Below, in pieces: positions 1 through 64,000 of a DNA stretch of 64,000 nucleotides. Origin of the DNA: Candidatus Nealsonbacteria bacterium (GTDB lineage Bacteria; Patescibacteriota; Minisyncoccia; Minisyncoccales; JANBVM01); assembly GCA_047456295.1 (NCBI GenBank), contig CP179887.1, positions 111,159 through 175,158 of the forward strand, read 5' to 3'. A model generated the notes under the pieces. The model was not told where the DNA came from. It made no database searches and saw only the letters and a list, made by a program, of their open reading frames with translations. The position numbers and the translations under genes were made by a program. Each line of letters begins with the position of its first letter. Within the stretch, counting starts at the first letter, position 1.

Positions 1-196
1 TGTTCTCTGGGTTTTTTTCAAAAGTAATCACCACAACGGGCTTTTTCATCCCATTGCTGCGTTTCTGGTAGAAAATATGGGTATTAGTAGTTCCGAATTT
101 TTCAGATATTTTTTTCCAGAAATTTCTGATGTCAACATTTTCTATTTGTTGATGTTTTTTTGCTGTATCAACACGGCCTCTCCGGTATCTTTCCAT
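1..196 (-). CDS. hypothetical protein, N-terminal part only (runs off window start)
   Basis: ATG at 196-194 lies 8 nt downstream of a strong SD, AAGGAGGTG (rc of 205-213). The frame stays open to the window edge (MERYRRGRVDTAKKHQQIENVDIRNFWKK...). It is absent from the ORF track because no stop lies in the window. Confidence 0.4.
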   Translation of the reverse strand, partial: MERYRRGRVDTAKKHQQIENVDIRNFWKKISEKFGTTNTHIFYQKRSNGMKKPVVVITFEKNPEN

Positions 197-285
197 CGCT
201 TCTACACCTCCTTGTTTGAGGTGTTTTGTCTCGATTTGATTTTCATGTCTTTCCTTCAAACTAATTCCTTTTGGAATTAGTTTTC

Positions 286-419
286 TATTAGTAAAGAAGA
301 ACTTTACTAATATTTTCTTTGCTCCAAAATCAACTTTGTTGGTTAATTCCAATTAATTTCAACTCTTCTGAGTGAGTAAAATAGCTACCAGGAAATTCTG
401 ATAAACATTTTACTCACTC
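286..419. repeat. two perfect inverted repeats in the intergenic region upstream of the partial gene
   Basis: An 11-bp stem pairs 286-296 with 302-312 (TATTAGTAAAG/CTTTACTAATA). A 13-bp inverted repeat, GAGTGAGTAAAAT (370-382) / ATTTTACTCACTC (407-419), has a 24-nt spacer. Confidence 0.6.
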
Positions 420-547
420 AAAAACTATTTCCTTCCTTTTTCATTTTAAAGAACTTTCAATATTTATATTATATCATATCTACTAAATTTGTCAAACTAA
501 AGATTTACGAGACCGGGCCTCGTAGAGAATTTAAGAATAGCTTAGGT

Positions 548-2521
548 TTAAAACTCAATTTTATATACTTTCAAACTATTCAAAAGATAGATTATTTTTC
601 CATTTTCAGAAACGCCAAAATCTAATAAATTGTCGAACTTCTCACTTTGGAATTGTTTAATTATATTGCCAGATTTATCCAAAATAACGATTCTTTTTTG
701 AACAGGCTCTAAAATATAAAGGTAAGGCAGGATGGGGGAGGTGAAGATTTTTGAAAAATCCTTGGGAGAAGGAAAAATTTCAAGCCCAATCTCTTTTTCA
801 AATATACCCTCATAATATTTATAAATTGAATTTTCCTTTAAAATCCAGATTGCAGTATCAATGGCAAAAGAGTCAGCTCCCATAACCTTTGTGGTTTTGG
901 AATCTAGCCATAACCGGGGAGAATCCCATTTTAAATTTCTAAGGAAAGGATACTTTATTATCTGACCCTCCTTTTTATCAAGAAAATATATGTTTTTTCT
1001 AAAAGAAGAAAAATCATTGGAATTAAAATCTGGATAAGGGATCTCTAAAGAAGGGTGAGTAAGTTTATTATTCTTTAAAATAATTAATTGTTCTGGTTTT
1101 GAGAAAAAAGAAATTGAATCATCAAGAGATGCAGCAAAATCAATTTCTTGTTCGGTCTCAATAATATTTTTCTCTCCATTTTCTTTTAACTGGAATATAT
1201 TTTTTGAATAAGGATTAAAGAAATAAAGATTTTCATTAAAAACCAAAAACTTAAGTGGGACAAATGTTTTTCTTTCAAATTCAAATAATACCTGGGGGTT
1301 CTCAATTCGTTCTAATTTGTTTAACTCAGCTAGTTTTTCTGAGATGTCATCTTTTAATGTTGAAACTTGATAATTCAAGGTCTCTGGTAAACCCATTACC
1401 TTTTTAGACAAAGAAGAAATCTCTTCCCAGCTTTCCTTTAACAACAGGTTTGCTTTTTGAATAGCTTCAGGACTTGCTTCTTTTAAAATTAATAAACTGT
1501 CTGCCAGGATCAATTTTTGTCTTATTTCTGCTAAATCTTTATTATATATTTTAATATTCCTCTCTTGTTCAAACCGAGATAGAAAGAAACCCAGAGAAAG
1601 AAGGATGACCAATACAAAAATCAAAGACAGATTTTTATTTAAGAGAAAAGCTTTTATCTTTTTCCTGGAAGAACTTAATTTAGTCTTAGGGACTATAATT
1701 TGAGGAAGCATTAACTTGGCTTTTAAGCCAAGAGGAGGAAAAGTACTTTTTCTGATTTTTTTAAAAAGGTTTAAAAAGGGACTGAAAGCTTCTTTTAAAG
1801 AAAACTTTTTTAATAATTTAGGTGAAACGGTTTCTTTTTTTCCCAAAAAGACTTCTTTTGTTAAAAGTACTGCCATAAAAACCCCTGATATCTCAAACAA
1901 CAATTCTTCTTTTTTATTTAAGATTTCTTTTAATCCTTTTTCAGTAAGGGGAGTTAATTGAGCAATCTCATTTAACATGTCTTGTTTTTGAAAGAAATCA
2001 AAGATATCTTCGGTCAAAACTAAGATTACGTCATTTTCAGTTAGTTTACCTGAAACCGTATTAATGAATATTTTTAAAGGGTAAGGTTCTATGTCTTGGA
2101 GTGTTATTTTTTTATCAATATCAATTATCTTGCCTCCTCTTAAAACCAATATTTTTATATTTCCCACTTTGGTAAAATTTAATTTAAAATCCTTAAGAGA
2201 AAGTATGGTAAAGCTTATATTTCCCAGCCAGCTGACGTCACCTTTTTGGGTGATTCCTTCTAAAAACTCATTTGCTGTTTTTAAGGTTGCTTTCAGTGAT
2301 TTTTCAGGAGTGCCTGTTGTTGAACGGTAATATTTATCCTTCACAACCTTTACCAGTTTTTCTATGAAGTGGGTATTCTGAGGCAGTACGTTTTTTAAAA
2401 ATCCCACTATATACAGACTTCCCATTCTTTTTTCGTAAAGATTTTCCGGCTCATAACAAAAACTGTCAAAAACCAGGTTTGACTTTATTTTGGGATTAAA
2501 ATGGAACTCAAAAACCTTCAT
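548..2521 (-). CDS. hypothetical membrane protein (657 aa)
   Basis: Long ORF with one central hydrophobic helix (LSLIFVLVILLSLGFFLS). No catalytic motif recognised. Confidence 0.6.
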   Translation of the reverse strand: MKVFEFHFNPKIKSNLVFDSFCYEPENLYEKRMGSLYIVGFLKNVLPQNTHFIEKLVKVVKDKYYRSTTGTPEKSLKATLKTANEFLEGITQKGDVSWLGNISFTILSLKDFKLNFTKVGNIKILVLRGGKIIDIDKKITLQDIEPYPLKIFINTVSGKLTENDVILVLTEDIFDFFQKQDMLNEIAQLTPLTEKGLKEILNKKEELLFEISGVFMAVLLTKEVFLGKKETVSPKLLKKFSLKEAFSPFLNLFKKIRKSTFPPLGLKAKLMLPQIIVPKTKLSSSRKKIKAFLLNKNLSLIFVLVILLSLGFFLSRFEQERNIKIYNKDLAEIRQKLILADSLLILKEASPEAIQKANLLLKESWEEISSLSKKVMGLPETLNYQVSTLKDDISEKLAELNKLERIENPQVLFEFERKTFVPLKFLVFNENLYFFNPYSKNIFQLKENGEKNIIETEQEIDFAASLDDSISFFSKPEQLIILKNNKLTHPSLEIPYPDFNSNDFSSFRKNIYFLDKKEGQIIKYPFLRNLKWDSPRLWLDSKTTKVMGADSFAIDTAIWILKENSIYKYYEGIFEKEIGLEIFPSPKDFSKIFTSPILPYLYILEPVQKRIVILDKSGNIIKQFQSEKFDNLLDFGVSENGKIIYLLNSLKVYKIEF

Positions 2522-2609
2522 AATAAGGTATTTTACTTTTTATTTTGATTGTTGTAAAATGAATAAAGTTACCTTAAAAATTAATTTAAATAATGAAGGA
2601 TGATTTAAT

Positions 2610-3092
2610 ATGGAAGGAATTGATATTAAACAAATAGGTTTTGATTTTGACGGCGTCATCGTAAAACTACCATACCCATTACAGAGAATATCAAATAGGT
2701 TACCTTGGTGGCTTTCTGGAGCATTGAACTTTTTGATAGGTCAGCCAGACGAAGAAATCTTAGGAATTGTAAGAAAACTAAAAGAAAAAGGTTATAAAAT
2801 AATTATCATTACCTCAAGACCAAATTTTTTAAAGAGGCGGTTGAGAGAATTCTTTGAGAAAAGTTTAAATAGTTTAAATTATGATAAAACTCCGTGTCTG
2901 GAGATAATTTGTACAGGACCCATAAAAAGAAAATTAAAGAAACTAAAAGTCATGAAGGAAAAAGGTATTCAGTTTCTTATAGATGATGACGGAGGTTGTA
3001 GATTTTTTCTAAAAAGGAATTCAGTTTTAGCCTTTTCCCCTGAGAGTTTTAATAGACTGTTATTGAAAAATCTAGGCCTAGAAGGCAGTTAA
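2610..3092 (+). CDS. HAD-superfamily hydrolase-like protein
   Basis: Motif I FDFDGV, motif II IIITSRP, and a C-terminal acidic motif LIDDDG. Confidence 0.55.
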   Translation: MEGIDIKQIGFDFDGVIVKLPYPLQRISNRLPWWLSGALNFLIGQPDEEILGIVRKLKEKGYKIIIITSRPNFLKRRLREFFEKSLNSLNYDKTPCLEIICTGPIKRKLKKLKVMKEKGIQFLIDDDGGCRFFLKRNSVLAFSPESFNRLLLKNLGLEGS

Positions 3093-3114
3093 AAGAATAC
3101 TGCCCTCTTTTTTT
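3084..3114 (+). terminator. Rho-independent terminator
   Basis: GGCAGT (3084-3089) pairs with ACTGCC (3099-3104), followed by CTCTTTTTTT. Confidence 0.55.
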
Positions 3115-3155
3115 ACTATTTATACAAAATTTGCTAAATTGAAGAAATAATATTC

Positions 3156-3228
3156 GGGCTCGTAGCTCAGGGGTTAGAGCGTACGGTTCACATCCGTAAG
3201 GTCATAGGTTCAATTCCTGTCGAGCCCA
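3156..3228 (+). tRNA. tRNA-Val (anticodon CAC)
   Basis: Hand-folded 73-nt cloverleaf. Acceptor GGGCTCG/CGAGCCC, anticodon stem TACGG/CCGTA, loop TTCACAT, T-loop TTCAATT. No encoded CCA. Confidence 0.9.
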
Positions 3229-3296
3229 CAAGATTTCACATATCCAGACACCTTTTTTATTTACAAAATATCTAAAAAATGAGATTATAAAAGAAG

Positions 3297-3629
3297 ATGA
3301 AGAAAAAAGCTTTTATTGAGGAAGAATTGTACAAAAAAGCTTCTATCAATGACTTGATTCTTTTTGGAATTTATTCTGTAACCACTGGTGCTAAAAAATG
3401 TCAGTTTGAAACACTGGTACATCAATGTTTCAGATTATTTCCCAAAGTCTTTGCCCTTTCTGATTACCCTAAATGGCCAGACAGCCGCAAATTAGACCGT
3501 CCCCTCAGGACCTTAAGAAATAAAAGACTAATCACGGGGAATCCAAAAACCTCTTTTTCTTTAACAAAAAGGGGCAAGAAAAAAGCTTTGGAGATTGCCA
3601 ATGTTTTCAGACAGGGAAAATTGTTATAA
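3297..3629 (+). CDS. hypothetical protein (110 aa), basic C-terminus
   Basis: ORF in the same orientation as its neighbours. No motif recognised. Confidence 0.45.
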   Translation: MKKKAFIEEELYKKASINDLILFGIYSVTTGAKKCQFETLVHQCFRLFPKVFALSDYPKWPDSRKLDRPLRTLRNKRLITGNPKTSFSLTKRGKKKALEIANVFRQGKLL

Positions 3630-3689
3630 AATACTAAATAAAAATGTTTAAAAGGTCGGTAACTAAAATAAGTTTTTTCAAAACAAGAA

Positions 3690-3812
3690 ATGGGATCGTA
3701 TATCGTTAATGTTTTTGAAGCATTAGTATTCGGAATAACAGTACTCTTTTTTGTCGGTGCTTTAATCCTAGGTCTACTTTTCACCATTATTAAGGGTTTA
3801 CGTGGTTTCTAA
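3690..3812 (+). CDS. possible small membrane protein (40 aa)
   Basis: ATG 3690 to TAA 3810-3812. MGSYIVNVFEALVFGITVLFFVGALILGLLFTIIKGLRGF is almost entirely one or two hydrophobic helices. Below the ORF-track size cutoff. Confidence 0.3.
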   Translation: MGSYIVNVFEALVFGITVLFFVGALILGLLFTIIKGLRGF

Positions 3813-3858
3813 ATACTGATTTTTGAATTTACGGCTTGCTTTAGAAACAAAATCATAT

Positions 3859-4140
3859 ATGGAAAAGAAAACCAGAGCCCATATTTTTGTTTCGGGCCGT
3901 GTCCAGGGTGTATATTTTAGGGAAAACACCCGCAAAAAAGCTGAACAGCTGGATGTTTCAGGCTGGATTAAAAATCTATCAGATGGCCGGGTGGAAGCTG
4001 TGTTTGAAGGAGAGGAAGATAAGATAGAAAAGATAGTAGCTTGGATCAAGAAAGGTCCAATTTTCGCTAAGATCATTGATTTGAAGATTGAGTGGCAGGA
4101 ATACAAAGGGGAATTCAAAGGTTTTGATATTAGATTTTAG
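3859..4140 (+). CDS. acyP: acylphosphatase
   Basis: VSGRVQGVYFR and GWIKNLSDGRVEAVFEG motifs, with the typical ~90 aa size. Internal ATG at 3859 preferred over the track start at 3823. Confidence 0.85.
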   Translation: MEKKTRAHIFVSGRVQGVYFRENTRKKAEQLDVSGWIKNLSDGRVEAVFEGEEDKIEKIVAWIKKGPIFAKIIDLKIEWQEYKGEFKGFDIRF

Positions 4141-4227
4141 TGAAATGGCTAGAATAACTCCTAAAATTACAAAATTAGTTAAGTCTTATCTTTCTAAAGG
4201 TCTTAATTATAAATTATTTAATCTATT

Positions 4228-5431
4228 ATGAGCAAATTTTTAAAAACAACAGTAATGGCCCCTCCACGGTCGGGAAAATCGGGAAAATTCCTGGTTACTT
4301 CCGAGTCGGTAACGGAGGGGCATCCCTGACAAAGTCTGTGATCAAATAGCAGATTCTATTTTAGACAATCTTATAAAAAAAGATAAATATTCCAGGGTAG
4401 CCTGTGAAGTAATGACAGGAATGGGTTATGTAATAGTAGGAGGAGAAATTACAACCCGTAGCTGGATAGACGTTTCTCAGATTGCCAGGGATGTGATGGG
4501 AGATATAGGTTATACAAAGCCTGAATATGGAGTTGATTCTCATACCCTGGCTGTTTTTAATACAGTTCATTCCCAGTCACCGGATATTGCAAGAGGAGTG
4601 AAGAAAGCAGGGACCCAAAAACAAGGAGCAGGAGACCAGGGATTTGTAGTTGGTTATGCTTGCAATGAAACCCCTGAATTAATGCCTTTGCCAATAATGT
4701 TGGCTCACAAATTAGTTAGAAGATTAGCTCAAGTTCGGAAAAAGAAAATTATACCTTATTTGAGGCCTGACGGTAAAAGTCAGGTAAGCGTTGAATATAG
4801 AAACGGGATTGCTAAAAGATTAAATAACGTGGTGATTGCAGCCCAGCATGACCCTGATGTTTCTTTAAAAAAGATTAAACAGGATATCAAAAAACACGTA
4901 ATTAGACCTGTTTGCCAGAGGTTTTTGGATAGAAGAACGAGATATTATATAAATAATACAGGTCGATTTGTTATTGGAGGACCTGTGGCTGACACAGGGG
5001 CTACCGGGAGAAAAACAGTTGTTGATTCTTATGGAGGAGTAGTTCCTATCGGAGGTGGTAGTTTTTCAGGCAAGGACCCGACTAAAGTTGATAGGTCAGG
5101 TGCTTATATGTCTCGCTATATTGCAAAGAATATTGTAGCTGCAGGTCTGGCAGAAAAATGTGAAGTTCAAATAGGTTATGTAATAGGGGGAGTAGAACCT
5201 TTGTCCTTAAAAATAGAAACTTTTGGAACGGGAAAAGTTTCTAATGAAAAATTGGTAAAAGTAGTTCCTAGGGTTTTTGAGTTAAACCCGGGAGGAATTA
5301 TTAAACAGCTTAAACTTTTAAGACCTATTTACCGCAATACAGCAGCTTACGGACATTTTGGGAGAGAAGAACCGGGTTTTACTTGGGAAAAAATAGATAG
5401 AGTAAAACAACTCTTGAAATTATTCCCTTAA
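4228..5431 (+). CDS. metK: S-adenosylmethionine synthetase, reading frame interrupted by a +1 shift at 4324-4330
   Basis: Frame 1 (4228-4329) encodes ...[13 protein letters not shown] then stops. Frame 2 from 4328 continues [13 protein letters not shown]...GGEITT...QSPDIARGV...GAGDQG...YGHFGR. Joined, the two give a complete MetK. Confidence 0.85.
4314..4330 (+). other. candidate +1 frameshift site (or single-base insertion)
   Basis: GGAGGGG CAT CCC TGA C. A +1 slip of the P-site Pro-tRNA from CCC to CCT restores GHP-DK. Confidence 0.4.
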
Positions 5432-5454
5432 AATGGTTCATCTGAGCAAAACCC

Positions 5455-5760
5455 ATGACAAGGTTAATCAAAAAAACATTTAAGCTATTTAAGAAAGTAG
5501 TTAAAAGATTGTTTGGTTTAGTTGAACTTTTCTTATTCTTAAGATTATTGCTTAAATTCTTAAATGCCAATCCAAAAGCTATTGTGATTAGTTTTATTTA
5601 TAAATATAGCGATGTTTTAATTTCTCCTTTCAATTTTATTTTTCCAAATATCTACTATAACAATAAGGTTATTGAAACAGCTACCATTTCAGCAATGATA
5701 GGTTATGCTATTTTGGTTTTTGTCTTTTTTAAACTCCTATATCTTTTTTCCAGAGATTAA
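5455..5760 (+). CDS. YggT-family-like small membrane protein
   Basis: 101 aa with two hydrophobic segments. The pattern LLKFLNANP...ISPFNFIFP resembles YGGT repeat proteins. Confidence 0.45.
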   Translation: MTRLIKKTFKLFKKVVKRLFGLVELFLFLRLLLKFLNANPKAIVISFIYKYSDVLISPFNFIFPNIYYNNKVIETATISAMIGYAILVFVFFKLLYLFSRD

Positions 5761-5785
5761 AGCATTAAAATACATCTAATGAAAA

Positions 5786-7264
5786 ATGGCAAAACTACAT
5801 AATGATTTAATAAATAAAGAGTTCTGGTATAGAGATATTACCCTCATTCCCAATAGACTACCTGATTTTGAGAGAGATGAGGTTGATTTAACTACTCATT
5901 TTACTAAAAAAATAATTCTCAAAGCTCCCTTTGTTTCCTCGCCAATGGATACGGTTACAGGCTCTGACATGGCAATATTAATGGCTCTATATGGTGGAAT
6001 GGGAGTAATTCACTATAATTTTCAAACTATTGATGAACAGATTAAAGAGGTTGAAACAGTTAAAAGATTTGAAGCAGGATTTGTTTACAATCCCATAGTC
6101 TTATCTCCTAAAAATACCATTAAGGATGTTTATGATATTAACGATAAATATGGTTTTTTTAGTGTTCCCATAACAGAAGACGGAACCTTAAACTCAAGAT
6201 TGGTAGGAATTGTCACCCATAGAGATGTGAGATTCAGAAGTGATATGAAGACGAAACTAAAAGAGGTGATGACCCCAAGAAATAAGCTGAAAGCTGCTTC
6301 GAAAAAGGAGACCGTAGATAAAAATGATTTAAATGAAGCTAATAAGATAATAAAGAAATATAATGTTGATACATTAGTGATTGTTGATGAAAAAGATAAG
6401 GTTGTAGCTTTAGTTACAGATAGTGATTTAAGAAAAAATAAACAGTTTCCCTTGGCAACAAAGACCGAAAATAAACAATTAATAACATTCATTGCTGTGG
6501 AATCAAGGTTAAAATCAGCTAGAGAGAGAATTGCCAAAGGTGTTGATGCTGGAGTCGATGGAATTGTTATTGATGCCAGTATTGTTTTTAAAGAACAGAT
6601 TGAGATTGCTAAATGGACAAAGGAGAATTTTCCTCAGCTGGAAGTAGTTCTGGGAAATATTGATTCATCTGAAATGGTAAGAGAGATAGTTAAAAAAGCT
6701 TTTCAGTATTGTGATGGTTTAAAAGTGGGGATAGGGCCTGGAGCTGCCTGTATTACCCAACAGGAGCTTGGAACAGGCAGGGCTCAGGCTTCAGCAGTAT
6801 GGGATTGTGCCCAGGAAACGAAAAGACTGGAAAGAGAATATGGTTTTATGCCAATAATTGCTGATGGCGGCATTAAGGTTGATGACATTACTAAGCCAGG
6901 AGACATAACAAAAGCATTGGCTTTGGGTGCTCAAACCTGCATGATGGGTTCTTTGTTTGCTGGTCTTGATGAGTCGCCAGGAGAGACAGAGTTTGATTAT
7001 AAAGAAAATAGAATGGTTAAAAAGTATCGAGGAATGGGGTCTTTGGAAGCAATGGAAAAGAGGTCAGCTGCAAGATATGCGGTTGATAAGGTTAAAATAA
7101 GAATTCCAGAAGGTAGGGTGGTGAAAGTACCTTATCGGGGCTCAGGTCATGATTTTTTACCCAAACTCATAAGTGGAGTGAAACAAGGTTTTCAGAAGCA
7201 AGGATTTGAAAATATTGCTCAGCTCCAAGAATTTGGTGATATCCGTCCTTTATCAAAGCGATAA
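5786..7264 (+). CDS. guaB: IMP dehydrogenase (with CBS pair)
   Basis: PFVSSPMDTVT, GMGVIH, active-site loop GIGPGAACITQ, GGIK and MMGSLFAG. The inserted region at about aa 95-215 is consistent with CBS domains. Confidence 0.85.
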   Translation: MAKLHNDLINKEFWYRDITLIPNRLPDFERDEVDLTTHFTKKIILKAPFVSSPMDTVTGSDMAILMALYGGMGVIHYNFQTIDEQIKEVETVKRFEAGFVYNPIVLSPKNTIKDVYDINDKYGFFSVPITEDGTLNSRLVGIVTHRDVRFRSDMKTKLKEVMTPRNKLKAASKKETVDKNDLNEANKIIKKYNVDTLVIVDEKDKVVALVTDSDLRKNKQFPLATKTENKQLITFIAVESRLKSARERIAKGVDAGVDGIVIDASIVFKEQIEIAKWTKENFPQLEVVLGNIDSSEMVREIVKKAFQYCDGLKVGIGPGAACITQQELGTGRAQASAVWDCAQETKRLEREYGFMPIIADGGIKVDDITKPGDITKALALGAQTCMMGSLFAGLDESPGETEFDYKENRMVKKYRGMGSLEAMEKRSAARYAVDKVKIRIPEGRVVKVPYRGSGHDFLPKLISGVKQGFQKQGFENIAQLQEFGDIRPLSKR

Positions 7265-7467
7265 ACCATTCTTCAATTCTTAAAAAAATTAGAATAAAAA
7301 AGAAAGAAATATTAAAGATATAAGGTTGCCAAACAATATTTAAAACGGCTTAATAAAAGTACTTTTAAACAATTAAATTTGGGTTAAAAGATAAGATAAA
7401 ATCGCCAAAGAGGCAATTTTTTAGTAGAATAAAATAAGGTCATAAGAAATAAGAAGAAGATTAACAT

Positions 7468-7698
7468 ATGAATTCAAAAAGATTAGAAGCATTTTTTGAG
7501 TTTTTAATCTTCGCAATCCTTATTGGGATAATCGAAGACTTGATTGCCATTAAGCTGGTAACTGGAGAACCAATAACACCAAGGATAATCGGCATCATAG
7601 TTTTAGTAGCTGTTCCTTTTGCTATAGTTGGAGAAATAATAGCTTATAAGATAGATTTTGTTAAGTTATCCAGAAATTTTTTCAGGAAAGATAAATAA
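7468..7698 (+). CDS. small membrane protein (76 aa)
   Basis: Two hydrophobic helices, preceded by a promoter-like TAGAAT element. Confidence 0.4.
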   Translation: MNSKRLEAFFEFLIFAILIGIIEDLIAIKLVTGEPITPRIIGIIVLVAVPFAIVGEIIAYKIDFVKLSRNFFRKDK

Positions 7699-7740
7699 TT
7701 TTTTCAAGTCTATATTTGAGCTCAAAAAAGATTTGCTAAC

Positions 7741-8952
7741 ATGATAACTAAGATACTTAGTAAATGGTATACCATATTTTTTTTAATCTTGGCAATAATC
7801 ATAATTGGAGGTTTTTCGAATCTTTCTTTAGAGCCTACCCCTTTGCCGTCACAAGAGGAAAATGATTTCAGTAAAGAAGAGTCTCTTCCAGCTGCTGTCA
7901 GTAAAGCTCCAGCTACCACTACTATTGATACTGAAATACAGGAGTCTACCTTTCAGCCACCAGAAATAGTAAAAGCTGTTTATTTAACCGGTTGGTCAGC
8001 TTCCAATCCCAGGGTTGTTGATTATGTGATTGATATTGCCAAAAACACAGAAATTAATGCAGTAGTAGTTGATGTCAAAGACTGGTCAGGGTATATAACC
8101 TATGATACGAATGTTCTTGAAGCTGAACAATATGAGGCTGAAAGAATATTAATTCCAGACATTGAAGCGTTCGTGGAAAGATTTCATAAACAAGGAATAT
8201 ATGTGATTGCCAGAATTACTGTTTTTCAAGATCCTGTTTTAGCCTGGACTAAACCCAATTTAGCAGTTTATAGAAAGTCAAATAAATTCTTGTTATGGCT
8301 GGATAAATCAGGATTGGCATGGATTGATCCAGCATCTAAAGAGTCCTGGGACTACAACATTGCCATTGCTGAGGATGCCCTGAGTCGAGGTTTTGATGAA
8401 TTGAATTTCGATTATGTGAGATTTCCTTCAGATGGTAATTTAGAAAATATGGGTTTTCCTCTGTGGAATGGAACCACTTCAAAAAATTTAATTATTAAGG
8501 GGTTTTATCAATCTCTTCGGGAAAAACTTCCCCAGGCCACCCTTTCAGTTGATCTCTTTGGGCTTTCCACTGTTAGTTCTAATTTTGGTGTAGGTCAGAA
8601 CATTGAAGATGCCTACCAGTATTTTGATTTTGTTTGCCCAATGGTTTATCCTTCTCATTATGTAGATGGGTTTAGGGGCTATCAAAATCCAGCTGAATAT
8701 CCTTATGAAATAGTGAAATATTCTATGGACAATGCCTTAGAAAGATTAAATGTTTTTAATCAGGTTTATCCAACAAAAGCCAGGTTACGACCTTGGCTTC
8801 AAGACTTTGATTTAGGGGCCACCTATGATAAAGACATGGTTCAATCAGAAATTAACGGTGTTTCTGAGGCACTAGGAGAGCATTTCTCAGGTTTTATGTT
8901 ATGGAATTCAAGAAATGTTTATACAATAGAAGCTCTCTTGCCAGCAGATTAA
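7741..8952 (+). CDS. membrane-anchored putative glycoside hydrolase-like TIM-barrel protein (DUF4015-like)
   Basis: N-terminal TM helix. VKAVYLTGWSA...INAVVVDVKD...LNFDYVRFP pattern. Confidence 0.55.
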   Translation: MITKILSKWYTIFFLILAIIIIGGFSNLSLEPTPLPSQEENDFSKEESLPAAVSKAPATTTIDTEIQESTFQPPEIVKAVYLTGWSASNPRVVDYVIDIAKNTEINAVVVDVKDWSGYITYDTNVLEAEQYEAERILIPDIEAFVERFHKQGIYVIARITVFQDPVLAWTKPNLAVYRKSNKFLLWLDKSGLAWIDPASKESWDYNIAIAEDALSRGFDELNFDYVRFPSDGNLENMGFPLWNGTTSKNLIIKGFYQSLREKLPQATLSVDLFGLSTVSSNFGVGQNIEDAYQYFDFVCPMVYPSHYVDGFRGYQNPAEYPYEIVKYSMDNALERLNVFNQVYPTKARLRPWLQDFDLGATYDKDMVQSEINGVSEALGEHFSGFMLWNSRNVYTIEALLPAD

Positions 8953-8982
8953 AGGTTTTTTAAATAGATGTGTGAATTTTGA

Positions 8983-9008
8983 AAGCAGGAATATGCTGCT
9001 TTTTTTTT
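8983..9008 (+). terminator. Rho-independent terminator
   Basis: AAGCAG (8983-8988) pairs with CTGCTT (8996-9001), followed by a T-run to 9008. Confidence 0.65.
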
Positions 9009-9069
9009 GAAGACTTGATAATTTCATTTTTCTTTTAGAAAATCTATTTATGGTGTATAATATAGAAAA

Positions 9070-9351
9070 ATGTTTATTCAACAAATTGCTTTTTTAATAA
9101 TCTGGATAATTGGTAGTTTTCTAATTGCTCTTTATTTAGAAAAGAAATATGCTTTTTTCAAAAAACTGGTTGGGGTTCTATCTTTCTTGGCAGGTTTTAT
9201 ATTGTTTGTTTTTCTACACAATGCTGTTTATGTTTTGTTTCAGATTGAAGAGGGAATATTCTTTATTTTATCCTTTTTTTCTCTTGGCACTTCAGCTTTT
9301 CTGCTCATTTTCTGGATAATCAAGAGGATAATTGAAATGTCTCGGAAATGA
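9070..9351 (+). CDS. small membrane protein (93 aa)
   Basis: Three hydrophobic helices. Abuts the next gene directly: its stop ends at 9351 and the next ATG starts at 9352. Confidence 0.4.
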   Translation: MFIQQIAFLIIWIIGSFLIALYLEKKYAFFKKLVGVLSFLAGFILFVFLHNAVYVLFQIEEGIFFILSFFSLGTSAFLLIFWIIKRIIEMSRK

Positions 9352-9981
9352 ATGAAAAGGACAATCAGGATTAAAAAATTATATAAAGAACTTTATACAA
9401 AACATGGCAGACCAACCGGTCAGTGGAGGTTATGGTGTAAAAGACCAAAGACTACTAGAGAAAGAGAAGAAATAATAATTGGAGCTGTCTTAACCCAACG
9501 TACAAACTGGAATAATGTTGAAATGGCAATAGCGAGACTGAAAGATGACAAGGTATGCTCTTTGGATGATATCTGTTATCTGGGTCAAAAAAACAGGAAG
9601 AAATTGGTTCGTTTAATTAAGTCATCTGGGTTTTATCGGCAGAAAGGTGGTTATTTGCTGGGTTTAGCCAGGTTTATCAGAAAAAACTATGGAAACATTG
9701 AAAAGATGAGAAAAACAAACTTATCCAGACTAAGAGAAGAACTGCTTTGCCTCAAGGGTTTGGGTCCTGAAACAACAGACAGCATCTTGCTTTATGGTCT
9801 GGAAAAACCTATTTTTGTCATAGATGAATATACCAGACGATTAATTAAAAGATATCGATTGGCCGAAAATCTATCTTATAATTTTTTACAGGAGCTGTTT
9901 GAAAAGAATCTGCCAAAGGATTATCGTTTATATCAGGATTTCCACGCCTTAATTGTTATAGAGGGAAAGAACTTATCATAA
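9352..9981 (+). CDS. endonuclease III-related HhH-GPD protein
   Basis: AVLTQRTNW, LKGLGPETTDSILLY (HhH) and VIDEYTRR. Confidence 0.7.
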   Translation: MKRTIRIKKLYKELYTKHGRPTGQWRLWCKRPKTTREREEIIIGAVLTQRTNWNNVEMAIARLKDDKVCSLDDICYLGQKNRKKLVRLIKSSGFYRQKGGYLLGLARFIRKNYGNIEKMRKTNLSRLREELLCLKGLGPETTDSILLYGLEKPIFVIDEYTRRLIKRYRLAENLSYNFLQELFEKNLPKDYRLYQDFHALIVIEGKNLS

Positions 9982-10002
9982 CTTTTCCTTTTAACGTATT
10001 TA

Positions 10003-10524
10003 ATGTCAAAGAAAAAAATAATTATTGTTGATCAAAATGATAGTGAAATTGGAACAGGAGAGAAACTAATAACCCATAAAGAAGGAAAACTTCACAGGGC
10101 ATTTTCAGTCTTTCTCTTCAATTCCAAAGGAGAGATGTTGATTCAGAAAAGGGCTAAAACAAAATATCACTCTCCATCTCTCTGGTCCAATGCCTGTTGT
10201 TCACATCCTCGACCGAATCAAAAACTTGAAAAGGAAGTTAAAAAAAGATTAAAAGAAGAAATGGGGATTGAATGTGATTTAAAAGAAATCTTCAGTTTTG
10301 TTTACAAGGCAAAGATAGGGAATTTAATTGAGCACGAATTTGACCATGTGTTTTTAGGAAAATTTAATGGAAAACCAAAACCAAATAAGGAAGAGGTACA
10401 AGCTTGGAAATGGATAACCATTAAGAATCTAAAAGCAGATATCAAAAAAAATCCTCAAAATTACACTTATTGGTTTAAATTAATCTTAAACAGGGTATTA
10501 AAAGAAAGAACAAAATATGAATAA
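10003..10524 (+). CDS. idi: isopentenyl-diphosphate delta-isomerase, type 1 (Nudix)
   Basis: LHRAFSVFLFN, LIQKRA..K and WSNACCSHP motifs. Confidence 0.85.
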   Translation: MSKKKIIIVDQNDSEIGTGEKLITHKEGKLHRAFSVFLFNSKGEMLIQKRAKTKYHSPSLWSNACCSHPRPNQKLEKEVKKRLKEEMGIECDLKEIFSFVYKAKIGNLIEHEFDHVFLGKFNGKPKPNKEEVQAWKWITIKNLKADIKKNPQNYTYWFKLILNRVLKERTKYE

Positions 10525-11206
10525 TAAACCCATAAAGCTTTCACCAAGTTCTTTGAATTTATTTATAGAGTGTCCTCTTTGTTTTTGGTTGGCAAAAAGA
10601 GAAGGTATCAGGAGGCCTCCACCTTATCCTTACAGTCTTAATTCAGCTGTAGACCAGCTTTTAAAACAGGAGTTTGATGGCTACCGGAACAGAGGAGAGC
10701 TGCATCCTTTGATTGCCTCTTATAATATCCCGGCTAAACTTTTTTCAAACCAGAAATTATTAAATGAGTGGCGGAATAATTTCAAAGGCATACGTTATTA
10801 TGATCCTGAGTTAAAAGCTACCCTTTTTGGAGCAGTAGATGATGTTTTAGAATTTGATGGTGGAAAATTAGCTCCTCTTGATTTTAAATCTACTGGCAGC
10901 AAGAAAGCTAATATTTACGATAGTTTTCAGCTCCAGATGGATGTCTATACCCATCTTTTAGAGAAGAATGGTTTTCCTACTCCAGGGAAAGGTTATTTTG
11001 CTTTTTATCTTGTTAATAAAGAGAATGGATTTGTTGATAGATTACCCTTTAGGCAAGAATTAAAAGAAGTGGAAACCAATCCTTCTCGTGTTCCAGAACT
11101 TTTTAAAAGAGCTGTTTTGCTTTTAAGAGACAATAAGCCTCCTTTGCACAGTAAAACCTGTAAATTCGGTCATTGGTTCAATGATGTTAAAAATTTAATT
11201 AACTAA
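10517..11206 (+). CDS. PD-(D/E)XK (Cas4/RecB-like) nuclease family protein
   Basis: N-terminal ECPLCFW, then D..LDFKS and Q..Y, with a C-terminal Cys (TCKFG). Confidence 0.5.
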   Translation: MNNKPIKLSPSSLNLFIECPLCFWLAKREGIRRPPPYPYSLNSAVDQLLKQEFDGYRNRGELHPLIASYNIPAKLFSNQKLLNEWRNNFKGIRYYDPELKATLFGAVDDVLEFDGGKLAPLDFKSTGSKKANIYDSFQLQMDVYTHLLEKNGFPTPGKGYFAFYLVNKENGFVDRLPFRQELKEVETNPSRVPELFKRAVLLLRDNKPPLHSKTCKFGHWFNDVKNLIN

Positions 11207-11383
11207 AACAATAATCCTTATAAAGGTTATGTTTTTAAAATTCAGAAGCAAGGGTAGAAGCCAAGGATGTAAAACAGAAAGCAGAGAGCCCGGGTTGGAA
11301 GACTACTCCCTTTTATTCTCAATCTTCTAATTAAGATTAACAGAAATTTGGTAAATCAAATTTATTCTTGATATAATAAAGCA

Positions 11384-11983
11384 ATGGAAGGAATTATCTC
11401 AAAAAAAGAATTTGATAAATTTATGGCAATTAAAGGAGAAACAAGAGGAGCTTCCATTAAAGGTGAAGCAGACTTTGTGCTTAAAGAAGAGGGAGAAGAG
11501 GGATTGAAGAAATTGGAAGATATAATAACAAAACTTGGCTATCCAATAAAATACAAAGAAATGAAAATAATGAACTTTTATCCTTTGGGATTGGAAGGTA
11601 TTACCTTATTAGCCATTAAGAGGCTCTTTAATTATGATGACAAAAAGTTTCAGGAAATGGGAAGGTTTGAATCTAAGCTTTCTTTCATCATCAGGCTTTT
11701 TATGAAATACTTCTTTTCCATTAAAAGGGTGATTAAAGAAGCCCCAAAGATGTGGAGAGAAAATTACACGGTGGGAGATCTTAAGATAGCAGAATTCAAT
11801 GAAGAGAAGAGATATGCAATTGTAAAACTTGAGAATTTCCGTCTTAATTCCATTCTATGTGAAAACCTTAAAGGGTTTTTCCCTAGCATACTTCAAATGG
11901 TAGTAGGCAAGCCTGTGACCTGTGAAGAGACAAAATGTGTTTTTCGGGATGATGATTATCACGAATTTTTGCTGAAATGGTAA
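11384..11983 (+). CDS. V4R-like domain protein, paralog 1 of 3 (199 aa)
   Basis: Paralogous to 51043-51642 and 54210-54809. The C-terminal CEETKCVFR.D.YHEFLLKW resembles the V4R/COG1719 C-terminal signature. Confidence 0.5.
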   Translation: MEGIISKKEFDKFMAIKGETRGASIKGEADFVLKEEGEEGLKKLEDIITKLGYPIKYKEMKIMNFYPLGLEGITLLAIKRLFNYDDKKFQEMGRFESKLSFIIRLFMKYFFSIKRVIKEAPKMWRENYTVGDLKIAEFNEEKRYAIVKLENFRLNSILCENLKGFFPSILQMVVGKPVTCEETKCVFRDDDYHEFLLKW

Positions 11984-12039
11984 AGAATTGATATTATTAA
12001 TATTTAAAAGGTCGTATTAATCATTAACACCAATAAATT

Positions 12040-12840
12040 ATGGAAAGACAAAGATTAAAAATTAAAAAAGAAGAATTATTAAAAATATTCTTTAATGTCA
12101 TAATCTTCTTTTTCATCTTTCTCACTGTTTTGGTAGCCGTCAATATTATTAACGGAATCAAAAAAGGAAGATACATTGGTCAGGAAATAGAAAGACAAAA
12201 TACCATTAGTGTTTCAGCTACAGGTGAGGTCTTCGCTAAACCTGATTTAGCTTTAATTAGCTTTTCCGTTAAGACAGAGGAAAAAACAGTGAGTGAGGCA
12301 ATGCAGGAAAACACAGAAAAAATGAATGCCACAATTGATTTTATGAAAGCGCAGGGAATTGAAGAAAAGGATTTAAAGACCACCAGCTTTAATATTTATC
12401 CCCGTTATGAATACAGAAAGGAAGAAACAGAAACTTATATCTATCCACCTCCTACCGGCAAAAGAGTGCTGGTAGGTTATGAAGTAATACAATCCCTCCA
12501 GGTGAAAATCAGGGATATGAGCAAGATAGGAGACATTATTGAAGGAGCTACCAGGGCAGGTGCCAATGAAGTTGGCGGTTTACAATTTATTATTGACAAT
12601 GAAGATGAGTTTAAAAAACAAGCCAGGAAGCAGGCCATTGAAAAGGCAAAAGATAAAGCCAAAGAATTAGCTTCTCATCTGGGGGTAAGATTGGTAAGGA
12701 TTAGTAATTTTCAGGAAAGCAGCATTATTCCTCGTTTCTATGAGCTTGAAAAAGCAATGGGAGGAGGTGAAACTCCCCAGATTGAAACAGGAGAAAACCT
12801 CATAGAGGTTACTGTATTCATAACCTACGAGATTAATTAG
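12040..12840 (+). CDS. SIMPL (DUF541) domain protein with N-terminal TM anchor
   Basis: ISVSATGEV..KPDLA, GYEV.QSL.VKIRD and GAN..GGLQF pattern. Confidence 0.8.
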   Translation: MERQRLKIKKEELLKIFFNVIIFFFIFLTVLVAVNIINGIKKGRYIGQEIERQNTISVSATGEVFAKPDLALISFSVKTEEKTVSEAMQENTEKMNATIDFMKAQGIEEKDLKTTSFNIYPRYEYRKEETETYIYPPPTGKRVLVGYEVIQSLQVKIRDMSKIGDIIEGATRAGANEVGGLQFIIDNEDEFKKQARKQAIEKAKDKAKELASHLGVRLVRISNFQESSIIPRFYELEKAMGGGETPQIETGENLIEVTVFITYEIN

Positions 12841-12841
12841 T

Positions 12842-13069
12842 ATGGATGAAATAACCAATGTTTTGTTCGGCAATCCATTGTTTCTTTTATTAATTATTCT
12901 TTGGACTATACCCTGGAAAGCAGTGGCTTTATGGAGAGCCTCAAAAAATAATCACAGGAAATGGTTTGTTGCTTTGCTTGTATTAAACACTTTAGCTGTT
13001 TTAGAGATTATATATATTTTCTTTTTTAGCAAACTAAAGAAAACTGAGCTCAAAGAGCATGAAGGTTAA
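12842..13069 (+). CDS. DUF5652-like small membrane protein
   Basis: WKAVALWRASKNNHRKWFVALLVLNTLAVLEIIYIFFF. Confidence 0.5.
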   Translation: MDEITNVLFGNPLFLLLIILWTIPWKAVALWRASKNNHRKWFVALLVLNTLAVLEIIYIFFFSKLKKTELKEHEG

Positions 13070-13604
13070 GCAATTGGTAGTAGGTGAGCTAGAAGGTAAT
13101 TGCTATTTACTGGCTTCAGAAAATGAGTTGGGGGTCATAGATCCCGGGGGAGAGGCAGAAAAGATTTTAGAAGAAATCAGAAAAGCAAAAGCTGAACCAA
13201 AATACATTATCAATACCCATTATCACCCAGACCATACTGGAGCTAACGAAAAGATAAGAGATAAAACAGGGGCAAAAATCTTAATTCATGAAAAAGAAAG
13301 AGATTTTATAGGTTTTAAGGCTGATGAATTCTTAAAAGATGGAGACAAAATAAAAATAGGGGAGAGTATTTTAAAAGTTATTCATACCCCGGGACACACC
13401 TCAGGTAGTATCTGTCTGTTGGGACAGGGTTTTGTTTTAACAGGTGATACTATTTTTAAAGATGGGTACGGTAGGACCGATCTAGCTGGTGGCTCTCAAA
13501 AAGAGCTAGAAAATTCGTTAAAGAAACTATCAGGCTTATTGAAACCAGGGACAAGTGTTTATCCTGGACACGGTGAATCTTTTCGGGTTTTAAAAAATGG
13601 CTGA
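13059..13604 (+). CDS. MBL-fold metallo-hydrolase
   Basis: NTHYHPDHTG (HxHxDH), HTPGHT and a C-terminal GHG. Confidence 0.8.
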   Translation: MKVKQLVVGELEGNCYLLASENELGVIDPGGEAEKILEEIRKAKAEPKYIINTHYHPDHTGANEKIRDKTGAKILIHEKERDFIGFKADEFLKDGDKIKIGESILKVIHTPGHTSGSICLLGQGFVLTGDTIFKDGYGRTDLAGGSQKELENSLKKLSGLLKPGTSVYPGHGESFRVLKNG

Positions 13605-13845
13605 ATTTAAAGAAAAAATTTATCGAGTTGTTAAAAAAATTCCTCCTGGTAAAACAATGACATACAAAGAGGTGGCTGAAAGTGCAGGTTTCCCAAAAGC
13701 CTGGCGGGCAGTAGGGAATGTGTTAAATAAAAACAGGAGTTCAAAGATTCCTTGTCATAGGGTAATTAAGTCTGATGGAAAGGTCGGTGGGTATTATTTA
13801 GGGACCAAGAAAAAGACTTCTTTACTTAAGAAAGAAGAGTCTTGA
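13597..13845 (+). CDS. MGMT-family DNA-binding domain protein (stand-alone C-terminal domain with active-site Cys)
   Basis: TYKEVAE..G.PKAWRAVGN and IPCHRVI. Confidence 0.75.
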   Translation: MAEFKEKIYRVVKKIPPGKTMTYKEVAESAGFPKAWRAVGNVLNKNRSSKIPCHRVIKSDGKVGGYYLGTKKKTSLLKKEES

Positions 13846-14204
13846 CATCATCTTTTGCTTTCTGTAGACTTTAAAGCAGAATTTGAAATTGTTAATTTTT
13901 GAAAAATGTTACATTTATCAACTAAAAAAGTAAATATTCTCAATTTCAACCTTTCAACCTTGGTGGGTCTATTTGTTTTGTTTATTGTCCTGGAAAGGAT
14001 GGGCGGTTTAAGTTTAAGTCATAGATTTGTAGAAACATAAAGAATATATACTTACTCTTTAAAACATACCTCCCAGTTAAACTGGGAATTTTTATTTTTT
14101 GGTTTGAAAATTGTTTATTTTAAAAAGTAAATAGTTTTCAGGCCAAAAATGGTCTGAAATAGATCTTTTACAATAATTCAATTAAAAACTAATTAAAAGG
14201 AGAT

Positions 14205-14405
14205 ATGGTTATGATAGATATTGGAGATAAAACTCTAAGAGTAAAGATAATTCATAATAATGACGGAACATTCTATAAGGAATGGGAATGTCCTTGCTGT
14301 CAGACAATAAATATAGAGAATGATGGAAGTAAAGTAGTTTTTTGTCAAAGTGAGGAGTGTAAGAAGAACGAAAAGGACACTAACTGGTATATCATACTAG
14401 CATAA
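14205..14405 (+). CDS. small Cys-rich (zinc-ribbon-like) protein
   Basis: SD AAGGAG upstream. CPCC...C..EEC arrangement. Confidence 0.35.
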   Translation: MVMIDIGDKTLRVKIIHNNDGTFYKEWECPCCQTINIENDGSKVVFCQSEECKKNEKDTNWYIILA

Positions 14406-14551
14406 TCAAAGAAGAGTGGTTGAATATCGATAATATAAACAGACGAGGTCATTACTGCCAATCCTGCAATTCAGTTCTTTTTTAGCTACAATTCTTTTAT
14501 AGTTTTTGTAAGGGGTTTTACCCTTCTTTTTTTTGTTTTATAATAGTTATA

Positions 14552-15178
14552 ATGCAAATAGATATGGAAAATAAGAGAATGAAAAATCCTAATAAAACTT
14601 TTACTGTTTTGCTTATTGTTTTGGTTCTTCTTTCAATAATAGTTTTTTTGATTGGAAATGAACAATTATTTTTATTTATCAATCAAGGAATTGCCAATCC
14701 TGTTTTAGACTTTATTGTTCTTAACATACTTATTCCTCTTTTTTTTCTGCTGGGAATTATTCCTTTTATTATGCTCTTTTTTGATAAGTATCGGGTTTTG
14801 GGCGCTTTTTCTTTGTTTTCCGGTCCTTTTTGTTATGTTGTCGGGAGCCTAATCAAGCTCTTTTTTAAAATGCCAAGACCATTCAATGTTCTTTCAATCA
14901 GTGTTATAGGACCCTGGCATGTCGGTCAATTTTCCTTTCCCTCTACCACCACCATGCTGGCTTTTGGTTTTGCTCTTCCTTTTTTAATACAAAGGAAACC
15001 AAAATGGAGCTTGTTTTTTTTAACCCTTTCTATTTTGGTGGGTTTTTCCGTAATCTATACGGGATTTCATTTTCCCAGCGATGTCTTGGGAGGAATATTT
15101 TTTTCTATCTTGATAGTTTTATTGTTAAACAAAATTAAAACTATAATTATAAATAAAATGATAGAACATGGAGCTTGA
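14552..15178 (+). CDS. PAP2-family phosphatase (membrane)
   Basis: KMPRPF, FPSTTT and YTGFHFPSDVLGG motifs, with multiple TM helices. Confidence 0.7.
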   Translation: MQIDMENKRMKNPNKTFTVLLIVLVLLSIIVFLIGNEQLFLFINQGIANPVLDFIVLNILIPLFFLLGIIPFIMLFFDKYRVLGAFSLFSGPFCYVVGSLIKLFFKMPRPFNVLSISVIGPWHVGQFSFPSTTTMLAFGFALPFLIQRKPKWSLFFLTLSILVGFSVIYTGFHFPSDVLGGIFFSILIVLLLNKIKTIIINKMIEHGA

Positions 15179-15686
15179 AGAGGTTTTAAAGAATAGACAT
15201 TCCATTAGGAAATTTCAGAAAAAAGATATTCCAGACAATATCATTAAAAGGATTTTAGGATTGGCCAATCTATCTCCTTCTGCTGGAAATTTACAGGCCA
15301 GAAGCGTGGTAATAGTAAAAGATGAGAAAATAAGAGAAAAGATTTCAGAAGCTACCATGGCCCAGCATTTTGTTGCAAAAGCCCCTGTTGTCTTTGTCAT
15401 CTGTGCCAATCTGGAGGAGTCTGCCATTAAATACGGAAAAAGAGGCAGAGAACTCTATGCAATTCAAGATGCCACCATCTTCGCTTCTTATCTGCAGCTA
15501 GCTGTAACCTTATTAAAACTTTCTTCTTGCTGGGTGGGGGCCTTTAATGAAGATAAAATAAAAAAGATTCTGGACCTGCCAGAACAAATAAGACCTGTTG
15601 TAATAATGCCAACAGGTTTTGCAGATGAACAAGCCTTTTTCACTGGAAGAAAGGGTTTGGATGAAATCATTAAAAAACATATTTAA
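15168..15686 (+). CDS. nitroreductase family protein
   Basis: RHSIRKF, LSPSAGNLQ and the typical ~170 aa size. Confidence 0.8.
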   Translation: MELEEVLKNRHSIRKFQKKDIPDNIIKRILGLANLSPSAGNLQARSVVIVKDEKIREKISEATMAQHFVAKAPVVFVICANLEESAIKYGKRGRELYAIQDATIFASYLQLAVTLLKLSSCWVGAFNEDKIKKILDLPEQIRPVVIMPTGFADEQAFFTGRKGLDEIIKKHI

Positions 15687-15688
15687 AA

Positions 15689-16066
15689 ATGAAGTTAATC
15701 CAAAGCTCTGAAAAAATTTATTGGACCAGGCATGCCAGAGGAAAAATGCGGTATTATAGATTGTCAGAAAATAGAGTAAAAAGGGTTTTGAGAAAGCCAG
15801 ATAGAAAAGAATTGGGTATTGCTTTAAATACCATAGCTGTCATGCAAAGAACTGGAACAAAAAAGCATCCAAGTGAAATCTGGCTGATGTATCAAAAGGC
15901 AAGCTTTAAGTATCAAATACCAAAGTCAAACAAGAAAGCAAGGATAATTAGAATAATCAGTGCTTGGCGCTATCCAGGTAAGAGTCCGAAAGGGCAACCG
16001 CCACCAATACCAGAAGACACTCTTTGGGAATTAAAGAAATTAAATGAAGGCCAGAATTCCAACTGA
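15689..16066 (+). CDS. hypothetical protein (possibly DUF4258-like)
   Basis: N-terminal WTRHARGKMRYYRLSENRVKRVL pattern. Weak assignment. Confidence 0.35.
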   Translation: MKLIQSSEKIYWTRHARGKMRYYRLSENRVKRVLRKPDRKELGIALNTIAVMQRTGTKKHPSEIWLMYQKASFKYQIPKSNKKARIIRIISAWRYPGKSPKGQPPPIPEDTLWELKKLNEGQNSN

Positions 16067-16733
16067 ATATTTAAAAAAGAAGATAGGATTTTTGAATTGT
16101 AAGATTGATTTATCAAAAAAAACCTTCATTCCCAGGATTGAAACTGAATACTGGGTCAGGAAAGCAATAAAAGAAATTAAAAAAGAATTAAAAGACAAAA
16201 ACAAGAAAATAAAGGTTTTAGATGTTTTTGCAGGTTCAGGGTGTATAGGCATTGCTATTTTAAAGAGTATTGGAAACAGCCTGGTTGATTTCAATGACAT
16301 TGATAAAAGAGCCATTGCCCAGATCAAAACAAATTTAAAACTAAATGAAATTTCCTCAAAAAGATACAGGGTTTACAAATCAAGTTTCTTTGAAAAACTG
16401 AAAGGAAAAAGATATGACTTTATCTTTGCCAATCCTCCTTATATAGCAAAACAACGAGTAAAAGAGGTAGAAAGCTCTGTTTTAAAATATGAACCTGAGA
16501 TAGCTCTTTTTTCAGGAAAGAAAGGTATTTATCATATTAAACGCTTTCTTAAAGAGGCTAAGAATTTTTTAAAGAAAAATGGTATAATTTATCTTGAGTT
16601 TGACCCAGACCAAAAAGAGGAAATTAAACATATCTTAAAGAAAAATAAATACCCATACTTCAGGTTTTTTAAAGACCAATTCAGGAAATACCGTTGGGTG
16701 AAAATAATATACAAGATACAAAAGACTTGGTAA
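16044..16733 (+). CDS. prmC: release-factor glutamine N5-methyltransferase (short form)
   Basis: FIPRIETE, VLDVFAGSGCIG and FANPPYI (NPPY). Confidence 0.75.
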   Translation: MKARIPTEYLKKKIGFLNCKIDLSKKTFIPRIETEYWVRKAIKEIKKELKDKNKKIKVLDVFAGSGCIGIAILKSIGNSLVDFNDIDKRAIAQIKTNLKLNEISSKRYRVYKSSFFEKLKGKRYDFIFANPPYIAKQRVKEVESSVLKYEPEIALFSGKKGIYHIKRFLKEAKNFLKKNGIIYLEFDPDQKEEIKHILKKNKYPYFRFFKDQFRKYRWVKIIYKIQKTW

Positions 16734-16744
16734 AATTAAAGAAT

Positions 16745-17080
16745 ATGGATTTAACTAAAATCATTGGCTGGTTAACTTTTTTGGCTGGAATCTCAATAAT
16801 ACTTTTTACCCTTTATTCTTCCTATAATATCTTTACTGGAAAGGCTGAGGTGCCTGAGATTTTTGCCTTTGAAATAGATACCCAGCCAACCCAGGGAAAA
16901 ACCCCTGGCTTGCAGGATCAGCTTGGGCAAATGATAACCGAGCAATTAAAGAATATCTTACCCCTGGAAGCAATATCTACACTTTTGAATTTAATGGTTT
17001 GGGCAATGGGAGCAGGGCTTCTAATTTTTGGCGGTAGTCAAATTGCAGGTTTAGGGATTAAATTAATAAAAAAGCAATAA
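16745..17080 (+). CDS. small membrane protein
   Basis: Internal ATG at 16745 preferred over the track start, which overlaps prmC. Two TM helices. Confidence 0.4.
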   Translation: MDLTKIIGWLTFLAGISIILFTLYSSYNIFTGKAEVPEIFAFEIDTQPTQGKTPGLQDQLGQMITEQLKNILPLEAISTLLNLMVWAMGAGLLIFGGSQIAGLGIKLIKKQ

Positions 17081-17091
17081 ATTACACTTCC

Positions 17092-17475
17092 ATGAAACCC
17101 ATATTTATAAAATGGCTGAAATGGCAGTTTTTTGAAGTACCAAAAAATATCTTAGGAGGATGGAAAAACTTTCTTAAATTTGGTTTAAATTACTTTTCCG
17201 TTCCCCTGCTTTTAAAGACACTTTTTTCTCCCTGGAGAAAATATGAATGGTTCTATCCCCGAGGATTTGATTTTTGGGTCTATCTCGAGATATTTATGTC
17301 AAACCTAATCTTCAGAATCCTGGGAGCTATGTTCAGGAGCATCTTGATAGTAATAGGAATCTTGTTTGAGGTTTTTCTATTCTTTTCAGGATTGGGCGTA
17401 TTCTTGGGATGGCTGCTCCTGCCCTTCTTCTTGGTTTTGGGCATCTATGAAGGATTTAGGCTTTTATTACTATAA
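17092..17475 (+). CDS. small membrane protein
   Basis: Hydrophobic C-terminal half. Stop lies 2 nt before the next ATG. Confidence 0.45.
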   Translation: MKPIFIKWLKWQFFEVPKNILGGWKNFLKFGLNYFSVPLLLKTLFSPWRKYEWFYPRGFDFWVYLEIFMSNLIFRILGAMFRSILIVIGILFEVFLFFSGLGVFLGWLLLPFFLVLGIYEGFRLLLL

Positions 17476-17477
17476 CC

Positions 17478-20057
17478 ATGTTTAATTTTGATTTAAGAAA
17501 AACAGGAATTTTCCAGGCAGTAATTTGGGAAAGGAATCCATTCTTCAGGTTTACCAAAATTCTAAAAAGATTGTTCTGGATTCTTTTTATTATTGTGTTT
17601 TTATTTTTTTGGTATGAATTAATACTTGAAGAGTTTTCAGCATCTTTAACCCGTAAGCTGCTTGGTCTTTCAATAATATCTCTGATTCTTTACCTAATTT
17701 TCTGGATTAATGAATTTTTCTTAGAGTTAAAGATAAAGAAACCTGAATCAAAGATAAAGCTGACAGATAAAGTAGTAAAAGATAAGGGAAAGCATAATCT
17801 GGCTGAATTTTTAAGTTTTGAAACAGCCAAAGCTGTATTAAAAGCAATCAGGTTTGCCAAATCAAAAAAAATCCCTCAAATAAATTCTTCACTTTTATTT
17901 TATTTCATTTTAAAAGACAATCCCAGATTAAATTTTATCTTTTTTCGGGCTTTATTGCATCCAAAGGAAATTAAAAAGATATTCTTTGAAAATCTTAAGA
18001 CCTTGAAAACAGGTTCTGTCAATAAAACAAACAAAGATTCCAAAGAGATTTTTGATGTAAGTTTCCAGAAAGTTATTTTAGACTCTTTAAAGATAGCTGA
18101 GGAAAGGAAACACCAAAAAATTGAGCTCTTAGATATAATTTCTGCTCTGGCAAAACATGATTTAATTTTTAAAAAAATATTAATCAATTCCAATTTAAAG
18201 GCAGAAGACATGGAGAATCTGTCATCCTGGTTAGAAAGGCTTGAAAACAAAGACAAAGAAAGAAAAAAGTTCTGGGAATGGAAGAATTTATTGAGAAAAG
18301 GTTCCTTGGGTAAAGAATGGGCAGCAGGTTATACAGTTACTCTAGATAAGTTCTCTCTTGACCTGTCCAAGATAGCTAAGATACAGGGTTTCCCGGAAAT
18401 CATTGGTCATCAAAAAGAGATTGAAGAAATAGAAAGGGTTTTATCCCGCACCCAAGACAATAATGTATTAATAGTGGGGGAACCAGGCAGTGGAAGAAAA
18501 AGTATAATTCAGGCCCTGGTTGAAAAAAGCGCTCTGGGCGAAAGTCTGCCTGACATAAACTATAAGAGAGTGGTTCAATTAAATTTACCCACACTCTTGA
18601 GTCAAACAGAAACAGTAGAGAAGGTGGGAAACTTATTGGAAATAATATTCAGAGAAATAAGTTCAGCAGGAAACATAATCTTGGTCATTGATGAATTCCA
18701 TAATTTTGTCAGCGGAAAAACCAGACCAGGAGTAATTGACATTTCCGGGGTCTTAGCATCTTTTTTACAATTACCTCAATTTCAGGTTGTAGCCATTACC
18801 ACGTTCAGCGGTCTCCACAAATACATTGAGCAAAATCCTTCTATTTTAAACCTCTTTGAAAGGGTTGAGGTGTCTGAAATTTCTCATAAAGAAACCCTGG
18901 TTGTTTTAGAAAACATGGCCCTTCAACTGGAAGCAAAATATAAAAGGTTTATCTCATATCAAGCCCTTCGCGATATTATCATGTACTGCGATAAATATTT
19001 AGCTGATACTCCTTTTCCAGAAAAGGCAACAGAGTTATTGGATGAAGTAATGGTTTATGTTACCCAAATAAAAGAGAAGGTGGTTTTGGCAAAACATGCA
19101 GCAAAGATTGTGTCTGATAAAACCGAGGTACCGGTGGGGGAGATAGAAACCAAAGAAAAAGAGATATTGTTGAACCTGGAAAATTTAATCCATAAAAGAA
19201 TTATCAATCAGGAAGAAGCAGTAAAGCAGGTTTCAGCTGCCCTGAGAAGAGCCAGGACTGAAATTACAATCAGAAAAGGAACAATGGGATCGTTTTTATT
19301 CTTGGGTCCCACAGGAGTAGGCAAAACTGAAACTGCCAAAGCTTTAGCTGAAATCTATTTTGGTTCTGAGAACAGAATAATCAGACTCGATATGTCTGAG
19401 TTCCAAGATGTTTCTGATATTCCCAGATTGATTGGTTCTCCAGGAGAAGAAGGATTGTTAACCACCAAGGTAAGGGAAGATCCCTTTTCCTTAATCCTTT
19501 TAGACGAGATAGAAAAAGCCCATCCAAACATTTTAAATCTGTTCTTACAGGTATTGGATGAAGGCCATTTAACAGACGGTTTGGGAAGAAAGGTTGATTT
19601 TAAAAATAGCATTATTATTGCCACCTCCAATGCAGGTTATCTTATTATCTTGGAAGCCTTAAAGAAAAACAGGAAAATGTCTGAGGTAAAAGAAGAACTT
19701 ATAGATTTTCTTTTTAAAAAAGGTTTGTTTAGACCAGAATTTATTAATCGTTTCGATGCTGTGGTTTTGTTCAAGGCTCTTACCAAAGAAAATCTATTGG
19801 ATATTGCAGGATTATTATTCAAAAAACTAAAGAAAAACTTAATCCAAAAAGACATTGAATTTATCATTACTCCAGGACTGAAAGAAAAAATTGTTGAACT
19901 CAGTTATAATCCTAAATTTGGAGCCAGAGAAATGAAAAGGGTTATTCAAGATAAGATTGGAAATGTATTGGCAAAATCCCTTTTAAGCAACGAGATAAAA
20001 AAAGGAGATAGAATAGAGATTGATCCAAAGGAATTTAGTTTAAGAATTAACCCCTGA
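17478..20057 (+). CDS. membrane-anchored Clp/Hsp100-type double AAA+ ATPase
   Basis: Two N-terminal TM helices. D1 has GEPGSGRKS and VIDEFH. D2 has GPTGVGKTE and LLDEIEKAH, followed by GAREMKR. Confidence 0.85.
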   Translation: MFNFDLRKTGIFQAVIWERNPFFRFTKILKRLFWILFIIVFLFFWYELILEEFSASLTRKLLGLSIISLILYLIFWINEFFLELKIKKPESKIKLTDKVVKDKGKHNLAEFLSFETAKAVLKAIRFAKSKKIPQINSSLLFYFILKDNPRLNFIFFRALLHPKEIKKIFFENLKTLKTGSVNKTNKDSKEIFDVSFQKVILDSLKIAEERKHQKIELLDIISALAKHDLIFKKILINSNLKAEDMENLSSWLERLENKDKERKKFWEWKNLLRKGSLGKEWAAGYTVTLDKFSLDLSKIAKIQGFPEIIGHQKEIEEIERVLSRTQDNNVLIVGEPGSGRKSIIQALVEKSALGESLPDINYKRVVQLNLPTLLSQTETVEKVGNLLEIIFREISSAGNIILVIDEFHNFVSGKTRPGVIDISGVLASFLQLPQFQVVAITTFSGLHKYIEQNPSILNLFERVEVSEISHKETLVVLENMALQLEAKYKRFISYQALRDIIMYCDKYLADTPFPEKATELLDEVMVYVTQIKEKVVLAKHAAKIVSDKTEVPVGEIETKEKEILLNLENLIHKRIINQEEAVKQVSAALRRARTEITIRKGTMGSFLFLGPTGVGKTETAKALAEIYFGSENRIIRLDMSEFQDVSDIPRLIGSPGEEGLLTTKVREDPFSLILLDEIEKAHPNILNLFLQVLDEGHLTDGLGRKVDFKNSIIIATSNAGYLIILEALKKNRKMSEVKEELIDFLFKKGLFRPEFINRFDAVVLFKALTKENLLDIAGLLFKKLKKNLIQKDIEFIITPGLKEKIVELSYNPKFGAREMKRVIQDKIGNVLAKSLLSNEIKKGDRIEIDPKEFSLRINP

Positions 20058-20095
20058 TAGATTGGGTTAAGCTTAAATATATATAAAAATTGTTT

Positions 20096-20118
20096 CCCCT
20101 TTTATCAAGGGGTTTTTT
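20096..20118 (+). terminator. Rho-independent terminator
   Basis: CCCCTT (20096-20101) pairs with AAGGGG (20107-20112), followed by TTTTTT. Confidence 0.7.
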
Positions 20119-20123
20119 ATATG

Positions 20124-20273
20124 TGTGGATAAAATGTGGATAAAAAGTAATTTTTATCGGGATTTTTAAAGAATTTCACTTTAATTTGACTAAGACATAT
20201 AAAGTGAGATAAAGTGAATACAGGTGGGGGATTGTGGATAAGTATGTTAATAAGTGCCCTCAACTGTGGATAA
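20124..20273 (+). promoter_or_regulatory. mraZ upstream repeat array (MraZ operator-like and/or DnaA-box cluster)
   Basis: TGTGGATAA occurs at 20124, 20135, 20233 and 20265. GTG cores at 20204, 20214, 20224 and 20234 have an exact 10-nt period (AAAGTGAGAT AAAGTGAATA CAGGTGGGGG ATTGTGGATA). Confidence 0.6.
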
Positions 20274-20283
20274 CTCATAATTT

Positions 20284-20715
20284 ATGTTTATTGGTGAATA
20301 CTCATACATAATTGACAGTAAAAAAAGAGTGGCCATACCACCTAAATTTCGCAAAACCTTAGGAAAAACAGCGGTTATTACCAGGGGATTGGATAATTGT
20401 TTAATAGTATATCCTTTAAAAGAGTGGGGGGGAGTAACCAAAAAATTAGAGGCTTTACCCAATACTCAGGTTGATGCCAGGGGATTTGTCAGAATCATGC
20501 TTTCAGGAGCAGTAGACGTAAGGCTTGATAAATTAGGCAGGATATTAATCCCTGATTATCTAAAAGATTATGCTTCTTTAAAAAAGGAAGTGGTGGTAAT
20601 AGGCCTTTCTAATAAAATAGAAATCTGGGATGAAAAGAAATGGCAAGAATACAGAGAAAAAACAGAAAAAGAAGTAGGAGATATAGCTAGCAGATTACAA
20701 GAATTGGGAATTTAA
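20284..20715 (+). CDS. mraZ: transcriptional regulator MraZ
   Basis: Duplicated SpoVT/AbrB-like halves: DSKKRVAIPPKFR and DKLGRILIPDYL. Confidence 0.9.
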   Translation: MFIGEYSYIIDSKKRVAIPPKFRKTLGKTAVITRGLDNCLIVYPLKEWGGVTKKLEALPNTQVDARGFVRIMLSGAVDVRLDKLGRILIPDYLKDYASLKKEVVVIGLSNKIEIWDEKKWQEYREKTEKEVGDIASRLQELGI

Positions 20716-20794
20716 TGCACAAAAGTGTTTTTAAAACAGAAATTATTCGTAATCCCTGTTTCTGAAGTGCCAAACTTCGGACAGCAGTAAAATT

Positions 20795-21100
20795 ATGACC
20801 AAAACAAATAATATTAAGATCCTGCGGGTTCCCTTCCTTATCTTAACTTTGTTTTGTTTGGTTTATTACATTTTCCAGGTTGGAGCCCTGAGTCAGGAAT
20901 TGTATCTTATTGAAGATTACGAAAATAGATTGGGCATGCTTTTAGAGAAGAATAAATTTTTAGACATTAATTTTTCCAAAATGAGTTCTCTGTCTAACAT
21001 TGAAAATTACCTTATGTCCAGAAACTTTGTAAAGGTAGGGCCCAGCCAGGTGAAATATATCCAGATTTTAGAAAGCTCTGTGGTAAGCAAACCCCGTTAG
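20795..21100 (+). CDS. FtsL-like cell-division membrane protein
   Basis: 101 aa with a single N-terminal TM. Positioned between mraZ and ftsI. Confidence 0.5.
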   Translation: MTKTNNIKILRVPFLILTLFCLVYYIFQVGALSQELYLIEDYENRLGMLLEKNKFLDINFSKMSSLSNIENYLMSRNFVKVGPSQVKYIQILESSVVSKPR

Positions 21101-21147
21101 GAATTCTTTTTTAAACAGCAGTTATATAGTTATATAATGTAGAATCA

Positions 21148-22794
21148 ATGAAAAACTGGAGAACTGATATAATCTTTGTTATCTTTCTGCTTGTTTCAGC
21201 GACTATTATAGGTCGTCTGGTTTTTATTCAAATTCTCCAGGGCGATCTTTACAAGGCCCTTTCCCAGGGTCTCCATGCCTCTTTTAATGAAATGCCTGGA
21301 AACAGGGGAGAGATTTTTTTGAAAGGAGGAGAGTCTCTGGCAATAAACATAGACCAGCCATTTGTTTTTACCCATCCCTCAAAGATTAAAAACCTTGAGG
21401 AAACAGTTAATGATTTAAGTCAGGTCTTAGGTCTGGAAAAGGATTTTCTCTTGGCAAAACTGCAAAAGGATAATTCTTACTTATTATTGAAAAGAAAGTT
21501 GAATCAACAAGAACTTGAGGCTTTGGAAGAATTAAACATGGAAGGTATTTATATTGATAAAGAAAAAGGAAGATATTATCCCCAGGAAAACCTGGCTTCC
21601 CAGATAGTGGGTTTCCTGGGAGCAGAAGGAAAAGGACAATATGGTCTGGAACAATTCTACAACCTGATATTGACAACCGAAGCCAGCTTTGAAGAAAACA
21701 AACAGGGTTCTGATTTAATCCTGACCATTGATTACAATATTCAGTTTAAGGCAGAAGAACTATTGCAAAAGGTAAAACAGGATTTAGGGGTTGAAAAGGG
21801 ACAGGTGATTGTAATTGAACCTAATTCTGGAAAGATACTGGCTATGGCCAATCTGTTAAATTTCAATCCCAACCATTATGAACAATATGCCAGAGAAGGA
21901 AATCTGGAAGTTTTCAAAAACAGAGCCACCCAGGAATTGTTTGAACCAGGTTCTGTTTTCAAGGCAATAACCATGGCAGCTGCCCTGCAAGAAAATAAAA
22001 TTTCCCCTCAAACAACTTACATTGACGAAGGGTCTGTAAAAATTGATGGTTATCCGACTCCTATTTATAATTACGGTCAGAGAGTTCACGGAAAACAAAC
22101 AATGACCAATGTTTTGGAAAAATCAATCAATACCGGGGCTGTTTTTGTACAAAGACAATTAGGTCAAAGCCTTTTTTTGAAATACATAGAAAGCTTTGGT
22201 TTTTTTGAACCTACGGGAATTGACATTCAAGAAACTTATTCTGAAAATAAAGAAATAAAAAAGGGCAGGGAAATAAATTTTGCCACAGCTTCCTTTGGTC
22301 AGGGAATTGAGATAACCCCTATTCAGCTGGTTCGAGCTTATTCTGCTATTGCCAACAAAGGAAGATTAATTAATCCTTATCTGGTAGAAAAAATATTATA
22401 TCAGGAAGATGGACTTGTAATTCCTCAACAGGAAGACACGGGAAAATCTGTTATCTCTTCAATGACCGCTTCTCAATTGACTGCCATGCTGGTGAGTGTG
22501 GTTGAAAATGGCTTTGGTAAACAGGCCAGGGTACCGGGTTATTTTATTGCCGGGAAAACAGGAACAGCCCAGGTTTCTTACGGCGCCCTAGGAATTGACA
22601 AAGATGGTTACTCTGAAGAAACCATTCAAACATTCATTGGTTTTGGCCCGGCTTTCAATCCTCAATTCTTAATCCTGGTAAAGTTAGACAATCCAAAAAC
22701 AAAAACTGCTGAATATTCTGCCATACCCTTGTTTCGTGAATTGGCAGGATACATTATTAATCAATATCAAATTCCACCGGATTATGAATTCTAA
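21148..22794 (+). CDS. ftsI: penicillin-binding protein 2 / FtsI transpeptidase
   Basis: N-terminal TM. GSVFK (SxxK), SINT (SxN) and KTGTA. Confidence 0.9.
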   Translation: MKNWRTDIIFVIFLLVSATIIGRLVFIQILQGDLYKALSQGLHASFNEMPGNRGEIFLKGGESLAINIDQPFVFTHPSKIKNLEETVNDLSQVLGLEKDFLLAKLQKDNSYLLLKRKLNQQELEALEELNMEGIYIDKEKGRYYPQENLASQIVGFLGAEGKGQYGLEQFYNLILTTEASFEENKQGSDLILTIDYNIQFKAEELLQKVKQDLGVEKGQVIVIEPNSGKILAMANLLNFNPNHYEQYAREGNLEVFKNRATQELFEPGSVFKAITMAAALQENKISPQTTYIDEGSVKIDGYPTPIYNYGQRVHGKQTMTNVLEKSINTGAVFVQRQLGQSLFLKYIESFGFFEPTGIDIQETYSENKEIKKGREINFATASFGQGIEITPIQLVRAYSAIANKGRLINPYLVEKILYQEDGLVIPQQEDTGKSVISSMTASQLTAMLVSVVENGFGKQARVPGYFIAGKTGTAQVSYGALGIDKDGYSEETIQTFIGFGPAFNPQFLILVKLDNPKTKTAEYSAIPLFRELAGYIINQYQIPPDYEF

Positions 22795-22795
22795 T

Positions 22796-23836
22796 ATGAA
22801 TCTCTTATCTAAATTTAAATTCTTGTGCAGGAAAAAACCAGTTATTGTGGTAACTGGACAAGGCAGAAAAACTGCTGTCAGGGCTGTTTTGGATGTTTTA
22901 AAACAACATTTTAAGGTTGGGAAAGATATCTTAATTTTTGAATCAACAGATAAAGAGATAAAAAGATTTGAATTCTTTTTGAGAAAATCTCCTAAGGCAT
23001 CAGTGATTGTCACTAATATTGGCGATATTCCTTTTGACAGGGATTATTTTGGCGGAGAAAAGGAAGAGATAAAAAATACCCTTAAACTGGTTGAAACCCT
23101 GCCTGCCCAGACAAATTTAATTTTGAATTTTGACGATGAAACCGTGAGAGAAATAGATGATTTGACTAATCTTAATACCCTGAGCTTTGGTTTCCAGCTA
23201 GGAGCAGACTTTAAGGCAAGTGATGTGAAATTTAACGGTGGAACAAACTTTAAGGTGAATTATAAGGGGAATGTTGTTCCTGTCTGGCTGGAAAAGATTT
23301 TTGGCAAAGAACAGATTTACTCTGCTTTATGTGCAACAGCTATGGCAACGGTTTTGGGATTAAACCTGGTGGAAACGTCTCAATCTCTTAAAAACTATCA
23401 TTCTTTGCCAGGTAAAATGAAACTCATTAAAGGGATAAAAAACTCCTGGATATTGGATGATACTGAATCAGCAACCGTATTCTCAATGATTGAAGCGCTT
23501 GAAATCTTGGGAAAGCTTAAAAACTTCAAAAGAAAGATAGCTGTTTTAGGGGACATTATAGGGATTGGAAAATACACCATTGAAGCCCATGAAGCCATAG
23601 GGGAAAAGGTGATTGAAAATGCTGATTTTCTCTTTACCTTTGGTTCCCGGGCTCGCTTTATTTCCAAAGGAGCTGAAGTAAAGGGAATGGTTAATGAAAA
23701 AATATCTTCATTTAATACGATTGAACAAGGAGTGTCAGAGCTTCGAAAAGAAATTAAAGAAGGTGACCTGATTCTCGTTGATGGTTCCAAAGACATGCAA
23801 ATGAAAGAGATAGTTGAAAAAATTAAAGTTAGATAG
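22796..23836 (+). CDS. divergent Mur ligase family protein (MurF-like)
   Basis: VVTGQGRKT where GTNGKT is expected, plus VTNIG, LDDTESA and GDIIGIG..T..H. Start could be 22784 or 22796. Confidence 0.55.
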   Translation: MNLLSKFKFLCRKKPVIVVTGQGRKTAVRAVLDVLKQHFKVGKDILIFESTDKEIKRFEFFLRKSPKASVIVTNIGDIPFDRDYFGGEKEEIKNTLKLVETLPAQTNLILNFDDETVREIDDLTNLNTLSFGFQLGADFKASDVKFNGGTNFKVNYKGNVVPVWLEKIFGKEQIYSALCATAMATVLGLNLVETSQSLKNYHSLPGKMKLIKGIKNSWILDDTESATVFSMIEALEILGKLKNFKRKIAVLGDIIGIGKYTIEAHEAIGEKVIENADFLFTFGSRARFISKGAEVKGMVNEKISSFNTIEQGVSELRKEIKEGDLILVDGSKDMQMKEIVEKIKVR

Positions 23837-23941
23837 AAGAAAGGGAATACTAATTAAAACTAGTTGATTTTTAAACAATTTTGAGTATAATCTTAAATAT
23901 ATCTTAGTTGATCTTTTAAAATTAACTTGGGATGAAAAAGA

Positions 23942-24130
23942 ATGGTTCGAATAATAATTCCTTGCTCCTGTGGGTATAAAATAAAAGTAGAGACAGACAA
24001 GAAGATTAGGCCAAGAAAAATAAATGGAAAATTAGCCAAGAATAAAAGTGGGAAAATAAGTTGTCCCCGTTGTGAAAAAGAATTTGATTTGTATAAAACA
24101 ATGTGCAAACAAAAAAAGCAAAGGAGATAA
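23942..24130 (+). CDS. small zinc-ribbon protein
   Basis: CSCG...CPRC pairs. TTGATT-16-TATAAT lies upstream (23864-23891). Confidence 0.35.
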   Translation: MVRIIIPCSCGYKIKVETDKKIRPRKINGKLAKNKSGKISCPRCEKEFDLYKTMCKQKKQRR

Positions 24131-24154
24131 AGCTGGATTTACCCGGCTTTTTTT
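24131..24154 (+). terminator. Rho-independent terminator
   Basis: AGCTGG pairs with CCGGCT (one G:U pair), followed by TTTTTTT. Confidence 0.5.
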
Positions 24155-24201
24155 ATTTAAAGCGTTTTCAAAAATAAGACTTTATGATAATCTGATATAC
24201 T

Positions 24202-24273
24202 GGCCCCATCGTCTAGTGGCTAGGACGCGAGGTTCTCAACCTCGTAACTCGGGTTCGATTCCCGATGGGGCCA
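24202..24273 (+). tRNA. tRNA-Glu (anticodon CUC)
   Basis: Hand-folded 72-nt cloverleaf. Acceptor GGCCCCA/TGGGGCC, anticodon stem CGAGG/CCTCG, loop TTCTCAA, T-arm TCGGG-TTCGATT-CCCGA. Confidence 0.9.
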
Positions 24274-24348
24274 CTAAATATTAATAAAGGAACCATAACC
24301 AAGCTTGAGAGGCTTTAAAACTTCTTCTTTTTTTATTAAAATAGACTA

Positions 24349-27009
24349 ATGGCTCAATTTTTTTGGCACAACTTAACAATAAAGGAAACAGTTAAAATCT
24401 TAAGAACTAATATTAAAGATGGCTTGAATCAAAAAGAAGTAATGTTTCTTCAGAAAGAACTCGGTAAAAACAAGCTTCCAGAAGAAAAACCATTTTCAAA
24501 TCTGGGAATATTATTAGAACAGTTCAAAAGCCCTTTAATCTACATCTTAATAATTGCTGGCATCATTGCTTTGGGGTTAAATGAAACAGCTGACGCCATT
24601 GTTATCTTTGGCGCTGTTTTTTTAAATACTGTTGTGGGATACATCCAGGAAAACAAGGTTTCCAAGGCCTTAGAGAAACTGAAAAAAGCAGTAAAGTATG
24701 AAGCCAAGGTTTTGCGGGAAGGAAACCTGAGGATTCTTGATGCAGTGGAATTAGTTCCAGGTGACATCATATTTTTAAGTCCTGGAGGCAAGGTGCCTGC
24801 TGACGGAAGATTAATAGAGTCTCACGATCTTAAGGTAAACGAGATGGCTTTAACAGGCGAGTGGCTTTCAGCAGAAAAGAAACCAGAGGTCTTGGTCAAA
24901 GAAACGCCTTTGGCTGACAGAGACAACATGGTTTATATGGGAACCGTTATTGAAGACGGAAAAGCAAAGGTGGTTGTTGTTGGAACCGGGATTCAAACCG
25001 AAATCGGAAAAATAGCCAAAATGATCAGGGAATCTAAGGAAGAGAAAACCCCTTATCAGAAAAAACTGGCAAATTTTTCAAGAAACATTGGAATAATAAT
25101 TGCTGTCGTATGCTTTGGAATCTTTATTGAAGGAATGGTAACAGGAGGAGAATTTATGGAAATGTTTATTACAGCTGTAGCTGTAGCTGTAGCTGCCATC
25201 CCTGAAGGGTTACCTGTTGCCATGACCGTCATCTTGGCCTTAGGAATGCAGAGAATCTTAAAAAAGGGAGGATTGGTCAGAAAGTTATCCTCAGCTGAAA
25301 CTTTGGGAAGCACTTCCATTATTTGTACTGATAAAACAGGTACCCTGACCATGGGGAAAATGAAAGTGGATAAGGTAATAACGCCAGCTCAAATCTTTGA
25401 AAAAAATGATAATAAAAAGGCAGAATGTCTGGCTCTTAAGACAGCTGCCTTAACATCTGAAGCCTTTATTGAGAATCCAAGCTTGTCAAAAGAAAAATGG
25501 GTCTTGCGGGGAAGGGCTACTGATAAAGCTTTGTTAACAGCTGGAATCGAAAAAGGCGTTATTACTTTCGGCAAACAAAGTCCTAAAAAAATAGTTGAAC
25601 TTCCCTTTAATACAATAAATAAATTCATTGCCTCGGTATTTAAAGAAGACAAAGAAACACGTTTGTATGTTTGCGGAGCCCCGGAAAAGGTTTTAGAGCG
25701 CTCTAAGCTTTTTAAAATAAAAGAGGAGAGATTGGATTTGACACCCAAGAGCCTGGAAAAGATAGAAGATAGATTAAAAAAGATAGCAGGATTAGGTCTC
25801 AGGGTAGTGGCTACAGCTTATAAAAAGATTCCTTTAAAAACAGAACAAGATCTGCTGGAGAATAAAATTCAGAATCTGGAACAAGAAGTTAACAATCTAA
25901 TCTTTACAGGTTTCATTACTTTAAAAGACCCTATCAGGCCAGAAACAAAGAAAGCAATAAGAATCTGTCGTAAAGCAGGAATGAAACCCATTATTGTTAC
26001 AGGTGACCATAAATTAACTGCCAAGGCTGTTGCCAGAGAAATTGGTTTTAAAATAAAGGAAGAAAACGTCCTGGAAGGAAAAGATCTGGACAAGCTCTCT
26101 GATAAAGATTTTGAAAAGGTGTTGGATAAAATCCAGATTTATGCCAGGGTTGAACCAAAACACAAGGTAAGAATTGTCCAGGCCTGGCAGGAAAGAGGAG
26201 AGGTGGTGGCAATGACCGGGGATGGAATAAACGATGCTCCAGCCTTAAAAAAAGCTGATATTGGAGTGGCTTTAGGCTCAGGGACTGAGGTAGCTAAAGA
26301 AACCTCAGACCTTATTTTATTAAACAACAGCTTTTCAATAATAGTTAAAGCAGTCCAGGAAGGCAGGGCAATATTGGATAATATCAGGAAGGTGATTACT
26401 TATCTGCTTTCTGACAGTTTTACTGAAGTAATCCTGGTTGGAATAACCATCTTGTTTGGAGTTCCCCTGCCCATTACTGCTGTCCAGATTCTATGGGTAA
26501 ATCTGATTGAAGACGGGCTGCCAGACATTGCCCTGGCCTTTGAGCCAGAAGAAGCAGATTTGATGGAAATGAAGCCTATGGGTCACAAGATTCCTCTTTT
26601 AACCAGGGAAATGAAAGCAATCATTTTTATTATTGGACTTATTACTGATGTTATGCTTCTGGGACTGTTTTTCTGGCTTTTTAATAGAAATCATGACATT
26701 GTTTACGTGAGAACAATGATTTTTGCCTGTCTGGCCATTGATTCACTCTTTTACGTGTTTTCCTGCAAAAGCCTGAGAAGGAATCTATGGCACATCAATC
26801 CCTTTTCCAATAAAATCCTGGTTGGAGCTTTCATAATAGGGATTATCACCCTTGTTTCAGCTATTTATCTGCCTCTGTTCCAGGTGCTGTTAAAAACCGT
26901 GCCTCTTAGTTTCCAGGACTGGCTTATTATTCTTTCCATGGGCTTTATTGAAATAATTTTAATTGAAGCTACCAAGTGGCATTTCATTGTTAAAAAAGAA
27001 TATGTCTAG
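24349..27009 (+). CDS. P-type cation-transporting ATPase (Ca2+-ATPase-like, P2 type)
   Basis: ICTDKTGTLT, TGEW/TGES-region, TGDHKLTA and MTGDGINDAPALKKADIGVA, with 10 predicted TM helices. Confidence 0.9.
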   Translation: MAQFFWHNLTIKETVKILRTNIKDGLNQKEVMFLQKELGKNKLPEEKPFSNLGILLEQFKSPLIYILIIAGIIALGLNETADAIVIFGAVFLNTVVGYIQENKVSKALEKLKKAVKYEAKVLREGNLRILDAVELVPGDIIFLSPGGKVPADGRLIESHDLKVNEMALTGEWLSAEKKPEVLVKETPLADRDNMVYMGTVIEDGKAKVVVVGTGIQTEIGKIAKMIRESKEEKTPYQKKLANFSRNIGIIIAVVCFGIFIEGMVTGGEFMEMFITAVAVAVAAIPEGLPVAMTVILALGMQRILKKGGLVRKLSSAETLGSTSIICTDKTGTLTMGKMKVDKVITPAQIFEKNDNKKAECLALKTAALTSEAFIENPSLSKEKWVLRGRATDKALLTAGIEKGVITFGKQSPKKIVELPFNTINKFIASVFKEDKETRLYVCGAPEKVLERSKLFKIKEERLDLTPKSLEKIEDRLKKIAGLGLRVVATAYKKIPLKTEQDLLENKIQNLEQEVNNLIFTGFITLKDPIRPETKKAIRICRKAGMKPIIVTGDHKLTAKAVAREIGFKIKEENVLEGKDLDKLSDKDFEKVLDKIQIYARVEPKHKVRIVQAWQERGEVVAMTGDGINDAPALKKADIGVALGSGTEVAKETSDLILLNNSFSIIVKAVQEGRAILDNIRKVITYLLSDSFTEVILVGITILFGVPLPITAVQILWVNLIEDGLPDIALAFEPEEADLMEMKPMGHKIPLLTREMKAIIFIIGLITDVMLLGLFFWLFNRNHDIVYVRTMIFACLAIDSLFYVFSCKSLRRNLWHINPFSNKILVGAFIIGIITLVSAIYLPLFQVLLKTVPLSFQDWLIILSMGFIEIILIEATKWHFIVKKEYV

Positions 27010-28129
27010 ACTGAAAAAGATTATCTATGCCATAGCCACTCTTTCAGGCACCATTGTAGGGGTGGGCCTGTTTTCTTTGCCTTACATGGCTTCCAAAACA
27101 GGGTTTTTCATAATCCTTGGTTATTTCTTGGTCCTGGGAATCATTGTGACCCTGGTTCACTTAATCTTTGGAAAACTGGCCATAATGACTCCTGATTTTA
27201 AGAGACTGCCTGGTTTTGCCAGATTCTATCTGGGAAAGTGGGGAGAAAGGATATCCTTGCTTTCTGCAATCCTGGGAACATTCGGTGCTATCCTGGCTTA
27301 CTTGATTGTAGGAGGCAGTTTTTTGGAGAGTCTGCTTTCACCTGTTATTAATATTGAAGGCAATCTTTTCTATACCCTTGTTTATTTTAGCCTGGGAGCT
27401 GTTTTAATCTTCTTTGGAATTAAGATTATTGCCCAGATAGAGTCCTGGGGACTGATTCTTTTCTTTTTTGTTTTAATAGCTATCTTTATCAGGGCTTATC
27501 CTTTTATTAAAATAGAAAATTTCATTCTTCCCTCAGGTCCATTTAACATTTCAGGTTTTTTCCTGCCTTATGGAGCTGTCCTCTTTTCTCTGTGGGGGGC
27601 AGCATTAATACCAGAAGTGGAAGAAATGCTGGGAAAGGATAAAAAACTGCTTGGAGGAATAATCCCTGTAGCCATTTTAATTCCTGTAATCATTTACATA
27701 TTCTTTATTTATTTAATCTTAGGCATCACAGGACCTGAAACAACAGAATCAGCTTTAACAGGATTGCGTAATTATCTGGGTAATGGAATAGTGGCTCTTA
27801 CCCTTTTGTTGGGTATCTTAGCAACCTTTACCTCTTTCATTACCCTGGGGCTAACCTTAAAACGGGTTTTCTGGTATGATTTAAAAATAGGGAAGAATGT
27901 ATCATGGGCCCTTACCTGTTTTATTCCTTTAATATTGTTTCTGTTAGGTTTCAAAAGCTTTATTACAGTAATAAGCCTGGTGGGAGGGGCTCTGCTGGGG
28001 GTGGATGGAATATTGATTCTGCTGATGTATCAAAAAACCAAAAGTAAAAGAACATTGTTCTTAACCCTGCCCTTGATTTTAATCTTTGTTACAGGCATTA
28101 TTTTTGAAATAACTAATTTTTTGAAATAA
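27002..28129 (+). CDS. amino-acid permease-like transporter
   Basis: About 11 TM helices. N-terminal SGTIVGVGLFSLPY motif. ATG 27002 overlaps the ATPase stop by 8 nt. Confidence 0.55.
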   Translation: MSRLKKIIYAIATLSGTIVGVGLFSLPYMASKTGFFIILGYFLVLGIIVTLVHLIFGKLAIMTPDFKRLPGFARFYLGKWGERISLLSAILGTFGAILAYLIVGGSFLESLLSPVINIEGNLFYTLVYFSLGAVLIFFGIKIIAQIESWGLILFFFVLIAIFIRAYPFIKIENFILPSGPFNISGFFLPYGAVLFSLWGAALIPEVEEMLGKDKKLLGGIIPVAILIPVIIYIFFIYLILGITGPETTESALTGLRNYLGNGIVALTLLLGILATFTSFITLGLTLKRVFWYDLKIGKNVSWALTCFIPLILFLLGFKSFITVISLVGGALLGVDGILILLMYQKTKSKRTLFLTLPLILIFVTGIIFEITNFLK

Positions 28130-28132
28130 CAA

Positions 28133-29089
28133 ATGGCTTGGTTTTATTTTTTTATCTTTATTGTTTCTTGTTTTGCCCTGGTCCGTTCAGGACTGTGGAT
28201 GGTTCAATCTTTAATCAGGATAGCTCAATTTTTAAAATGGAGGGAATTTATCGTAGCCTCTGTTTTAATGGCTTTTTCAACTTCCTTGCCTGAGATATTT
28301 GTGGGCATTACCTCAGCATTGCATCAGACACCAGAGCTGTCTCTGGGCATGATTATTGGCTCCAACATCATTGTCCTCACCCTGGTAACAAGTATTGGAG
28401 CCATGTTTGGAAAAGAACTGAAGTTTAAGGGAAGAACCCTGAAAAGATCAAGTATCTATGCCGGGATTTATGGTTTATTACCCCTTCTTTTAATGTTAGA
28501 CGGCAATATCTCCAGGGCAGATGGGGTAATCTTGTTTTTATCCCTGGGTTTTTACTTTTTTCAACTCCTGTCCCGGGAAGAAAGGTTCACTAAAGTCTTT
28601 TTAAATCGTTTTAAGGGAAACTGGGTTCAATTTAAGTCATTTTTAAAAAGCCTGGCTATGTTTTGGGTAGGAACGGGTTTACTTTTATTGAGTGCTGAGG
28701 GAATTGTTTTTTCCTCTTTAAAACTGGCTGTTTCCTTTAATCTGCCGCTGGTGGTTATAGGCGCTCTTTTGGTCTCTATTGGAACCTCTCTCCCTGAATT
28801 AACCTTTGGAATAAGGTCAATTATCATGGGTCATGAAGACATGATTCTGGGGGACGTAATGGGGTCGGTGGTGATCAATTCAACCTTTGTGCTGGGGTTG
28901 GTAGCCTTAATTTCTCCTTTTGAGATTGTTAATTTCTCGCCATATTTAAGGGGAATCATTGTCACCGTAGCTACCTGTTTTTTGTTTGTGACTTTTGCCA
29001 GAACAGACAGCAAGATTACCAAGAAAGAAGCCTTATTGTTGCTTTCAATATATGTTACTTTTTTCCTGGCAGAGTTTTTCGCAAAATAA
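28133..29089 (+). CDS. Ca2+/Na+ antiporter (CaCA family, YrbG-like)
   Basis: Duplicated alpha-repeats: STSLPEIFVGITSA and GTSLPELTFGIRS. Confidence 0.8.
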   Translation: MAWFYFFIFIVSCFALVRSGLWMVQSLIRIAQFLKWREFIVASVLMAFSTSLPEIFVGITSALHQTPELSLGMIIGSNIIVLTLVTSIGAMFGKELKFKGRTLKRSSIYAGIYGLLPLLLMLDGNISRADGVILFLSLGFYFFQLLSREERFTKVFLNRFKGNWVQFKSFLKSLAMFWVGTGLLLLSAEGIVFSSLKLAVSFNLPLVVIGALLVSIGTSLPELTFGIRSIIMGHEDMILGDVMGSVVINSTFVLGLVALISPFEIVNFSPYLRGIIVTVATCFLFVTFARTDSKITKKEALLLLSIYVTFFLAEFFAK

Positions 29090-29128
29090 ATTATTGACTT
29101 TAAACCTCTAAAAGATTAATATGATTGA

Positions 29129-30127
29129 ATGAATGAAATTTTTTTTACTTTAATAACCATTTTTATTGTTGTTAGCGGCATTGGCATTCTTGTTTATTTC
29201 ATCAGAAAATCAAGGATTGACAGGGTCCAAACTCAGGAAATCAGGGATTTAGAGAGACGTCTGACTGATTTGATGATAAACCAGATGAAAGAGATCAGAA
29301 ACAGCCAGGATGGAGCCTCCAGAGTTCTCCACGAACAGATAAGATCCTTTACCAAAGAAACAACCAGGATTCGGGAAGGTTTAAAACAAATTCAGGAAAA
29401 GGTTCAGGATGTTTCTTCTTTCCAGGACATCTTTAAGTCTCCAAAGCTCAGGGGACAGTGGGGGGAAGCTTCTTTGGAATATATTCTTAGTCAGCATTTT
29501 CCCTCTGAACTCTGGAAAAAACAGTATGTCTTTTCTTCAGGAGAAAAGGTAGATGCTGTGTTAAAACTGCCCAATGGCAAGGTGCTGCCCATTGATTCAA
29601 AGTTTTCTTCTGAGAATTTCGAGAGAATGGTTCAGGCCCTGCTGGAAAAAGAAAAGGGTCTTTATAAGAGGAATTTCATCCGGGATCTGAAGCTGAGGAT
29701 AGATGAGATTTGTTCAAAATATATCTTACCATCTGAAGGAACAGTTGATTTTGCTTTAATGTACATTCCAGCTGAAGCTATTTATTACGAAATAATGTTT
29801 AATTTAAGGAAGGATGACGTGGCTTCTTATGCCTGGAGAAAAAAAGTTGTTTTAACATCGCCAAATACCATTTATTTAACCTTAAGAACCATTGAACACT
29901 GGTTCAAAGACACCCAGATTTCAAAACAAACCCAGGAAATCCTGAAGAAATTAAACAGAATAAACCAGGATGCCGAAAGATTAATGGGGGATTTTAGAAA
30001 ACTGGGCAGCCATTTAAGACATGCTGTTTCTTCTTACGATAGTTCAGAAAAGCGTCTTAATTTGTTTTCAGACAGGGTTGAAAAATTATTAGAGATAAAG
30101 GAAACAAAAAAATTAAAACAAGCTTAA
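29129..30127 (+). CDS. rmuC: DNA recombination protein RmuC
   Basis: N-terminal TM and coiled coil, then RGQWGE..LE.IL and LPIDSKF. Confidence 0.85.
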   Translation: MNEIFFTLITIFIVVSGIGILVYFIRKSRIDRVQTQEIRDLERRLTDLMINQMKEIRNSQDGASRVLHEQIRSFTKETTRIREGLKQIQEKVQDVSSFQDIFKSPKLRGQWGEASLEYILSQHFPSELWKKQYVFSSGEKVDAVLKLPNGKVLPIDSKFSSENFERMVQALLEKEKGLYKRNFIRDLKLRIDEICSKYILPSEGTVDFALMYIPAEAIYYEIMFNLRKDDVASYAWRKKVVLTSPNTIYLTLRTIEHWFKDTQISKQTQEILKKLNRINQDAERLMGDFRKLGSHLRHAVSSYDSSEKRLNLFSDRVEKLLEIKETKKLKQA

Positions 30128-30128
30128 T

Positions 30129-30446
30129 ATGTTAGCTGTAATTAAAACCGGGGGCAAACAATATGTTGTTTCTCCAGGAGACAAAATAAAAATAGAAAAG
30201 ATAGACAAGAAAGAAGGTGAAAAAACAACCTTTAATGAGGTTTTGTTATTGCAAAAAGGCAAAACACTGGAGATTGGAAATCCCTTGGTTAAAAAAGCAA
30301 GGGTTGAGGCAAAGGTTATAAAACAGGGTAAATCCAAAAAAGTGATTGTGTTTAAGTACAAGGCAAGCAAGAGGTATAAGGTAAAAAAGGGCCACAGGCA
30401 GCCTTTTACTGAAGTAGAAATAACCAAGATAGAGACAGGGAAATAG
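30129..30446 (+). CDS. rplU: 50S ribosomal protein L21
   Basis: MLAVIKTGGKQY...KGHRQPFTEV. Confidence 0.95.
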   Translation: MLAVIKTGGKQYVVSPGDKIKIEKIDKKEGEKTTFNEVLLLQKGKTLEIGNPLVKKARVEAKVIKQGKSKKVIVFKYKASKRYKVKKGHRQPFTEVEITKIETGK

Positions 30447-30511
30447 TAAGTAAATACTGTTTTAAAAGTATTTAATTTGAAGGTTCTATGAGAAAATTCG
30501 ATTTGTCGCTC

Positions 30512-30540
30512 TTGACAAATCTTTTTATTTAGGCTATAAT
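30512..30540 (+). promoter_or_regulatory. perfect sigma70-type consensus promoter
   Basis: TTGACA (30512-30517), a 17-nt spacer, then TATAAT (30535-30540). Confidence 0.55.
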
Positions 30541-30629
30541 GTTAATAGTTCATGATTAAGGGAAAGAAAAAATATTCACTTTTGTAAAGAGGAAGTCATA
30601 AATTGGTTTCTTCCTTACAAAGGTGAATT

Positions 30630-30773
30630 ATGCTGAACGAATATAGACCAGAAGAAAGATTGATAATTTGTTCTTTCTGTGAGACCGTAATAGGGCCTCG
30701 CAAGAAAGGGCAGATTGTCCAAGAAAAGGTTTATTGCCCACACTGTGGGCAATACAGAAAACCTCTTCAATAA
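30630..30773 (+). CDS. small zinc-ribbon protein (47 aa)
   Basis: AAAGGTGA SD-like sequence, ATG 30630, TAA 30771-30773. CSFC...CPHC. Below the ORF-track cutoff. Confidence 0.35.
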   Translation: MLNEYRPEERLIICSFCETVIGPRKKGQIVQEKVYCPHCGQYRKPLQ

Positions 30774-30846
30774 TGCTAATTAATTTTTTCTTCCCTTTTT
30801 TTCTTTATATAAAATATAGCTTGTAGGCTGTTTTTTTTTACTTAAT

Positions 30847-31467
30847 TCATTTTCTTCCTTCCAGAGCGCTGGAAAGGGTTTCTTCATCAGCATATTCCAA
30901 TTCTCCTCCTGTAGGCAGACCCCGGGCTAACCTGGTTATTTTTTTATTAAAAGGCTTTAATAGTCTTTCTAAATATAGAACAGTTGATTGTCCTTCGCTG
31001 GTTGGATTTGTGGCAATAATGATTTCTTTTATTTCAGGATGGGTTGTTATTCTCTGTTCTAATTCCTGTTTTCTAATTTTTTTAATATCTTTTTCTCTCA
31101 AGGTTGAAACTGTTCCTCCTAAAATAAAATAAAGGCCCTGGTATTTTTTTATCTTTTCAATGGCTGCTAAATCTATTTCTTTTTCAACAATGCAAAGTAA
31201 ACCCTTATCCCGTCCAGGATTGGAACAAATCTGGCAGAGTTCTCCCTGACCTTCAAAAGCATTAAAACACAATGAACATTTTTTTATATTGTTTTTAAGC
31301 TTAGAAATGGTAAGGGTAAGCTCATCCACATCTTGTTTCTCGGCTTTTAAAAGATGGAAGACAAAACGGGCAGCTGTTTTTGGTCCGACGGTTGGAAACT
31401 TAGAAAATAAACTGATTAATTTTTGGATGGTGGGGGAGTAGTTCATAAGATTATTAATAATCTTCAA
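30847..31467 (-). CDS. recR: recombination protein RecR
   Basis: FPTVGPKTAARF (HhH), a C4 zinc finger (CSLC...CQIC) and a Toprim region. Confidence 0.9.
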   Translation of the reverse strand: MKIINNLMNYSPTIQKLISLFSKFPTVGPKTAARFVFHLLKAEKQDVDELTLTISKLKNNIKKCSLCFNAFEGQGELCQICSNPGRDKGLLCIVEKEIDLAAIEKIKKYQGLYFILGGTVSTLREKDIKKIRKQELEQRITTHPEIKEIIIATNPTSEGQSTVLYLERLLKPFNKKITRLARGLPTGGELEYADEETLSSALEGRK

Positions 31468-32806
31468 GAGATTTCTCTAAATTCCTGAAGGTAACCCTTC
31501 TTTCGTCAAAATAAAGCTCAACCCTTCCCACAGGACCGTTGCGGTGTTTGGCAATAATTAAATCAGCAATGTTTTTTCTTACTGTGTCCTGACGATAACG
31601 GTCTTCCCTGTAAATGAACATCACTACATCTGCATCTTGTTCAATGGTTCCGCTCTGTCTCAAATCAGATAATCTGGGGATATGGGGAGATCTTTGTTCC
31701 ACTGCCCGGGATAATTGGGAAACAACCAGAACAGGAATGTTCAGTTCTTTGGCCAAACCCTTCAGGGCTCTTGAATTTTCTGATACCTGCTGGACTGGGT
31801 TGGCATTTGGATTTAAGGGCTCCATTAACTGGAGATAATCTATTATAATCAATCCCAGTCCTTTATCTGCCTGCAGCCTCCTAGACATGGCTTTCATTTG
31901 CAAGACAGTGGAAGAAAAAGCATCATCAATATAAATGGGAAGCTCAGATAATATTCCCATGGCATGCTGGATTCTGGTAAAATCATTCTCCTTGCCTTTA
32001 TCTGAAAGCCTGCCTGTCCTTAATCTCCATAAATCAACACCAGCCACACTGGCTATGAGTCTGTCAACTACCTGGTCTTTTGACATCTCTAAGGAAAATA
32101 CTCCGATAGGCACCTTTTCACTCATTGCCAGATTGATTGCAAAATTAAGGGCTAGAGCACTCTTTCCCAGAGAAGGACGGGCTGCCAGGATTATGAGGTC
32201 AGATTTTTGAAAACCAGCCAATAGATTGTCCAGCTCAGTAAAGCCTGTTGTCAACCCTCTCAGGCCTGTTTTATGTTTGGACAAATTGTCAATTCTCTCA
32301 AAGGCTTCCTCTAGGGTCTCTTTTACTGGTATAAACTGGGAAAGGCCTTTTTGGGCAATGCTGAAAATTCTTCTTTCAGCCCTGTCCAACAGATTATTAA
32401 CATCTTCTGTTTCATTGTAGCCTAAATGGGCTATTTCCTGAGAAGCTCCTATTAAGTCTCTTAAAACCCTCTTGTGATAAACAATCTTGGCATAATTTGA
32501 TACGTGGTGAGGGGTGGGAACAGAATTGATTAACTCGGTCAAATAGCTGTTTCCCCCTGTTTCTTCCAATAAGTTTTTATCCTTTAATCTGTTGGAAACA
32601 GATAAGAGATCAATGGGTTCGCTTTTTTCAAAAAGCTCCATGCATATCCTGTAAATCTCCTGATGGGTTTTTCGATAAAAGTCTTCGGGGGCTAAATAAC
32701 CAACCACCCTTACAACGGTTGATTTATCAAGCAACAAGCAACCCAACACGCCTTGTTCAGCTTCAATGGAACGGGGAGGCAACTTTTCTGGTAATTTATT
32801 GTTCAT
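31454..32806 (-). CDS. dnaB: replicative DNA helicase DnaB
   Basis: PPRSIEAEQGVLGCLL, ARPSLGKSA (Walker A), IIDYLQL and SQLSR. Confidence 0.95.
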   Translation of the reverse strand: MNNKLPEKLPPRSIEAEQGVLGCLLLDKSTVVRVVGYLAPEDFYRKTHQEIYRICMELFEKSEPIDLLSVSNRLKDKNLLEETGGNSYLTELINSVPTPHHVSNYAKIVYHKRVLRDLIGASQEIAHLGYNETEDVNNLLDRAERRIFSIAQKGLSQFIPVKETLEEAFERIDNLSKHKTGLRGLTTGFTELDNLLAGFQKSDLIILAARPSLGKSALALNFAINLAMSEKVPIGVFSLEMSKDQVVDRLIASVAGVDLWRLRTGRLSDKGKENDFTRIQHAMGILSELPIYIDDAFSSTVLQMKAMSRRLQADKGLGLIIIDYLQLMEPLNPNANPVQQVSENSRALKGLAKELNIPVLVVSQLSRAVEQRSPHIPRLSDLRQSGTIEQDADVVMFIYREDRYRQDTVRKNIADLIIAKHRNGPVGRVELYFDERRVTFRNLEKSLEDY

Positions 32807-32890
32807 ATTCTATCATTAATTTATCACAAGCTGAATGGGTTGGCAAGAAATGGATTTTTTTGTTAAAATTCAAACATACTGCAAAAATCT

Positions 32891-34042
32891 ATGAAGGTTG
32901 GCTTAATTTCTTTTCATTCTTTTTTCCAGCCAGGGGGAGTAAAAAGGCATATCCTGGGATTGTTTAAGGAGTTTAAAAAAAGGGGGATTGAAACCAAAAT
33001 CATTGTTCCCAGGAGAAAAAGGTTGGAGAACTATGGCAGGAATGTAATTTTGTTGGGAACCTCTTTTCCAATAGGCGTTGATGGAAGTCAATCAGATTTC
33101 GATATCCACTTTGATCCTATATCTATTGAAAGAACTCTCAGAAAAGAAAAATTTGATGTTTTACACTTCCATAATTGCGGACTTCCTTCAACGCTACAAA
33201 TATTGCTCAGTCCTTATACCTCAAACACCTTAAATATCTTAACCTTCCACAGCAGGAGCAGGCTTTTAAAAAACTCTCCTACTCTTTTATATATTTTAAA
33301 TAAAACCTGCCAATGGAAAATAGATGGAGTGATAGGAGTAGCTCCTTTGGTTTTAGATTATTTCAAAGATTTCAAGGGTCTGAAAACAGTTATCCCAAAT
33401 GGGGTAGATCTTGATAAGTTCACAGCCAAGGCTCCCAGGGTTAAGAAATTCTGCGATGATAATATAAATATCTTATTTATCGGTAGAATCGAAGAGAGAA
33501 AAGGATTAATCTATTTGATTAAGGCTTTTAAAATCTTACAAGAAAAATTTTCAAACCTAAGATTAATTGTTGTTGGTAAGGGTCCCTTAAAAAAAGGGTG
33601 TGAAGAATATGTCAAAGAAAATAAACTAAAAAATGTTATTTTTGAAGGCGAGGTTACTGAAAAAGTTCCTTCTTATTACAGAACGGCTGATATCTTTGTC
33701 AGTCCGGCTATTTTCGGTGAGAGCTTTGGATTGGTGCTTTTGGAAGCCATGGCTTGTGGAACACCGGTTGTAGCTTTTGCCAATAAGGGTTATACAAGTT
33801 TTTTGAAAGGAAAATCAGGTGAAAGATTCTTGGCAAAGCCAAAAGATTACAAGGGTTTGGCTAAAAAAATTGAAATCTTAATTAAAAATCCGAAATTAAG
33901 GAAAAAAATAGCAGAGCAGGGAATTAAAGAGTCAAAAGAATACTCCTGGAACAAGGTTGTTGATAAGGTTTTAGATTTCTATGAACTTTGCCACAAGAAC
34001 AAATTAAAAAAGAGAAAAATTAAGATTTCTCTTATAGAATAA
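32891..34042 (+). CDS. GT4-family glycosyltransferase
   Basis: C-terminal E..FGLVLLEAMACGTPVV signature. Confidence 0.8.
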   Translation: MKVGLISFHSFFQPGGVKRHILGLFKEFKKRGIETKIIVPRRKRLENYGRNVILLGTSFPIGVDGSQSDFDIHFDPISIERTLRKEKFDVLHFHNCGLPSTLQILLSPYTSNTLNILTFHSRSRLLKNSPTLLYILNKTCQWKIDGVIGVAPLVLDYFKDFKGLKTVIPNGVDLDKFTAKAPRVKKFCDDNINILFIGRIEERKGLIYLIKAFKILQEKFSNLRLIVVGKGPLKKGCEEYVKENKLKNVIFEGEVTEKVPSYYRTADIFVSPAIFGESFGLVLLEAMACGTPVVAFANKGYTSFLKGKSGERFLAKPKDYKGLAKKIEILIKNPKLRKKIAEQGIKESKEYSWNKVVDKVLDFYELCHKNKLKKRKIKISLIE

Positions 34043-34051
34043 AAAATAGAT

Positions 34052-35458
34052 TCAGGCTTTTTTAATCTTAGTTCCTTCTTTTATATCTTCAATCAAATAA
34101 CCTAATCTTTTTATCTCTTTTCTAATTTTATCAGCTCTCTTCCATTCTTTTTTCTTTCGATAGTCTTCTCTTTCTTTAACCAACTTCCTTACTTTTTGAG
34201 GAATTTTTATTTTTTTAATTTTTACTAAATCTAAGCTGAAGATTCTATCAATTTTCTTAAAAAATTTCAGAATATCTCTTGCACCAGCTGGAGTTAATTT
34301 TCCTTTGTCCAAGAGCAGGTTTCCTTTATTCACCAGTCGGAAAACAGAAGACAAAGCAAGAGGGGTATTGAAATCATCATCCATGGCTTTGTCAAATTCT
34401 TTGTTTGTTTTTAATATCAGTCTTGAATTTAAATTCTTTTTAACTCTTCCTGCTCCTGTTCTTTTTGTTTGTTTTTGAATTTTATTTATAAATTCATCAA
34501 TCCTTTCAATTTCTTTTTTAGTCTGTAAAAGTAATTTCTTGGTGTAATTAATAGGGGAGCGGTAGTGGGTTTTTATCACAAGAAACCTCAGGATACGGGG
34601 AGAGGTTTTTTTAAGAAGTTCCCTGATGGTAATGAAGTTGCCCAGGGATTTTGACATCTTCCTGCCTTCAATGGTTAAAAATCCTGTATGCAGCCAATAC
34701 CTCACCAAAGGTGACTTTCCTGAGATTGCTTCCATCTGGGTTATCTCTGCCTCATGATGGGGGAAAATCAAATCTCTGGCTCCTCCATGAATATCGTATT
34801 GGGGTCCAAAATACTTTTCGGTAATGGCAGTATCCTCAATATGCCAGCCCGGTCTTCCCCAACCCCAAGGGCTTTTCCATTTTGGTTCTCCTGGTTTTGA
34901 AAACTTCCACAAACAGAAATCTCCTGGATTTCTCTTTTTCTTGCTTTCATCAATTCGAGAAACAGAATCTTCTGCCATTGTAGCTGTCCTTCCTGAAAGT
35001 TTTCCGTAATCTTTAAAACGCCCTATATCATAATATATTCCATCTTCTATCTTATAACCAAAGCCTTTTTTTATAAGTCTCTTTACCTGAGAAATTATTT
35101 CTTTAATGTGGTCTGTAGCTCTGGCATATTTAGTAACACTATCAATCTTTAAACTCTTTATGTCTTTTAAATATTCTTTTTCAAATTTATTGGCTAATTT
35201 CTTCCAGGAGATTTTCTTTTGTTTTGCTCTTTTTATAATCTTGTCATCAATATCTGTTATATTCTGCAAATAAAAAACCTTGTATCCTTTTTCCCGTAAA
35301 TATTTCACAATTGTGTCAAAGGCAATATATGTCCTGGCATGACCTATATGAGAAAAATCATAGACCGTTGGTCCGCAAACAAAGATGTTTATTTTTTTCT
35401 TTTTTCGGGGACGGAAGACTTGTTTTTTCCGTGAAAGCGTATTGTATAGTTTTAACAT
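34052..35458 (-). CDS. cysS: cysteine--tRNA ligase
   Basis: CGPTVYDFSHIGHART (HIGH) and KMSKSLGN (KMSKS). Confidence 0.95.
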   Translation of the reverse strand: MLKLYNTLSRKKQVFRPRKKKKINIFVCGPTVYDFSHIGHARTYIAFDTIVKYLREKGYKVFYLQNITDIDDKIIKRAKQKKISWKKLANKFEKEYLKDIKSLKIDSVTKYARATDHIKEIISQVKRLIKKGFGYKIEDGIYYDIGRFKDYGKLSGRTATMAEDSVSRIDESKKKRNPGDFCLWKFSKPGEPKWKSPWGWGRPGWHIEDTAITEKYFGPQYDIHGGARDLIFPHHEAEITQMEAISGKSPLVRYWLHTGFLTIEGRKMSKSLGNFITIRELLKKTSPRILRFLVIKTHYRSPINYTKKLLLQTKKEIERIDEFINKIQKQTKRTGAGRVKKNLNSRLILKTNKEFDKAMDDDFNTPLALSSVFRLVNKGNLLLDKGKLTPAGARDILKFFKKIDRIFSLDLVKIKKIKIPQKVRKLVKEREDYRKKKEWKRADKIRKEIKRLGYLIEDIKEGTKIKKA

Positions 35459-35553
35459 AGATTAAATTTATTATACTAAATTTTAAGTTTTTTTCCTATT
35501 TTTTTTCTAAGTTTTGGATTTGATTTCTCAGGGTTTTGTGATAAAATAGGTTA

Positions 35554-36150
35554 ATGAAAAAAGTAGATATTTTAGCTTCTTTAATCATTGGTTTTGTATG
35601 CGGACTTATCTTACCTCATGTTGAACTTTTTGCAGGAGTTTTTCCTGAGCAGATATTAAGATATTTCCCAATACTTCTGCCTGTTTTGTCTTTACTGGGC
35701 GTCTGGGTTTTAGAAACTGTTTTTAAGAAAACCCTCACTCTTGTACAATTTGGAAAATCGTTTTTGGTTGGAATATTAAATAGCTCCATTGATATGGGAG
35801 TATTTGATTGTTTAACATGGTTTTTTTCTATTGCTTCTGGCTGGATGCCTGTCTTGTTTAAAACCGTATCTTTTGGCTGTGGAGCAGTAAATTCATATTT
35901 CTGGAATAAGTTCTGGACTTTTCAAAAAAGGGATACCCAGGATAAAACCAAGGAGGCAGTACAGTTTTTCCTTGTGACATTTGGAGGGCTCTTAATTCAT
36001 ACAACAGTTATTTATGTTATGGTAAATATCATTGGTGTAAAGTTCGGAGTAAGTGAACGGATGTGGGCAAGTATTGGGAACATGATTGCTATTTTTACTG
36101 GTTTTGTCTGGAACTTCTTGGGTTATAAATTTTTAGTATTTAAAAAATAA
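35554..36150 (+). CDS. GtrA-family membrane protein
   Basis: NSYFWNKFWTFQKR and WNFLGYKFLVFKK. Confidence 0.7.
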   Translation: MKKVDILASLIIGFVCGLILPHVELFAGVFPEQILRYFPILLPVLSLLGVWVLETVFKKTLTLVQFGKSFLVGILNSSIDMGVFDCLTWFFSIASGWMPVLFKTVSFGCGAVNSYFWNKFWTFQKRDTQDKTKEAVQFFLVTFGGLLIHTTVIYVMVNIIGVKFGVSERMWASIGNMIAIFTGFVWNFLGYKFLVFKK

Positions 36151-36155
36151 AAGAT

Positions 36156-37277
36156 ATGTCTTTAGTGTTATACCGCAAATATCGTCCTCAGTCTTTTAGT
36201 GAAATGATAGGTCAGGAACATATTGTTAAAACCCTGACCAATGCCATTTCAAGGGAAATGATTTCCCATGCTTATTTGTTTTCAGGACCCAGGGGTTCAG
36301 GAAAGACCAGTTTGGCCAGGCTTTTGGCTAAAGCTGCCAATTGCCAAAATAGGAAAGATGGAGAATTTGAACCCTGCAATAAATGTTCTTCCTGTCTGGA
36401 AATCATGAAGGGAAGGTCAATGGATTTAATTGAGATTGATGCAGCTTCCCATCGGGGAATTGATGATATAAGGGAATTAAGAGACGGAATTCGTTTTGTT
36501 CCAACCAAATCAAAATACAAGGTGTTTATTCTTGACGAATGCCATCAGTTTTCAAAAGATGCAGCCAACGCTCTTTTAAAAACATTGGAAGAACCGCCTG
36601 ATCATGCTATTTTCATTCTGGCCACAACCCAGGTTCATAAAATGATTCCCACAATCATATCGAGGTGTCAAAGATTTGATTTTTGGAAACTCAGGCTGCC
36701 TGAAATAGTTAAAAAAATAACCTTTATATCTAAAAAAGAAGATGTTAAGATTGAAAAGCCAGCTTTGGAACTGATTGCTTTAAATGCCGGAGGTTCATTC
36801 AGGGACGCAGAAAGTCTGCTCAACCAGCTATTTACCCTTCATAGAGATTCTAAAAAAGAGATTAAAGCTGAAGACATTAAGGATTTGTTGGGATTGGTGG
36901 AAATAGAATTGGTCAGCAAATTTACTGATTTTCTCTGTGATAAAAAAACCTTTAAAGCTATAAATTATTTAAATGAAATCAATGAAAAAGGTTTGAATTT
37001 AGAGGAATTTGCCAAAACCCTGGTTAATTATTTAAGAAAAGCATTGATTTTAAAGATAATGGAAGATGGAGGAAATCCTGTTTCTGTACGGGGATATATG
37101 TCTGGTTTGACAAACGAGGAAATCCAAACGCTTAAAAGGCAGGCTGGAAACTTTAAAGAAGAAGATTTGATAAGAACTGTAAATATATTTCTGGAAGCCC
37201 AAAATAAAATGAAATATTCACCAATACCACAATTACCTTTAGAATTGGGGATTGTGGAAGTTTGCGGGGTGGTGTAA
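36156..37277 (+). CDS. dnaX: DNA polymerase III subunit gamma/tau (short form)
   Basis: YRKYRPQSF, HAYLFSGPRGSGKTS, a Cys cluster (CQNRKDGEFEPCNKCSSC), ILDECH and SRCQRF. The last 15 nt overlap tRNA-Gln. Confidence 0.9.
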   Translation: MSLVLYRKYRPQSFSEMIGQEHIVKTLTNAISREMISHAYLFSGPRGSGKTSLARLLAKAANCQNRKDGEFEPCNKCSSCLEIMKGRSMDLIEIDAASHRGIDDIRELRDGIRFVPTKSKYKVFILDECHQFSKDAANALLKTLEEPPDHAIFILATTQVHKMIPTIISRCQRFDFWKLRLPEIVKKITFISKKEDVKIEKPALELIALNAGGSFRDAESLLNQLFTLHRDSKKEIKAEDIKDLLGLVEIELVSKFTDFLCDKKTFKAINYLNEINEKGLNLEEFAKTLVNYLRKALILKIMEDGGNPVSVRGYMSGLTNEEIQTLKRQAGNFKEEDLIRTVNIFLEAQNKMKYSPIPQLPLELGIVEVCGVV

Positions 37278-37333
37278 CGGTAGCACGGGGGACTTTGACT
37301 CCCTTAATCTAGGTTCGAATCCTAGCCCCGCAG
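37263..37333 (+). tRNA. tRNA-Gln (anticodon UUG)
   Basis: Hand-folded 71-nt cloverleaf. Acceptor TGCGGGG/CCCCGCA (U1:A72), discriminator G, anticodon loop CTTTGAC, T-arm CTAGG-TTCGAAT-CCTAG. Confidence 0.85.
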
Positions 37334-37342
37334 CAGGCTTGT

Positions 37343-37363
37343 GCTCGGTTCGAGCGACCGAGA
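37343..37363 (+). repeat. GC-rich hairpin repeat, copy 1
   Basis: GCTCGGTTCGAGCGACCGAGA matches 48397-48417 at 20 of 21 positions. The stem is CTCGGT/ACCGAG. Confidence 0.7.
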
Positions 37364-37372
37364 GGCATTATT

Positions 37373-37393
37373 AACCCGATTTTTCGGGTTTTT
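37373..37393 (+). terminator. Rho-independent terminator after tRNA-Gln
   Basis: AACCCGA (37373-37379) pairs with TCGGGTT (37384-37390), followed by a T-run. Confidence 0.65.
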
Positions 37394-37415
37394 ATTACGT
37401 CAAAAATCGACAAAA

Positions 37416-37444
37416 TTGACAACGAGAAAATAAAAGTATAAGAT
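37416..37444 (+). promoter_or_regulatory. putative island promoter
   Basis: TTGACA (37416-37421), a 17-nt spacer, then TAAGAT (37439-37444). The -35 lies within the tandem repeat AAAATCGACA/AAAATTGACA. Confidence 0.4.
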
Positions 37445-37454
37445 AAAGAATAAT

Positions 37455-37631
37455 ATGGACAAACTTTTAACTATTAAAGAAGTAGCTAAAATCCTCCGAG
37501 TCAGCGAGCGATCAGTTAATCGCTATATTGAATCTGGTCGACTTAGAGCTTCGCGTATTGGTCAATGGAGAATAAAACAAAGTGATCTTAATAAATTTTT
37601 AGATAAATACTCAAATGTCAAAAGAAAATAA
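37455..37631 (+). CDS. excisionase-family / MerR-like HTH DNA-binding protein (58 aa)
   Basis: LTIKEVAKILRVSERSVNRYIESGRLRASRIGQWRI is the typical excisionase-type HTH pattern. Below the ORF-track cutoff. Confidence 0.6.
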   Translation: MDKLLTIKEVAKILRVSERSVNRYIESGRLRASRIGQWRIKQSDLNKFLDKYSNVKRK

Positions 37632-37653
37632 TTGTTAAATTCATTACTAAACT

Positions 37654-39669
37654 ATGGAAAACTTATTACACAATTTAAAAGCTTTGCTTCAAAAAGACGA
37701 GCGCCTCGTGAGCGAAGGCGAGCTTTTGAAGAATAAAATTATTGAACTTGGTTTAAAGTTGGATAAGAACCTCATCAAACTTCTTTTATCGGATAAAAAG
37801 ATGAAAGAAGTATTTTTTGCTGATATACGCCAAACACTTGTTTTTGATAAAGAGAAATTTATTCGCTTTGTTTCAAACAAGCAATTTTTACCCGATTCTT
37901 ATACTGGTTTTAAGAATAAAATTGGATTAACAGTGAAAGATGAATATTTGAGCGAGAAAAAAGAGGTTGTGCTTTCCTGGCCCTATAAGGATTGTGTTTT
38001 GGAAGGCGGAATGACAAAAGAAGACCAAAAGCGCAATGAGATTTTCTGGAATGAGATTTTAGCGCCTGATGAAATCAGCCGCCTACTTGACCCAAAAGTT
38101 TTTACCAACGCAAAAAGGATTGATAAAAAAGGCGAGCATAAATTAAACGGATTTAGAACCGATGAAAATGGAAATATTAAAGACAATCTCATTATTAAAG
38201 GCAACAACCTTTTAGCATTACATTCCCTTAAAAAACGCTTCGCCGGAAAAGTAAAACTCATTTACATCGACCCGCCGTATAATCGCGAAGCTGATGCATT
38301 CTACAATGATAGCTTCAAACATTCTACTTGGCTTACCTTTATGAAAAACCGATTAGAGATAGCAAGAGACTTGTTAAAAGAAGAAGGAATCATTTTTGTG
38401 CAATGTGATGATAGCGAGCAAGCCTATCTTAAAGTATTAATGGACGAAGTCTTTGGAAGAAATAATTTTTTAAATCAAATTTCCTGGGAAAGATCAGCGG
38501 TTGCCGGATTAGGTCAAGGAGCATCTTTTGCTGTCAATGTTACAGAGTGGATAATTGTCTATGCTAAAGATAGAAATTATCTTACTGTAAACACTAACTA
38601 CGTGTTTAAAAAGAAATATCCTTTTGAGAAATTAAGAGGTTATTCAAAAATATTGGTTAACGCTGGTAAGAAAAAATTAATTGAGAGTCTTAAATCAAAA
38701 TCTAGTGGTAAAGATGTAAAGATTTATAAACATTTCAAATATAAAGTTGAAAATATTAATTTTTCTAAATTATCACAGAAAGATATAAATAATATCTACA
38801 GTAAAAATTTTAATATTATATTTAGGCCTTTTCTAGTTCAAAAAGAAAATAAATTTCAACATAGTTTAATAAAAAAAATGGACCGTGGGTTATATTCTGT
38901 CGAATACATCCCTAGCAGAGGCAAAAACGCAGGCAAGAGAACTACACTTTTTTACTGGAATAAAGAATTAGTGGCTTTTTTGAAAAATAGTGCAGCGGTG
39001 CAAGAGGGAAAAGTTATAAAATTAGAAAATCCAAATGACTTTTGGACAAGAGACGAAATTTCAAATGCCGCCCGAGGAGAAGGAGGTATTAAAGGTCTTG
39101 ACAGAACAAAAAAACCAGAAATTTTAATGCAGAGAATTATTGAATGGACAGCTACTTCAAATGATATTGTTTTAGATTTTTTTATGGGAACAGGAACTAC
39201 TTGCGCTGTTGCCCATAAAATGGGACGCCAATATATAGGAATTGAACAACTTGATTACGGAGAAAATAGCGCAGAAGTGAGATTAAAGAATGTTGTCAAT
39301 GGTGATCCAACAGGTATCTCAAAATCAGTCGGCTGGAAAGGCGGTGGAGATTTTGTTTATTTAGAGCTTATGAAATGGAATGAAAATTTTGTAGATAGAA
39401 TTCAGAAAGCAAAAACAAAAGCTGATCTTAAAAAACTCTGGAAAATAATGAAGAAGAAAGCCTTTTTAAGTTATAAGGTGGAGCCAAAGGTTATTGATGG
39501 AAACGCAAAAGATTTTGCTGATTTATCACTAGAAGGTCAAAAGCAATTTTTGCTTGAGTGTTTGGATAAAAACCATCTCTATATCAATTACAGCGAGATT
39601 GATGATGAGGATTATGGAGTGAGTAAGGGGAATAAGAAGTTAAATAAAGAGTTTTATAAATCCTTATAA
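37654..39669 (+). CDS. mod: type III restriction-modification methyltransferase (Mod, N6-adenine, beta class)
   Basis: IYIDPPYN (motif IV) lies upstream of VLDFFMGTGTTCAVA (motif I). A variable central region is consistent with a target-recognition domain. Confidence 0.85.
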   Translation: MENLLHNLKALLQKDERLVSEGELLKNKIIELGLKLDKNLIKLLLSDKKMKEVFFADIRQTLVFDKEKFIRFVSNKQFLPDSYTGFKNKIGLTVKDEYLSEKKEVVLSWPYKDCVLEGGMTKEDQKRNEIFWNEILAPDEISRLLDPKVFTNAKRIDKKGEHKLNGFRTDENGNIKDNLIIKGNNLLALHSLKKRFAGKVKLIYIDPPYNREADAFYNDSFKHSTWLTFMKNRLEIARDLLKEEGIIFVQCDDSEQAYLKVLMDEVFGRNNFLNQISWERSAVAGLGQGASFAVNVTEWIIVYAKDRNYLTVNTNYVFKKKYPFEKLRGYSKILVNAGKKKLIESLKSKSSGKDVKIYKHFKYKVENINFSKLSQKDINNIYSKNFNIIFRPFLVQKENKFQHSLIKKMDRGLYSVEYIPSRGKNAGKRTTLFYWNKELVAFLKNSAAVQEGKVIKLENPNDFWTRDEISNAARGEGGIKGLDRTKKPEILMQRIIEWTATSNDIVLDFFMGTGTTCAVAHKMGRQYIGIEQLDYGENSAEVRLKNVVNGDPTGISKSVGWKGGGDFVYLELMKWNENFVDRIQKAKTKADLKKLWKIMKKKAFLSYKVEPKVIDGNAKDFADLSLEGQKQFLLECLDKNHLYINYSEIDDEDYGVSKGNKKLNKEFYKSL

Positions 39670-39671
39670 TT

Positions 39672-40127
39672 ATGGACAACGAAGAATTAATAAAAATTAA
39701 AGAGGACGCTGTAAAAATTCAGATTAGCGATTTGCAAGATACAGTAAAAAGTATTGAAAATGAAAACATAAAATCTTCATTTATCTTGGGGTTTGCCGGA
39801 ATATTATTTGGTTTAGTTTTTAATAAGGTTGATATTTTACCTTTATGGCAAGCAATAGTTTTTATTATCTTATTGTTAAGCTCAATCAAGCTTGCTTTTT
39901 GGAATATAACAGCAAAAAAAGTCAATATTCACATCAATGTAGATGAAATCTTTGTAAACAACGAACCAAGAAAATGGGAAAAATATCTTAATTTTAAGCA
40001 TCTGCGATTGCGGAAAAATTATCGAAATGCTAAAAACCTGCTTTATCAAAAAGCTAATTATACAAGGTTATCTTTTGTATTATTAATTTTATCAGCGTTT
40101 TTCCTAGCAATAATACAACTTTTTTAA
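39672..40127 (+). CDS. 3-TM membrane protein embedded in the RM operon
   Basis: ATG lies 2 nt after the mod stop. Hydrophobic helices SSFILGFAGILFGLVF, LWQAIVFIILLLSSIKLAFW and LSFVLLILSAFFLAIIQLF. Confidence 0.5.
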   Translation: MDNEELIKIKEDAVKIQISDLQDTVKSIENENIKSSFILGFAGILFGLVFNKVDILPLWQAIVFIILLLSSIKLAFWNITAKKVNIHINVDEIFVNNEPRKWEKYLNFKHLRLRKNYRNAKNLLYQKANYTRLSFVLLILSAFFLAIIQLF

Positions 40128-40129
40128 TT

Positions 40130-40330
40130 ATGAGCACAAACAATAAAAAAATCGAAAAACATATAGGCGAACAAGCGCCTCTTAGTGCAAACAATCAAGG
40201 TTCTGATAATCAAAATCCCGAAAATAAGCCAGATAATGATCAGGAGAATTCTAATCAAGGTACAAGTAATCCATTAAAACCCCAAGAGACGCAAAAAGGT
40301 GTTAATGGTAAAGATATTAAGGAAAAATAA
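40130..40330 (+). CDS. small low-complexity N/Q/D/E/K-rich protein (66 aa)
   Basis: ATG lies 2 nt after the previous stop, and its own stop lies 1 nt before the res ATG. The composition suggests intrinsic disorder. Confidence 0.35.
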   Translation: MSTNNKKIEKHIGEQAPLSANNQGSDNQNPENKPDNDQENSNQGTSNPLKPQETQKGVNGKDIKEK

Positions 40331-40331
40331 T

Positions 40332-42944
40332 ATGCTTTACGAAGTTTTTAATTCATTAAAAGAAGCACACGGGCAGGATTATTTTACTCAACGGATTGAT
40401 GATGAAATAATCCAAAATCTCAATCCAAAATTTGAGTTGCGGGAGTATCAAAAAGAGGCATTGGGGCGATTTAATTTTTATTTTAACGGTTATCAAAAAA
40501 GACAATTCCCGGCCCAGCTTCTTTTTCATATGGCAACCGGAAGCGGTAAAACCCTCATAATGGCGGCTAATATTTTGTATTTATATAATCTTGGTTACCG
40601 CAACTTCATCTTTTTTGTAAACAGCACTAACATTATTGAAAAAACAAAAGATAATTTTTTAAATCCTTTGTCAGAAAAATATCTTTTTGCCCCCAAAATC
40701 AAATTTGGCGAAAAGCAAGCTGAGATTAAAGAGGTTCAAAATTTTGAAGCTACCAATCCGGAAAACATAAACATTATTTTTACTACTATTCAGGGACTAC
40801 ACACCCGCCTAAATTATCCAAAAGAAAACGCTTTAACTTATGAAGAATTTGAAGGAAAAGATATTGTTTTAGTTTCTGATGAAGCTCATCACCTGCAGAC
40901 ATTAACAAAATCTAAGTTAACCAAAACTGAAGAAGGAGAAAAAAGAAGCTGGGAGTATACAATTATTAAAGGAATTTTGAAGAGGAATTCTAAAAATATT
41001 TTGTTGGAATTTACAGCCACGATTGACCTAGGCAATCAAGGCATCAGGCAGAAATACGAAAACAAGATTATTTATCAGTATGATTTGAAGCAATTTCGCT
41101 TGGATAAATATTCAAAAGAAATCGAGGTTTTACAGGCAGATTTAGACCCTATTGACCGAGCTTTGCAAGCAGTTGTTCTAAGTCAGTATCGTAGAAAGAT
41201 TGCCGAAAAAAACAAAATAAGGTTAAAGCCGGTGATTCTTTTTAAGTCCAAAACTATTAAAGAATCAAAAGAAAATTATGAAGGTTTTTTAACGAAAGTA
41301 AAAAAATTATCTTCCAAGGATATACAAGAAATATATTCACGGGCAAAAGACACAAACTTAGAAAAAGCATTTAACTATTTTGAAAAAGAGAAAATAACCT
41401 TTGACAATTTAATTAGGGAGTTACAAGAGGATTTTTCTGAAGAAAAATGTATGCTTTTGGATTCTGAAAATGTTGATGAAGAGAAGCAGTTAAAACTTAA
41501 TTCTTTAGAGAACAAGAATAATGAGATGAGAGCCATTTTTGCAGTTAATATGCTCAACGAAGGTTGGGACGTGCTTAACTTGTTTGATATTGTTCGGTTA
41601 TACGATACGCGGGACGGAAAATGGGTTCACGGTAAGTATAAACCCGGCAAGACAACAATGGGTGAGGCGCAGCTTATTGGCAGAGGGGCAAGATATTTTC
41701 CATTTCAAATAGATGAGATACAGGATAAGTATAAAAGAAAATTTGATGATGATATAGAGAATGATTTGCGCATTTTAGAGGCATTATACTACCATAGCTC
41801 GCATAATCCGGATTATATTTCAGAATTAAAATCCGCTCTTATTGAAATTGGAATTTTACCGGAAAAGTATATTCAGAGAGATTTGTTTATTAAAAATTCT
41901 TTTAAGAAAACTGAATTTTGGAAAAAAGGTGTGATTTTTATAAATGATAGGATACAAAATCCCAGAACGGAAATATTTAGTTTGCAGGACGCAGAAATTG
42001 AAGAGAAATATAGACGCGAATTGAGAACTGGAGAAATTAAAGAAGAAATTATTTTAGATGAAGAAAAAAAACCAAAGTCATCAAAAAACATTGCACGCGG
42101 CAAGATGGTATATAAACTCGATGATTTTGGAGAAAATATAGTTCGAAACGCATTAGATAGGTTTGAGTTTTATAAATTTGGAACATTAAAGAAATATTTC
42201 CCGCATATAAAATCAGTTAAAGAATTTATTTCATCGTTTAATTATTTAGGTAGCGTTGAGATAGAAGTTTTAGGCCCAAAAGACAAAATAAATAAATTAA
42301 CTCCAACTCAAAAATTAGAAATGATTCTATTTGTAGTTAAAAAAATATCAGAACAAGCAAGAACTAATACTTCAGAATTCAGAGGGAGTAAATTATTTAA
42401 AGCAAAAATGTTGCAAGATATTTTTAGGGATAAAGTTTTAAAGTTAGATAAAGATAGTGAAAGAGCGAAAGAAATGGCTGAAGTAAATTTGGCGGATAAA
42501 AACTGGTATGCGCAAACCGATTTGTGTGGTACTAGCGAAGAAAGAGATTTCATTAAATTTATTGATGGATTTATAGAAAAGTTAAGACAGAAATATTCAG
42601 ATATTGCTTTACTTCGCAATGAGAAATTCTTTCAAGTTTTTGACTTTGATGAAGGCAGAGCATTTGAGCCGGATTTTATAATGATTTTGAAAAAGAGAAA
42701 TAGGACAATAAGTATTTATCAGATTTTTATTGAACCAAAAGGAGATCAATTTAAAGACAGTCAAGGCAGGTTTGAAAATTCTAAAGAAGGATGGAAAGAA
42801 AAATTTTTACTTGAAATGGAAGAAAAAGCAGACACTGATTTAAAATTGGAAAATAAACACTTTAAGCTAATGGGGTTGCCTTTTTACAACGAAAAATTAA
42901 AAAAAGATTTCGAGGAAGCTCTAGAAAATAAAATATTAAATTAA
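40332..42944 (+). CDS. res: type III restriction enzyme Res subunit (SF2 helicase plus PD-(D/E)xK nuclease)
   Basis: MATGSGKT, VSDEAHH, FTAT, QLIGRGAR and C-terminal FEPDF...IEPKG. ATG 40332 preferred over the track start. Confidence 0.85.
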   Translation: MLYEVFNSLKEAHGQDYFTQRIDDEIIQNLNPKFELREYQKEALGRFNFYFNGYQKRQFPAQLLFHMATGSGKTLIMAANILYLYNLGYRNFIFFVNSTNIIEKTKDNFLNPLSEKYLFAPKIKFGEKQAEIKEVQNFEATNPENINIIFTTIQGLHTRLNYPKENALTYEEFEGKDIVLVSDEAHHLQTLTKSKLTKTEEGEKRSWEYTIIKGILKRNSKNILLEFTATIDLGNQGIRQKYENKIIYQYDLKQFRLDKYSKEIEVLQADLDPIDRALQAVVLSQYRRKIAEKNKIRLKPVILFKSKTIKESKENYEGFLTKVKKLSSKDIQEIYSRAKDTNLEKAFNYFEKEKITFDNLIRELQEDFSEEKCMLLDSENVDEEKQLKLNSLENKNNEMRAIFAVNMLNEGWDVLNLFDIVRLYDTRDGKWVHGKYKPGKTTMGEAQLIGRGARYFPFQIDEIQDKYKRKFDDDIENDLRILEALYYHSSHNPDYISELKSALIEIGILPEKYIQRDLFIKNSFKKTEFWKKGVIFINDRIQNPRTEIFSLQDAEIEEKYRRELRTGEIKEEIILDEEKKPKSSKNIARGKMVYKLDDFGENIVRNALDRFEFYKFGTLKKYFPHIKSVKEFISSFNYLGSVEIEVLGPKDKINKLTPTQKLEMILFVVKKISEQARTNTSEFRGSKLFKAKMLQDIFRDKVLKLDKDSERAKEMAEVNLADKNWYAQTDLCGTSEERDFIKFIDGFIEKLRQKYSDIALLRNEKFFQVFDFDEGRAFEPDFIMILKKRNRTISIYQIFIEPKGDQFKDSQGRFENSKEGWKEKFLLEMEEKADTDLKLENKHFKLMGLPFYNEKLKKDFEEALENKILN

Positions 42945-42980
42945 AACCTTACGAAATTAATTGAGAAATAAAGAATATAT

Positions 42981-43547
42981 ATGGACTGGTTAAATTTTTT
43001 TTCGCCAATTAATATGATTGAAAAAATAATCAATTGGTTTTTTCGCCCAAGGATTAAAGTAAATTTTGAATATAAGTTAGATCCTGTCAGTGAAAATGAT
43101 TTCTGTCACTTAAGGAGAGATCGAATTACGGGAAGGCTTTGTTGGTTTTTTAGAATGGGTATAGAAAATAAAGGAAGTACAGTTGTAAAAGATTGCGATA
43201 TTAGAATAGAAAAGATTGAGAGAATAATAGAAGAAAAATGTAAAGAAATGAAAAATTTTAGTCCCATTGTATTACATTGGGCAAACATAGAATCCGATGA
43301 ATCTAGGGATTTACATAAAGATACACCAGAATTTATAGATGTAGTATATACCATGGAAGGAGAAAATAATTTTTATATTTTTGCGAAAAGGAAACATATA
43401 GGAGTGGGAAGCAATATTATTTGGCCATCTGGACAATATCGGCTTTATTTAAAAGTTTTGGGAGATAATATAAAACCACATAGAATTACTGTTTTCATTA
43501 ATTTCAACGGGCATTGGGACCAATTGGAAATGAAACTAGAAAGGTAG
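42981..43547 (+). CDS. hypothetical protein (188 aa), no recognisable motif
   Basis: ORF in the same orientation as res, 36 nt downstream. Soluble and beta-rich-looking sequence. Confidence 0.45.
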   Translation: MDWLNFFSPINMIEKIINWFFRPRIKVNFEYKLDPVSENDFCHLRRDRITGRLCWFFRMGIENKGSTVVKDCDIRIEKIERIIEEKCKEMKNFSPIVLHWANIESDESRDLHKDTPEFIDVVYTMEGENNFYIFAKRKHIGVGSNIIWPSGQYRLYLKVLGDNIKPHRITVFINFNGHWDQLEMKLER

Positions 43548-43619
43548 AAAAATGCTATCTGGCCTATTAGAATTTAGGCGAATTTTATTTAACCAATCAA
43601 TTTTAAACAAAACATTTAT

Positions 43620-44009
43620 ATGAGAAAAATTATAATTAATACAGCTAAAGAAATTTCGGCCGAGGAGAAACAAATTCTTAAAAATATTTTTAGAGAAGAA
43701 TCTTTGGAAATTGGAATAAATGCTTCTTTTATGCGTTTTTCTGGGGTAGAAATTTTACCGTTAGTTATAGAACTCTCTGTAACAGCAATCAAGGTGGTGT
43801 TAGGTGGTGTAGCATATGATACTTTGAAAAGAATTGTAAAGAAAATTTTATCAAATCGAAGAATTAAAAGGAATAAAGAAATTATTATAAAAAAGCGAGA
43901 AAAGACTTTTGTTGTTACCTCAAAAGGATTTTATTTAAGAAGTAAAAAGGAAAACTCTGTATTCCGAAATATAGATGAGTTTTTCGAGAAAATGGAAAAA
44001 GGGAAATAA
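43620..44009 (+). CDS. hypothetical protein (129 aa), basic C-terminal half
   Basis: ORF with one hydrophobic stretch (ILPLVIELSVTAIKVVLGGVA). Confidence 0.4.
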   Translation: MRKIIINTAKEISAEEKQILKNIFREESLEIGINASFMRFSGVEILPLVIELSVTAIKVVLGGVAYDTLKRIVKKILSNRRIKRNKEIIIKKREKTFVVTSKGFYLRSKKENSVFRNIDEFFEKMEKGK

Positions 44010-44078
44010 GAACAATTTTATCTTTGGCTTAGAACAAGCAAAAACAAGGTCGAAGAAATTAATTAAGGAATAAAATTT

Positions 44079-44816
44079 ATGGATTCTACTTTTTGGATAG
44101 CACTTGGAAGTATAGGGACTTTTGTTATGGCAATTGCTACATTCATAACTTTATGGCGTTATCAGAAAGAGAAAAGAGAAAAAGAAAATAGGGAAATTAG
44201 TGAAGAAATCATCTTACCCATAAAAGAAAACATAAAAAACTTAATTAATATTTTAAAAGAACATAGAATAGATAATTTTAATTGGGACACCACAAAAAAG
44301 AATAATCCAATTCTTGTTTATAGGCTTTCAGGAGACCTGAAAGCAGATATAGGAAATTTCAATAAAGAGTTTAAAAAATTCGGAAACATATATTACCAAA
44401 TAAAACCAGGATTAGAAGAATTAATTTATTTAGAAATTTTTAAAAGAGCTAGAAAAAAAGCGGCAAAGGAGTTAAAGGAAATAGTTACAACTAATCAAGA
44501 AGTTTTAGCGCGTTCCTATTATCAATGGAAAAGGGGCGGCAAAGCCTTTTTTGTTTCTTTTTATGAGTTGATATTTAAAGACGAAACGCTTAATGAATAT
44601 ATTGATAAAACAAAGAAAGACTCGGAAATCTATAACCAACAAATTACCGATGGGGCTTTTATAATTGGTGGGGTGGGGAAGATTAAAGAATTTAATAAAG
44701 AAGAATTTAATGATATTTACGAAACTTTAAAAAAAGAGACTCAAGAAAATCCGACCCTACAAGAATATATTAATTTTTGGAGAGAAATTTCTAAAAAAGC
44801 ACAAAACCTACTTTGA
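44079..44816 (+). CDS. hypothetical protein (245 aa) with N-terminal TM anchor
   Basis: FWIALGSIGTFVMAIATFITLW, followed by a charged helical region. Confidence 0.45.
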   Translation: MDSTFWIALGSIGTFVMAIATFITLWRYQKEKREKENREISEEIILPIKENIKNLINILKEHRIDNFNWDTTKKNNPILVYRLSGDLKADIGNFNKEFKKFGNIYYQIKPGLEELIYLEIFKRARKKAAKELKEIVTTNQEVLARSYYQWKRGGKAFFVSFYELIFKDETLNEYIDKTKKDSEIYNQQITDGAFIIGGVGKIKEFNKEEFNDIYETLKKETQENPTLQEYINFWREISKKAQNLL

Positions 44817-44913
44817 AGAAAAAAGTTGGTCAAGGCGACTCTTTAAATGGTTTTCTAAAAGGAGGAAGGCTGTTTTAAAAATAATTGTATCGTTTTTTGA
44901 GAAGTAAAATAAA

Positions 44914-45840
44914 ATGAAGAATAAGATAAAACTTATTAGTATAGTTATTGGGGCGGCAGTTTTGGTTTCAGTGGGGTTTGGGTTGGGGAGGCGGTCAATG
45001 TCTTCAGAAATTACGGAGTTGAAAGACAGGGTAGCTTCTCTTGAAGAGCAGATAAAAGTACAGAACCAATTAGGAGAAAAAGTTGAAGAGAAGAAAAAAA
45101 TAGGCCCTACGGGGCCGACAAGATTAGCTACTGTTAATTATGTTATTGACGGAGATACTATTGAAGTGGATGAAGAAGAAAGGGTTCGTTATTTGGGAAT
45201 AAATACTCCTGAGTCAGGCCGTCCATATTTTAGTGAAGCCACCAATGAAAATAAAAAGTTAGTGGATGGGAAAGAAATCAAATTAGAACTTGATGTTCAG
45301 ACCAAAGACAAATATAACCGAACTTTAGCGTATGTTTGGATAGGGGAGACAATGGTTAATTTAGAATTAGTCCGTAGGGGGTTTGCCAATGTTTATACTT
45401 TTCCGCCTAATGTGAAGTATAAAGAGCAGTTTTTAGAAGCTGAACGAGAAGCCAGAGAAAATTGTAGAGGCCTTTGGTATCCTTGTAAAATTGCTGGCGC
45501 TGAAAATGGAATTAAAATCGTAAATATTAATGCTGACGCTCCCGGGAATGATAATGAGAATAAAAATGGAGAGTGGTTAGAGATTAGGAACCAAGAAGAA
45601 AACTCCGTTAGTATGACAAATTGGACAATAAAAGACGAAGCTAATCATATCTACACTTTTGCTGATTTTATTTTAGCTCCGGATAAAAGTGTGTTTATTT
45701 ATTCTGGCTGCGATATTGATACTCAGGAAAAACTCTATTGGCAATGTCCTGAGGGCGAATATGCTATTTGGAATAATTCAGGCGATACAGCTTTCTTAAG
45801 AGACGCCAGCGGAAATTTAGTAGATAGTTATAAATATTAG
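44914..45840 (+). CDS. membrane-anchored thermonuclease (SNase) fused to a lamin-tail domain
   Basis: N-terminal TM and coiled coil. VIDGDTIEV..RVRYLGINTPE, DKYNRTLAYVW, then GEWLEIRN...NWTIKD (LTD-like). Confidence 0.75.
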   Translation: MKNKIKLISIVIGAAVLVSVGFGLGRRSMSSEITELKDRVASLEEQIKVQNQLGEKVEEKKKIGPTGPTRLATVNYVIDGDTIEVDEEERVRYLGINTPESGRPYFSEATNENKKLVDGKEIKLELDVQTKDKYNRTLAYVWIGETMVNLELVRRGFANVYTFPPNVKYKEQFLEAEREARENCRGLWYPCKIAGAENGIKIVNINADAPGNDNENKNGEWLEIRNQEENSVSMTNWTIKDEANHIYTFADFILAPDKSVFIYSGCDIDTQEKLYWQCPEGEYAIWNNSGDTAFLRDASGNLVDSYKY

Positions 45841-46005
45841 AAAAACAGAAGAATAGAAAGAAAACAGGGGTCAACTCTATTTTTCATTAAATTAGTAAAT
45901 ATTTTTTAAATACTGTCCCATTTGTTTTATAAAAATAAAATGAAAAAATGAAAAAAATCAGCGAATTTAAAACCTTCAAAAACAGTCTAAATCTCCCTTA
46001 AAACA

Positions 46006-46020
46006 CTGGTTCGAGACCGA
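46006..46020 (+). repeat. degenerate copy of the GC-rich hairpin repeat
   Basis: CTGGTTCGAGACCGA shares GGTTCGAGA..CCGA with copies 1 and 3. The following GACCGACTAC recurs at 50914-50923. Confidence 0.4.
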
Positions 46021-46041
46021 CTACGGGAGCAGATGAGTTTA

Positions 46042-46078
46042 AAAATCGCCAAGAAGGCGGTTTTTTGGTAGAATAAAA
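46042..46078 (+). promoter_or_regulatory. terminator-like hairpin plus extended -10 (TGGTAGAAT); 37-nt repeat of 7398-7434
   Basis: ATCGCC/GGCGGT stem, then TTTTTT, then TGGTAGAAT. 32 of 37 positions are identical to 7398-7434. Confidence 0.5.
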
Positions 46079-46103
46079 AAAGATAATTAATTAAACCGAA
46101 ATT

Positions 46104-47129
46104 ATGCTGAAATCCTTAAAAAAAGGACATGAATTAGAGGAGAAAGTTGAAAAATATTTTCAGTTAAATGGTTATCAAACTAAAAGAAATGTAGTCTTAG
46201 AAGGTAAATCCGGCGGTAGGCATGAGATAGATATTCTAGCTGAAAAATCAGATGGCGTTACAACAATAAAAATGATGGTAGAATGTAAAGCGTGGAATAA
46301 ACCCATAGACAAGGACGTTGTTTTTAAAGTTAACTATATCGTTAAAGACTTGGGGCTAAATAAAGCAATTATAGTTACATTAAAAGGATATAGAATAGGA
46401 GCAGAAAAAGCGGCTAAAGAATTAGGAATTGAACTTTGGGACGGATATGAATTAGAAAAAAAATTAGGAAAAATTTCAGTAGCGGAATTAGAGATAAAAG
46501 AATTTGAAAAGATTGCTTTAGGATTTCCAGTATTAATAACAAAAAAGGAAGCACATTCTTTTATTAGTAAACAAAGCAGGGGTTTTTGGGGAATGGGAAA
46601 AGAAGAAATCAGAGTATTTAATCTTATCTGGCTTCCTTGTTACTTATTGAAAATTAGTTGTACAAAAACTGAAGGAGTGTTTAGAAGAAAGTCAACGACA
46701 AAGCCTATTTGGAATTTATACGAATCATTAGAAGGTAATTGGTTCTATACATTTGAAGAAATACCAAAAATAGAAAATGTTAAAGTAGAAAACACTTTGC
46801 AACCAAAAATAAAAGATGTCGAGATTATAAAAGAAATACAAAAAATATTTAAAAAATCTTCCGAAGTAGTAACTTTTAAGGCCCAAAAACGTTATGCTAG
46901 AAAACTGGAAAAAAAGGGGATACATTCGCCATTAGTGACTGATATTACATTTGATAATGTAACATATTTGCTTTATCCATTCTTCATTGCTATTCTTAAA
47001 AGAGATGAAAAAGAAAGAATTATAGTTGTAGATGGCGTTATCGGTAAAATTAATAAAAACATTGGTTACGTTTTGACCACAAACCTGAATTACATCATAC
47101 AAAATCTAAAAATGTTGGATGGGAACTAA
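46104..47129 (+). CDS. Mrr-like (PD-(D/E)xK) restriction endonuclease domain fused to an unknown C-terminal domain
   Basis: The N-terminal ~115 aa contain GHELEEKV..YF..NGY, HEIDILA and VECKAW (D...ExK). The C-terminal ~225 aa are unrecognised. Confidence 0.65.
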   Translation: MLKSLKKGHELEEKVEKYFQLNGYQTKRNVVLEGKSGGRHEIDILAEKSDGVTTIKMMVECKAWNKPIDKDVVFKVNYIVKDLGLNKAIIVTLKGYRIGAEKAAKELGIELWDGYELEKKLGKISVAELEIKEFEKIALGFPVLITKKEAHSFISKQSRGFWGMGKEEIRVFNLIWLPCYLLKISCTKTEGVFRRKSTTKPIWNLYESLEGNWFYTFEEIPKIENVKVENTLQPKIKDVEIIKEIQKIFKKSSEVVTFKAQKRYARKLEKKGIHSPLVTDITFDNVTYLLYPFFIAILKRDEKERIIVVDGVIGKINKNIGYVLTTNLNYIIQNLKMLDGN

Positions 47130-47348
47130 TCTTTTCTTCGTCTGCCCAAACACAACTTCAGGACACTTAAACACTTCCTCCCATCTCAAGGTTCTAAAAT
47201 CGTCCACTAGACCGAGCTAAAACAAAAAAGCCCATCGCCGGGCAATTTTTATTACTTGCACTGTCTCTAAAATCGGGCTATCTTGAAAATAGAGAAACAC
47301 ACTTATGGAAGAAAAAGCAAAACAGAAAGAGTTTGAAAAAAAATTAAA

Positions 47349-47375
47349 AGAGGGGTTAAAAGCCCCTCTTTTTTA
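47349..47375. terminator. bidirectional Rho-independent terminator
   Basis: AGAGGGG (47349-47355) pairs with CCCCTCT (47363-47369). It is flanked by AAAA upstream and TTTTTT downstream. Confidence 0.7.
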
Positions 47376-47390
47376 ATTAATGAAAATTGT

Positions 47391-48125
47391 CTATCTTTTC
47401 TTATATGCAGGCAGGGAAGTAATAAGACTGCCAATTTTTTCTCCCCTTACAACCTTTTTCAGGCCGTCAGGCTCTGATAAACCGATAATAAAAATAGGCA
47501 AGTTATTATTCATACACAAAGTGATGGCAGTGTTGTCTAATACTTTTATTTTCCTATTGATAGCTTCCATATAAGTGAGTTGTTCTAATCGTTGAGCTTT
47601 TGAATTTAGTTTTGGGTCATCAGTATAAATACCATCTACTTTGGTGGCTTTAATGAGCACATTAGCGTTTATTTCCATGGCTCGGAGTGCTGCAGCTGTG
47701 TCAGTGGTAAAATAAGGGTTACCGGTTCCAGCGCCTATAATGACAGTATAACCTTTTTCCAATTGATAAATAGCCCGCAGCCTGACATATGGTTCGGCAA
47801 TAGATTTCATTTCAATAGATGTGTGGAGACGGACGGTTGTACCAAGCCTTGTGAGGGCATCGCTAAGAGCTAAACAATTCATTACTGTTGCCAGCATGCC
47901 CATTTCATCAGTAGTGGCTCGGTCCATGCCATGGGCTAAGCCTTTAATGCCTCGCCAAATATTTCCCGCTCCCATAATGATAGCTACTTGAACCCCTATA
48001 CTGTTTACGGCCTTGATTCTGACTGCCAACTCTTTAGCTTTTTCAGGATCAATACCAAAACCTTTAGGGCCTGCTAGAGCCTCTCCTCCTAATTTAAGCA
48101 CAATTCGCTGGTAAATTGGTTTCAT
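47391..48125 (-). CDS. pyrH: UMP kinase
   Basis: VLKLGGEAL, GAGNIWRG and GTGNPYFTTDTAAALRA. ATG at 48125 preferred over the upstream TTG. Confidence 0.9.
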   Translation of the reverse strand: MKPIYQRIVLKLGGEALAGPKGFGIDPEKAKELAVRIKAVNSIGVQVAIIMGAGNIWRGIKGLAHGMDRATTDEMGMLATVMNCLALSDALTRLGTTVRLHTSIEMKSIAEPYVRLRAIYQLEKGYTVIIGAGTGNPYFTTDTAAALRAMEINANVLIKATKVDGIYTDDPKLNSKAQRLEQLTYMEAINRKIKVLDNTAITLCMNNNLPIFIIGLSEPDGLKKVVRGEKIGSLITSLPAYKKR

Positions 48126-48396
48126 ATCTTCTAATTCTATTATAGACCAAGACAAGATTCAAGGTAAAGTGTTGAGACTGTTTCTTGGTCAGTTTGAAAG
48201 AGATTAAGGATTTGTTTATAGCAAAGGAATTTCAGATTATGTTTTTAAGGGACCGGAAGATAACGAAGATATTTTGTGGATAAAACAGGTTTTTTAGATT
48301 TTTTAACCCTTTAGGTTTCTTTTCTTTGATTGGTGGATGAGACTTAGTAAAATTATTGAGAAGGTTTGCATCCGTTTAATGTTAGAGCAACCTTGA

Positions 48397-48417
48397 GCTC
48401 GGTTCGAGAGACCGAGA
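48397..48417 (+). repeat. GC-rich hairpin repeat, copy 3
   Basis: GCTCGGTTCGAGAGACCGAGA matches 37343-37363 at 20 of 21 positions. Confidence 0.7.
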
Positions 48418-48514
48418 CGCGTTTTTCTTTCAAAGTTCTTATCTCGCAAAACGAGTCGAAGTTATACCACCGGGATAAACTAAATTTATTACTACAATCT
48501 ATGAGTAAACCATG

Positions 48515-48542
48515 TTGACATGACATCTTGGTAGAATATAAT
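48515..48542 (+). promoter_or_regulatory. sigma70-type promoter of the glycosyltransferase pair
   Basis: TTGACA (48515-48520), a 16-nt spacer, then TATAAT (48537-48542). An overlapping TGGTAGAAT lies at 48529-48537. Confidence 0.5.
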
Positions 48543-48607
48543 AAGAGCTATACAAAACATTCTGTTATAAAATTCCACTAATAACGGGATTTTAAAACAG
48601 CTTTATT

Positions 48608-49783
48608 GTGAAAATTCTATTCCTCTATGATTTCCCTTTATGGGGGTCAGGAAGTGGTACATATCTCAGGAATCTCATTACTCAATTAGTTAAATTGAAT
48701 TATAAAATAGGCGTTGTCTGTCCAGAAGAACGCCGGTTTTTAGGAGAAAAAATTAAACAATACCCGGTTAGTCTTTCTCAAATTCCAGTCTTCGTCGGTC
48801 ATCCAGAATTAAAAGGAGCTAAAAGATATTCAGAATTGAGCGAAAGAGAAATTACCAGCATTTATAAATCTTATTTGGATACGACCTTGGAGGCAATAGC
48901 AAACTTTGAGCCAGACATAATCCATACCCAGCATCTTTCTTTAATTAGCTGGGTAGCAAGATATGTCAATGCCCTAAAAAATATCAAATACATCATCACC
49001 TCTCACGGAAGTTGTCTATATAATATTCTCTTTGATAAGAGATATCTACCTCTGTGCGAGGATGCAATGAGATTTGCTAAAGCAATCACTGTTGTAAGTG
49101 GAAATACTCGAAGTAGACTTTTGAAAGTATTTGGCAGGCAGTATCTCAAAAACACTTACATAATTCCCGGAGGAGTAGATATGAAGCTTTTTCCTATTCG
49201 ATTAGATACTTCTTCTATAGATAAAAAATACAAACTTAAAGGTAAAAAATTAGTTCTTTTTACCGGCCGGCTTAGTTCAGAAAAGGGAGTGAAATATTTA
49301 GCAAATGCCGCCAAGGAAATTAAGGGAGAAGTCTTTATAGTTGGAGAAGGGCCTGAGAAACCGTATCTTTCTGATCTCATTGCCAGAAAGAAGCTTGAGA
49401 ACGTCCACCTTATAGGATATTTAATGCATGAAAGCTTAATTGATTTTTATTACAGAGCTGACGTCTTTGTTGCCCCTTCAGTAGTTGAAGAGGCTTTAGG
49501 TCTTTCTATTCTGGAAGCAATGGCTGCTAAAACTCCTGTAATAGCCACTAGAAAGGGAGGAATTCCCCTTTTGGTAAAAAGTGGCCACAACGGACTCTTT
49601 GTTAGAGTAAGAAACTCATCGAAAATCGCAGAGGCCTGTAATAAACTATTGAAAAATGATGAGCTAAGAAAAAAAATGGGAGAAAATGCACGAAAAACAG
49701 TTGAAAAAAAGTTTACCTGGCAAAGAACTGCTAAGAAATTCAACAGCCTTTATAAGAGAACTTGTAGGAACAATAGAAAATAA
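48608..49783 (+). CDS. GT4-family glycosyltransferase
   Basis: GTG start. EEALGLSILEAMAAKTPVIA signature. Confidence 0.8.
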   Translation: MKILFLYDFPLWGSGSGTYLRNLITQLVKLNYKIGVVCPEERRFLGEKIKQYPVSLSQIPVFVGHPELKGAKRYSELSEREITSIYKSYLDTTLEAIANFEPDIIHTQHLSLISWVARYVNALKNIKYIITSHGSCLYNILFDKRYLPLCEDAMRFAKAITVVSGNTRSRLLKVFGRQYLKNTYIIPGGVDMKLFPIRLDTSSIDKKYKLKGKKLVLFTGRLSSEKGVKYLANAAKEIKGEVFIVGEGPEKPYLSDLIARKKLENVHLIGYLMHESLIDFYYRADVFVAPSVVEEALGLSILEAMAAKTPVIATRKGGIPLLVKSGHNGLFVRVRNSSKIAEACNKLLKNDELRKKMGENARKTVEKKFTWQRTAKKFNSLYKRTCRNNRK

Positions 49784-49788
49784 AGTTT

Positions 49789-50883
49789 ATGAAAATTCTC
49801 ATTACTGCTCCTCTCACAAGAAAAATTTCTCCAAAAATTACTGCCGCAAGACCAAGAGTTATTTTTGATTTAACTATTGGTCTTCAGAAAAGAAGACATA
49901 AAGTTTCTGTTTTAGGAACAAAAGATAGTTATATTCCAAGAGTAAAAATTATTCCAGTAATTAAGAAGGGATTTTATGAGTTGTCTTCTTCTCTTGAGAA
50001 TCCTTTTTATACCCATACCTCTTTTTTGGCTAAAATGGCAAAAATTCTTGAGAAGATTGGGAATGATTTCGATATTATTCATAATCATTGTTATCCGGAA
50101 TTCATAAATTTACTTGTTGAAAAGAATATTAAAACTCCGATTGTGACAACTATTCACGCCCAAATGACACCCGAATTAGATGATATTTTATCTTTATTCC
50201 CTGATTCTTATTTTATTTGTATTTCAAAAGCAACTAAAAACCTAGCCAAAAAAACAAAAATCTATAGAGTAATCTACAACGGTATAGATACAAGTTTGTA
50301 CAAATTCTCTTCTAAGAAAGAAGGTTATCTTTTATGGATTGGAAGATTGAGTAAAGCCAAAGACAAAAAGGGAAATTTTATGGATCCTAAAGGAGTGAGG
50401 TGGGCAATAAGATTAGCTAAAGAAACTGGTTTAAACCTTCTTTTGGCAGGAAATGTAGAAGATCCAGAATTTTTTGAAAGAGATGTTAAACCTCATCTAT
50501 CAAAGAAAATCAAATGGATAGGGCCGGTATCCTTTGAACAGCCCTTAAGCAAACATGAGGTAGCAAAGTTAATGCAAAAAGCAAAAGCATTTTTGATGAC
50601 CGTTAATTGGGAAGAACCCTTCGCTTTGGTAATGGCCGAAGCTCAATCTTGTGGGACGCCAGTTATTGGATTTGATAGAGGGTCTACTTCCGAACTTGTA
50701 ATTAATGGGAAAACTGGTTTTATCGTTAAACCAAAAGAAGGAATCGAGGGTTTAAAAAGAGCTGTAAGAAAAATAGATAAAATAAACCCCAAAGATTGTC
50801 GAGAACATATCGAAAAAAATTTTTCTATAAAGAAAATGGTAGAAGAATATGAAAAGATTTATTATAAAATTTTAAATAAATAA
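49789..50883 (+). CDS. GT4-family glycosyltransferase
   Basis: EEPFALVMAEAQSCGTPVIG signature. Starts 5 nt after the previous gene. Confidence 0.75.
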   Translation: MKILITAPLTRKISPKITAARPRVIFDLTIGLQKRRHKVSVLGTKDSYIPRVKIIPVIKKGFYELSSSLENPFYTHTSFLAKMAKILEKIGNDFDIIHNHCYPEFINLLVEKNIKTPIVTTIHAQMTPELDDILSLFPDSYFICISKATKNLAKKTKIYRVIYNGIDTSLYKFSSKKEGYLLWIGRLSKAKDKKGNFMDPKGVRWAIRLAKETGLNLLLAGNVEDPEFFERDVKPHLSKKIKWIGPVSFEQPLSKHEVAKLMQKAKAFLMTVNWEEPFALVMAEAQSCGTPVIGFDRGSTSELVINGKTGFIVKPKEGIEGLKRAVRKIDKINPKDCREHIEKNFSIKKMVEEYEKIYYKILNK

Positions 50884-51042
50884 CTCTTTTAAAATGCTTT
50901 CATTTTAGAATCTGACCGACTACCTGGTCACTACTTTTACCTTTTTTAAGCTCAATAACAAGCCACTCTTTATCTTTTTCTCGGTTTTCTATTCTTTTAA
51001 ATCTTTGCTAAAATAATAATAGACTATTTTAATTAAAAACTT

Positions 51043-51642
51043 ATGGAACAAATAATTTCAAAACAAGAAATAGATGAATTAATGAAGCTTAAAGGGGAAG
51101 TAAAGGGAATGGGAATGAAAACCCACGCAGAGTTCATTTTAAAAGAAGAAGGAAAACAAGGGTTAGAAAAATTAGAAGAGACAATGGAAAAACTTGGTCA
51201 TCCAATAAAATTCAAAGAGATAAGGGGAACAACTTTTTATCCTTTGGGACTGGAAGCCCTTGTCTTGGTAGCCATGCAAAGACTTTTTAATTATGACGAC
51301 AAGAAGTTTCAGGAAATGGGAAGGTTTCACAGTAAATTCTCTTTGATTATTAGACTCTTTATGAAATATTTTATTTCCTTTGACAGAATGGTCAAGGAAT
51401 CTCCAAATATATGGAGAAAATATTTTACAGGAGGAGAGCTTACAGTGGTGGAACACGATGAAGAGAAAAAATATGCAATCTTCAGGGTGGAAGATTTCAG
51501 ATTCCATCCTCTTCATTGCCAAATCATGACAGGAATTCTCGCTATGGTAGTTCAAATGATGGTTAAGGGTAAAGCAGTCTGTGAAGAAACAAAATGTGTT
51601 TTTCGAGGTGATGAATACCATGAATTTCTATTAAAATGGTAG
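51043..51642 (+). CDS. V4R-like domain protein, paralog 2 of 3 (199 aa)
   Basis: Same length as 11384-11983 and 54210-54809, with the invariant block LFNYDDKKFQEMG. C-terminal CEETKCVFRGDEYHEFLLKW. Confidence 0.5.
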   Translation: MEQIISKQEIDELMKLKGEVKGMGMKTHAEFILKEEGKQGLEKLEETMEKLGHPIKFKEIRGTTFYPLGLEALVLVAMQRLFNYDDKKFQEMGRFHSKFSLIIRLFMKYFISFDRMVKESPNIWRKYFTGGELTVVEHDEEKKYAIFRVEDFRFHPLHCQIMTGILAMVVQMMVKGKAVCEETKCVFRGDEYHEFLLKW

Positions 51643-51669
51643 AATTTTTCATTTTGATATATAAAAAAC

Positions 51670-52191
51670 ATGAAGGTAGCAGTTGGTTCTCAAAATCCTG
51701 TTAAGATTAAGGGGGTCAAACAAGCCTTTCAAAAGGTCTTTGGTGATTGTGAGGTTGTGGGGATTTCTGTTCCTTCTGGTATTTCTGATATGCCCATGAG
51801 TTTTGAAGAATTAGTCAAAGGATCTAAAACCAGAGCCAAAAACGCAATTGACAAATTAGATGCAGATTTTGGAGTTGGCCCAGAAGGTGGTTTTGAACAA
51901 AAGGCATTAGGAACTTTCTTGATTGGTTTTGTGGCTGTTGTTGATAAAAAAGGGAAGTGGGGATTTGGAAGAGGAAACGGACTCTTGATGCCAGAGAAGA
52001 TTGTAGAGAAGGTAAAGAAAGGGAAAGAATTAGGAGATGTGATGGATGAAATCAGGGGATTGAAAAATACAAAACACCACGAGGGAGCTGTTGGTTTTTT
52101 CACCAAAAATCTAATCCCAAGAATGAAAACTTTTGAGATAACAACAATCTACGCCCTTTCCAGATTTATTAAAGGAGAAATGTTTGAATAA
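51670..52191 (+). CDS. inosine/xanthosine triphosphatase-like NTPase (YjjX/DUF84 family)
   Basis: VAVGSQNPVK, SGISDMP and GSKTRAKNA. Confidence 0.7.
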   Translation: MKVAVGSQNPVKIKGVKQAFQKVFGDCEVVGISVPSGISDMPMSFEELVKGSKTRAKNAIDKLDADFGVGPEGGFEQKALGTFLIGFVAVVDKKGKWGFGRGNGLLMPEKIVEKVKKGKELGDVMDEIRGLKNTKHHEGAVGFFTKNLIPRMKTFEITTIYALSRFIKGEMFE

Positions 52192-52226
52192 AATATAAGT
52201 TTTTGGTTTTCCAGGATTAAAAGATT

Positions 52227-52254
52227 AAGCCCAAGAAAAATTCTTGGGCTTTTT
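52227..52254. terminator. bidirectional Rho-independent terminator
   Basis: Perfect 11-bp stem, AAGCCCAAGAA/TTCTTGGGCTT, with a 3-nt loop and a T-run. It lies between convergent genes. Confidence 0.8.
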
Positions 52255-52283
52255 ATATATAACCACCAAAAATGATAAGGTAT

Positions 52284-54029
52284 TTACTTTAATAGTTCTG
52301 AATTAATATCAATTTGACCTCTGGCTTGAAGATTCCAGAGATAAGAGTACAGTCCTTTCTTTTTCATTAATTTATCATGGGAACCTGATTCAACAACCTG
52401 ACCTTCATCTAAAACAACGATCTTGTCAGCTCTCCTGACTGTTGAAAAACGATGGGCAATGATTAACATGGTTCTGTCTTGAGCAATCTTCCACAAAGCC
52501 TCCTGAATTAAACGCTCTGATTCAGAATCTAAATTACTGGTAGCTTCATCAAAAATAATAATCTTTGGGTTGGTTAAAAGCATCCGGGCAATCGCCAGAC
52601 GTTGTTTCTGTCCTCCTGAAAGCTTAATTCCTCTCTCACCGACCTGGGTTTCATAGCCTGAAGGTAAGCTCTCAATGAAATCATGAAGATTGGCTATTCT
52701 GGTCACTCTTACAATGTCTGCCTTTTCTGCCTGGCTGTTGCCATAGAAAATATTGAAACCAATCGTGTTGTTGAAAAGGATGGGTTCTTGGGGAACAATG
52801 CCAACAAAAGAACGAAGCTGGCTTTTGGTAAGATTGCGGATGTCAACTCCGTCAATTAATATTGCTCCTTGATTAACGTCATAAAATCGCAATAAAAGCC
52901 TGATAATGGTTGTTTTTCCCACTCCCGACCGACCAACAAAAGCAATTGATTCACCGGGTTTAATATGCAAATTAATATCAGTTAAAATACTCTCTTTATT
53001 CTCAGGATAATTAAAGCTTACCTGCTCAAACCGAATTTCCCCCTTAATATCTCTTATCTCAACCGGTTTTTCCGGGTCTTTGACTAAAATCTCGTTATCG
53101 AGAATGGAAAAATAACGTTTAATATCAATATAGTGTTTGGCAATATCTCTGAAGCGATATAATAAATCAAAAAAGCGATAATAAAAACTGGTGGTAAAAC
53201 TGGCAACCATTACCAGGTCTCCAATACCAATCTCATCCATTACTAATTTACGAATAACAATCCAAAAAACAGCCAGAATGCCCAGGTTAGACAGGGTACC
53301 AATAACAACATCCATTAAACGAAATGTATTGGCATATGCCCACAGTTTAGCTAACCAGTCTTTAAACTCTCCCTTTAAACGGTCTTCTTCTTTTTTTTCC
53401 TGGGCGAAAAATTTCACAGTCTCGTAATTTATTAGATTATCAGTAATAATTCCAGAAATCTTATCCTCAGCTCTGTTAAATGCCTTTCTTTTACTGATAT
53501 TAAATTTAATCAAACGCCAACTGACAAGGGCATTACCCAAAAAAATCAGCACCATTAAAAAGGCAATAAGGGGTGTAATCTTGCTAAAGAAAAACAACAC
53601 AACAAGCAAACCGATTATAATATTAAAAATATGTATGTTTAAATCATGGAAAAGACTGAAAAAGGCTCCATCCCCTCTCTTAAAAGCACTAATCAAAGCA
53701 CCTGTGCTTTTGTTAACATGAAAAGCAAAGTCTAAATCCTGAATCCGCCTAAAAATCATGACCCGGGCATCTCTGGCTGCTGGAAGAAGTACTCTGTCTC
53801 CCAGGTAGAAGCTTAGAGCATTTAAAAGATTAGCTGCAACCTTAAGGCCAACAAATAAAATGACAATTTTCATGAGTAATTGATAGTCTCGAGAGGGAGC
53901 TGCATCAACCAAAAGCTTATAAATATAGGGAGTGAGGCTTCCTAATATTGCTGCTATAACCAACACAAAAACAAAGAGAATGAAGTTCTTTTTGTAGCGG
54001 AATAAAAATTGATAAAATCTTTTAATCAT
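52284..54029 (-). CDS. ABC exporter, fused permease/ATPase (MsbA-like)
   Basis: 6-TM N-terminal half. GRSGVGKTT, LSGGQKQRLAIAR and IIFDEATSNLD. Confidence 0.9.
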   Translation of the reverse strand: MIKRFYQFLFRYKKNFILFVFVLVIAAILGSLTPYIYKLLVDAAPSRDYQLLMKIVILFVGLKVAANLLNALSFYLGDRVLLPAARDARVMIFRRIQDLDFAFHVNKSTGALISAFKRGDGAFFSLFHDLNIHIFNIIIGLLVVLFFFSKITPLIAFLMVLIFLGNALVSWRLIKFNISKRKAFNRAEDKISGIITDNLINYETVKFFAQEKKEEDRLKGEFKDWLAKLWAYANTFRLMDVVIGTLSNLGILAVFWIVIRKLVMDEIGIGDLVMVASFTTSFYYRFFDLLYRFRDIAKHYIDIKRYFSILDNEILVKDPEKPVEIRDIKGEIRFEQVSFNYPENKESILTDINLHIKPGESIAFVGRSGVGKTTIIRLLLRFYDVNQGAILIDGVDIRNLTKSQLRSFVGIVPQEPILFNNTIGFNIFYGNSQAEKADIVRVTRIANLHDFIESLPSGYETQVGERGIKLSGGQKQRLAIARMLLTNPKIIIFDEATSNLDSESERLIQEALWKIAQDRTMLIIAHRFSTVRRADKIVVLDEGQVVESGSHDKLMKKKGLYSYLWNLQARGQIDINSELLK

Positions 54030-54209
54030 AAAAATCTTTCCTTAATTCAAAAATTATATTTCTTCTATTTTTGAACTTAATAATATTATAACCCGAAAAA
54101 TCAAAATTGTAAATAAAAGGCTTAATAATAAGTTAAATAATTTGAGTTTATTGTTTTTATTTTGGGTTATTTTTGCTAAAATAACATATATATATTAATT
54201 TAAAAAATT

Positions 54210-54809
54210 ATGGAACAAGTAATCTCAAAAGAAGAGTTAAATAAATTAATGAATCTTAAAGGAGAAGTAAGGGGAATGGGAATGAAGGGACACGCAGAAT
54301 TTATCCTCAAAGAAGAGGGAGAAGAAGGATTAAAGAAAATGGAAGAAACAATAACAAATCTTGGTTATCCAATAAAATACAAAGAGATAAAACTAATGAG
54401 TTTTTATCCTATTGGACTAGAAGCTGTGACACTGATTGTTATTAAGAAACTTTTTAATTATGATGACAAAAAGTTTCAGGAAATGGGAAAATTTGGAGTT
54501 AAGGTTTCTTTTCTTCTTAGGATTTTTACGAGATATTTCGTTTCACTTGAAAAGTTTGCGAAAGTAGCTCCAGGTATGTGGAAAAAGGGCGGTGCGCTTG
54601 GAGACTTTAAAATAGGGGAATATAACATAGATAAAAGATGTTTAATTTTGAGAATTGAAAATTTCAGTCTCCATCCACTTTATTGCCAAGTTTTTAGAGG
54701 CTATTTTTCCAAAGGACTTCAAATGATAATCGGGAAAGAAACAACCTGTCAAGAAACAAAGTGCACCTTCCGGGGCGATGAATATCATGAATTTTTACTA
54801 ACCTGGTAA
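54210..54809 (+). CDS. V4R-like domain protein, paralog 3 of 3 (199 aa)
   Basis: See the other two paralogs. C-terminal CQETKCTFRGDEYHEFLLTW. Confidence 0.5.
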   Translation: MEQVISKEELNKLMNLKGEVRGMGMKGHAEFILKEEGEEGLKKMEETITNLGYPIKYKEIKLMSFYPIGLEAVTLIVIKKLFNYDDKKFQEMGKFGVKVSFLLRIFTRYFVSLEKFAKVAPGMWKKGGALGDFKIGEYNIDKRCLILRIENFSLHPLYCQVFRGYFSKGLQMIIGKETTCQETKCTFRGDEYHEFLLTW

Positions 54810-54851
54810 ATCGTGTAAAATAAAAAATTAAGTTTAAAAAAAAGGAGATGT

Positions 54852-56459
54852 TTGATTATGGATGTATATAAGTTTTTTGGAAAAGAAATCAGCGGACCCT
54901 TTACCATACCTTCAGGCATAGTTAGCACAAAGGTATCAACACTTGAAAGAATTATTAATGAGGTTCCGGAAATAGGTATATTAACGACAAAAAGCATTGG
55001 AATAGAGCCCCGTGAAGGAAACAGAGAGCCTATTCTCGCTCAATATGCCCCTTTTTCCTTTATTAATGCAGTGGGTCTTACTAATCCAGGTGCAAAAGAG
55101 TTTGAAAAGAGATTATCAAAGATAAATATTCCTAACAACAAATTTTTACTTATTTCGATATTCGGAAGCAGCAAGGAAGAATTCAGAAAGATAGCTGAAA
55201 TATTATATGATTGTGCCGATGGTTTTGAGATAAATATCTCTTGTCCCCATTCTAAAAAATACGGTCAAGCTATAGGTCAAGATAAAAAACTTGTGGAAAA
55301 AATAATGAGAAGTATTGCTTCTTTAGGAAAACCAGTATTTGTAAAAATTTCTCCCAATTTAGACGTCAAGACTGTAAAATATGCTATAAAGGGCGGGGCT
55401 TCTGGAATAACAGCAATAAATACGAAAGGACCAGAGTTATGTCTATACAAAGGCCATCCTGTTCTCTCAAATAAGGTGGGTGGAGTCTCGGGAAAGGCAA
55501 TTTTAGAACTTGGCCTAAGGTGTGTAAAAAAAATAAGAAGAATTACAAGGTTACCGATTATTGCCTGTGGGGGTATTTCAGGAGCTGAAGATGTAAAAAG
55601 ATACAGGACAGCTGGAGCAAATTTTTTTGGTATTGGCTCGGCTTTAGCAGGAATGAATACAGAAGAAATAAAAGAATATTTTCATGACTTATTGTTGGAT
55701 TTAGGAAGAGGAACAAATAATGCAAAGAAATTTCTGAAGACAAACCTGAATATGAAATACAAAGAATACAGAGTAAATGAAAATAAAAAATTAGCAGAAG
55801 ATTTATTTCTTTTAAAATTAGAAGGTGGCATAAAGGCAGAACCAGGACAATTCATTTTCGCTTGGCTGGCAGGAAAAGGAGAAAAACCATTTTCCATATT
55901 TAATGATGAACCATTAACTCTCCTTATTCAGAAAAGAGGTTATCTTACAGATAAACTGTCAAATCTAAGAGAAGGCAACACCATTTATATCAGAGGACCT
56001 TACGGAAATTCTCCCAAGATAAATGGAAGAACTTTATTAGTTGGTGGAGGAACAGGAATTGCAGCACTTTATCTCTTTGCCAAAAGAAATAAAGAAACAA
56101 TTGCAATACTAGGAGCAAAAGATAAACATCACTTACCTTATATCAAGGAGTTTAGATTAGTATGCAAAGAGCTTTATTTGACTGTAGAAAATACTAAAGC
56201 AGGCAACAAGGGATTAGTAACAGATGAATTAGGAGAGATTATTGAAAATACACGGCCTGAATATTGTATAAATTGCGGCCCAGAAGCAATGGTGGAAATT
56301 GCTATCCAAAAAGAAGAGAAATACATAGACCCAGAGAATATCTATTCTTCAATAGATTTCTTAACGAGGTGTGGAATCGGTTTATGTGGAAGCTGTGCCA
56401 CTTTAAAAGGTTATCGAAGCTGTGTTGATGGAACTTTTTTGACACCAAACCAAATCTAA
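54852..56459 (+). CDS. pyrD: dihydroorotate dehydrogenase (class 1B-like catalytic domain) fused to a PyrK-like FAD/[2Fe-2S] electron-transfer domain
   Basis: N-terminal half: NAVGLTNPG, EINISCPHS, GGVSG and ACGGISG. C-terminal half: PGQFIF, KPFSI, VGGGTGIA, NCGPEAM and CGIGLCGSC. SD AAGGAG upstream. Confidence 0.8.
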   Translation: MIMDVYKFFGKEISGPFTIPSGIVSTKVSTLERIINEVPEIGILTTKSIGIEPREGNREPILAQYAPFSFINAVGLTNPGAKEFEKRLSKINIPNNKFLLISIFGSSKEEFRKIAEILYDCADGFEINISCPHSKKYGQAIGQDKKLVEKIMRSIASLGKPVFVKISPNLDVKTVKYAIKGGASGITAINTKGPELCLYKGHPVLSNKVGGVSGKAILELGLRCVKKIRRITRLPIIACGGISGAEDVKRYRTAGANFFGIGSALAGMNTEEIKEYFHDLLLDLGRGTNNAKKFLKTNLNMKYKEYRVNENKKLAEDLFLLKLEGGIKAEPGQFIFAWLAGKGEKPFSIFNDEPLTLLIQKRGYLTDKLSNLREGNTIYIRGPYGNSPKINGRTLLVGGGTGIAALYLFAKRNKETIAILGAKDKHHLPYIKEFRLVCKELYLTVENTKAGNKGLVTDELGEIIENTRPEYCINCGPEAMVEIAIQKEEKYIDPENIYSSIDFLTRCGIGLCGSCATLKGYRSCVDGTFLTPNQI

Positions 56460-56551
56460 AAATACAAATGAAAAAAGTAGATTGGAGAGTTTTAAATTAG
56501 TTCTTTTTTTTATCTTTTTGTTTTGAGCTTTCTCTATCTACAATAAAAAAA

Positions 56552-56578
56552 ATCCCACAAAAAAGTGGGGTATTTTTT
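56552..56578. terminator. Rho-independent terminator between convergent genes
   Basis: ATCCCAC pairs with GTGGGGT around an A6 loop, then TATTTTTT. Confidence 0.55.
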
Positions 56579-56580
56579 AA

Positions 56581-57282
56581 TTAACTTTTTTTGCTATACA
56601 ATCTCATCTCAGCTAGTATTTTCTTGAGTGCTTTAACAATATCAACATTCTTCATAATTGGACTACCACAAACTAGAATAAGTGCTCCTTTTCTTATAGC
56701 TTCACCCGGTTCAATTACTTCTTTATGTCTATTGTCCGTAAACCATTCAGGTCGAACTCCTGGAACTGCTTTTATGATCTCGATATCCTGAACTATTTCC
56801 AAGGTAGGACCGGGCAAGAGTATCCCATGGCAACCAGCTTCAATAGCAACTTCGGCAAAATGCCTTACTGATTCTCTAAGAGAACGGTGGAAGTGCTTCT
56901 GGCAATAATCTTCACTATAGTGAGTTAACACTGTAAGACCAAGGACTTTAGTTTTAGAATCTTCAACTATTTTGATAGCTTCGGGAAGTAAATCGTCGGC
57001 TAAGGCATAGACATTTAAATATTCTACTTCCACACTTACTAAATTCTCTATAACCGAAGTCATTGTTCTACCCCCATTCCACATCTTCAAATCAGCAAAT
57101 ACTGGTCTTCCGAATTGTTTCACATTCTCAACTGCATCCTGTATGCCTTTCTTAAGCAGATAATCTAAATTAATTTTGAAACCAAAGTCTCCTTCTACCT
57201 CAGAAAGTTGTTCAGCAATTTCCAAGATATTCCTTTCTTGCTTAGTTAAATCATCTAAAGCCACGAAGAGAAACGGCTTCAT
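56581..57282 (-). CDS. pyrF: orotidine-5'-phosphate decarboxylase-like protein (divergent)
   Basis: FVALDD, FKINLD and FADLKMWNGGRT resemble the OMP decarboxylase D/K motifs. Overlaps the pyrE-like gene by 4 nt. Confidence 0.55.
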   Translation of the reverse strand: MKPFLFVALDDLTKQERNILEIAEQLSEVEGDFGFKINLDYLLKKGIQDAVENVKQFGRPVFADLKMWNGGRTMTSVIENLVSVEVEYLNVYALADDLLPEAIKIVEDSKTKVLGLTVLTHYSEDYCQKHFHRSLRESVRHFAEVAIEAGCHGILLPGPTLEIVQDIEIIKAVPGVRPEWFTDNRHKEVIEPGEAIRKGALILVCGSPIMKNVDIVKALKKILAEMRLYSKKS

Positions 57283-58037
57283 CTCGTTCCCCCCTCCTTA
57301 ACCGGCTTAAGTCCTCTTTCTATTTGCCAACCTAATGGATTTGCTAAAAATTGTCGGTAATCATCGATAACTTTCTGCGGATAAATAGAATGCTCTTCCA
57401 ATACTTTTAGGACTTCTGGTAGTGTAATAAGATATATAATTTCAATCTTATGTTCTTTCAGAGCTTTAATCGCCTCTGGATTATCATAGAAAAGAATAGT
57501 TGCTGCGTGAATGACCTTATATCCTGCGCTTCGTATGGCTACAGCGCCATTGCAGGTCGTCTGTGCGAAATTAACTAATTCTTCAACTATTAGACCATTA
57601 TTACCTTCGGTTATTTCAGGATTGTTAGTAATACCAGTAATTAACTCTTTTTGACCACCTTTCTTTCTGGTTCCACGAATATAAACAAACGGTACTGTCT
57701 TTCCTAAAAGTGACTCTAACTCTTCGCTAATAAGCCATCCTGGAATCATTCCACCAGTGACATTACCAGCGATAAAATCAATTTTATGAGTTTTATCAAC
57801 AACTTTCGATGCCAAGTTCTTGCTAAGAAATTTTATTGTTTTCTTCTGACCAACTGTGCCTTTAACACTAATATAACCAGGCCCCCAATTTCCACTAGCA
57901 TATAGAAAGGGCTGTCTCTTCTTAGGAAGTTTATCTATATTCTTTACCATCGGCGGAACATCTCTTATTTCTACGGCTCCTGCCTCTATTATCACTAAAG
58001 CAATCTCTTCTTTCGAGACAACTTCTTCTTTACTCAT
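57279..58037 (-). CDS. orotate phosphoribosyltransferase-like protein (divergent)
   Basis: FLYASGNWGPGYIS, and a PRPP-loop-like LIVEELVNFAQTT. Coupled to the pyrF-like gene. Confidence 0.45.
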   Translation of the reverse strand: MSKEEVVSKEEIALVIIEAGAVEIRDVPPMVKNIDKLPKKRQPFLYASGNWGPGYISVKGTVGQKKTIKFLSKNLASKVVDKTHKIDFIAGNVTGGMIPGWLISEELESLLGKTVPFVYIRGTRKKGGQKELITGITNNPEITEGNNGLIVEELVNFAQTTCNGAVAIRSAGYKVIHAATILFYDNPEAIKALKEHKIEIIYLITLPEVLKVLEEHSIYPQKVIDDYRQFLANPLGWQIERGLKPVKEGGTR

Positions 58038-58198
58038 TTTTAATATCCATCTCTTTACAAGTTTTTTATTTAATTTTAAAAGAGCTATATTAAACTCCTT
58101 CGTTTCTTTATTATCATAGCTAATAGAATTTGTAAATAATAAACATTTTTAGGGTTTTCAAATCAGAAAATTTGGTTTAAAATAATATATTAAATACT

Positions 58199-58813
58199 AT
58201 GAAACAAAAACAACTTAAAAATCTGGTTTCCTTTTTTTACGAAATCGGGACATTGAGAAAGATACTTAGGATGCATCAACAACCCCTTCTTGCCTTTGAT
58301 CCAACCGATAACATCTCTTCCCATTCTTTTCGGACAACCTTTATTGGTTATTTTTTGGCAAAAGCATTAAAGGCTGATGGTGATAAAGTTATTAAGATGT
58401 GTCTCTTGCACGACATTGAAGAAACAAGATCAGGTGACCAAAACTGGATTCATAAAAGATACATAAAGGTGTTTGAAGATGAAATCAGGAAAGGACAGCT
58501 TAAAGATATTCCTCATTCCCAAGAATTATTGGAACTCTCAGAAGAATATCAGGAAAGGAAAAGCCTGGAAGCTAAGATTGCCAAAGATGCCGATATCCTT
58601 GACGAACTGTTTCTTTTAAAGGAATACGAATTACAGGGAAATAAAGAAGCTACCCGTTGGTTAAGAGGAGATTATAAAAAGGCGTCGATTCAAGAAAACG
58701 AGCAAGAAAAAAGACTGTCCACTAAATTGGCCAAGGAAATTGCCAGAGAGATAAAAAAACAAAATCCCAGTCTCTGGTGGGATAATTTATGGACATCTAA
58801 TAGACGCAAATAA
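58199..58813 (+). CDS. HD-domain phosphohydrolase (YfbR-like)
   Basis: HSFRT...LLHDIEETRSGD. Confidence 0.7.
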   Translation: MKQKQLKNLVSFFYEIGTLRKILRMHQQPLLAFDPTDNISSHSFRTTFIGYFLAKALKADGDKVIKMCLLHDIEETRSGDQNWIHKRYIKVFEDEIRKGQLKDIPHSQELLELSEEYQERKSLEAKIAKDADILDELFLLKEYELQGNKEATRWLRGDYKKASIQENEQEKRLSTKLAKEIAREIKKQNPSLWWDNLWTSNRRK

Positions 58814-59377
58814 TTATTCAATCCTTTTTACGTATTCCCCGGTTTCAGTATTAATCTCTATTATATCTCCAACTTCAATAAAAATGGGGACATTTATTTT
58901 GGCTCCACTCTCCAAAGTAGCTGGTTTTGTTCCTGCTTCAGCCCGGCCACCCCTTATTCCTGGAGGGGTTTCAGTAACCTTCAAATTAATCTTAATCGGC
59001 AAAACAATATTAATGATCTTCCCTTGAAAAACCAGAGCTTCAATAATCTGGTTTTGTTTTAGAAAGTCTTTTTTTTGACCAATTTGTTCTGCTGTTAAAT
59101 CAAATCTTTTGGAAGGATCATTTTCTTCAGAGAAAAAATATCTTTCTTTGTGGGAGTATAGAAACTTAACTTTTCTTTTTGAAATTTCAGCTTCTTCAAA
59201 GGTATCTGAAGGCCGAAAGGTTCTGGAAATAACATTGCCTGTTTTTAAGTTTTTAATTCTTGTCTTTAACACTGATTTACCCCTTGCTTTAAACATAGGA
59301 GCAGACTCAATGATTTCATAAGGTTCTCCCTCTAAAATAATCTTTACTCCTGTTTTTAATTCAGAATAGGAAATCAT
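58814..59377 (-). CDS. efp: elongation factor P
   Basis: SELKTGVKIILEGEPYEII...KARGKS..KTRIKNLKTG. Confidence 0.95.
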   Translation of the reverse strand: MISYSELKTGVKIILEGEPYEIIESAPMFKARGKSVLKTRIKNLKTGNVISRTFRPSDTFEEAEISKRKVKFLYSHKERYFFSEENDPSKRFDLTAEQIGQKKDFLKQNQIIEALVFQGKIINIVLPIKINLKVTETPPGIRGGRAEAGTKPATLESGAKINVPIFIEVGDIIEINTETGEYVKRIE

Positions 59378-59397
59378 ATATTTAAAATATATATAAG

Positions 59398-59868
59398 TTA
59401 TTTAATGGTCCGCCACTCAATATCAGATTCTTTTCCAGCAAACTCCAACCAGGTGCCTGTCTCGTCAATAACATACCATCTTTTTTTGGTTTCTGACCAG
59501 ACCATTGGGTTTTCGTAATAATAGGGTTTTTTAACAATTTCTTTTGGTTTCAGTCTGTCTAATTCCAGCCATTTTTTAAAGACTGTCTCAATGGCATAGT
59601 CTAAATTTCTTGACTTCGCCCATTTAGCCACCTTATCAATTGCAGACTTTGCCTTTCTCACAGAGCCAGCCAGAATCAACAGTTGTTTGGCAGGTCTGGT
59701 AAACCTTGAATAAATAATCTTTTTCTTTTTGGCATTGTCTTTAATCTTTTTTAAACTCAAGCCCTTGGTGTAAAAATAATGGTTTACAATTTGCTGGATG
59801 GCGGTTTCTTCCCGAATCTGCTTTTTTGTTTTTTTTCTTTTTTTTCTGATTTTCTTTTTCTTTTCCAT
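59398..59868 (-). CDS. hypothetical protein with a highly basic N-terminus
   Basis: ORF coupled to the upstream PadR-like gene by a 3-nt gap. MEKKKKIRKKRKKTKK. Confidence 0.45.
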   Translation of the reverse strand: MEKKKKIRKKRKKTKKQIREETAIQQIVNHYFYTKGLSLKKIKDNAKKKKIIYSRFTRPAKQLLILAGSVRKAKSAIDKVAKWAKSRNLDYAIETVFKKWLELDRLKPKEIVKKPYYYENPMVWSETKKRWYVIDETGTWLEFAGKESDIEWRTIK

Positions 59869-59871
59869 TGG

Positions 59872-60174
59872 TTATCTTAGTTTATTTAAAACCTTTTTAT
59901 AAAACTCCTTGGCTTGTTCTAATTCTCTTTCTCCTTTTTTGGTAATGTGATAAACCCTTCTCCTTTGTTCCATTTTGCTTTTAACAAAACCATTCTTTTG
60001 TAATCTGTAAAGCACCCTGTAGGGAGTAATCTTCCCTGGTTTGAAATTGAATTTTTTTTCAATAATATCTGGAATTTCCCAACCATAAATCTCCCTCTTT
60101 TTCAACAGGGAAAGGATGTATATCCATAGATTTTCTTTGGTGTTGGATTTTTGAAGACGTTCTATGGGAAGCAT
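59872..60174 (-). CDS. PadR-like winged-helix transcriptional regulator
   Basis: About 100 aa. LWIYILSLL....YGWEI and PYRVLYRLQKNGFV...Y.ITKKGE.EL. Confidence 0.6.
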   Translation of the reverse strand: MLPIERLQKSNTKENLWIYILSLLKKREIYGWEIPDIIEKKFNFKPGKITPYRVLYRLQKNGFVKSKMEQRRRVYHITKKGERELEQAKEFYKKVLNKLR

Positions 60175-60194
60175 ATTTTTCCACAGTTCCTCTC

Positions 60195-60222
60195 TTGACA
60201 GGTTATTTTACCAGCGTAAAAT
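60195..60222 (+). promoter_or_regulatory. putative promoter of the inositol-phosphate synthase gene
   Basis: TTGACA (60195-60200), a 16-nt spacer, then TAAAAT (60217-60222). It lies in the divergent region shared with the PadR-like gene. Confidence 0.4.
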
Positions 60223-60237
60223 AGTTTATAATAACCT

Positions 60238-61341
60238 ATGAAAAAAGAAATAAGAATTGCTATTGTGGGACTGGGCAATTGTGCCTCATCTCTAATCCAG
60301 GGTATCTTTTATTACAAAGACATTAAAAGCGATGATGAATTAATACCCGGGCTCATGCATAACCTAGTAGGGGGGTATAAGATCTCTAATATAAAGGTGG
60401 TAGCTGTATTCGATGTGGATAAAAGAAAGGTGGGAAAGGATGTTTCTAAAGCAATGTTCGCCAAGCCCAACTGCACAAAGACCTTTTATTCCAAAATACC
60501 AAATTTAAGAACAAAAGTAAAAATGGGGCCTGTCTTAGACGGAGTGGCTCCACATTTGAAAGATTTTCCAAAAGAAAAGAGATTTGTTGTGGCTAAAAAA
60601 AAGCCTGTGAACGTTGCTCGAGAATTGAAAAAATCAGGAGCTGAAATATTAATAAATTATTGTCCTGTTGGTTCCCAGAAAGCAACTGAATTTTATGTTA
60701 AAGCTGCCTTAGATGCCAGATGTGCTTTTATCAACTGCATGCCTGTATTCATTGTTTCTGAAAAAAGATGGGTAGAAAAATTTAAAAAGAAAAACCTGCC
60801 CTGCATCGGAGATGACATCAAATCCCAAGTGGGAGCTACCATTGTCCACCGGGTATTGACTCATATCTTTTCAAAAAGGGGAGTGAAAATAGACAAATCC
60901 TATCAGCTGAACGTAGGCGGGAATACTGATTTTTTAAATATGCTTTCCAGAGAAAGACTGAAATCTAAAAAGGTTTCAAAAACAGAAAGCGTTGAATCTC
61001 AGCTTTCAAAAAGACTGAGTTATGATAACTTACATATAGGACCTTCTGATTACATTCCCTGGTTAAAAGACAACAAGATTTGTTTTATCAGGATTGAGGG
61101 AAGGAAATTTGGTAATGTGCCTGTTGAACTTGAATTAAGGCTTTCAGTGCAAGACTCCCCAAATTCAGCTGGTTGCGTCATTGATGCTGTTCGTCTGGCA
61201 AAGATTGCCTTGGACAGAAAGATAAAGGGTTCCTTAATTTCAGCTTCAGCTTATTTTATGAAGCATCCTCCCCAGCAGTTTACCGATGAAAAAGCAAGGG
61301 AAATGGTCGAAGAATTTATCCTGGGAAAAAGAGAAAGGTAA
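60238..61341 (+). CDS. myo-inositol-1-phosphate (inositol-3-phosphate) synthase
   Basis: IRIAIVGLGNCASSLIQGIFYYKD, IGDDIKSQVGAT and NVGGNTDF. Confidence 0.85.
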   Translation: MKKEIRIAIVGLGNCASSLIQGIFYYKDIKSDDELIPGLMHNLVGGYKISNIKVVAVFDVDKRKVGKDVSKAMFAKPNCTKTFYSKIPNLRTKVKMGPVLDGVAPHLKDFPKEKRFVVAKKKPVNVARELKKSGAEILINYCPVGSQKATEFYVKAALDARCAFINCMPVFIVSEKRWVEKFKKKNLPCIGDDIKSQVGATIVHRVLTHIFSKRGVKIDKSYQLNVGGNTDFLNMLSRERLKSKKVSKTESVESQLSKRLSYDNLHIGPSDYIPWLKDNKICFIRIEGRKFGNVPVELELRLSVQDSPNSAGCVIDAVRLAKIALDRKIKGSLISASAYFMKHPPQQFTDEKAREMVEEFILGKRER

Positions 61342-61347
61342 AAATAT

Positions 61348-61647
61348 ATGGAGCCTTTTAAGAGATTTAAAAAATCAAATACTGAAAATAATATATGGAT
61401 ATATATTCTCTATCTGGGAAAAGAAAGAGAAATTGCCAATGATGAAGTTCGGAAATTAATCTTTGAAAAATTTGGATTTTTGCCTGGAAGATTAATAACC
61501 TCAAGGGTGCTATTCAGTCTCAGGAATCAAGGATACATTAAAAAGGAAAAATTCAAAGGAAAACCTGCTTTCAGTACAACAAAAAAAGGAATGGAAGAAC
61601 TTGAGAAAATGAAAGGTTTTTTTAAAGAGTTAATAAAGAAGGTGTAA
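61348..61647 (+). CDS. PadR-like winged-helix protein (paralog of 59872-60174)
   Basis: Same length and N-terminal pattern as the paralog: F/LKKSNTENNIWIYILYL compared with LQKSNTKENLWIYILSL. Confidence 0.55.
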   Translation: MEPFKRFKKSNTENNIWIYILYLGKEREIANDEVRKLIFEKFGFLPGRLITSRVLFSLRNQGYIKKEKFKGKPAFSTTKKGMEELEKMKGFFKELIKKV

Positions 61648-61697
61648 AATCAAGCGAGGGAATCTTTATTTAAAACGGTCTGAATGAACCGTTTTTT

Positions 61698-62249
61698 TTA
61701 TTGATGTTTTTCAACCTTAAACTTATATATAATAAATTTTTCTGTCTTTGGATTGACTCTTCCTTTCTGACAGGCGATTGATACTTGTTTTTCTACTGTA
61801 TCTACCCCTTCCAGATTGGGGAGTAAAAGTCCTGTTTTATGGGGTAAATGCCCGTTAAAGAATACATCCTTTGCTTTTGAAAGTGTTTTTATAATTATGC
61901 CGTATCTTTTAGGATTCAATTCTTTTATGTCTTTAATCAGTTCAGGCTGGCTCAACACATAAACCTTATAAGAAAGATGGGGGAGTTCTTGTTCTTTAAT
62001 AGGATTGAATCTGTAATCCCTGGTGGAAGCTGTAATGGCATTTGAAATGATTTCCTTGGCCAGATTGTCTTTTGTCGGCAAATAAGTTCCAATACAGCCT
62101 CTTAATTTTTTCTCTTTCTCAATGGTGATAAAGGCTCCTGATTTTTTTTCGAAAAATTCTCTTGGTAAATCTTCGGGAGGTGAAATTTCCTTTTTTTCTT
62201 TTACATAGTTTTCAACTGCTGTTTTGGCAAGAAAGATATATGGGTTCAT
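61698..62249 (-). CDS. AMMECR1 domain protein
   Basis: SGAFITIEKEKKLRGCIGT. Confidence 0.85.
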   Translation of the reverse strand: MNPYIFLAKTAVENYVKEKKEISPPEDLPREFFEKKSGAFITIEKEKKLRGCIGTYLPTKDNLAKEIISNAITASTRDYRFNPIKEQELPHLSYKVYVLSQPELIKDIKELNPKRYGIIIKTLSKAKDVFFNGHLPHKTGLLLPNLEGVDTVEKQVSIACQKGRVNPKTEKFIIYKFKVEKHQ

Positions 62250-62264
62250 ATTAAAAAGCTACAA

Positions 62265-62942
62265 TTATGTTTCAGTTTTCCTTGCTTTAGCAATTAATGT
62301 TGAACCTAAAGCTGGGAAAATCTTTCCTAAAAATTCTGAGCGGGGAGGAAGATTGTATTGGCCGAAGTTAAAACATATAAAGTCAGATGTGAATTTTTCA
62401 ATTTTAAAACCTGCTCTTTTTAAAAGTTCTTTAAAGGTACCCTTGGTAAAACATCTCATATGGTCAGTAAACCTGGGATAATTTTCACTGGGAGCAACCT
62501 GTAGAGGATAGAATCCCAAGAACACTCTGATTCGATTGGGAAGAGAAACTATATTGTCAGCAGTAATAATTAATGATCCTTTTGCTTTTAAAATGCGGTG
62601 GCATTCTTTTAAAAAATGCTCTGTATGAAAAATGTGTTCTAATGTTCTTGAACACCAAATCACATCAAAAGATTCATTTTTAAAAAGGAAATCTTTTTCT
62701 AAGTTTCCCTCAAAGATTTTTACTCCTCTTTTTTCAGCTTCTTTCAGGGCTTCTGGGTTTTGATCAATACCCCAAACCTCATTGCCTGATTTAATTAACA
62801 ATTCTGAAACCACACCATCTCCACATCCTACATCTAAAACCTTAAGATTGCTTCCTTCTGCCTGAAGCATTTTCAGCATAGGCTTTACTATTGTCTGAGT
62901 TCTTTTAAATGTTGGTGAAAGCCATTTGTAATCTTTAAACAT
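62265..62942 (-). CDS. class I SAM-dependent methyltransferase
   Basis: VLDVGCGDGV (motif I) and FDVIWC. ATG at 62942 chosen to avoid overlap with the upstream gene. Confidence 0.8.
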   Translation of the reverse strand: MFKDYKWLSPTFKRTQTIVKPMLKMLQAEGSNLKVLDVGCGDGVVSELLIKSGNEVWGIDQNPEALKEAEKRGVKIFEGNLEKDFLFKNESFDVIWCSRTLEHIFHTEHFLKECHRILKAKGSLIITADNIVSLPNRIRVFLGFYPLQVAPSENYPRFTDHMRCFTKGTFKELLKRAGFKIEKFTSDFICFNFGQYNLPPRSEFLGKIFPALGSTLIAKARKTET

Positions 62943-62952
62943 TTTTAATATC

Positions 62953-63258
62953 TTATTTTTGCAAAATCTCTTTAATTCTTTCTGCTTCTCTTTCCACCGG
63001 ACCGCCTTCATAATCTCCTGCATGAGCTGGAGCACCCTTATAAACAGGTCTTTTTTGATCCAAATGCAGACTAAACATTAATTCCTGGGTTTCTGGATTT
63101 ATTGTTAAAAAAAGATGGAATCTTGGATAACCTCCTCTTTCCAGGGGCCTGACCAAAACTATTTCCTCTCTTTCACTTTTACCTAAATAACGATAACCAA
63201 TCTTTCTGGTTAAGGTGGTAATGTTGTCTCTTTTATTTGGTTTAATTGTAAATTTCAT
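62953..63258 (-). CDS. hypothetical protein (101 aa)
   Basis: ORF in the operon orientation. No motif recognised. Confidence 0.45.
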   Translation of the reverse strand: MKFTIKPNKRDNITTLTRKIGYRYLGKSEREEIVLVRPLERGGYPRFHLFLTINPETQELMFSLHLDQKRPVYKGAPAHAGDYEGGPVEREAERIKEILQK

Positions 63259-63359
63259 AAGATTAAAGAATTGGCAGATATTCTTTTATTTCATAAGGAC
63301 TGACCTGTTTTTTTTGAGAAAGTTTATGACCTCGGTTTCGGTTTTAAAATTTAAATACT

Positions 63360-63974
63360 TCATAGTTTAACATTTGCTACTAAATAACCGACGCCAAAAG
63401 GACCTTCGTAAGATAAAATCTCTGGTTTCCAGTTGATGCTGGAAGCTTCCAAAATCCCCAAAAGGAAGCAAAAAGAACGAAGACCGCATTCACCAGCTTC
63501 AGGAAAATATTCATTCAATTTTAAAAAATTCTTAATGTCTTTTTTCTTTAAATATTCAATTAAGGCTTTATCAAATTTAGGACCATCTGGATTAAAGCCA
63601 TAAGGTCCTTGTTTTTTTAAACAATGGGATAAGTCGCCTGAAGCAATCAGGGCGTATTTTTTGTCTTTTTCAAGGTCTTGGTAAACCTCCTTTCCTTGTT
63701 CAAAATAAAAACCTGGTTGTTTCAATCCCATTAAATAGGTTTTTATTTCTCCTTTAAAATCCTTGGCTAAAAAAAATAGGGGAACGTTAAATCCCCAGTC
63801 AGGATGAGGAGAAGAAATTAAGATTGAATCAGGGGCTTTTTCTTTTAACTTTTTTCCTAAAGCTTCTAAACTGTCAATGGTTTTTTTAACCTTGAGGCGG
63901 TCTTGTTCTGAACCAACAGAAGGAAGAATTATTGGAGGATGAGGCGAGATGGCTGAAAAAACAATGTTGGGCAT
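63360..63974 (-). CDS. LigB/MEMO-superfamily (class III extradiol dioxygenase-like) protein
   Basis: N-terminal AISPHPPIILP and ILISSPHPDW, with a later SGDLSHCL. Confidence 0.5.
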   Translation of the reverse strand: MPNIVFSAISPHPPIILPSVGSEQDRLKVKKTIDSLEALGKKLKEKAPDSILISSPHPDWGFNVPLFFLAKDFKGEIKTYLMGLKQPGFYFEQGKEVYQDLEKDKKYALIASGDLSHCLKKQGPYGFNPDGPKFDKALIEYLKKKDIKNFLKLNEYFPEAGECGLRSFCFLLGILEASSINWKPEILSYEGPFGVGYLVANVKL

Positions 63975-64000
63975 ATCATTTTATAATTAAATTTAAATCC

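Follow-up and report, generated by a model that had tools for sequence, protein, structure and literature searches.

Type III restriction-modification (RM) systems are canonically encoded as a mod-res gene pair. In the stretch of Candidatus Nealsonbacteria DNA analyzed here (64,000 nucleotides of contig CP179887.1, referred to as the window), mod and res share a strand and keep their canonical order, but res does not directly follow mod: the 662 nt from the mod stop codon (TAA at 39667-39669) to the res ATG are filled by two extra genes. The features of the gene cluster and of the region immediately upstream are listed below.

37263..37334, forward strand: tRNA-Gln(ttg), identified with ARAGORN, delimiting the RM gene cluster on its upstream side
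37373-37390: terminator-like hairpin 3' of tRNA-Gln(ttg), from the terminator scan
37416-37444, forward strand: the region's best match to a sigma-70-like promoter (TTGACA and TAAGAT with a 17 nt spacer), a consensus match only
37455..37631, forward strand: HTH_17/excisionase-family DNA-binding protein of 58 aa, first gene of the cluster (PF12728, E=8e-18)
37654..39669, forward strand: mod, type III RM methyltransferase, 671 aa, intact (PF12564, PF01555, PADLOC MTase_III)
39672..40127, forward strand: gene for a protein of 151 aa with three transmembrane (TM) segments, ATG at 39672, 2 nt past the mod stop codon
40130..40330, forward strand: gene for a small disordered protein of 66 aa, ATG at 40130, 2 nt past the stop codon of the TM gene
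40332..42944, forward strand: res, type III RM restriction subunit, 870 aa, intact (PF04851, PADLOC REase_III), ATG at 40332, 1 nt past the stop codon of the 66-aa gene

The initial annotation of this region had proposed the gene order mod, 151-aa three-TM protein, 66-aa protein and res with gaps of only 2, 2 and 1 nt, and this arrangement was reproduced when the coordinates and junctions were rechecked. With such gaps the locus has the layout of guardian-type systems, in which an accessory gene lies inside an RM operon and shares its transcript. A GTG at 40299 was considered as an alternative start of res and rejected, as the alignment with homologous Res proteins of two related loci (L002 and L025) begins at the ATG at 40332. 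Despite the insertion the system is still a type III RM system: Mod matches PF01555 (E=3e-44), PF12564 (E=9e-23) and the PADLOC model MTase_III (E=9e-187), and Res matches PF04851 (E=8e-30) and, over residues 31-868, the PADLOC model REase_III (E=5e-131).

The promoter match at 37416-37444 is located just upstream of the small HTH gene and is a candidate operon promoter in a region where the number of sigma-70-like sites is not above that of shuffled sequence. The 58-aa HTH_17 protein, a putative regulator, additionally matches TIGR01764 and, weakly, MAD1. The terminator scan found no terminator-like site on the forward strand from 37390 to 43562. Between 37200 and 47000, a search for integration scars or direct repeats of the tRNA-Gln 3' end returned only chance-level AT-rich repeats. 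From this layout the two small genes are predicted to be expressed by way of the RM operon and to form no expression unit of their own.

The 151-aa membrane protein and its disordered partner

Hydropathy analysis of the 151-aa protein places hydrophobic segments at residues ~35-53, 58-80 and 131-151, flanked by an acidic N-terminus (+5/-9) and with a basic loop (+12/-4) between TM2 and TM3, and the AlphaFold model (pLDDT 83) contains helices at residues 3-50, 58-80 and 99-150. Hydropathy and model both show the architecture of the 3TM class, namely a length of about 150 aa, three TM helices and a cytosolic region that is helical as well. A word-seeded search gave 45 matches to the family, and a profile search recovered 64 cluster representatives out of 1.84 billion proteins, making this a rare family, hosted mostly by CPR bacteria and other uncultivated lineages. 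Conservation within the family peaks in the cytosolic helices rather than in the TM segments, and 19 residues are invariant, among them K8, D12, N78, K82, H87 and Y117. The window proteins themselves are both 100% identical to annotated Candidatus Nealsonbacteria proteins. Neither has a significant match in Pfam, NCBIfam or PHROGs, and a Foldseek search of the TM protein model against the PDB returned generic long-helix matches only, none of them at E<=0.001; the PDB copy searched holds no structure matching the model.

The 66-aa protein has a high content of N, K, Q and E, only 14% hydrophobic residues and no hydrophobic segment. Its predicted model shows nearly no secondary structure apart from one 3-residue helical turn at residues 60-62 (pLDDT 64, pTM 0.17). 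It carries two short motifs, KHIGEQAPL (residues 10-18) and NPLKPQETQKG (47-57), which in the family take the forms KH[IV]GEQxPL and NP[LI]KPQETQKG and are near-invariant despite saturated dS; the median dN/dS of the peptide gene is 0.32. A search seeded with the peptide returned 63 proteins, 62 of them 51-91 aa long; the full length range is 34-91 aa. The TM gene was found directly upstream of the peptide gene at every place looked up that has upstream sequence and, conversely, the peptide gene is found 3' of the TM gene at every locus with an intact TM gene on a contig that continues. The two small genes thus belong to co-occurring families of about 45-64 homologues and are therefore not a chance pair of open reading frames. 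Both are genes under selection, and at intact loci we found them conserved and unbroken, as their original identification as genuine genes had implied.

The peptide gene starts at its own ATG, often within an ATGA overlap or after GGAGG. A T6 run is present at the stop codon of the TM gene, and four loci have gaps equal to 2 mod 3. A programmed -1 frameshift yielding a TM-peptide fusion was considered and rejected, as the peptide gene has its own ATG across more than 40 loci; the TM-to-peptide gaps across these loci vary (2, 8, 3, -4, -8, -10 and -22 nt) and therefore keep no single frame relation, which argues against frameshifting.

Covalent fusions do occur among distant relatives of the TM protein. 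Six of them (P0051, P0075, P0082, P0100, P0103 and P0105) carry a C-terminal tail that matches the motifs H-x-[GW]-E...P and E-x-[QE]-K-G, while the tails of P0050 and P0096 contain one of the two motifs each; P0110, with 203 aa, is also longer than the TM core. Since a motif-bearing tail is fused to the TM protein in some relatives, the separate TM protein and peptide probably act as one unit.

Relationship to PycTM and other small membrane effectors

The initial annotation had pointed to a resemblance of the 151-aa protein to small TM effectors of nucleotide-signalling defence systems. Profile comparison substantiates this resemblance: two PADLOC PycTM models match the window protein, one with E=6.8e-6 along almost the whole sequence and the other with E=1.7e-4. 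The similarity is remote, at 24.5 bits, and the E-values refer to a library of only 5,027 models. Across the family, one of these models matches 30 and the other 31 of 43 members, the lowest E-value being 1e-7. The TM protein stays below Pfam's threshold: in the Pfam scan none of the 43 members gave a match to PF18967 at E<=1. Close homologues of the TM protein have precomputed PF18967 matches that are weak or faint. When the family profile was searched against the full library at E<=1e-3, no bona fide PycTM was evident among the 64 unnamed matches. Models for CBASS 2TM, CARF_TM and RT-SLATT proteins gave marginal matches in 1-4 of the 43 members, weaker than those to PycTM. We infer from these sequence comparisons that the 151-aa protein belongs, as a remote member, to the PycTM/pJV1-SpdB3 class of 3-TM proteins.

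PycTM corresponds to the pJV1-SpdB3 3TM family, and its relative EcPucTM assembles into a hexameric cylinder, with TM2 helices lining the channel, and confers an abortive-infection phenotype; such a hexameric, TM2-lined channel is known solely for EcPucTM (bioRxiv 10.64898/2026.08.12.744502). The window family shares with PycTM/PucTM (PF18967) a length of ~150-160 aa, three TM helices with a helical cytosolic part, and a setting in defence islands. It differs in that it has no adjacent cyclase at any locus, is embedded in RM operons with translational coupling to RM genes, and is always paired with or fused to a disordered peptide or tail that carries two conserved motifs. A nucleotide cyclase domain is absent from the window genes between 37455 and 45840 and from the called genes of ~25 related context classes; with no cyclase alongside it, the gene pair is therefore not a Pycsar system. 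The SLATT and 2TM effectors of CBASS, retron and DRT systems are likewise small helical membrane effectors of conflict systems, but differ from the window family in the number of TM helices and in their partner genes.

Fixed gene order next to many unrelated RM families

Among the sequences reachable by our survey, which are dominated by short metagenomic contigs, the two genes occur as a cassette within RM operons, or at their 3' end, in ~19 of 23 non-redundant contexts, covering types I, II, IIG, ISP and III. The gene order is fixed, the genes are translationally coupled, and the cassette is positioned between or directly downstream of genes of many unrelated RM families, the distance from the upstream RM gene to the TM start being usually 1-5 nt. 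The contexts are as follows:

type III mod/cassette/res: the window, L025
type III remnants: L001, L002, L017, L023
type III remnants with Mod-N-terminus fusions: L026, L027
type I RM: L003-6 and L049/L050, the last two with the cassette between hsdS and hsdR
D12 methyltransferase and a 363-aa protein: L007-10
EcoRV restriction endonuclease and D12 methyltransferase: L018
EcoRI-type methyltransferase: L019, L056-59
N6_N4 methyltransferase and HNH: L020
type ISP: L021
type IIG: L011, L043, L053
Eco57I/TaqI_C methyltransferase: L039
ResIII helicase: L040
no recognizable RM gene on the same strand (~4 of the 23 contexts): L047, L051, L052, L060

PADLOC gave no match for four partner proteins, the 363-aa protein of L007, the 603-aa protein of L019, the 320-aa protein of L052 and the 259-aa protein of L060, which may be unrecognized restriction enzymes. 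The breadth of partners corrects the earlier view of the insertion as a type III matter, since the cassette is also found with types I, II, IIG and ISP. It likewise speaks against one of the functions initially suggested for the TM protein, that of an anchor or regulator of Res, as the RM partners are unrelated to each other. The open reading frames 39672-40127 and 40130-40330 plausibly form an accessory cassette of two genes, which RM operons have acquired on repeated occasions.

Integrases or serine recombinases lie beside several cassette loci. In the cassette flanks we found no recombination site, inverted repeats or transposase, and within the type III clade the only conserved flanking DNA consists of inherited remnants of the mod 3' end and the res 5' end. 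The TM protein had no match in plasmid and phage collections (tblastn) or in IMG/VR viral contigs, which gives no evidence for carriage of the cassette by plasmids or phages. A non-exhaustive literature search found no description of a TM-peptide cassette of this kind. Taken with its contexts, the cassette suggests an undescribed accessory arm of restriction.

Possible functions of the cassette

The reading that we tentatively favour is that of a PycTM/SpdB3-like membrane effector that works independently of a cyclase, has a disordered partner as its regulator and was taken up as an accessory of RM systems, either for abortive infection as a backup or for addiction. The 151-aa protein, once released, would oligomerize into a pore that depolarizes the membrane, and the disordered peptide would be its regulator, which could plug and inhibit the pore or be labile in the manner of an antitoxin, and which might bind through its two conserved short motifs. 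A specific contact with one RM enzyme cannot be the trigger, because the RM partners have no relationship to one another; the trigger would have to be generic, for instance operon expression or translation being shut off in the course of infection, or the RM locus being lost. Action of the cassette would not need a cyclic-nucleotide signal, and the cassette could provide a second, suicidal line of defence to any RM system, stabilize the RM locus, or both. A further form of this proposal, in which the cassette is a portable, signal-independent restriction backup with a PycTM-like pore that the peptide or tail keeps closed until an RM operon, whatever its type, is silenced, inhibited or lost, is speculative and has only a small chance of being correct.

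With respect to topology, an N-in/C-out orientation puts a tail fused after TM3 outside the cell, while the separate peptide has no signal sequence and is expected to be cytoplasmic, at odds with an outside location of the fused tail. The idea of a degradable antitoxin is likewise a poor fit with a tail that is covalently attached.

A cassette of two small, co-translated genes that sits at the ends of RM operons with unrelated partners could alternatively be a toxin-antitoxin-like addiction unit, in which a stable 3-TM toxin and a labile peptide antidote stabilize the RM island by post-segregational killing and phage sensing plays no part. The integrases or serine recombinases flanking several loci agree with this, as do the disorder of the peptide, which is frequent in labile antitoxins, and the toxicity of SpdB3-class proteins on expression (PMC4447253). 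Type II toxin-antitoxin systems, however, are autonomous bicistronic units with their own promoter and a DNA-binding antitoxin, whereas the cassette follows RM genes at 1-5 nt, has no intergenic space and thus no promoter or operator of its own, and encodes a peptide with no detectable domain and none for DNA binding, which therefore allows no classical autoregulation. Natural fusions of tail and TM protein fit differential decay badly, and type II RM systems are already addiction modules in themselves. We consider addiction as the sole function unlikely.

The consistent linkage of a small membrane protein to DNA-targeting enzymes could also reflect a non-lethal role at the membrane, be it superinfection exclusion, a block of DNA entry or a scaffold placing restriction at the site of DNA entry. 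The namesake SpdB3 is part of a complex that translocates DNA at the membrane (PMC4447253). The cytosolic surface conserved in the family might be a binding site for a shared ligand, for instance DNA, and DNA uptake is prominent in CPR bacteria. Against such a role, the partner enzymes (EcoRV-like, HNH, type I, III, IIG and ISP) are structurally unrelated, so that a shared docking surface is unlikely; Pfam detects no DNA- or peptidoglycan-binding domain; and the nearest profile matches are abortive-infection effectors. These points make a non-lethal role distinctly unlikely.

Recognizable RM genes are missing from some contexts, and the clade closest to the window carries pieces of mod and res along with the cassette, so that part of the linkage to RM genes was inherited and not independently acquired. 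The cassette might accordingly be a hitch-hiking passenger, a small selfish or neutral unit that lands at the ends of defence-island operons and is functionally unconnected to restriction. We regard this as improbable in view of the at least 10 mutually unrelated RM partners across TM clades of 39-87% identity, the tight junctions on the same strand, the purifying selection on both genes, and flanks in which no transposase, inverted repeats or conserved DNA were found. A true Pycsar/Pucsar-type effector activated by a cyclic mononucleotide from a cyclase elsewhere in the genome would agree with the PycTM profile matches and the 3-TM architecture, but is highly improbable given that Pycsar effectors normally adjoin their cyclase, that neither the ~25 context classes nor the window genes at 37455-45840 include one, and that CPR genomes are minimal.

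RM systems are usually viewed as self-contained sets of methylase and nuclease, with PrrC as the classic exception, an abortive-infection gene in one particular RM operon. If the favoured reading of a cyclase-independent membrane effector is true, layering restriction with a membrane-acting second line would be a more general design, and 3-TM proteins of the PycTM/SpdB3 type would be deployable without a cyclase, raising the question of how they are gated. The peptide, in which a variable linker separates two invariant short motifs, offers a specific candidate for the gate that experiments can probe. Should the restriction-backup form of this reading be true, the cassette would represent the first generic guardian or abortive-infection module for RM types I, II, IIG, ISP and III, as well as a case of cyclase-free gating of PycTM/SpdB3-class channels. 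The main hosts of the family, CPR/Patescibacteria and uncultivated lineages, are organisms whose defence biology is almost unexplored.

Guardians of RM systems have been reviewed, among them PrrC, whose gene lies within a type IC operon (PMC12707154). Like PrrC of the type IC system EcoprrI, and like PARIS, the cassette would be an accessory of the abortive-infection type inside an RM operon, serving as a second defence line, and PrrC occupies the position between hsdS and hsdR, the same slot as the cassette in L049/L050. PrrC combines an ABC-ATPase with a nuclease, however, and has no sequence or fold relationship to the 3-TM window protein; searches of Pfam, NCBIfam and PADLOC found no PrrC/RloC-type domains in either small protein. 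PrrC is moreover kept latent through direct binding to one RM enzyme, whereas the cassette has many partners and such a specific contact is unlikely. A further parallel in gene arrangement is, by description, the SpdB3-Spd79 pair of the Streptomyces conjugative plasmid pSVH1, where a membrane protein that is highly toxic in E. coli is followed directly by a small 79-aa protein in one operon (PMC4447253). The PycTM class is named after SpdB3 of pJV1, although the Spd proteins function in plasmid spreading with TraB and are not located beside RM genes.

The cassette within the type III operon

A check of open reading frames and junctions showed that the coordinates proposed in the initial annotation for mod, res and the two small genes between them are exact. 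The genes for the 151-aa membrane (TM) protein and the 66-aa peptide, together referred to here as the cassette, lie between full-length genes for the type III methyltransferase (Mod) and restriction subunit (Res), separated by junction gaps of 2, 2 and 1 nt. The start of res is the ATG at 40332 and not the upstream GTG at 40299, since the ATG is where the alignment with homologous Res proteins begins.

Features of the restriction-modification (RM) cluster in the window
37263-37334, forward strand: tRNA-Gln, followed by a terminator-like hairpin; the RM cluster begins after both
37416-37444, forward strand: promoter-like site preceding the HTH_17 gene
37455-37631, forward strand: excisionase-family HTH_17 gene (58 aa), head of the RM cluster
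37654-39669, forward strand: mod, full-length, stop codon at 39667-39669 (PF12564 and PF01555; PADLOC MTase_III, E=9e-187)
39672 (ATG)-40127, forward strand: TM gene, ORF of 151 aa
40130 (ATG)-40330, forward strand: peptide gene, ORF of 66 aa
40332 (ATG)-42944, forward strand: res, full-length (PF04851; PADLOC REase_III, E=5e-131)

A terminator scan found no terminator-like site on the forward strand before 43562. The window belongs to the genome of a Candidatus Nealsonbacteria (CPR), and two proteins, P0001 and P0113, match its small products at 100% identity.

The succession of tRNA-Gln and an excisionase-family HTH gene (37263-37631) resembles an island boundary; neither an integrase nor a direct repeat of the tRNA-Gln end was found within 10 kb. 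Directly 3' of res, three same-strand ORFs (188, 129 and 245 aa; 42981-44816) occupy the stretch of lowest GC content in the region (0.28-0.30, compared to about 0.35 in the flanks). These ORFs gave no family match except for a weak PHROG holin match (E=6e-5) of the 245-aa protein, which carries a hydrophobic segment at its N-terminus, and they may represent further cargo of the same island. At 44914-45840, a 308-aa protein with staphylococcal-nuclease and lamin-tail domains and an N-terminal TM/signal segment matches the PADLOC candidate defence protein C3a212 ('SNc+LTD', E=1e-31).

Association with unrelated RM systems

Our main result is that the cassette is portable and attached to RM systems of mutually unrelated types. 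We surveyed the genomic contexts of related cassettes in the retrievable sequences, many of which are short contigs, and found recognisable RM genes in the same-strand cluster in about 19 of 23 informative context classes. A distance of 1-5 nt usually separates the TM start from the end of the gene immediately upstream.

Genomic contexts of the cassette (L numbers denote loci, P numbers proteins)
Window, L025: type III mod, cassette, res
L001, L002: type III locus lacking the Mod core, with an AAA_14 insertion ahead of res
L017, L023: cassette preceded by a C-terminal remnant of Mod
L026, L027; P0016, P0018: Mod residues 1-99 fused in frame to the TM protein
L011-13, L024: type IIG enzyme, 70-aa ORF (Mod C-terminus, 69% identity to residues 608-671 of the window Mod), cassette
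L003-6, L028: type I hsdM-S-R, YgjP, KAP NTPase, then cassette
L049, L050: type I; TM gene flanked by hsdS and hsdR
L014-16: cassette directly upstream of MTase-S fusion and HsdR-like helicase
L007-10: D12 MTase and 363-aa protein
L018: EcoRV-family REase and D12 MTase
L019, L056-59: EcoRI-type MTase, in L056-59 followed by GmrSD/HNH
L020: N6_N4 MTase and HNH
L021: type ISP
L039: Eco57I/TaqI_C MTase
L040: ResIII helicase
L043, L053, L054: HTH and type IIG; L053 and L054 in a WOR-3 chromosome
L045: N6_N4 MTase; TM fragment decayed

In the four remaining classes (L047, L051, L052 and L060/61) no recognisable RM gene lies on the same strand; each is located near recombinases, opposite-strand RM genes or Thoeris TIR genes. 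Partner proteins of 363, 603, 320 and 259 aa, encoded next to methyltransferases, gave no PADLOC match and may be unrecognised restriction enzymes. Named hosts include Nealsonbacteria, Saccharibacteria, Paceibacterota, WOR-3, Omnitrophota, Thermodesulfobacteriota and Thermokryptus, and the cassette was not found in collections of plasmids, phages and viral contigs.

The clade nearest the window keeps remnants of the mod 3' and res 5' ends alongside the cassette, so that its ancestral home in this clade was a type III operon. In the 150-aa clade, the cassette comes last in the operon, with GC-rich hairpins after it.

Remnants of the res 5' end lie 3' of the peptide gene in L001, L026 and L035. 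In P0016, P0018 and P0047 (L026:2309-3022, L027:4382-5095), the first ~95-99 residues of a type III Mod (PF12564) are joined directly and in frame to the TM protein, and the entire methyltransferase core is deleted. As the clusters of these fusions hold 13 and 8 member sequences, they represent a recurrent product or a decaying locus rather than a one-off assembly error. The 70-aa ORF between the type IIG enzyme and the TM gene (L011:7786-7998, also in L012, L013 and L024) is a remnant of the type III Mod; here either the cassette relocated or a different gene took the place of the one upstream, and a piece of mod was carried along.

Pairing of the TM protein and the peptide

The TM protein contains hydrophobic segments at about residues 35-53, 58-80 and 131-151, and its acidic N-terminus (+5/-9) together with a strongly basic TM2-TM3 loop (+12/-4) predicts an N-in/C-out topology. 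An AlphaFold2 model from a 43-sequence alignment (pLDDT 83) places helices at 3-50, 58-80 and 99-150, in agreement with the previously proposed layout of an N-terminal amphipathic helix, two adjacent TM helices, a basic linker and a terminal TM helix. The family is real but rare: a word-seeded search recovered 45 homologues, and an exhaustive profile search only 64 among 1.84 billion cluster representatives. Conservation peaks in the cytosolic helices, while the TM segments vary more; 19 positions are invariant, including K8, D12, D20, D23, S27, E31, N78, K82, H87, Y117 and K127.

N, K, Q and E are abundant in the peptide, and only 14% of its residues are hydrophobic. AlphaFold2 (56 sequences; pLDDT 64, pTM 0.17) predicts almost no secondary structure apart from a 3-residue helical turn at 60-62, and local confidence is highest at two conserved motifs, KH[IV]GEQxPL towards the N-terminal end and NP[LI]KPQETQKG towards the C-terminal end, which flank a low-complexity middle of varying length. 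The median dN/dS is 0.32, with dS saturated.

The two genes are real and form an obligate pair. Every fetched locus with an intact TM gene and a continuing contig carries a small ORF 3' of it. Conversely, starting the search from the peptide recovered 63 proteins (34-91 aa, with a single one outside 51-91 aa), and among the places looked up the TM gene lies directly upstream wherever upstream sequence existed. Some distant TM-family members are longer (176-239 aa) and end in hydrophilic C-terminal tails, which carry motifs matching those of the peptide, H-x-[GW]-E...P and E-x-[QE]-K-G in P0051, P0075, P0082, P0100, P0103 and P0105, and one of the two apiece in P0050 and P0096; P0110 (203 aa) also exceeds the TM core. 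The fusion of these motifs to distant TM relatives indicates that peptide and TM protein act together. With an N-in/C-out topology, the fused tails would be extracytoplasmic (P0082, P0100 and P0105, compared to the window protein), and their free 66-aa homologue is without a signal sequence, which poses a topological paradox.

The junction between the two genes in the window reads CTT TTT TAA TT ATG, and the first four contexts all placed the peptide gene in frame -1 relative to the TM gene. Programmed frameshifting was rejected: at every locus a separate start codon opens the peptide gene, with an ATGA overlap or a preceding GGAGG, and the gaps vary (2, 8, 3, -4, -8, -10 and -22 nt). The arrangement is one of ordinary translational coupling.

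Probable relationship to PycTM and a possible role

The TM protein is probably a remote homologue of PycTM, the 3-TM membrane effector class of Pycsar and Pucsar. Two PADLOC PycTM models match the window protein, one with E=6.8e-6 (residues 10-141 against model positions 5-142 of 160) and the other with E=1.7e-4; among the 43 family members, the two models have 30 and 31 matches. The Pfam model PF18967 has weak or faint precomputed matches on many relatives; a Pfam scan of the window protein and relatives gave no match to it at E<=1, and a PDB fold search with the TM model was uninformative. PycTM is described as the pJV1-SpdB3 family of 3-TM effectors, and its relative EcPucTM forms a hexameric cylinder with TM2 helices lining a ~15 Å channel and was reported to produce an abortive-infection-like phenotype (bioRxiv 10.64898/2026.08.12.744502). 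In E. coli, the SpdB3 protein of plasmid pSVH1 is highly toxic; its gene is directly followed by the small gene spd79 (PMC4447253), an order of membrane gene and small gene that, by description, is like that of the cassette.

Since no cyclase gene accompanies the cassette at any surveyed locus, it is not a Pycsar system. It is a probable PycTM/SpdB3-class membrane protein in a new configuration, differing from PycTM in being RM-coupled and cyclase-free and in having a conserved disordered partner. PADLOC sees it only as a weak PycTM match, and we found no description of it in the searchable literature. The closest functional analogues are PrrC in EcoprrI and other RM guardians (PMC12707154); in L049 and L050 the TM gene is even found where prrC would lie, with hsdS and hsdR on either side.

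Expression of the cassette comes from RM operons, to which it is stoichiometrically coupled and whose enzymes are mutually unrelated, and the TM protein probably forms one functional unit with the peptide or tail. We propose that the TM protein would form an oligomeric membrane channel like those of PycTM/SpdB3, regulated by the disordered partner through its two short motifs. The trigger would be generic, for example expression of the operon being lost or shut off, either during infection or once the locus has been lost; that the trigger is a specific contact with an RM enzyme is unlikely. The result would be a second line of defence that acts by suicide, a stabilised RM locus, or both. While the structural facts of the cassette are nearly certain, the identity of the TM protein as an effector is reasonably likely, and a role in abortive infection or addiction is a tentative proposal, somewhat short of an even chance. 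The layered explanation of structure, effector and role taken together falls just short of an even chance.

Other defence genes occur at related loci. In L014 (6014-8830), a 938-aa protein encoded beside the cassette, between the MTase-S fusion and the HsdR-like helicase, matches the PADLOC Ppl, LmuB and PDC-M49A models and is an SMC/ABC-ATPase-type defence component in an RM-like operon. In L056-L059 (4545-8309), a compact cluster present on 24 or more contigs runs in the order HTH, Hypoth_Ymh, EcoRI-type methyltransferase (243 aa), TM gene, peptide gene and GmrSD_N/HNH nuclease (type IV-like), with no recognisable cognate type II REase; a SocA/Panacea toxin-antitoxin gene lies nearby.
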